DNA from: Candidatus Thalassarchaeaceae archaeon
GTDB taxonomy: Archaea > Thermoplasmatota > Poseidoniia > Poseidoniales > Thalassarchaeaceae
DNA: 25,149 nt
Direction: 5' to 3'
Assembly (NCBI GenBank): GCA_030747675.1
Contig: JASLKH010000007.1
Span: 1 to 25,149, forward strand
Shown: positions 1-25,149 of the stretch, one piece after another
How positions within the stretch are numbered: position 1 is the stretch's first letter
How the letters are laid out: every line of letters begins with the position of its first letter
Translations under genes and position numbers: made by a program
Notes under the pieces: model-generated
Databases searched by the model: none
What the model saw: the letters and a program-made list of their open reading frames with translations, nothing else
Told to the model about the DNA's origin: nothing

Positions 1-2
1 TA

Positions 3-338
3 TCTTCCAGATGTACTATTCTTGAAGGAGATAATAGAGTCACATTAAATGAAGATTATTTTGGCAAATTTGATCGAGTCAATCTAGGACTTCTACCTTC
101 TTCAGAAGGTGGTTATGAACTTGCTTTGAAGGCATTAAAACCAGAAGGCGGGATTTTACATGTTCATGGATTAGCTCCTGGAAAGAAAGAAGAAAAATGG
201 GCCGAAGAATTAGCAAAAAATCTTACTTTGAGGGGCGAATTTAATTGTATTATTTTTCATATTGAGAAAGTAAAATGGTATGCTCCTCATCAACGACATA
301 TCGTTGTAGATATCCATGCAGCCCCGGTGTCGAATTGA
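3..338 (+). CDS. Class I SAM-dependent tRNA-modifying transferase (Tyw2/Taw2/Trm5-like), C-terminal part; 5' end is outside the window
   Basis: The frame is open from base 3: SSRCTILEGDNRVTLNEDYFGKFDRVNLGLLPSSEGGYELALKALKPEGGILHVH...VKWYAPHQRHIVVD. The DRVNLGLLPSS, GGILHVH and VKxYAP motifs are typical of the Tyw2/Trm5 (Met_10) family. Confidence 0.8.
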   Translation, partial: SSRCTILEGDNRVTLNEDYFGKFDRVNLGLLPSSEGGYELALKALKPEGGILHVHGLAPGKKEEKWAEELAKNLTLRGEFNCIIFHIEKVKWYAPHQRHIVVDIHAAPVSN

Positions 339-342
339 ATAA
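335..342 (+). promoter_or_regulatory. Candidate TATA-like box TTGAATAA for a leaderless cdsA transcript
   Basis: Sits at -29..-22 from ATG 364, the same spacing as the canonical TTTAAATA upstream of the ZIP gene. It contains the TGA stop of the upstream gene. Confidence 0.45.
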
Positions 343-363
343 CCGCCCCTGTTTCGGAAGACT

Positions 364-1314
364 ATGGACCTTGGTATCGAGAATGAAGCCTTAGCCCTAG
401 CCGCACCCCCTATGTTGGCATTTGTTGGCGTTATGTATGGGATATTGGTACTACTATCTTTGGCAAAATGGAAGTCTCATTCTGAGACATTGAAGAACAT
501 CTGGACTCGTTCTTTAGTTGCCACTCCCCTGCTTTTTATGATTATGGCTTCAATGGAATATGGCCCTCTGGCTTGGGGCTTTATTATCGGTGTTTTTGCA
601 CTTGCTGCTCACCGAGAATATTGTATTGCTATCAACTTGAATGAGAAGTATATGCAAGCCATTGGAGCAGTGGTTTTGATGCTTCTAATGGTTGGAGGAA
701 TGACACATCAAAAAACCGAATTGGGATGGTCTGGAATGGGTGGTTCTGGATGGCTTGCATTGAGTTTACTAGTTGCAATCATCGGAACTTGGTCAATTCC
801 TATTATCCAGGATAGATCCGAAGGTACAACTGAACAATTTGGCCGCGCAATAATTGGTTTTATTCTTGGCTGGTTGTTTTTGCATGGCACCTTTTTGTTA
901 CACTTAGGTGAAATAGGGACTGGTGCAGCAATCTTCACGGTCATCGTTGTAGCAATGACTGATTCTTTTGCTTTGATTACAGGTCGAATCATTGGCCGTC
1001 ATAAGTTCCGCCCAATTCTTTCTCCAAAGAAAACTTGGGAAGGTGTTTTTGGTGGTGTGATTGCGGCTGCAATTGCAGGCTATGTAGCCCAACCATTACT
1101 TCCCACACTTTCTTCAGTTGAAGCCGCAGTACTGGGTGCAGTTCTAGCCATTATTGGGACTATGGGGGACCTTTCTCTTTCAATGTTGAAGCGTGACCTT
1201 GGATTGAAGGACTGGTCTTCAGCCCTACCAGGCCATGGAGGCATCCTTGACCGTGTCGATTCATTCATTTTGGCGGCTCCAGCATGCTACTGGATTTTGA
1301 TGATAATCGGGTAA
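364..1314 (+). CDS. cdsA: Phosphatidate cytidylyltransferase (CDP-diglyceride synthase), bacterial CdsA / CTP_transf_1 type
   Basis: Polytopic membrane protein with SPKKTWEGVFGG and GDLSLSMLKRDLGLKDWSSALPGHGGILDRVDS signatures. Confidence 0.92.
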   Translation: MDLGIENEALALAAPPMLAFVGVMYGILVLLSLAKWKSHSETLKNIWTRSLVATPLLFMIMASMEYGPLAWGFIIGVFALAAHREYCIAINLNEKYMQAIGAVVLMLLMVGGMTHQKTELGWSGMGGSGWLALSLLVAIIGTWSIPIIQDRSEGTTEQFGRAIIGFILGWLFLHGTFLLHLGEIGTGAAIFTVIVVAMTDSFALITGRIIGRHKFRPILSPKKTWEGVFGGVIAAAIAGYVAQPLLPTLSSVEAAVLGAVLAIIGTMGDLSLSMLKRDLGLKDWSSALPGHGGILDRVDSFILAAPACYWILMIIG

Positions 1315-2209
1315 ACAGCTTCATCGCGGTAATTAAGGTTAAAATTGAAATTACTACTGCCATAATCCACGTTATGTTAATACTTGAGGAATCAGATTTA
1401 TCAGTTATTTCAGGGGATGAAAATCCATCATCACCTGAAGTATTGCCGCCCACAATTCCAATCATTTCTATTGAGGAAATTTGAACTTCTTGTATAGGTC
1501 TATCCGGACCAGGAGGCACTCGAATCGTCCCCCCTAATGGGTCGTTACTGGTGGGTACAGCGGCGATTGCACGCACATGGGACATCCCATCTCTGACAAT
1601 TCCAAATGTAGCGTATCCTCCATCATCTCGATTCTCTGGATCAAGTTGATGCTGTGCACCATCACACAAGTAAAATTGGCTTTCAGCACTATCTTCTTCC
1701 AATCCTCGTGCCATTCCAATTGCTCCGTCAACATGACTCATGTTTATCTCATGTTCTAGAGGAATAGTTTCACCACTCCCCCCATCACCACAATTGGGAC
1801 TGGTAGTTGGATAAACCCCCACTGTCTTGCATAACGGGTCTCCAGATTGTGCCACAAAATCGTCAATGACTCGGTGGAAAAAGATTCCATCCCAAAATGA
1901 TTCTTCAGCTAAAGAGATAAAATTAGTTGTAGTAATTGGGACCCATTCCTGAAATAATTCAAGGATTATTTCACCCTCAACAGTGGAACTACCCAAATTA
2001 GGTACATACTGAACTTGCATTTTAACAACTGGATTTCCCTTTTTTGATTCATCCATAGGCCTCCCTTCTAAATCAGGGCCATCCGACCATGTAGAAGGAT
2101 CTATTTCATTTTCAGACCAATGCTCATCTTCTTGTGCAATAGTTGAGGGGAAAATTACAGTTATCAGCACGAATGTGGTGAGCAACAACACACCTCTTGC
2201 CCTCAACAT
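1265..2209 (-). CDS. Secreted, C-terminally membrane-anchored cyclophilin-type peptidyl-prolyl cis-trans isomerase
   Basis: FHRVIDDFVAQSGDP, GAIGMARG, SAESQFY and YATFG motifs. Signal peptide MLRARGVLLLTTFVLITVIFPSTIAQ (start chosen at ATG 2209; the ORF track starts at 2272). C-terminal TM helix. Confidence 0.88.
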   Translation of the reverse strand: MLRARGVLLLTTFVLITVIFPSTIAQEDEHWSENEIDPSTWSDGPDLEGRPMDESKKGNPVVKMQVQYVPNLGSSTVEGEIILELFQEWVPITTTNFISLAEESFWDGIFFHRVIDDFVAQSGDPLCKTVGVYPTTSPNCGDGGSGETIPLEHEINMSHVDGAIGMARGLEEDSAESQFYLCDGAQHQLDPENRDDGGYATFGIVRDGMSHVRAIAAVPTSNDPLGGTIRVPPGPDRPIQEVQISSIEMIGIVGGNTSGDDGFSSPEITDKSDSSSINITWIMAVVISILTLITAMKLFTRLSSKSSSMLEPPK

Positions 2210-2290
2210 CAGTTCTAGGGGGGGGCCACTTCCACATGAGGTCATCGGCCGAGCGTCACCCTCATGACACACCGCCCCTTAGGGCGGTGC

Positions 2291-4180
2291 ATGTCTGAAG
2301 TATTCGAGGCTGAAATTCTCGACGATTCAGACCTCGCAAATGAAAGGCGGGAGTTTTACCAACTCAATATTGCCCTCGCAAGTACTGCAGTAGTTGTTGG
2401 ACTATTCATCCTACTTGCCAGTTTGTGGGGTTCAGGTCTTTTCTCCAATCAAAGTGGAGATAGTGTAGATGATTACGATTGGTGGGATGTACCACTGAAA
2501 TTACGTCATCAGATGGACCTTGATTACACAGGAACTCGGAGCAAATTACCTGTTAATGGTACATATTCTTGGACTGGCCCGACCGAACATTTCGTGGAGG
2601 TCGATTTACCACTCAGTGAGCAAGACGCCGGGTATCCAGAAACTCCACAAATGCACGTTGCATTATGGCTTCCAGAAGTCCCCCCTGATGTAAAAATACC
2701 AGTAATTGCAACAGTTCATCCATACTATGACTTTGGAGGAGAAGGTGCTCCAGGGGTTGGTGATGATTCAACTCCTAACACCGTTCCGGATGGAGGAGTG
2801 GGAGCATGGGTCTTGGATCAGTTTGTCCCCCATGGATATGCTTTGGCTCAAATTTCCACATTCGGTAGTGGTAAATCCACACATTGTCAAGACGTCAAAG
2901 GTCTTGGTGAGCAAATAGGTATACAAGCTGCAGTTCATTGGTTAGGTGAGCAAAATTGGTCGAATGGTAATGTTGGATTAATGGGTAAATCATATGCAGG
3001 CACTACTAACTGGGAGGCTGCACAAAATCCAAGTGAGCACTTGAAGACAATCGTTCCAATTTCAGGAAGTATTGGTGTACAACAAATGTTCTACAGAAAT
3101 GGTAGTAGCGAAGCTCGTGCGGTGGGTTATGACCTCGCATATCAAGGAGCAACTAGTGACATGACTACAGATGATCTACGCATTTGTAGTGACGATATTT
3201 TTGGTCCAGCAATGCCAATCACTACGAGTTTGGGTGCAGAATTAGGTGGGGCTGATTGGTCAGATTATTGGGAAGAAAGATATCATCTTGGGGATGTCTT
3301 GCAAAATTACAATGGAAGTGTATACATTGTATGGGGCCTCCAAGATTGGAATGTAGATCCTTATCATGCTTTTCCGGCTTATCAAATGTTGCGCGATGCT
3401 GGAATTCACACTCGAGCTATTAGTGGACAATGGGCTCACAATTATGTCGATCAGCCTGATCGCCACGGCACTCTTGGGTCTGGATATGGAGCTGAAGCCT
3501 ATCCAAATATGACACGTTTTGATTGGGCAGTTGAATTGTATGCTTGGTTTGAGTATTACTTGAAAGGAAATGGAAAGGAACCGGATGCGCATGTCCAGAT
3601 TCAAACTAATGACGGCGGGTGGCATGTTGAAGAAACATGGCCACCCGAAGATTTGACTTGGGACTTTCAGGAATTGGACACTGCCGTAGCAGAGGGGACT
3701 AGAGTATCTGCAACATCTTCCACCTCCTTTGTTATGCCTGAATTGAGTGAGGGTATTCACATATCGGGTTTACCGACTTTGCATATATCGGCTACAGCGT
3801 CTACCTGCAATGGTGGCCAAATCTTTGCTACCATGTATTCAGATTCAACGGGCCTGCGTCTTGGACATGCTACGATGGATATGCGATATCGTGATGGAGG
3901 GTATGACGCAAAGTTCGTCGCTCCATTCCAAACATACACCATGCTCATGGAATTCAATCCACTAGATGTTAGATTATCTGCTGGCGATGCGATTCGGATA
4001 GAATTGACAGAATCTGGTGAAGATTACTTGCCTTCAACATGTGCTGCAGTTGGATTGACCGTTCACATTGATGAAACGTCAACACTAGGGCTCCCCATCA
4101 TTGACCGACCCGATAATGATGGGCGCTGGTTCCACTCTCCACCTTGGTGGGAAGATCCAAACAATGCTGTTGGGTTGTAA
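2291..4180 (+). CDS. Membrane-anchored CocE/NonD-family serine hydrolase (peptidase S15 / X-Pro dipeptidyl-peptidase-like)
   Basis: Nucleophile motif GKSYAG, GLQDWNV, GQWAH, and a C-terminal PepX_C-like domain (GLRLGHATMDMRYRDG). N-terminal TM helix. Start chosen at ATG 2291 (ORF track 2264). Confidence 0.85.
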   Translation: MSEVFEAEILDDSDLANERREFYQLNIALASTAVVVGLFILLASLWGSGLFSNQSGDSVDDYDWWDVPLKLRHQMDLDYTGTRSKLPVNGTYSWTGPTEHFVEVDLPLSEQDAGYPETPQMHVALWLPEVPPDVKIPVIATVHPYYDFGGEGAPGVGDDSTPNTVPDGGVGAWVLDQFVPHGYALAQISTFGSGKSTHCQDVKGLGEQIGIQAAVHWLGEQNWSNGNVGLMGKSYAGTTNWEAAQNPSEHLKTIVPISGSIGVQQMFYRNGSSEARAVGYDLAYQGATSDMTTDDLRICSDDIFGPAMPITTSLGAELGGADWSDYWEERYHLGDVLQNYNGSVYIVWGLQDWNVDPYHAFPAYQMLRDAGIHTRAISGQWAHNYVDQPDRHGTLGSGYGAEAYPNMTRFDWAVELYAWFEYYLKGNGKEPDAHVQIQTNDGGWHVEETWPPEDLTWDFQELDTAVAEGTRVSATSSTSFVMPELSEGIHISGLPTLHISATASTCNGGQIFATMYSDSTGLRLGHATMDMRYRDGGYDAKFVAPFQTYTMLMEFNPLDVRLSAGDAIRIELTESGEDYLPSTCAAVGLTVHIDETSTLGLPIIDRPDNDGRWFHSPPWWEDPNNAVGL

Positions 4181-4714
4181 TTATCCCCAGAACTCACGAA
4201 TTTGCTCTGCGCTTTCAAAATCTCCGACTTGTCTTGCAGTGATTTCTCCATCTTCATTCACCACAATTAGAGTGGGTGTATTTTTGATATCAATTGAAAT
4301 TGCCAATTGTGATTCAACCATGAATGGGGCATCTACATTGTGGGTATCATTGGATTCGTCGACTTGTGTGTGCCAATCATTCAATTTCTCCCACGTGTTG
4401 TCCCCATCATCAGTTGAAATGACAATGAATGTTTCATTTGGCAACTCGCCGGTTACCTTGTGCATCACATCTCTACAAGGTGTACACCATGATGCAGAAA
4501 AGTGAATGATATACTTGGTGCCGAGCATATTGGATTTTGAATATGTTTGATTGTCATCAGCAGTTGCAGTCCAATCTGGTAATTGTTCAAAATCGGATGA
4601 ATCACTATCTCCTCCAATACACCCCGAAAATCCACTTGAGAATAGTAGTAATGAAATCAGCGCCATATGGCATACATTTCTCTTCATGAATTCCGGCATG
4701 AATTTCAGTGTCAT
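4181..4714 (-). CDS. Thioredoxin-like (TlpA/redoxin) lipoprotein
   Basis: HFSASWCTPC active site, cis-Pro motif NTPT, and lipobox-like LLFSSGFSGC. The true start may be ATG 4687. Confidence 0.85.
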   Translation of the reverse strand: MTLKFMPEFMKRNVCHMALISLLLFSSGFSGCIGGDSDSSDFEQLPDWTATADDNQTYSKSNMLGTKYIIHFSASWCTPCRDVMHKVTGELPNETFIVISTDDGDNTWEKLNDWHTQVDESNDTHNVDAPFMVESQLAISIDIKNTPTLIVVNEDGEITARQVGDFESAEQIREFWG

Positions 4715-4777
4715 AATGCTATCTCAGCCTAATGGTCACAGCAAAACAGTTGTGAATGGTGTACTACTCCCCTGTAC

Positions 4778-5698
4778 ATGCGATTCACAGTATCCGTTTT
4801 TTTAGTCGCACTTTTACTCATTTTCACATCAAGTGTAAATCAGCCCTTTGAATTGGCTGAAATTGATGAACAGCATCGGTCTGATTCAAATTGCGAAAAT
4901 GGGCAAGGTAATTCCTCGATAGACCGAAATGGCTGTTTGGATTCAGATGGCGATGGATTTTCAGACCCTGATGCAAATTGGACATTAGAACAAGGTGCCG
5001 ATGCTTGCCCCTTTACTGTGGGGAAAAGTCGTGAAATTTTGAATGGATGCACTGACATGGATCGGGATTGGATTGCAGATATGATTGACCCAGACATTGA
5101 CGGGGATGGAATTACTAATGAGTTTGAATTAATTTCATCGAGTTTGACCGAACGATTTGATCCTTATGACAAGGAATCACATCCTCCCGACTTTGATTTT
5201 GATTTAGTTCCCGATTTAATTGATGAAGACGATGACAATGATGGATGGCCAGATCGCGTAGAAATAGATCGTGGTTCAGATGAATTTGACCCGCAAGAAA
5301 CACCTTTCAACATGTATTTTGGTACAACAACAGGTTTTTACTATCTCGGTGGCTTTTCGACATCAGATGAATTTACAACTGAAGGAACCGAAATTTCATT
5401 ATCAGTTTTCATTGAAATTGCTACTGGCGAAATGGTCATACCGATTTTGCTGATACCATTATATCTTGCATTATTTGGCAAGCGCCGTCGCCATTATAAT
5501 CGATTGTCAGAGGAGATTGATGGGGTCAAAGATTTCTCTGAATTAGCAAGGCTTGAAGTTGAAGTGAATCAATTTATCAAAGACAAAAAGATTCGTGTAT
5601 ATCATGGATTAATCCTGCGTAATTCGATAGAGCAACGTGAAACAGAACTTGGCTCGTTAGTCGAAAAGAATCCGAACAATTTATCTGAAGAAGAATGA
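4778..5698 (+). CDS. Single-pass membrane protein with thrombospondin type 3-like Ca-binding repeats
   Basis: Signal peptide, DSDGDG / DIDGDG / DDDNDG motifs, TM helix VIPILLIPLYLALF followed by KRRR, and a helical cytoplasmic tail. Confidence 0.7.
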   Translation: MRFTVSVFLVALLLIFTSSVNQPFELAEIDEQHRSDSNCENGQGNSSIDRNGCLDSDGDGFSDPDANWTLEQGADACPFTVGKSREILNGCTDMDRDWIADMIDPDIDGDGITNEFELISSSLTERFDPYDKESHPPDFDFDLVPDLIDEDDDNDGWPDRVEIDRGSDEFDPQETPFNMYFGTTTGFYYLGGFSTSDEFTTEGTEISLSVFIEIATGEMVIPILLIPLYLALFGKRRRHYNRLSEEIDGVKDFSELARLEVEVNQFIKDKKIRVYHGLILRNSIEQRETELGSLVEKNPNNLSEEE

Positions 5699-5761
5699 AA
5701 CAGGTCTTAACTCAAGGATTTGTTGATACATTTGATAACAATCCAGATTTTGCATTGACAT

Positions 5762-6127
5762 ATGCGCGTACTTGCTTTTGAGGATGGCGCAGATATCGCA
5801 TTATTACTAGGTCAAAGTGGAGTTGAATTTAGCAACATCACATTTGAACAGCGATGGACAACAGAGAATGCAGTATCCATTATTCAAAACTTCAAGCCCG
5901 ATGTGTTGCTTTTAGATCATTATATTCCACCAATATGTGGATTGGATGTTTTGCGGGCAATTAATGAAGCTGTATTGCATAATGAAAATCATCGTCCAAG
6001 AACGATTGTTGGGATGTCTTCAATGGCTGTAGCAAATCAGAAAATGCTTGAAGAGGGCGCTGATTTTGGTATAATCAAAGCAATGGTTGGAACTCTACCA
6101 TTTTGGCCCCGAAATCATTCATCGTAA
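5762..6127 (+). CDS. Stand-alone CheY-like response-regulator receiver protein
   Basis: 121 aa with the acidic pair (AFED), phospho-acceptor Asp (PDVLLLD), GLDVL, Ser switch (GMSS) and conserved Lys (GADFGIIK). Confidence 0.85.
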   Translation: MRVLAFEDGADIALLLGQSGVEFSNITFEQRWTTENAVSIIQNFKPDVLLLDHYIPPICGLDVLRAINEAVLHNENHRPRTIVGMSSMAVANQKMLEEGADFGIIKAMVGTLPFWPRNHSS

Positions 6128-6816
6128 GGAAACCAATCTTCTTCATTTTGTGGACGATACCACCACTGACCTTCGTCGTCTTGCCACCATTCAGTACCAT
6201 CTTCATCAACGCGGTATGTTTCATCTTCAGAATTTGTGGGTTCTTCTTCAATTTCGACACCCATTTCTTCTGCAATTTTACGCTTTAAGTCAGTAGCCTC
6301 ATCCTCAACATCATGGAACACACGATGACCAGGTTCTTGTGAAGTCATAGTTTGGTGATCCCCAGCCGCAAGGGCTTCATCCGATTCTTTGAAGAAATCT
6401 TCAGCCATTTGTTGCCGATACTCTTCATACTCGTCACGGCCAAAAGAACCTGTGAATGAACCATCACGAGCCCGCATTAGTTCATCTAAATCTTGACGAG
6501 AACCCAGTTGTAATTCAGGTGCATCAGGTAATCCTTCACCATCATAGAACTCTTCTTCATCATCACCCCGTCGTATGAATGTCTTTCCTTCAGGATGAAC
6601 ATCTTCAATTTCTTCGATGAGGAGGTCATGTTCTTCATCATCAATTTGGTCTTCATCATGCGTTCGCTGAACAATTTTCACGAATCGCTCTAATTCCATG
6701 ATGAGTTCATTACCAGAGTGGGCTTTTGTGATTTTTTCGAGTCGATTCAACAACCGATCATATGGTCTTCCTGCGAGTCCGCCGAGAAATCTCCCAAAGC
6801 CACCTTTCTTCGCCAT
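6115..6816 (-). CDS. Highly acidic hypothetical protein with a C-terminal Trp-rich motif
   Basis: 233-aa ORF with plausible coding composition, a TATA-like element upstream, and a tail DEDGTEWWQDDEGQWWYRPQNEEDWFPY. Confidence 0.65.
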   Translation of the reverse strand: MAKKGGFGRFLGGLAGRPYDRLLNRLEKITKAHSGNELIMELERFVKIVQRTHDEDQIDDEEHDLLIEEIEDVHPEGKTFIRRGDDEEEFYDGEGLPDAPELQLGSRQDLDELMRARDGSFTGSFGRDEYEEYRQQMAEDFFKESDEALAAGDHQTMTSQEPGHRVFHDVEDEATDLKRKIAEEMGVEIEEEPTNSEDETYRVDEDGTEWWQDDEGQWWYRPQNEEDWFPYDE

Positions 6817-6868
6817 GTCTTGAGCAACAGGTGGAACCCTTATTCACACTTACCGCTGCTATACCCTC

Positions 6869-7612
6869 GTGGTCGAATCGTGGTTGGAGGAGGCGGCAGG
6901 CGCCTACAATCGAGTATCTGCGAGTAAAAAAGATGGATATGCAGCGCTTATTTTGTTCCCAACAAAGCATCTTCAAACAATTTTGGATTGGGCTTTCGCC
7001 TCTCTTCCGGATGAAATTTTGATAGGCTTCGATCCTAATTTTGAGGCACCAATTGATCTAAGAGTTTTTGAATTTTTCACGGGTAATGAATGCCAAGATG
7101 AACTTTTCGCTGGCCAAGGTTACCAAGTTGGTGAACCCCATCTTGTTAATCGAGGTGATGCTTTTTCCGTCCATCATGTCCCTGAAGAATGGGTAGATGA
7201 TTTATTTTCAATTAATCGTGGATCTAGAGGGGCACGATTCACACATTGGATGCACACGCATCCAAATTGTGTGGCTATACCTTCAGCAGCGGATGCAGAT
7301 GCTGCACAACATACCTCCGGCATTGACATGATTCTTGGTATTGAGTTTTCTCCATCTGGCCTATTACCGTGGTTTGAAGATACTGAAGGGATTCGACGTC
7401 CACTAAGACCTGAAGGAGAAAAGAAGAGGGGCTGGGGAAGTTGGCGCAGAAAACATCGGAAACCAGTCCTTGGCCATGCACAAACTGGGCACAGTATTCA
7501 TGGCTTGGAATTGATTGCATTTCATCGAACCGGTGTTGGTATTAATGTCATTCTAGTCGATGATGAGGGGTGGCCTCATGGGTTTGCTAGGGATGCTGAA
7601 AATAATCAGTGA
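6869..7612 (+). CDS. JAB/MPN+ (Mov34) metalloisopeptidase-family protein
   Basis: JAMM motif HTHPNCVAIPSAAD (HxHx7Sx2D) plus the upstream catalytic Glu in LPDEILIG. GTG start. Confidence 0.8.
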   Translation: MVESWLEEAAGAYNRVSASKKDGYAALILFPTKHLQTILDWAFASLPDEILIGFDPNFEAPIDLRVFEFFTGNECQDELFAGQGYQVGEPHLVNRGDAFSVHHVPEEWVDDLFSINRGSRGARFTHWMHTHPNCVAIPSAADADAAQHTSGIDMILGIEFSPSGLLPWFEDTEGIRRPLRPEGEKKRGWGSWRRKHRKPVLGHAQTGHSIHGLELIAFHRTGVGINVILVDDEGWPHGFARDAENNQ

Positions 7613-8148
7613 ATTTTTTGAAAAATTTCTTTCCGATAATGTCGCAACTCTTCGATACTTCCTTTAATGTCATCAAGGGCCCTATGCCCACTCGGTTTTC
7701 GAAACCCTTTGACATCTGGATACCAACGACAGGCAAGTTCCTTCACACTAGTTACATCGATGCTTCGATAATGAAAGAAATCTTGTAAATCTGGCATATG
7801 AGCCCTTAGAAATCGGCGATCTTGACCAATTGTGTTACCGCACAACAAACTCTGACCTGGGGTGCAATACTTATTCAGAAATTCTAAAGTTCGAATTTCA
7901 GCGGTTGCCATACTGATATCACTATCTCGAACTGCATCAATTAACCCATTTGCTGTGTGGTGAGTTACATTCCACTCATCCATTTTTTCGATTTCTTCTT
8001 CTGGTTGAAATATAACTAAATTTGGTCCCTCAGCGACAATATCCAATTCGCCATCTGTAACTAATGTTGCAATTTCGATGATTACATTTTCTTCAGGATC
8101 TAACCCGGTCATTTCGAGGTCGATCCATACTAGATTCCCGTCTGCCAT
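7606..8148 (-). CDS. orn: Oligoribonuclease (DEDDh 3'-5' exonuclease)
   Basis: LVWIDLEMTGLD, IIEIATLVTD, LCGNTIGQDRRFL, HYRSIDVTSVKEL and HRALDDI motifs. The true start is ATG 8148; the longer ORF overlaps the MFS gene. Confidence 0.95.
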   Translation of the reverse strand: MADGNLVWIDLEMTGLDPEENVIIEIATLVTDGELDIVAEGPNLVIFQPEEEIEKMDEWNVTHHTANGLIDAVRDSDISMATAEIRTLEFLNKYCTPGQSLLCGNTIGQDRRFLRAHMPDLQDFFHYRSIDVTSVKELACRWYPDVKGFRKPSGHRALDDIKGSIEELRHYRKEIFQKIH

Positions 8149-8189
8149 GACTCTCTGTGTCGCCTGCCCATCCATAGCGATTCGCATTG

Positions 8190-8210
8190 TTACAATACGC
8201 AGGATTGTAA
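8190..8210. promoter_or_regulatory. Perfect inverted repeat TTACAAT-N7-ATTGTAA between divergent orn and MFS genes
   Basis: Arms at 8190-8196 and 8204-8210. The right arm lies about -30..-24 from the MFS ATG. Confidence 0.4.
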
Positions 8211-8233
8211 GCCAGACCGTGTGACACAATACC

Positions 8234-9496
8234 ATGACCGAGTTACGAGAAGTGGGATTCATCGAACTTCTCCGTCGCAATCCAGTTTACAGACGATTGT
8301 GGTTTGGTCTTTCTATCTCAATGCTCGGAGAATGGTTTAGCACAGTTGCACTTTTTGTTCTAATATATACACTAACTGGATCAGAGTTGGGAATCGGTTT
8401 ACTTTTCGTAATTCGAATGTTTTCTTTAGCTATTCCTCAAATATTCACAGGAATGTTGGCTGATCGCTTCAGTCGAAAATCGTTGATGATATGGTCAAAC
8501 ATTCTTTCAGCAGTAGCAGTTCTTTCACTTCTATTGGTCAATACTGAAGATGATGTATGGCTAATTTATGTGATATCCTCATTATTGATGGTTCTTCATG
8601 CTGTATTCATCCCTGCTGAAAATGCTTCAATTCCAAATATAACGGAAGACAATGAATTGTTGACTGCGAATGCTTTGAACAGCGGAACATGGAGTGCAGC
8701 GCTATGTTTGGGCGCTAGTATTGGCGGTTTTGTTGTTTCACTCTATGGCGTTGAAGTAGCCTTCATTGTCAACGCAATTTGCTTTGTTATTGCGGCAATC
8801 ATGTATAGCACAATTACAATCCCTCAAGATCCGTTTGTTCCTAAACCGGGTGGCTTTTGGGCAAATACAACAGGGAATATTGCAGATGGGTTTAGAATTA
8901 TTTTCTCCAACCCACCAGTTCGTAGGATCATTACCGCCAAAGCATTGTGGGCAATTTTTGGAGGCGGTTTGGTTTACATGTTGGTTTTAGTTAGCGACGA
9001 TATTGGATTTGGAGATATTGCTGCTGGCGTGGGAATATTGTTTGCAGCCAGAGGCTTGGGAACTGGACTGGGGCCGATATTAGCGCGTTATTTGTTCAGA
9101 AATCGAACATTATGGCCATTCCTTATGGGGTGGTTAGTTAGTACTTGTGGACTAGCTTATGTTGCCATCGGTTGGCTACAGTGGTCACCTTGGATTGCGG
9201 TACTTGTGGTATTTGGTCATGCTGCCAGTGCTACAAATTGGGTACTTTCTACTGTTCTGTTACAGGAACGTAGTGAAGATGCTTGGAGGGGGCGTTTATT
9301 CAGTACAGATTTCTTACTGATGACAACAGTCAATGGTTTTTCCACACTTGCAGCGAGCTTAATGTTGGAATATACAGATGTAACTTTAAGGCAAGGAATC
9401 CAAATCTTTGCAATTCTACAAGTTTTGTCTGGGATAGTATGGATTGTATTGATGATGCCAGGTGAGAAGCGTTTTGCTCAGGCTACTAATTCATGA
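8234..9496 (+). CDS. Major facilitator superfamily transporter (MFS_1 / H+ antiporter-like)
   Basis: About 12 TM segments, motif A GMLADRFSRK, and C-terminal QERSEDAWRGR. Confidence 0.92.
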   Translation: MTELREVGFIELLRRNPVYRRLWFGLSISMLGEWFSTVALFVLIYTLTGSELGIGLLFVIRMFSLAIPQIFTGMLADRFSRKSLMIWSNILSAVAVLSLLLVNTEDDVWLIYVISSLLMVLHAVFIPAENASIPNITEDNELLTANALNSGTWSAALCLGASIGGFVVSLYGVEVAFIVNAICFVIAAIMYSTITIPQDPFVPKPGGFWANTTGNIADGFRIIFSNPPVRRIITAKALWAIFGGGLVYMLVLVSDDIGFGDIAAGVGILFAARGLGTGLGPILARYLFRNRTLWPFLMGWLVSTCGLAYVAIGWLQWSPWIAVLVVFGHAASATNWVLSTVLLQERSEDAWRGRLFSTDFLLMTTVNGFSTLAASLMLEYTDVTLRQGIQIFAILQVLSGIVWIVLMMPGEKRFAQATNS

Positions 9497-9957
9497 ATCG
9501 TCTTCAATCAGGTTCGTCTATGGTAGACCTAGTCGATCAAGTTGATGAGCGCGGCAAAACGATTTCACCCACGCTTCCTGAAAATTGCAAAAATTTTCTT
9601 ATCGATATTGATGGGACTATTTGTGAAGATGTCCCAAACGAGGAACCCGAACGAATGGTCACGGCAGAATGTTTTGATGGTGTAGTTGAACACATCAATC
9701 GCTGGTATGATGAAGGGCATCGAATTTGCTTTTTCACGAGTCGTACTGAAGATCATAGAGAAGTTACTGAAAAATGGCTAGCAGATCATGGTTTCAAATG
9801 GCATTCATGCCTCTTTGGAAAACCCCGTGGTGGGAATTATCATTGGATTGATAATCACATAGTAAGGGCCACTAGATTCCAGTCGAAATTCACAGATTTT
9901 GTTAAGCGTTGGGCAGAAGTTGAAGTCTTTGATGATGATGATGATGGTGATGATTAA
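9493..9957 (+). CDS. Small capless HAD-superfamily phosphatase, translationally coupled to the MFS gene
   Basis: Motif I IDIDGT, motif II FFTSR, motif III/IV FGKPRGGNYHWIDN. ATGA overlap with the MFS stop. Poly-Asp tail. Confidence 0.82.
   Translation: MNRLQSGSSMVDLVDQVDERGKTISPTLPENCKNFLIDIDGTICEDVPNEEPERMVTAECFDGVVEHINRWYDEGHRICFFTSRTEDHREVTEKWLADHGFKWHSCLFGKPRGGNYHWIDNHIVRATRFQSKFTDFVKRWAEVEVFDDDDDGDD
9931..9954 (+). repeat. (GAT)n trinucleotide run encoding the poly-Asp tail
   Basis: GATx5-GGT-GATx2 immediately before TAA. Confidence 0.7.
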
Positions 9958-9981
9958 AATAGACTATTTGTGATAATCAAG

Positions 9982-10407
9982 TCAACAACACCCCTCTTCT
10001 CGCATAGGTGCAGCGATGAAAGACACTCGATCAATATCACGTGTATTTTTCAATTTTTCAAGCACGCTTCGGATTGATTTAGCAAGGCCAGTAATTTGCA
10101 TCGTATCGACACATGTGTGACTGTTTGTAAGGCAGTTATGATGGTATGATGATATTTTTAGTGCATGCGAGTGCCGTAGATCAATTAATTTGTTTTCGAT
10201 TCCATGTTGATAATAGATGACCATTGTCCCATCAACTTCAACATTGTCATCCATCGTAACAATATCTCCTCTCTGGGTGGCTTCAAAGAAATGGACACTG
10301 GCATCTCTGAGAAACATGCTTCGGTTTTTGTATCCTGATAGTTCAATCAACGAATCAAGTTGTGCTGCAAATTTTTTGTCTGTGCTGAATGAAAGTACAC
10401 GGCTCAT
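9982..10407 (-). CDS. NikR/CopG-family (ribbon-helix-helix plus ACT-like) metal-responsive transcription regulator
   Basis: N-terminal RHH (RVLSFSTD...LDSLIELSGYKNRSMFLRDA) and a NikR_C-like fold (GTMVIYYQH...RHSH...SSYHHNC...HTCVDTMQITG). Confidence 0.8.
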   Translation of the reverse strand: MSRVLSFSTDKKFAAQLDSLIELSGYKNRSMFLRDASVHFFEATQRGDIVTMDDNVEVDGTMVIYYQHGIENKLIDLRHSHALKISSYHHNCLTNSHTCVDTMQITGLAKSIRSVLEKLKNTRDIDRVSFIAAPMREEGCC

Positions 10408-10428
10408 GAGACAACCACAAAGTAAGAA

Positions 10429-10456
10429 TTAATAACATTTTTTAAATATGTATTAA
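10429..10456. promoter_or_regulatory. Candidate operator TTAATA-N16-TATTAA enclosing TATA box TTTAAATA (10441-10448)
   Basis: Perfect 6-bp arms with a 16-bp spacer. The TATA box is at -29..-22 from the ZIP ATG 10470. Confidence 0.55.
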
Positions 10457-10469
10457 CAAACGGCAATTC

Positions 10470-11618
10470 ATGACTGAAGCACCAATGCTCTATGCTGCCC
10501 TCACACTTTCAATTGCGCTAATATGCGGACTGCTCCCCATTTTTTCAAAAATAAAAGAGGATGTTAGCAAGTTGAAAATGCTAACTGGTGTTGCTGCTGG
10601 AATTATTATTGCATCTGCATTGTTAGTTGTCATACCGGAAGGTTACGAAATTGCTACAGAGGATGAGCACGATGAGCACGATGATGAAGCCTCAATAGCT
10701 GGTTCTATTGCATTAGTGATGCTTGAAGTCGATCACGGTGAAATAAACGCATCACAAGCGATAGAAGAAATCGAAGTGTTGGTTGGGGGTCATGATGATC
10801 ATGATGACCATGATGATCATGAGGATGAAGAATCACATGATGAAAATAATTCTGAAGAACCTCTTTCAGAGTCTGTGCTCCATGTAATTGAAGAAGTAGA
10901 AGAGGGAGAAATAACTGCCACTGAAGGTTTAGAGGAAATCGAGGAAATAATCACAGAGCATTCTCATGAAGAACATTCTCATGAAGAAGAAGAAGAACAT
11001 GAAGAGCATGCTAATGGGCTGATTTTAGGTGGTGCAATTCTTTGTGGATTTTTACTAATGCTAATCCTTGAGGGGTCAGGCATAGGTCATGCAGTACACG
11101 AAGAACATCACGATCATTCACATGACCACAATCATGGCCATGTTCATCACAGCTCACCAGGATGGTTACTAGTTCTCGGACTTACTCTACATTCAGCCAC
11201 AGATGGCTTAGCAATAGGGGCTGCGGCAGCATCAGGCAGTGCTGCTATAACTGCAACCATCGTTTTTGCAGTTTTAATCCACAAAGGACCGGCCGCTTTT
11301 AGCCTAGGAATATTTTCTATGCACGAGAGAGAAAAGCGCAACGATTCAATTAGAGATGTTGTGATATTTTCACTTGCGACCCCGGTTATGATGATGTTGG
11401 CATTTTTCCTCTTTGAAGATTTAGATAATTATCTAATTGGTTTAGCCATGTTATTCTCTGCAGGAACCTTCCTTTACATTGCAACAGTTGACACACTCCC
11501 TGATATTCACAATCCAGAGTCTGGGAAAAAGGCGATGTTTCATGTCCTTTTAGGAATCATTATTCTTACAATATTGCTTATGGTAGCAGATACATTAGAT
11601 TTAGGGCATCAGCATTGA
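10470..11618 (+). CDS. ZIP-family divalent metal transporter (ZIP9-like signatures) with His/acidic-rich loops
   Basis: TM4 LHSATDGLAIG, TM5 IHKGPAAFSLG, TM7 FSAGTFLYIATVDTLPD, and two His-rich loop regions. Confidence 0.92.
   Translation: MTEAPMLYAALTLSIALICGLLPIFSKIKEDVSKLKMLTGVAAGIIIASALLVVIPEGYEIATEDEHDEHDDEASIAGSIALVMLEVDHGEINASQAIEEIEVLVGGHDDHDDHDDHEDEESHDENNSEEPLSESVLHVIEEVEEGEITATEGLEEIEEIITEHSHEEHSHEEEEEHEEHANGLILGGAILCGFLLMLILEGSGIGHAVHEEHHDHSHDHNHGHVHHSSPGWLLVLGLTLHSATDGLAIGAAAASGSAAITATIVFAVLIHKGPAAFSLGIFSMHEREKRNDSIRDVVIFSLATPVMMMLAFFLFEDLDNYLIGLAMLFSAGTFLYIATVDTLPDIHNPESGKKAMFHVLLGIIILTILLMVADTLDLGHQH
10659..11009 (+). repeat. His/Asp/Glu codon repeats plus a duplicated 27-aa module inside the ZIP gene
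   Basis: GATGAGCAC tandem, (CATGATGAY)n and CATTCTCATGAAGAA x2. Modules at 10704-10784 and 10872-10952 share 12/27 aa. Confidence 0.75.
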
Positions 11619-11672
11619 AGTTACATAATTGCATGTGATAACGAATTATAGTGACCATCCTCTGCGCATTTC

Positions 11673-14384
11673 ATGCGCACGGCAATTTGTGCAATTTTCT
11701 TAACGTTGCTTCTTGCAATATTACCTTTGAATTCAATTGATTATTCAGAAGTGCTATCCGATGAAATGGAATTGAGTTTGAGTGCGAGTAGTGATGTCCC
11801 ATCATCCTCAAATTTCACAACAGTGTTTGAATTAGATATTCCGGAAGATGGTAAGTTCAACAATGAAGATATTTTGTATTCCACAGATAATAGTGCAAAT
11901 ATCGATTTCACATTTGATCAAGTTGCTTATTATTTAGAATTACAAAGGCTAGGTGAAGACCGAATTTGGGTTTGGGTTTCATTTCCAGCCTTAACTACAG
12001 ACGCTAGTGAATTAGGTGTCCCGACCTTTGCATCAGGGGCAGAATTCAATCAATTACTGACAAATGTCCGCATCGAATCGAATCACCCGAACTTGACTAA
12101 CCTTGGAACAATTGATACAGGTGTGATTGAGTTCTGGGGAACTAATTATGCTGCTTCAAATGCACTTGCAGTCCCAAATGCCAACGGCTCAAGCTATGAC
12201 TTTGGTGATACATCAAATACGAATGAAGCCGGGTATGGAAGCATGCAAATACACGATTATGAATCGGGAGAGACTTTGTTTTCTTACAGTGCTTGGGGGT
12301 ATGCAAGTGGAGGCGGAAGTGACGATTTAGGAATTGGAAATAATCCTGATTCCGCTGGTAATCCAGATTGGACTTTTTCTGGTAGTGCAAAAGGCTATGA
12401 TTTGAGGACACTTTCAGTGATGGTCCACCCTGGCCCAATTCCTACAGAACTAATGTTCAGCATTGAATCACCAGATTCACATCAAATTGTTCAGAGGGAT
12501 GACTACAATTGGGGAACTTTTCCAGTTCATGGTTCAACTCTATACACTGCTGATTTAATTGAAGGGCGCTATACTCCATTGGATAATGGTACACCTTCTG
12601 AATGGAATTTTGTATCAACTCCAATTGGTTTCAATTTTTATGGTACATTGGATGTTCCAGTTGGTTGGCACCGGTTGGACCTTCGTTTCATTAATGATGG
12701 CGTTTTTGTTGATTCAATCATTATTGAACCAGTAGGTGTAGGTGAAGTATTCATAATATCAGGACAGTCAAATTCTGCGAACTTCGGTGAATACCCCCTC
12801 ACTCCAACAGATACACGTGTCAGTACTTGGGGGCCAGAAGGTTGGCGCTTTGGGCACGACCCTCAACCCGGGGCGACAGGTAACAGTGGATCTCCTTGGC
12901 CAGTGGTTGGTGATTTGTTGACCTCTAGATACGATGTCCCAGTGGGATTCTTGTCAGTGGGATATGGTGGAACGCAGGTAGATAGATGGGTACCAAGTGC
13001 CAATGACCTCTTTTACCGAATTACGGATGCACTTGATGCCGTTCAACCTAGTGGCGCACGAGCTATTCTTTGGCATCAAGGTGAGAGTAATGCAGGGGGA
13101 ACATCAACTGAAGATTATGCTGAAATGCTTTCTGCAGTAGTCCTTGGTAGTCGAAACCACATCGGAGATGAGATACCTTGGCTTGTTGCTAGAGTAGGTT
13201 TTACACCCTCAGCTAATCCAGTAAAATCAGGATGGATTGTTGAGGGGCAAAATACAGTTATTGATGCAGACCCATTGACCTATGCAGGCCCTTATACAGA
13301 TGATCTCAATGGTTCTGAATGGCGCTATGATTTGATACATTTCAATGAAGCAGGATTGCGTGAACATGCATCTCGATGGGATGCACGAATTGCTACAGCA
13401 ATGACTGACTTATTACACATAATTGAGGATACAGATGGTGATGGAATTTATGATGATGATGATCTCTGCCCTCAGACTCCAACTGGAATTGATATATTCA
13501 CAGATGGTTGCAGTGAAGAGCAGCGTGAACCTGGCAGTACAATAGATTCGGACGGTGATGGGATTATGGACAATTCTGATTATTGCGCCAATACAACCAC
13601 AGGACAATCAGTGTATGCTGATGGTTGTAGTGACCATCAGCGAGACGGTGATAATGATGGAATTTCGGATGCAGATGATCAATGTCCTGGATTTGATGAT
13701 GGTATAGATGCAGATAACGATGAAACTCCTGACGATTGTGATGACCTTTTGGATTCAGATGGAGATGGCGTTGCAGATACAGATGACTTATGTGCAGGTT
13801 TTGATGATACAATTGACGTTGATGCGGATCAGTATCCCGATGGTTGTGATTTCATTATTGACAGTGATTTTGATGATATTGCAGATGAAAATGATCAATG
13901 CCCTGGATTTGATGACTTTGCTGACATGGATTTGGATGGTATAGCGGATGGTTGTGATTCTTTAATTGATTCAGATGGAGATGGTCGTGCCGATTTTGCA
14001 GATTTATGTAATGGTCATGATGATTCAATAGATGAGGATCAAGATGACATCCCGGATGGATGTGATTCATATGTTGGGGCAGAAGGAAATGAAAAATCTG
14101 ATTCTGTTTTGATGCAAGGTGGATTGGCCTTGGCAGCGATAATGCTGGTGATTCTTCTTACAGTAATTTCACTTACTTTTTTGCGTAAAGGAAAATCAAG
14201 CAAAATAAGAAGGACACCCCCCAGTGATAACACTATTTTCTCAATTGAAACTGGCCCTGACCCTGCAATTGATGGTGTTTGGAATGAGGGTGATGAGTGG
14301 CTAGAACGCCCTGAAGGAAGTGGAATTTGGTATAAGCGAAATCAGGAAACAAGACGTTGGAATTTACACGAAACCAATGAGTGA
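11673..14384 (+). CDS. Cell-surface SASA/SGNH carbohydrate (sialate-type) O-acetylesterase with TSP3-repeat stalk, TM anchor and Trp-rich tail
   Basis: Signal peptide. SASA motifs ISGQSNS, GYGGT, WHQGESN and DLIHF. More than ten DxDxDG..D.C repeats. TM helix LALAAIMLVILLTVISLTFL followed by RKGK. Confidence 0.82.
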   Translation: MRTAICAIFLTLLLAILPLNSIDYSEVLSDEMELSLSASSDVPSSSNFTTVFELDIPEDGKFNNEDILYSTDNSANIDFTFDQVAYYLELQRLGEDRIWVWVSFPALTTDASELGVPTFASGAEFNQLLTNVRIESNHPNLTNLGTIDTGVIEFWGTNYAASNALAVPNANGSSYDFGDTSNTNEAGYGSMQIHDYESGETLFSYSAWGYASGGGSDDLGIGNNPDSAGNPDWTFSGSAKGYDLRTLSVMVHPGPIPTELMFSIESPDSHQIVQRDDYNWGTFPVHGSTLYTADLIEGRYTPLDNGTPSEWNFVSTPIGFNFYGTLDVPVGWHRLDLRFINDGVFVDSIIIEPVGVGEVFIISGQSNSANFGEYPLTPTDTRVSTWGPEGWRFGHDPQPGATGNSGSPWPVVGDLLTSRYDVPVGFLSVGYGGTQVDRWVPSANDLFYRITDALDAVQPSGARAILWHQGESNAGGTSTEDYAEMLSAVVLGSRNHIGDEIPWLVARVGFTPSANPVKSGWIVEGQNTVIDADPLTYAGPYTDDLNGSEWRYDLIHFNEAGLREHASRWDARIATAMTDLLHIIEDTDGDGIYDDDDLCPQTPTGIDIFTDGCSEEQREPGSTIDSDGDGIMDNSDYCANTTTGQSVYADGCSDHQRDGDNDGISDADDQCPGFDDGIDADNDETPDDCDDLLDSDGDGVADTDDLCAGFDDTIDVDADQYPDGCDFIIDSDFDDIADENDQCPGFDDFADMDLDGIADGCDSLIDSDGDGRADFADLCNGHDDSIDEDQDDIPDGCDSYVGAEGNEKSDSVLMQGGLALAAIMLVILLTVISLTFLRKGKSSKIRRTPPSDNTIFSIETGPDPAIDGVWNEGDEWLERPEGSGIWYKRNQETRRWNLHETNE
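13430..14070 (+). repeat. Tandem thrombospondin type 3-like Asp-rich repeats
   Basis: Recurrent DSDGDG..D..D.C.GFDD..D.D.D..PDGCD units. Confidence 0.8.
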
Positions 14385-14404
14385 ATCCAATTGAGCAATG
14401 GAAG

Positions 14405-14477
14405 TAGGCCCTCCCGGATTCGAACCAGGGTCGTGGGATCCAGAACCCCACATGATGGACCGCTACACCAAGGGCCT
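14405..14477 (-). tRNA. tRNA-Gln (anticodon CTG), archaeal type, CCA not encoded
   Basis: The reverse complement is AGGCCCTTGGTGTAGCGGTCCATCATGTGGGGTTCTGGATCCCACGACCCTGGTTCGAATCCGGGAGGGCCTA. Acceptor stem AGGCCCT/AGGGCCT (A1-U72), anticodon loop TTCTGGA, T-loop TTCGAAT, no intron. Confidence 0.96.
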
Positions 14478-14500
14478 AAGCAAGCCTGCGATTGGTCGCC

Positions 14501-14510
14501 CTTATTTCAA
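14501..14510 (-). promoter_or_regulatory. Candidate tRNA TATA-like box TTGAAATAAG
   Basis: Lies -33..-24 from tRNA base 1 and contains the TGA stop of the phosphatase gene. Confidence 0.45.
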
Positions 14511-15847
14511 CGCAACCGCTTAAGGGCTGCCCCTACTAATGCCAATATGGGAATCGTTGACCCAAATCCTGGAACACCAAGAATGCCCTCATCTTTTTCT
14601 AAATTTAGTGATGCTTCTTGAAGTGTAAATGAATCTCCAATAGTTCCATCAATTCGATGATGAGTGAAACTAAGTTCCCGTGAATCGCCATGGTATACCA
14701 AGCGTGTCCAACCATATGTTGAATTTTCTCTCCATGCACTCCATTCGGGTTGAGGCTCATCAAGATCTTCGTAAGCTGAACGACCAGCAATTCCAATCAC
14801 AAGATGGATAGGGCCTTCTCCCTGTGAAAATCGAGTTCCATCATCGACACCTTCAGATTGAGTCACTTCACCGATAACAGGCCATGTTCGTTCATAGAAG
14901 TGGTCGTGGCCAGCAATTACAAGGTCAACTTCTTGCTCAACATAGAGGGTTTCCAATGCGGTTCTCAATTCCACTTCAGATCCATGGTAACTGTTACTAG
15001 AATACATTGGTTTATGGCCATAAATAATGATAAATGGCCTTTCTTCTCGATTTTTATTTGCAGTGATCAAATCATTTTCTAACCAAGCATATTGCTCACT
15101 ACCGAATTCAAAATCATGCTCTGTGGACATGAAAATCATATGTATGCCGGGTAAATCCCGACTGTACCAGAAAGTTTCAGATTCAATTATGTTATCTGAA
15201 TCAAATCTATGTTCATAGGGGGAGAACTCGTACCCCGGCTCATTTTCATGATTACCAACTGCGGTAACCCAAGGAATGGATGTCATACTGTCTTCTTGGA
15301 TTTGGAACCAATTATCCCACGCAGTTTGCTCGCCATCTGCGTATGAAATATCTCCGGAAATAGTTACCATTTGTGTATTTTGATCCGCAAGGATAGCATC
15401 GCTAACATCAATTGCTTCAGAAGAGTCTCCATGATCTGCAATAGATATCCATGAGAAATGATTAGCAGTGGGGTCGATTGTTGTAAATGTGTAGGATTCA
15501 GACCATTGGTTACTTTGTCCAACTCGATATGTAACTTCTTCTCCAATGGGTAAATTTTCCATTTTCGCCAGATGGAATGCCATGTCATGATTGTAGCAGT
15601 AAGATTCTCCAGTTGATGCCCCGTCCCCATTTGAAGAAGACCATTCTACTTCTGCATTAGCACGGGCATTTGTAGCCCAAATAACATTCATCTCTGAGTG
15701 GTCATCAGTCATCTGTAAGTGTATTTGTACAGGGGCTGTACTACCCGTCAATGTACCGGGACATTCTTGTAAAGCCTCATTCAAATTTTGAGCATGTGCT
15801 AATGGTATTAGCAGCAGTAGAACGAGTAGTGGTACCAGTCCCTTCAC
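14507..15847 (-). CDS. Secreted purple acid phosphatase-family metallophosphoesterase with PGF-CTERM-like anchor
   Basis: FN3-like N-terminal domain. Metal motifs ADHG, GDISY, GNHE, GHKP and GHDHFYER. Tail VPGFGSTIPILALVGAALKRLR. GTG start. Confidence 0.88.
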   Translation of the reverse strand: MKGLVPLLVLLLLIPLAHAQNLNEALQECPGTLTGSTAPVQIHLQMTDDHSEMNVIWATNARANAEVEWSSSNGDGASTGESYCYNHDMAFHLAKMENLPIGEEVTYRVGQSNQWSESYTFTTIDPTANHFSWISIADHGDSSEAIDVSDAILADQNTQMVTISGDISYADGEQTAWDNWFQIQEDSMTSIPWVTAVGNHENEPGYEFSPYEHRFDSDNIIESETFWYSRDLPGIHMIFMSTEHDFEFGSEQYAWLENDLITANKNREERPFIIIYGHKPMYSSNSYHGSEVELRTALETLYVEQEVDLVIAGHDHFYERTWPVIGEVTQSEGVDDGTRFSQGEGPIHLVIGIAGRSAYEDLDEPQPEWSAWRENSTYGWTRLVYHGDSRELSFTHHRIDGTIGDSFTLQEASLNLEKDEGILGVPGFGSTIPILALVGAALKRLR

Positions 15848-15858
15848 AGTTGCGCGTG

Positions 15859-15879
15859 AGGCTTGGGCTTCTCAAGCCT
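15859..15879. terminator. Hairpin AGGCTTG-N7-CAAGCCT spanning the korB stop; possible terminator or processing site
   Basis: Perfect 7-bp arms at 15859-15865 and 15873-15879. No U-tract follows, so function is uncertain. Confidence 0.3.
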
Positions 15880-16906
15880 TGCCTCTGAAACGAGCATTTA
15901 TTGTTTCCAAACTACTTGCTGAAGGGCGCATTAAGTCATCATCAACTTCTGAAAGAGGTGTGTTTACTAAGCACTGATCTTCAGTTGCAGTTGCTTTACT
16001 CGGGTCAAAATATAGTAAACCAGTTACGTGTTTATTTTCAGACTCTGCTTTGTGTAATGCATTCAATGCAGCCATAGCATCTGATGGGTTGTGATCTGAG
16101 CCTATTGTCTCAAGTCGGAGAGTACTACCATCGAACAGAGTAATGTCGTGATATTCACCGTCTGGTGCGGCTGCAGATTCAATTGGAGATTGGTTTGGGA
16201 TGTAATCATAAGCATGTAGTTCAACATCATTGTCTTTGACATATGTGTAGGAACGAAGACTCTCATCGTTGTTGTTGAATGTAACACAAGGGCTGATTAC
16301 ATCAATCAATGCGAAGCCTTTGTGACTCATAGCTGCCTTCATCAAAGCAGTCAACTGCTTTTTTGAACCACTAAATGAACGTGCTACGAATGTGCAGCCC
16401 AAATTAATAGCTAATTTACACAAGTCAATTGGTTGGTGTTCATTAGTCGGCCCTTTCTTTTTCTTACTCCCCTTGACTGCAGTAGCACTGTATTGTCCTT
16501 TAGTTAAACCATATACTCCATTGTTTTCAAGGACGTAAACCATATTGAGATTTCTTCGTACAGCATGAATAAATTGTCCAATTCCAATACTTGCAGAATC
16601 TCCATCACCTGATACTGCCAGGAATGTCAAACCACGGTTACCCATTGCAGCTCCTGTGGTTACTGCTGGCATTCTACCATGTACTGTATTGAACCCATGT
16701 GATTTTCCAAGGAAATATGCCGGAGTTTTTGACGAGCACCCGATCCCACTCATTTTAGCAATCTTTTCAGGTTTCAAACCATTTTCCCATGCGGAATTGA
16801 TGATGACACTACTGATTTGGTCATGCCCACATCCAGGGCAAAGAGTTGATTTCCCACCCTGATAGTCTACCTTTGGTAAATCGATTACATTTAGTTTGAT
16901 AGTCAT
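15872..16906 (-). CDS. korB: 2-oxoacid:ferredoxin oxidoreductase beta subunit
   Basis: LCPGCGH, SGIGCSSK, VHGR, TPP motif GDGD...ENN and SPCVTFN. Confidence 0.93.
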   Translation of the reverse strand: MTIKLNVIDLPKVDYQGGKSTLCPGCGHDQISSVIINSAWENGLKPEKIAKMSGIGCSSKTPAYFLGKSHGFNTVHGRMPAVTTGAAMGNRGLTFLAVSGDGDSASIGIGQFIHAVRRNLNMVYVLENNGVYGLTKGQYSATAVKGSKKKKGPTNEHQPIDLCKLAINLGCTFVARSFSGSKKQLTALMKAAMSHKGFALIDVISPCVTFNNNDESLRSYTYVKDNDVELHAYDYIPNQSPIESAAAPDGEYHDITLFDGSTLRLETIGSDHNPSDAMAALNALHKAESENKHVTGLLYFDPSKATATEDQCLVNTPLSEVDDDLMRPSASSLETINARFRGKA

Positions 16907-18696
16907 TGACCCACCTCCTTCAATACATCTTTGATTAGTTCCGCATAGTGCCTTGCCCTTGGTGGCATTCCATCTGAATATGCGGCACTATGGACCTTCG
17001 GAATAAGTTCGTTCGGTAATTCACGTCGGAGGATTCCATACAGTTGTCCATCTCGATTGATTTCAAGGACAATGATAGTTTCATGTTCGCGAATAAATTG
17101 CTCAACAACAGGTGAAAGTGGTAAGGATCGAACTCGGCATTGACTGACCTTTCGACCAATTTCATGCTCAAGAATATCATCGATCTCCTGAATTGAATTC
17201 TCCATTGAACCATAGTAGATTATCCCTATTTCCTTTTCAAATTCATCCCTTAGAACGGGTTGTGGTAGCCACGTTCTTGCGTTATCCATCTTGCGTTTGA
17301 GCCGAGCCATCAAGGCATGATACACATCGGGTTTTTCCGAATAAATTCCATCTTCATCGTGTCCAGTACCTCTGTAAAGAATAGGGTCTAATCCCGAACC
17401 AGGTAACGTTCGGTATGGAATCCCGTCACCATCAACATCGCGATATCTACCATAGTTCTCAATAGCATCCAATTCTTCTTGAGTCCGAATTACTTTACCT
17501 CGGTCCATTGGAGTCTGTGGATACTCAAATCCTTTACACGCCCATCGATTCATACCTAAATCGAGATCACTAAATCCAAAGACAAGTGTTTGCAATCTTT
17601 CTGCTACGTCAAATGCCCTCCACCCAAATTCAAAACATTCTTCCATTGACCCCGGGATGAGTACTGGATGTGTTGTATCGCCGTGACTGGCTTCATACAG
17701 CATCGCCAAGTCACCTTGTTGGGTACGCGTAGGTAATCCAGTGGATGGTCCGGTACGATTTACGTCCCAAATGACTCCTGGGACCTCAGCAAAGTAGGCA
17801 AGACCAATGAATTCTGACATTAATGAGATACCAGGGCCCGATGTTGCAGTCATTGCGCGAATGCCTGACCAACCACCGCCGACAACCATGCCTGCCGCTG
17901 CTAACTCATCTTCAGCTTGTACAACTGCGCACAGGTGGTCTCCGTTTTCATCAGAGCGAAGTTCAGGAATGTATGCAATGATTCCCTCCGCCACACTGCT
18001 ACTTGGTGTAATTGGATACCAAGAAAGAAGGCCAACTCCACCATAATGGCACCCTAATGCCACAGCTTCGTTTCCATCAACAAGGAATGTATTTTCATCT
18101 TTATCACGCGCTTGAATTCTGAATGGTATTTCACTAGTTTCGACATTCTCCGATGTCCAATTACGTCCCATTGAAATAGCCTGAAGATTTAGATCGATTG
18201 CTCGCTCTTTACCTTTGAACTGACTCGCAGTTGTCGCTTCAAGAACAGTTTGATCCAATTCAAGAATCTCTGCTAAAACTCCAACATAAATCATATTTGC
18301 AATCATTCTAGCGAGTTTCGGATTCAATTCTCTTGCCATTTTTGTCATAGGAACACCGACGACAGTACAATCATCCCGTTCAACAGGCATCTTGACATTT
18401 GTATTGTAAATAATGAGTGTGTTTGGGAGACATTCAGCCACATCATTTTCCCAAGTTGCTTTGTTCATTAGAATCTGGATGTGAGTACGGTCTGCAGGGG
18501 CTTGATATCCATTATCACTGACTCTGACAATATACCATGTTGGCAATCCAGAAATATTGCTTGGAAACAAGTTTTTCCCACTTACTGGAACACCCATGTC
18601 AAACATTGTTTGTAGAAGAATTAGGTTCGCAGATTGAGACCCTGTCCCATTTGCTGTCGCGATGTTCAATTGGAAATCGTTGACAATCCGTTTCAT
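16903..18696 (-). CDS. korA: 2-oxoacid:ferredoxin oxidoreductase alpha subunit (gamma-alpha fusion)
   Basis: NGTGSQS, YPITPSS, QAEDELAA, TSGPGISLM and GPSTGLPT. ATGA overlap with korB. SD-like GAGGAG at 18713-18708. Substrate specificity is not determined. Confidence 0.93.
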   Translation of the reverse strand: MKRIVNDFQLNIATANGTGSQSANLILLQTMFDMGVPVSGKNLFPSNISGLPTWYIVRVSDNGYQAPADRTHIQILMNKATWENDVAECLPNTLIIYNTNVKMPVERDDCTVVGVPMTKMARELNPKLARMIANMIYVGVLAEILELDQTVLEATTASQFKGKERAIDLNLQAISMGRNWTSENVETSEIPFRIQARDKDENTFLVDGNEAVALGCHYGGVGLLSWYPITPSSSVAEGIIAYIPELRSDENGDHLCAVVQAEDELAAAGMVVGGGWSGIRAMTATSGPGISLMSEFIGLAYFAEVPGVIWDVNRTGPSTGLPTRTQQGDLAMLYEASHGDTTHPVLIPGSMEECFEFGWRAFDVAERLQTLVFGFSDLDLGMNRWACKGFEYPQTPMDRGKVIRTQEELDAIENYGRYRDVDGDGIPYRTLPGSGLDPILYRGTGHDEDGIYSEKPDVYHALMARLKRKMDNARTWLPQPVLRDEFEKEIGIIYYGSMENSIQEIDDILEHEIGRKVSQCRVRSLPLSPVVEQFIREHETIIVLEINRDGQLYGILRRELPNELIPKVHSAAYSDGMPPRARHYAELIKDVLKEVGQ

Positions 18697-18785
18697 CGGT
18701 GTCTTTTCTCCTCGTTGGGGGGGCGTAGCCCCCCTCGCACGTAGCGTGACCCCGAGTCGGCCCGATAATAGGTATTGCCATCGCC
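18697..18785 (-). promoter_or_regulatory. GC-rich structured putative 5' leader of korAB
   Basis: Hairpins GGGGGGC-TAC-GCCCCCC (18734-18718) and CACG-CTA-CGTG (18748-18738). SD-like GAGGAG. TATA-like TTTTATTC at 18809-18802. Confidence 0.45.
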
Positions 18786-18919
18786 CTCCCTACTGCATGA
18801 CGAATAAAATCATCTTCGCAGTGTATCGATTATGTTATTTCTAAAGGCGCTCTTGTTCAAAAATTCTTCAACCCCTCCTTTCCGCTGCGGTTTTGAAGGA
18901 GACCGGAGTCGGCTGCCTC

Positions 18920-20026
18920 ATGGCATCCGACGCGCTCAAGCAAGCATGGGATTCTGCACAAAAGAAAATTGACAAAGGTGAAGCTGAATCTGCCCTCGAA
19001 ATACTGCGTACAGACGCAGCCGATGATGCAGCTCTCAAAGAAGTTACAACTTGGCGAATTGCAGGAGATGCGAAGGCACATCTTGCTCGTGAATCTGGTA
19101 TCAAGAAAATGTATAGAGATGCTGTAAATCATTATGAACAGGCCCTCAAATGCAACCAGAATGACAAGAAATCCCGTCGTGCTCTGAATAGCCTTCGATC
19201 CGAGATGGATGGCTTAGGTATTAGGGCCGGTGGTAAGGCCGTTTTTTGGGATGACGGTGCTCCAACGTTTGTCGGTTTAGTTGCCTTTGTAGTCGTAATT
19301 GGATTGCTATTAGTTAGTTTGAAGGTTATTCCTGATTATTTGGCAGAGGAGGTAGAATATGATGCAATTATTGAGATTGAGTTGTATCCCGATGCTGCCC
19401 CAAAAACAGTTGCTTCGTTCAAAGAGCATGCTGCTGAAGGTCGGTATGATGGTATTGTTTTTCATAGAATCATTGATGGATTTATGATACAAGGTGGTGA
19501 CATTGAGAATGGTGATATCGCATCAGGATGGTCCTCGGCAGGCACAGGTGGATATTCTGCGATATATTACAATCAAGGTCAGCAAAATGACATGACATCT
19601 TGGACAATGCCCGATGAATTTGATTCAAGTTATAGGCACGCCCCGGGCATTCTTGCAATGGCTAATTCAGGGCCTAATACAGGGGGTAGCCAGTTTTATC
19701 TTGTGGATAAGGATAGTACACCTTCTCACTTAGATGACAAGCATTCAGTATTCGGATTAGCAGTATCGGGCGAATGGATGGGTGATGAAATGAGTGGAAT
19801 TAATGTAATTGATCACATTAGCACAGTACCAGTGGATGAAAGCAAACCTACATCTCAAATCCCAACCATTCAGAAAGTAGAGATTAATGGCGATCAAGCA
19901 ACTATGTACATCAATTTGTTGGATGAAGATGGAAATCGAGACGGGTCGAATAGTCTGCCTGGTTTCTCAGTTATGGCAAGCATGGGTACATTGATGTTGG
20001 CAGCAGTGGCCATTCGTCGTCTGTGA
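18920..20026 (+). CDS. Cyclophilin-type PPIase fused to an N-terminal TPR-like domain and TM helix, with a PGF-CTERM-like tail
   Basis: Helical YRDAVNHYEQALKCNQND TPR-like segment, TM FVGLVAFVVVIGLLLVSL, FHRIIDGFMIQGGD, LAMANSGPNTGGSQFY, LDDKHSVFG, and tail LPGFSVMASMGTLMLAAVAIRRL. Start chosen at ATG 18920. Confidence 0.88.
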   Translation: MASDALKQAWDSAQKKIDKGEAESALEILRTDAADDAALKEVTTWRIAGDAKAHLARESGIKKMYRDAVNHYEQALKCNQNDKKSRRALNSLRSEMDGLGIRAGGKAVFWDDGAPTFVGLVAFVVVIGLLLVSLKVIPDYLAEEVEYDAIIEIELYPDAAPKTVASFKEHAAEGRYDGIVFHRIIDGFMIQGGDIENGDIASGWSSAGTGGYSAIYYNQGQQNDMTSWTMPDEFDSSYRHAPGILAMANSGPNTGGSQFYLVDKDSTPSHLDDKHSVFGLAVSGEWMGDEMSGINVIDHISTVPVDESKPTSQIPTIQKVEINGDQATMYINLLDEDGNRDGSNSLPGFSVMASMGTLMLAAVAIRRL

Positions 20027-20057
20027 AATCCACACTGGTAAACAATGAGGTGTTTTG

Positions 20058-22739
20058 ATGGTAGCACAAGATTTGTTTGGAGCAGTACGCACATTCACTA
20101 CGCATGATGGGTCTACTGCATCTTTTGCTGATTTGCATGTAATTCAAGAATCTGGGATTTGCAACCTTTCAAAATTGCCATGCACGATTCGGGTTTTACT
20201 TGAAGCAGCACTTCGAAATTGTGATGGATTTTTAGTCACAAAGGAAGACGTTAATCGAATAGCATCTTGGTCCCCAACACAGACTCCCTCTGAAGTCCCT
20301 TTCATGCCTTCACGAGTTATTCTTCAAGATTTCACAGGTGTACCTGCTGTTGTTGATATTGCTGCGTTACGTGATGCAATGGTCGCTTTGGGCGGTGATC
20401 CAAAGAAGGTCAACCCCCAGGTGCCAGTTGATTTAGTCATTGACCATTCAGTGCAAGTAGATGTTTCGGGACTGTTCCCTGAAGCGAGAGAAAAAAACCT
20501 TGAAATTGAATACAAGAGAAATATGGAAAGGTACCAATTCCTAAAGTGGGGGCAACAAAGCCTTGACAATTTCCGAGCAGTACCTCCAGGTAGAGGAATT
20601 GTTCACCAAGTGAATTTGGAATGGATCGCATCCGTGGCTCGTGCAGAAGATGGAATGTGGATGCCCGACACTCTTGTTGGAACTGATTCCCATACAACGA
20701 TGATTAATGGATTAGGAGTTCTTGGATGGGGTGTTGGAGGAATTGAGGCTGAAGCAGTAATGCTTGGTCAACCAATTTACATGCTTCTTCCTGAAGTAGT
20801 TGGATTTGAACTCAAAGGCTCTCTTAAACCAGGCGTTACTGCTACAGATATGACTCTGCACATAGTGCAGATGTTACGCGAGCATGGTGTAGTTGGTAAA
20901 TTCGTTGAATTTCATGGAGAGGGAATGTCATCACTAACCTTGCCAGATAGAGCTACCATTGCTAATATGGCCCCAGAATATGGTGCGACTTGCGGCTTCT
21001 TCCCTGTTGATGAAATCACGCTGGAATATCTTCGCTTATCTGGTAGAGATTCGGGGCACATAGAGGATGTGAAGAGGTATTTTAGTGCCCAGGGAATGTT
21101 CTATGATTCCGAAACTCCCACACCTGATTTCACCTCTTCTCTTTCACTTGACTTGTCCTCAGTTGAACCTGCAATGGCGGGCCCTAAGCGACCTCAGGAT
21201 AGGGTGGAACTTTCTGAAATGAAAGCACACTGGAAGAAATCATTGAATGCACCAGTTGGCCATTCAGGTCATGGGGTAGACCAGAGTAATAATGATGCAA
21301 ATGTTCAGGTTGGAGATTACAAATTGAAACATGGCGACATCGTCATTTCTGCTATTACATCCTGTACGAATACGAGTAACCCATCAGTGATGCTTGGTGC
21401 AGGAATCCTAGCACGTAACGCATTGGGGTGTGGGTTAAGTATAGCACCATGGGTGAAACCTAGCCTTGCACCTGGAAGTCGAGTTGTGACAGAATATTTT
21501 GATCGTGCAGGCTTAACAGAATCATTGAATGAATTGGGATTCCATAATGTGGGCTATGGTTGTACGACTTGTATTGGCAATTCAGGTCCACTCGATGAAG
21601 CGATTGAAAATGCTATTGACGAAGGAAACCTCATCGTTGGTTCAGTGATATCAGGGAATAGAAATTTTGAGGGGCGAGTTCATCAGAAGGTCAAAGCATC
21701 ATATTTAGCAAGCCCACCTTTAGTTGTGGCGTATGCTATTGCAGGGACTCTTAACATTGATTTTGATGAAGACCCAATCGGTCATGATTTTAACGGTAAT
21801 CCTGTGATGCTAGCAGATATTTGGCCTTCAGATCAAGAAATTCGTGAAACAATGGCAGTTGCGATTACACCAGAGATGTTCAATGAGCGATACTCCACCG
21901 TCATGAATGAACCTCGTTGGAATGCCATACCCTCTGCATCAACAGATCTTTACCCTTGGAATGAAGAGAGCACATATGTACGTCTCCCTTCATTTTTTGA
22001 GGGAATCCAAGCAGAACCTGCCCCCATTTCCCAAATTAAAGGGGCGCATGTATTATTGAAGTTAGGCGATAGTGTGACAACAGATCATATTTCACCCGCG
22101 GGAGCTTTCCCCCATACGGGGCCTGCAGGTCAATATTTGGTTGACAACGGAGTCGCACCGAGAGATTTCAATTCGTTTGGTAGTCGTCGTGGTAATCATG
22201 AGGTGATGATGCGTGGTACGTTTGCTAATGTTCGTATCAGAAACCAATGTGCACCGGGTACAGAAGGTGGTTACACTACTCATTTCCCTTCAGGAGATGT
22301 TCTGAGTGTTTACGATGCATCCATGCAGTACCAATCAGAAGGAACTTCCTTGGTGGTATTAGCAGGAGAGCAATATGGCACAGGTTCTTCTCGAGATTGG
22401 GCTGCTAAAGGGACACTTTTACTTGGAGTAAAAGCAGTCATTGCCACCTCGTTTGAACGAATCCACCGTTCCAATCTTGTTGGCATGGGGGTCCTACCTT
22501 TGACATTCCCGCATGGAGAAAATGCTGACAGTTTGAATTTAGATGGGACTGAAACTTTTGATATACCTGCAAGTGCGGATTTAATCCCCTTGAGTGAGAT
22601 ACCTGTTGTAGTAACAAAGAGAGACGGTTCAAAAATTGAATTCAATGCAGTAGTACGATTAGACACACCTGTTGAAGTGGAATATTATCGCAATGGTGGA
22701 ATTTTACAAACTGTGTTGAGAAATCTTTCAAAGTCGTAA
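20058..22739 (+). CDS. acnA: Aconitate hydratase A (AcnA/IRP1 type)
   Basis: RVILQDFTGVPAVVD, GTDSHTTM, ITSCTNTSNP, YGCTTCIGNSG, TTDHISPAG and YGTGSSRDWAAKG. SD GAGGTG at 20047-20052. Confidence 0.97.
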   Translation: MVAQDLFGAVRTFTTHDGSTASFADLHVIQESGICNLSKLPCTIRVLLEAALRNCDGFLVTKEDVNRIASWSPTQTPSEVPFMPSRVILQDFTGVPAVVDIAALRDAMVALGGDPKKVNPQVPVDLVIDHSVQVDVSGLFPEAREKNLEIEYKRNMERYQFLKWGQQSLDNFRAVPPGRGIVHQVNLEWIASVARAEDGMWMPDTLVGTDSHTTMINGLGVLGWGVGGIEAEAVMLGQPIYMLLPEVVGFELKGSLKPGVTATDMTLHIVQMLREHGVVGKFVEFHGEGMSSLTLPDRATIANMAPEYGATCGFFPVDEITLEYLRLSGRDSGHIEDVKRYFSAQGMFYDSETPTPDFTSSLSLDLSSVEPAMAGPKRPQDRVELSEMKAHWKKSLNAPVGHSGHGVDQSNNDANVQVGDYKLKHGDIVISAITSCTNTSNPSVMLGAGILARNALGCGLSIAPWVKPSLAPGSRVVTEYFDRAGLTESLNELGFHNVGYGCTTCIGNSGPLDEAIENAIDEGNLIVGSVISGNRNFEGRVHQKVKASYLASPPLVVAYAIAGTLNIDFDEDPIGHDFNGNPVMLADIWPSDQEIRETMAVAITPEMFNERYSTVMNEPRWNAIPSASTDLYPWNEESTYVRLPSFFEGIQAEPAPISQIKGAHVLLKLGDSVTTDHISPAGAFPHTGPAGQYLVDNGVAPRDFNSFGSRRGNHEVMMRGTFANVRIRNQCAPGTEGGYTTHFPSGDVLSVYDASMQYQSEGTSLVVLAGEQYGTGSSRDWAAKGTLLLGVKAVIATSFERIHRSNLVGMGVLPLTFPHGENADSLNLDGTETFDIPASADLIPLSEIPVVVTKRDGSKIEFNAVVRLDTPVEVEYYRNGGILQTVLRNLSKS

Positions 22740-22803
22740 ACCGACATTTCCATAGTCCCATGTTCCGTGTGGTTCAAAGACCGTTTGCAGTCAGAACCGG
22801 TTG

Positions 22804-23487
22804 ATGTCGACATTGAAGGGCCCCGTGCGTTTTCGATTTCGACGTCCAGAAGATGACGTTGATGTCTTAATTCAAGGCGATATTGAATGGGTTGAGGCAT
22901 TACGGAGTGACTTGGGTTTGGCTGACGTTGGCTGGATCCAACCAATTGCAGCAACCGGCCGTACTGCACCGAATCCTAGTGCTGAAGAAAGTGACAACGA
23001 TGATGAGGGTTATGAAATAACAGAGGAAGATTCAGTACTTCTCGAGTCTGATACTGAGCCTGTTTTACCAGGTCCACCTCCAGATCCAAGTAGAATTCCT
23101 GTTGTTAGAAGAATTGTTGGGAGCATGGATTTGGATGAGGAGATGGAAAAGTTAGGGATTGAGAGCCCCAAGTCCCCTACTGCCGAGGAGTTATCTGATT
23201 TACTTTCAGAAATGGATGAACCTGAACCAATTACAACTCAAGTTTCTACAGACCCAATTGCAGAGGCATGGCTACAGCGATTGATGAAGATTGCAGTTAG
23301 AAAATTTGGTGTGACCGCCATTCCAGTAGAGGTGATTGATAGTGCTGCTTGTGAGCAGTTAGAACGTTCCGGAACTGAATTGGAGATATGGCTTGAAGGT
23401 ATGTGGAGATTAGGGAAATTGGTCAAAGTGCATGGCGGTGGCCGCTTCGGATATGGTCCAAGTCCTAGGTGGCTAGAGGCAGATTAA
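22804..23487 (+). CDS. Hypothetical protein: small N-terminal beta/alpha domain, acidic Pro-rich linker, C-terminal winged-helix-like domain
   Basis: 227-aa ORF from ATG 22804. The domain reading is by eye only. Confidence 0.6.
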   Translation: MSTLKGPVRFRFRRPEDDVDVLIQGDIEWVEALRSDLGLADVGWIQPIAATGRTAPNPSAEESDNDDEGYEITEEDSVLLESDTEPVLPGPPPDPSRIPVVRRIVGSMDLDEEMEKLGIESPKSPTAEELSDLLSEMDEPEPITTQVSTDPIAEAWLQRLMKIAVRKFGVTAIPVEVIDSAACEQLERSGTELEIWLEGMWRLGKLVKVHGGGRFGYGPSPRWLEAD

Positions 23488-23645
23488 AACCCCCCTATAT
23501 TCCAATGATTTGGCGACCATTGAACAGAAGCACTAGTTCATACATCAAACGACTCACTGCGACCCATTAGTGCGTGTATGCTTCACGCGCACGCGAGGGG
23601 AACTATTGAATAGCGTCGTTTGAACCGGGGGACTGCGTGGATAAC

Positions 23646-25149
23646 ATGTTGAATCAACATAGAGACTTGAATAGAGCGCGTGTGCGCAGCTTGACATTGG
23701 TAATTTTGATGCTAGGATCGATATTCCTTTCGTTTGCCCCAGCAGTAACAGCAAGCCATGTCGAGACGTACAATACGCAGAGAAACCCGATTGCCATTGC
23801 TTCTGGTGATTTAGATTGTGATAATGACCCAGATATTGTGACTGGTAGTGAAATGGGAATGTTCCTTTCCGTCCTTTACAACGATGATGGAGATTTCTCC
23901 GAACGTAGCGACATCAGAGTTTCTAACAATAATTCACGACGTGCAACATGGTTCGATCTTGCTGACGCTTCTGATGTTGCAATTGGTGACATTGATGATG
24001 ATGGAGCAAATGATATCATTTATTTCCAGCAGAATGTCTGGGTTGCTGGTGCTTCAGCACCCCCGCAGGGCAATGTCACAATCATTTCAGGTGATTGTGG
24101 AAGCGATGTTAGTGAATGGACACAATCCACGCCAATTACAGTGTCCCCCTTCCTAATTGGTATGGAAGTAGCGGATGTCAATGATGATGGTAAATTAGAC
24201 ATTGTCACTCTAGCAATTGACGAAACTCAAACCAATATGGAATTGATGATTATGCGGGGTCCTAACCCTACCCAGCAAACCAGCCAATCCGTGACCAATA
24301 TACCATTGACAACATCCTATTACTATTCAATGGCCCTAGGAAATTGGGGCGAAACTGTACAAGGCGGTGGTCTTCCGGGACAAACTGGAGATTGTGAAGA
24401 CCTTGATGTTTGGATGATGTCTTCGCCACCGTACAATGGGCCACAAACTGGTTTTAGTGCAGGTAATTTCGACAATCTAACAGTTCTTGAGTACAATTGT
24501 CTTACCAATACATTCGAAAATCCAACAACAAGTACGACTGGTACTCACGTTTTCCCATTGAACAGTAACGACTGTCCTTGCTTTGGTTTTGACGTTGCAG
24601 ATACAGATAATGACAACGTTGTCGACATGATTGCTGGTGTAGAAGGTTGGCAACAGAATATCACTTACGCTACAAGATCTGCCGCAGGTGCAAACTGGAA
24701 TGTTGGCAATAAGGCAAACATTGGCCAATTCGTTGGAGCAGATGTAACCATTTCCGATATTAATCAAGATGGAAGCCCAGATTTCCTTGTACCTACTGAA
24801 TTGACAGTATCATCAGTCAATAGTGCAGGTTCTGGTCAACAACGCTCTTTGACAACAGATAACTTGCGTGACATCAACACAGTCAACATCATTTTGAATG
24901 ATGGTAATGGAAATTATCTCAGTCCACAGACTTTCAATGTAGGGCGTCGACCGACGATGGTAATTGCCGATCAATTTTCTGGTGGTCCAAACAGTGCATT
25001 AGATTTAGCGGTGGGTCAGAAAGATTATGCATACACATATTCAAACGGAGCAATGTGGATTGATTCGAAAGGATGGGCTGGATCTCTTGACACAATTTCT
25101 ATTGTTGAACTAGATTCCGAAGATGTCGGAATTGGTGGAGTGACCGTCT
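23646..25149 (+). CDS. Large secreted FG-GAP/VCBS-repeat beta-propeller protein, 3' end outside the window; absent from the ORF track
   Basis: I translated it by hand and found no stop in 501 codons: MLNQHRDLNRARVRSLTLVILMLGSIFLSFAPAVTA (signal peptide), then SGDLDCDNDPDIVTG, GDIDDDGANDII, ADVNDDGKLDIVT, ADTDNDNVVDMIAG, SDINQDGSPDFLV and NDGNGNY. An in-frame GTG at 23637 is an alternative start. Confidence 0.88.
   Translation, partial: MLNQHRDLNRARVRSLTLVILMLGSIFLSFAPAVTASHVETYNTQRNPIAIASGDLDCDNDPDIVTGSEMGMFLSVLYNDDGDFSERSDIRVSNNNSRRATWFDLADASDVAIGDIDDDGANDIIYFQQNVWVAGASAPPQGNVTIISGDCGSDVSEWTQSTPITVSPFLIGMEVADVNDDGKLDIVTLAIDETQTNMELMIMRGPNPTQQTSQSVTNIPLTTSYYYSMALGNWGETVQGGGLPGQTGDCEDLDVWMMSSPPYNGPQTGFSAGNFDNLTVLEYNCLTNTFENPTTSTTGTHVFPLNSNDCPCFGFDVADTDNDNVVDMIAGVEGWQQNITYATRSAAGANWNVGNKANIGQFVGADVTISDINQDGSPDFLVPTELTVSSVNSAGSGQQRSLTTDNLRDINTVNIILNDGNGNYLSPQTFNVGRRPTMVIADQFSGGPNSALDLAVGQKDYAYTYSNGAMWIDSKGWAGSLDTISIVELDSEDVGIGGVTV

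What the first reader, a model, noticed from the sequence alone, without database searches (positions are those of the whole stretch)
9982..11618. NikR-fold regulator with rewired metal site, divergent from a ZIP transporter, with a NikR-geometry operator over the TATA box
Seen: an RHH + NikR_C-like protein is transcribed divergently from a ZIP transporter across 62 bp, and that spacer holds TTAATA-N16-TATTAA wrapped around TTTAAATA. Established: E. coli NikR binds a 6-16-6 operator, uses H76/H87/H89/C95 for Ni, and usually controls Nik/ECF-type nickel uptake. Seen: here the HxH...C segment reads YHHNCLTNSHTC (HxH broken, an extra Cys, spacing altered) and the protein ends in GCC. Inference: this is a NikR paralog repurposed to sense another metal (Zn, Co, Fe or Mn) and repress ZIP uptake, which would be a compact archaeal metal-homeostasis system. 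The arms are AT-rich, so the palindrome could be chance.
Basis: partly seen in the sequence, partly recalled or inferred. Interest (0 to 1): 0.7.

Follow-up and report, generated by a model that had tools for sequence, protein, structure and literature searches.

The report
NikR-like repressor of archaeal zinc importers
Marine Group II archaea carry a relative of the nickel sensor NikR with one metal-binding histidine replaced by cysteine; it always sits beside a zinc-type importer gene whose TATA box is bracketed by a strictly conserved NikR-style operator, so it is probably a zinc sensor built on a scaffold so far known only for nickel.

Summary
The 141-aa ORF (9982-10407, minus strand) is a NikR-family protein. 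It is divergent from a ZIP gene across 62 bp that hold TTAATA-N16-TATTAA around a TATA box.

The dyad alone is only marginal against chance (expected 0.08). Comparative data settle it:
- In 68 Poseidoniales loci, every one with enough upstream DNA pairs the regulator divergently with a ZIP or a ZnuA-type binding protein.
- 59 of 62 spacers carry exactly TAWTA-N2-TATWTAA-N7-TAWTA, 15-17 nt from the transporter start, between unconserved flanks.
- The motif occurs once per near-complete genome.
- In one genome it precedes a znuA that has no adjacent regulator.

The metal site is H79', H90, C92, C99. This is His2Cys2 instead of the NikR His3Cys, and it is invariant in 67 sequences, as is a C-terminal Gly-Cys-Cys.

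Zinc is the most likely effector. The ZnuA partner best matches the zinc proteins AdcA, AdcAII and Lmb, with a 3His+Glu site. Fur/Zur-family genes were found in few Poseidoniales genomes, and the regulator does not track Ni-SOD. Nickel is not excluded.

Prior art is one speculative sentence on Methanothermobacter. First readers of this scan noted the same gene pair in four other genomes. I rate it a new variant of a known kind, untested at the bench.

The parts
9982..10407 (-). NikR-family regulator, 141 aa: N-terminal ribbon-helix-helix plus ACT-like NikR_C domain. Candidate metal ligands are H79', H90, C92, C99. Further invariant residues are H68, H97, D101 and the C-terminal G139-C140-C141.
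   Evidence: Pfam NikR_C 33.6 bits. Best PDB sequence hit is P. horikoshii NikR 2bj1, E 2.9e-10 (3e-12 with a profile). AF2 pLDDT 81. Foldseek top hits are Hp, Ph and Ec NikR, TM 0.64-0.69. Invariant residues in 67 sequences.
10408..10469 (.). 62-bp divergent promoter-operator spacer.
   Evidence: Spacer length is 62-66 nt in 42 of 47 ZIP-type loci. The central 29 nt are conserved and the flanks are not.
10430..10434 (.). Operator half-site distal to ZIP (TAATA), at -40..-36 from the ZIP ATG. It lies at -23..-27 from the regulator ATG, inside TTATTAAT, so it also serves as the regulator gene's own TATA box.
   Evidence: Positions T23 A24 W25 T26 A27 of the block are invariant in 58-59 of 59 distinct spacers. 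The half-site is kept in the 87-94-nt spacers, where the regulator has a separate TATA-like element at -25/-28.
10442..10448 (+). TATA box of the ZIP gene (TTAAATA, the reverse complement of TATTTAA), at -28..-22 from the ATG. This spacing implies a leaderless or nearly leaderless mRNA.
   Evidence: TATWTAA is invariant in 57-59 of 59 spacers and sits at a fixed distance from the transporter ATG whatever the spacer length. The TSS was not mapped.
10451..10455 (.). Operator half-site proximal to ZIP (TATTA), at -19..-15 from the ZIP ATG, between the TATA box and the start.
   Evidence: T2 A3 W4 T5 A6 are invariant in 58-59 of 59 spacers. TAWTA is not a general upstream feature of this genome: 0-4 of 943 genes at any position.
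10470..11618 (+). ZIP-family metal importer, 382 aa, with two long His/Asp/Glu-rich loops. It is the only ZIP found in this 78%-complete genome.
   Evidence: Pfam Zip 112 bits. Single ZIP hit in the genome. BbZIP alignment.

Best explanation
The 141-aa protein is a divergent NikR-family repressor that senses a metal. By analogy with NikR it probably works as a tetramer with an RHH dimer at each end. When metal-loaded, it is proposed to bind two TAWTA half-sites 21 bp apart, centre to centre (TAWTA-N16-TAWTA). These half-sites bracket the TATA box of the divergent importer gene, so binding would keep TBP/TFB off the promoter and shut down uptake. In the compact 62-bp spacer the distal half-site is also the regulator's own TATA box, so the regulator would repress itself as well. 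The effector is most likely Zn(II), bound at a His2Cys2 site (H79' from the neighbouring subunit, H90, C92, C99), possibly helped by the invariant C-terminal Gly-Cys-Cys. On this reading the protein is the Poseidoniales functional counterpart of Zur, controlling a ZIP importer and, through a paralogue, a ZnuABC importer. Shown here: family and fold, the ligand substitution, synteny, operator conservation, position and uniqueness, and the zinc type of the ZnuA partner. Inferred: DNA binding, repression, tetramer formation, metal identity and any role for the GCC tail.
For: Fold and family.
Ligand map: H79 = Ph H78 / Ec H76'; H90 = Ph H89 / Ec H87; C92 = Ph H91 / Ec H89; C99 = Ph C97 / Ec C95, with a one-residue insertion. 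All are invariant in 67 sequences, together with G139-C140-C141.
Synteny: every one of 68 loci with enough upstream DNA has a divergent ZIP or ZnuA, as do most of six more divergent members. The family was found in 116 of 151 Poseidoniales species genomes and 20 of 22 genera.
Operator: the exact composite is present in 59 of 62 spacers, 15-17 nt from the transporter ATG whatever the spacer length. Only two sites score above 12 bits in the own 1.68-Mb genome, at the ZIP and ZnuA promoters. It occurs once per genome in five genomes that are 91-97% complete. In G061 it stands before a znuA with no adjacent regulator, and that regulator's own promoter carries TATTA-N16-TATTA.
Geometry and half-site match known NikR operators: Ec GTATGA-N16-TCATAC (PMC7055735) and Hp TRWYA-N15-TRWYA (PMC3177205). 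The Ser-x-Ser in the beta-strand is as in Hp and Ph NikR.
Zinc: the ZnuA partner's best PDB hits are the Zn proteins AdcA, AdcAII, Lmb/Lbp and YcdH, ahead of Mn/Fe binders, with His/His/His/Glu at the AdcA ligand positions. A znuB gene lies downstream. The partner switched between ZIP and ZnuA at least 4 times. Fur/Zur family was found in only 6 of 61 genomes and none in the own genus. A DtxR-family regulator is present that could cover Fe/Mn. No CbiM/NikM and no NicO above cut-off in 61 genomes. The regulator does not track Ni-SOD: both 13, regulator only 5, sodN only 4, neither 3.
Against: There is no experiment, so metal identity rests on the nature of the regulated transporters. All characterised NikRs sense nickel only (PMC11672702). 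Three of the four canonical ligand positions are kept, and from general coordination chemistry a planar His2Cys2 site would also suit Ni(II). Ni-SOD is present in 17 of 26 Poseidoniales genomes, yet no known Ni importer was found, so a ZIP or ZnuA-like system could in principle carry Ni. His-rich loops bind Ni as well as Zn. The ZIP has unusual residues at BbZIP metal-site positions, D208 to K and E211 to A. The distal arm coincides with the regulator's TATA box in the compact form, so part of its conservation there is a promoter constraint. In two high-GC genomes the arms are degenerate. The paralogue lies on a 4.8-kb contig of a MAG with 2.45% contamination and could be mis-binned. The TSS was not mapped.
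Confidence: 0.55

Rival explanations
1. It is still a nickel (or Ni/Co) sensor. A His2Cys2 planar site binds Ni(II), and the regulator represses a ZIP or ZnuA-like importer that supplies Ni to Ni-SOD in organisms lacking NikABCDE, NikMNQO and NiCoT.
For: The NikR family is known to sense Ni only (PMC11672702). Three of four ligand positions and the family-wide H68 and H97 are retained. Ni-SOD with SodX is present in 17 of 26 Poseidoniales genomes. CbiM was found in 0 of 61 and NicO in 0 of 61 above cut-off, so the Ni import route is unknown. The transporters carry His-rich loops.
Against: The ZnuA partner is closest to the Zn-specific AdcA, AdcAII and Lmb, with a 3His+Glu site. From my own knowledge, no cluster A-I binding protein is known to import Ni. 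Five high-quality genomes have the regulator without sodN and four have sodN without the regulator. No sodN was found in the own genome, which is 78% complete. The His-to-Cys change, the one-residue insertion and the GCC tail are invariant, which points to selection for a different site. NCBIfam NikR models score 26-45 bits against cut-offs of 83-175.
Confidence: 0.15
2. It senses another signal on the same scaffold. Candidates are Mn(II), Fe(II), Co(II) or Cu(I), or an Fe-S cluster or thiol redox state held by the four invariant cysteines (C92, C99, C140, C141). In that case ZIP and ZnuA-like systems would be broad-range divalent-metal importers.
For: ZIP and cluster A-I ABC systems include Mn and Fe importers; MntA, PsaA, MtsA and YfeA are also significant hits. 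There are four invariant Cys and four invariant His per subunit. The ZIP metal-site residues are atypical.
Against: Zn-binding proteins outrank Mn/Fe binders. The third ligand is His (Zn type), not the Glu of the Mn type (the ligand rule is from my own knowledge). A DtxR-family regulator, the usual archaeal Fe/Mn sensor, is present in the genome (PMC2770081). From general coordination chemistry, Cys-rich sites are poor for Mn(II).
Confidence: 0.15
3. The conserved AT-rich block is only a compact bidirectional core promoter (two TATA/BRE sets), not an operator. The regulator acts elsewhere or not at all on these genes.
For: The central TATWTAA and the distal arm lie at TATA distance (-22..-28) from the two ATGs. 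The flanks AAATGT and ATT next to the distal arm degrade when the regulator gene has its own separate TATA.
Against: The proximal arm lies between the TATA box and the start, and the distal arm lies upstream of the BRE position. Neither is a core-promoter element of the transporter, yet both are invariant. The distal arm is kept at exact spacing in long spacers and before a znuA with no adjacent regulator gene. Canonical TATA heptamers and TAWTA are rare upstream of 943 genes in this genome. The composite occurs only at these loci. The spacing and half-site match NikR operators (PMC7055735, PMC3177205).
Confidence: 0.07

Closest known systems
NikR (E. coli, H. pylori, P. horikoshii): Ni(II)-dependent ribbon-helix-helix repressor
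   Same: Same two-domain fold (RHH plus ACT-like metal-binding domain), with Foldseek TM 0.64-0.69. The ligand positions equivalent to Ec H76', H87 and C95 are kept. The operator is two half-sites separated by 16 bp, like Ec GTATGA-N16-TCATAC, and the TAWTA half-site falls within Hp TRWYA (PMC7055735, PMC3177205). It represses a metal importer encoded next door.
   Different: The second His of HxH (Ec H89) is an invariant Cys. There is a one-residue insertion before the last Cys and an invariant C-terminal Gly-Cys-Cys. Ec Glu30 of the K+ site is Met in 48 of 67 sequences. The protein scores far below the NCBIfam NikR cut-offs. Its partners are ZIP or ZnuABC, not NikABCDE or NikMNQO. The conserved Arg of the beta-strand is shifted by one residue relative to Ph and Hp NikR. 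The operator brackets an archaeal TATA box.
Zur (Fur family): bacterial Zn(II)-dependent repressor of znuABC and zinc-sparing genes
   Same: The proposed job is the same: a metal-loaded repressor of high-affinity Zn import that binds an AT-rich palindrome over the promoter (PMC6103462 abstract; PMC2490734 abstract).
   Different: The fold is unrelated: RHH/ACT here versus winged helix in Fur. The Fur family was found in only 6 of 61 Poseidoniales genomes. The regulon seen here is only the importer or importers plus the regulator itself; no COG0523 or ribosomal-protein paralogue sites were found.
Methanothermobacter NikR homologue next to znuABC (MTH603 / MTBMA_c09830)
   Same: An archaeal NikR homologue encoded beside a ZnuABC cluster. 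[quoted passage not shown]
   Different: That is a one-sentence conjecture with no site, ligand or comparative analysis. I could not fetch the sequence, so whether it shares the HxC and GCC signature is unknown.
ZntR of Methanosarcina (DtxR/MntR-like), predicted regulator of archaeal znuABC
   Same: A predicted archaeal repressor of zinc uptake (PMC2770081).
   Different: It belongs to a different protein family (DtxR). The own genome does have one DtxR-family gene, but no composite operator lies near it.

Membership tests
NikR family (Pfam NikR_C PF08753 plus RHH) | C-terminal ACT-like NikR_C domain | tested here: met
   33.6 bits against a gathering score of 22. The AF2 model matches NikR structures.
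NikR family (Pfam NikR_C PF08753 plus RHH) | N-terminal ribbon-helix-helix DNA-binding domain | tested here: met
   Foldseek alignments span 133-140 columns, including the N-terminal domain. Helices at 11-24 and 29-45. Pfam RHH_1 scores 15.8 bits, below its cut-off, in the window copy, but 26.6 bits, above it, in the paralogue.
Nickel-responsive NikR (NCBIfam equivalogs TIGR02793, NF003381, NF002815) | Score above the curated equivalog cut-off | tested here: not met
   26.5-44.8 bits against cut-offs of 83-175.
Nickel-responsive NikR | Square-planar His3Cys site (Ec H76', H87, H89, C95) | tested here: not met
   The Ec H89 / Ph H91 position is Cys92, invariant in 67 of 67 sequences. The other three positions are kept. 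Ligand identities are from PMC7055735 and PMC11672702.
Nickel-responsive NikR | Operator of two inverted half-sites about 16 bp apart in the promoter of the regulated importer | tested here: met
   TAWTA-N16-TAWTA is conserved in 59 of 62 spacers. Binding itself was not tested.
Nickel-responsive NikR | Controls nickel import genes (NikABCDE, NikMNQO, NixA/NiCoT) | tested here: not met
   Partners are ZIP or ZnuA-type. CbiM/NikM found in 0 of 61 genomes, and NicO in 0 of 61 above cut-off.
Nickel-responsive NikR | Ni(II)-dependent DNA binding; homotetramer | not testable with these tools
   Needs protein biochemistry. Only single-chain AF2 was available.
ZIP transporters (Pfam PF02535) | ZIP fold with the TM4 HNxxE/D and TM5 (H/Q)(D/N)xPE metal-site motifs | tested here: inconclusive
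   Pfam Zip scores 112 bits. The BbZIP alignment shows H177 kept as His, N178 as Ser, E181 as Asp, Q207 as His, D208 as Lys and E211 as Ala. Family membership is clear, but the second metal site is probably altered.
Zn-specific cluster A-I binding proteins (ZnuA/AdcA) | Three His ligands (plus Glu/Asp) and a His-rich loop | tested here: met
   Tested on the full-length orthologue P0271. Best PDB hits are AdcA (E 1.3e-32), AdcAII, Lmb and YcdH. His, His, His and Glu align with the AdcA ligand motifs. The His/Asp-rich insertion is very large. The own-genome copy is cut by the contig end.

The most novel reading that the evidence does not exclude
This would be the first NikR-family regulator with a non-nickel effector. 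A Zn(II)-sensing His2Cys2 NikR with a C-terminal Cys-Cys tail would serve as the zinc-uptake repressor of Marine Group II archaea. It would do so by clamping the TATA box of ZIP and ZnuABC promoters, and of its own gene, so that a single His-to-Cys change plus a tail retuned a 'nickel-only' allosteric scaffold.
Probability: 0.5. Interest if true: 0.75.

Novelty: new variant of a known kind. Interest (0 to 1): 0.62.

Why it matters
NikR is the textbook case of a metal sensor whose selectivity comes from coordination geometry. Recent reviews state that it senses nickel only and that it is the sole metal-regulated RHH protein (PMC11672702, PMC7055735). A natural, clade-wide variant with one ligand changed and wired to zinc-type importers would give a direct system for asking how metal selectivity evolves on a fixed allosteric scaffold. 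It would also fill a gap: little is established about how archaea regulate zinc uptake, and Fur/Zur homologues were found in few Poseidoniales genomes (PMC2770081). Poseidoniales are among the most abundant planktonic archaea, and zinc is scarce in surface seawater. A defined regulator, operator and target set would therefore give a usable marker for zinc stress in metatranscriptomes. The operator is short, sharply defined and brackets a TATA box, which makes it a clean model of archaeal repression by promoter occlusion.

Tried and rejected
- RNA evidence for transcription starts: only one metatranscriptome held about 5% of the sampled words. The laid contigs were low-complexity GAT-repeat matches plus one 159-nt contig inside ZIP (11167-11325). 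Nothing can be said about TSS or regulation.
- TAWTA-N16-TAWTA without the TATA box: 8 copies in the genome, not enriched over other spacings (2-7). The bare dyad is too weak to define a regulon.
- Looking for a wider regulon (COG0523 and similar): no further site above 12 bits in the own genome, and one site per genome in five others.
- NiFe-hydrogenase hits in 25 of 26 genomes cover only model positions 1-69 of about 380-aa ORFs. I read them as NuoD-like complex I subunits, not hydrogenases.
- Urease: none above cut-off.
- A third TAWTA in the long spacers is 22 bp from the distal arm in the 87-90-nt spacers but 28-31 bp away in the 93-94-nt ones. It tracks the regulator's ATG (-25/-28), so I read it as that gene's TATA box rather than a phased third half-site.
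- Other NikR-family proteins with HxC but no CC tail (P0185, P0186, P0203, P0207, P0260, P0267) are only 18-37% identical to one another and are not one subfamily. Their contexts were not examined.
- A general promoter profile of the genome from crude ORF starts gave only weak signals.
Full report
**Observation.** The window holds a 141-aa ORF on the minus strand (9982-10407) and a 382-aa ORF on the plus strand (10470-11618), separated by 62 bp. The spacer reads TTAATA (10429-10434), 16 nt, TATTAA (10451-10456), with TTTAAATA at 10441-10448. The protein contains YHHNCLTNSHTC and ends in GCC. As a bare pattern the dyad is weak evidence: with up to one mismatch it is expected 0.08 times in the window, and 8 of 100 shuffles produce one.

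**What the proteins are.**
- The small protein passes Pfam NikR_C (33.6 bits, cut-off 22) but falls far short of every NCBIfam NikR model (26-45 bits against cut-offs of 83-175).
- Its best solved relative is P. horikoshii NikR (E 2.9e-10, or 3e-12 with a family profile), followed by H. pylori and E. coli NikR.
- An AF2 model (pLDDT 81) has two N-terminal helices preceded by an unstructured strand segment, as expected for an RHH monomer, and a beta-alpha-beta-beta-alpha-beta domain. Foldseek returns NikR structures first, with TM 0.64-0.69.
- The neighbour is a ZIP transporter (112 bits) and the only ZIP found in this 78%-complete genome.

**Metal site.** The HMMER alignments to P. horikoshii and H. 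pylori NikR, combined with the published ligands (His76', His87, His89 and Cys95 in E. coli; PMC7055735), give this mapping:

| This protein | Ph NikR | Ec NikR |
|---|---|---|
| H79 | H78 | H76' |
| H90 | H89 | H87 |
| C92 | H91 | H89 |
| C99 | C97 | C95 |

There is one extra residue between C92 and C99.
- In 67 family members, H68, H79, H90, C92, H97, C99, D101, D126 and the terminal G139-C140-C141 are all invariant.
- H68 and H97 are also common in canonical NikRs, so they are not special to this family.
- The features special to this family are the His-to-Cys change, the insertion, the GCC tail, and Met in place of the Glu30 that helps bind K+ in E. coli NikR (48 of 67 sequences).
- A search of 1.84 billion representative proteins found only about ten clusters of this tight family. 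Most other hits have the canonical HxH...C.
- On a tree the family forms one clade (support 100) apart from five canonical NikRs.

**Synteny.**
- A scan of one genome per prokaryotic species returned 68 loci, all on Poseidoniales-type contigs.
- Every locus with enough upstream DNA has, divergently upstream of the regulator, either a ZIP orthologue (about 48 loci) or a ZnuA-type binding protein (about 16).
- The own genome has a second copy (57% identical, with the same ligands and tail) divergent from a ZnuA-type gene on a short contig.
- More divergent members (a 142-aa subgroup with HSSRLGHSCHSC and a CC end) are also paired with ZnuA, and a high-GC member is paired with ZIP.
- The family was found in 116 of 151 species genomes of the order and in 20 of 22 genera, mostly as a single copy.
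- On the tree the partner type is clustered, but well-supported branches require at least four switches between ZIP and ZnuA.

**Operator.**
- Aligned spacers show a sharply bounded conserved block: T-A-W-T-A, two variable bases, T-A-T-W-T-A-A, seven bases, T-A-W-T-A. Each named position is invariant in 57-59 of 59 distinct sequences, and the flanks have about zero information.
- The exact composite is present in 59 of 62 spacers. It always begins 15-17 nt from the transporter's ATG, whether the spacer is 62 or 94 nt long.
- This places the TATA heptamer at -22..-28 of the transporter (implying a leaderless or near-leaderless mRNA), one arm at -15..-19 and the other at -36..-40.
- In the compact spacers the distal arm lies at about -25 of the regulator's ATG and is flanked by extra conserved bases (AAATGT and ATT). 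In the long spacers these extras decay, and a separate ATTATTATTA element sits at -25/-28 of the regulator, yet the distal TAWTA stays at its exact spacing.
- I therefore read the two TAWTA arms as the operator, and the distal arm as doubling as the regulator's own TATA box only in the compact form.

**Specificity.**
- A 30-nt weight matrix finds only two sites above 12 bits in the 1.68-Mb genome, at the ZIP promoter (47 bits) and the ZnuA promoter (37 bits).
- In five genomes that are 91-97% complete, the composite (up to 1 mismatch) occurs exactly once each, against one hit in one genome for the reversed-pattern control. Each site lies at a regulator or transporter locus.
- In G061 the site precedes a znuA whose upstream neighbour is not the regulator. 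The regulator lies on another contig, and its own promoter carries TATTA-N16-TATTA.
- Canonical TATA heptamers and TAWTA are both rare upstream of 943 long ORFs in this genome, so the block is not a generic promoter.
- The geometry equals that of the E. coli NikR operator GTATGA-N16-TCATAC (PMC7055735). TAWTA is a subset of the H. pylori consensus TRWYA-N15-TRWYA (PMC3177205).
- The beta-strand carries Ser-x-Ser as in Hp and Ph NikR, although the conserved Arg is shifted by one residue.

**Which metal.**

*Evidence for zinc*
- A full-length ZnuA-type partner (P0271, 912 aa) is closest to the zinc-binding AdcA (E 1.3e-32), AdcAII, Lmb/Lbp and YcdH, ahead of Mn and Fe binders. It has His, His, His and Glu at the AdcA ligand motifs. 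A ZnuB-type permease gene lies downstream.
- ZIP plus ZnuABC is the classic zinc import pair, and the regulator has swapped between them repeatedly.
- The Fur family was found in only 6 of 61 genomes of the order and none in the own genus.
- A DtxR-family regulator, the usual archaeal Fe/Mn sensor, is present (PMC2770081).
- CbiM/NikM and NicO were not found in 61 genomes.

*Evidence that keeps nickel open*
- Ni-SOD with its SodX peptidase is present in 17 of 26 genomes, so many Poseidoniales need nickel and no known importer was found.
- The regulator nevertheless does not track Ni-SOD: both 13, regulator only 5, sodN only 4, neither 3. These genomes are related, so this is descriptive only.
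- From general coordination chemistry, a His2Cys2 set can bind either Zn (tetrahedral) or Ni (planar), so the ligand change alone does not decide the metal.

*My odds:* Zn about 0.55-0.6, Ni about 0.15, another signal about 0.15, no operator function below 0.1.

**Mechanism proposed.** When zinc is sufficient, the metal-loaded tetramer binds both arms on one face of the DNA, 21 bp apart, with its central domain over the TATA box. This excludes TBP/TFB and represses the importer. In the compact arrangement it also represses its own gene. When zinc is scarce, the apo-protein releases and both genes are transcribed. Only the sequence features are shown. Binding, repression and metal response are inferred from the NikR precedent.

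**Comparison with known work, and novelty.**
- Reviews state that NikR proteins sense nickel only, through a conserved square-planar His3Cys site, and that NikR is the only metal-regulated RHH protein (PMC11672702, PMC7055735).
[quoted passage not shown] No paper in the library links NikR with Poseidoniales.
- For archaeal zinc uptake, a DtxR-like ZntR has been predicted in Methanosarcina (PMC2770081).
- First readers of this scan noted the same gene pair in four other genomes. None of those notes had been followed up.
- I class this as a new variant of a known kind. It is a member of the NikR superfamily by fold. It is not a member of the nickel-responsive NikR equivalog, because the defining ligand set and the regulated genes both differ.

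**Limits.**
- There is no transcription-start or expression evidence.
- No multimer model was available.
- The paralogue lies on a 4.8-kb contig of a MAG.
- The arms are degenerate in two high-GC genomes.

Noticed in passing
L045:174-2912 (-) = P0271; own-genome copy L002:1972-2919 (+), cut by the contig end: The ZnuA-type binding protein is very large (912 aa). Its N- and C-lobes are split by an insertion of about 580 residues full of His/Asp/Glu repeats (HDEHGEED...), EF-hand pairs and a Cys-rich stretch, at the place where ordinary ZnuA has a short His-rich loop.
   Followed up: partly
window 10470-11618: The ZIP has two long acidic, His-rich loops with an internal repeat (GEINASQAIEEIE / GEITATEGLEEIE). 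It also has unusual residues at BbZIP metal-site positions: D208 is Lys and E211 is Ala. The second metal site of the binuclear centre may therefore be lost.
   Followed up: partly
L084:4883-5647; L085:4485-5212: Many Poseidoniales (17 of 26 sampled) encode Ni-SOD with its SodX peptidase, yet no CbiM/NikM or NiCoT importer was found in 61 genomes. How they acquire nickel is open.
   Followed up: partly
L090:1030-1422 (+), upstream of the znuA at 1541: In G061 the gene upstream of the operator-bearing znuA is a 130-aa protein built of repeated CxxC zinc-ribbon-like knuckles. The regulator gene lies on another contig.
   Followed up: no
L055 (CAXRJJ010000082.1): A contig deposited in a MAG labelled Yoonia sp. 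(Alphaproteobacteria) carries the Poseidoniales regulator-ZIP pair, nearly identical to L059. It is probably a mis-binned archaeal contig.
   Followed up: no
own genome, upstream regions of 943 long ORFs: Canonical TATA heptamers (TATWTAA, TTTAWAW) are very rare upstream of genes in this genome, whereas TTGAA/TTCAA words are enriched at -36..-22. The ZIP promoter is unusual in having a textbook TATA box.
   Followed up: partly
window 11673-14384 (+): A 903-aa secreted or membrane-anchored protein with a SASA (sialate O-acetylesterase-like) domain, followed by many Asp-rich DxDxDG-type repeats and a C-terminal transmembrane segment.
   Followed up: no
L094-L098: High-quality Poseidoniales genomes that lack the regulator have only short ZIPs (269-303 aa) without the His-rich loops, set in other gene contexts, and no ZnuA. 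The regulator therefore travels with the His-rich importers.
   Followed up: partly
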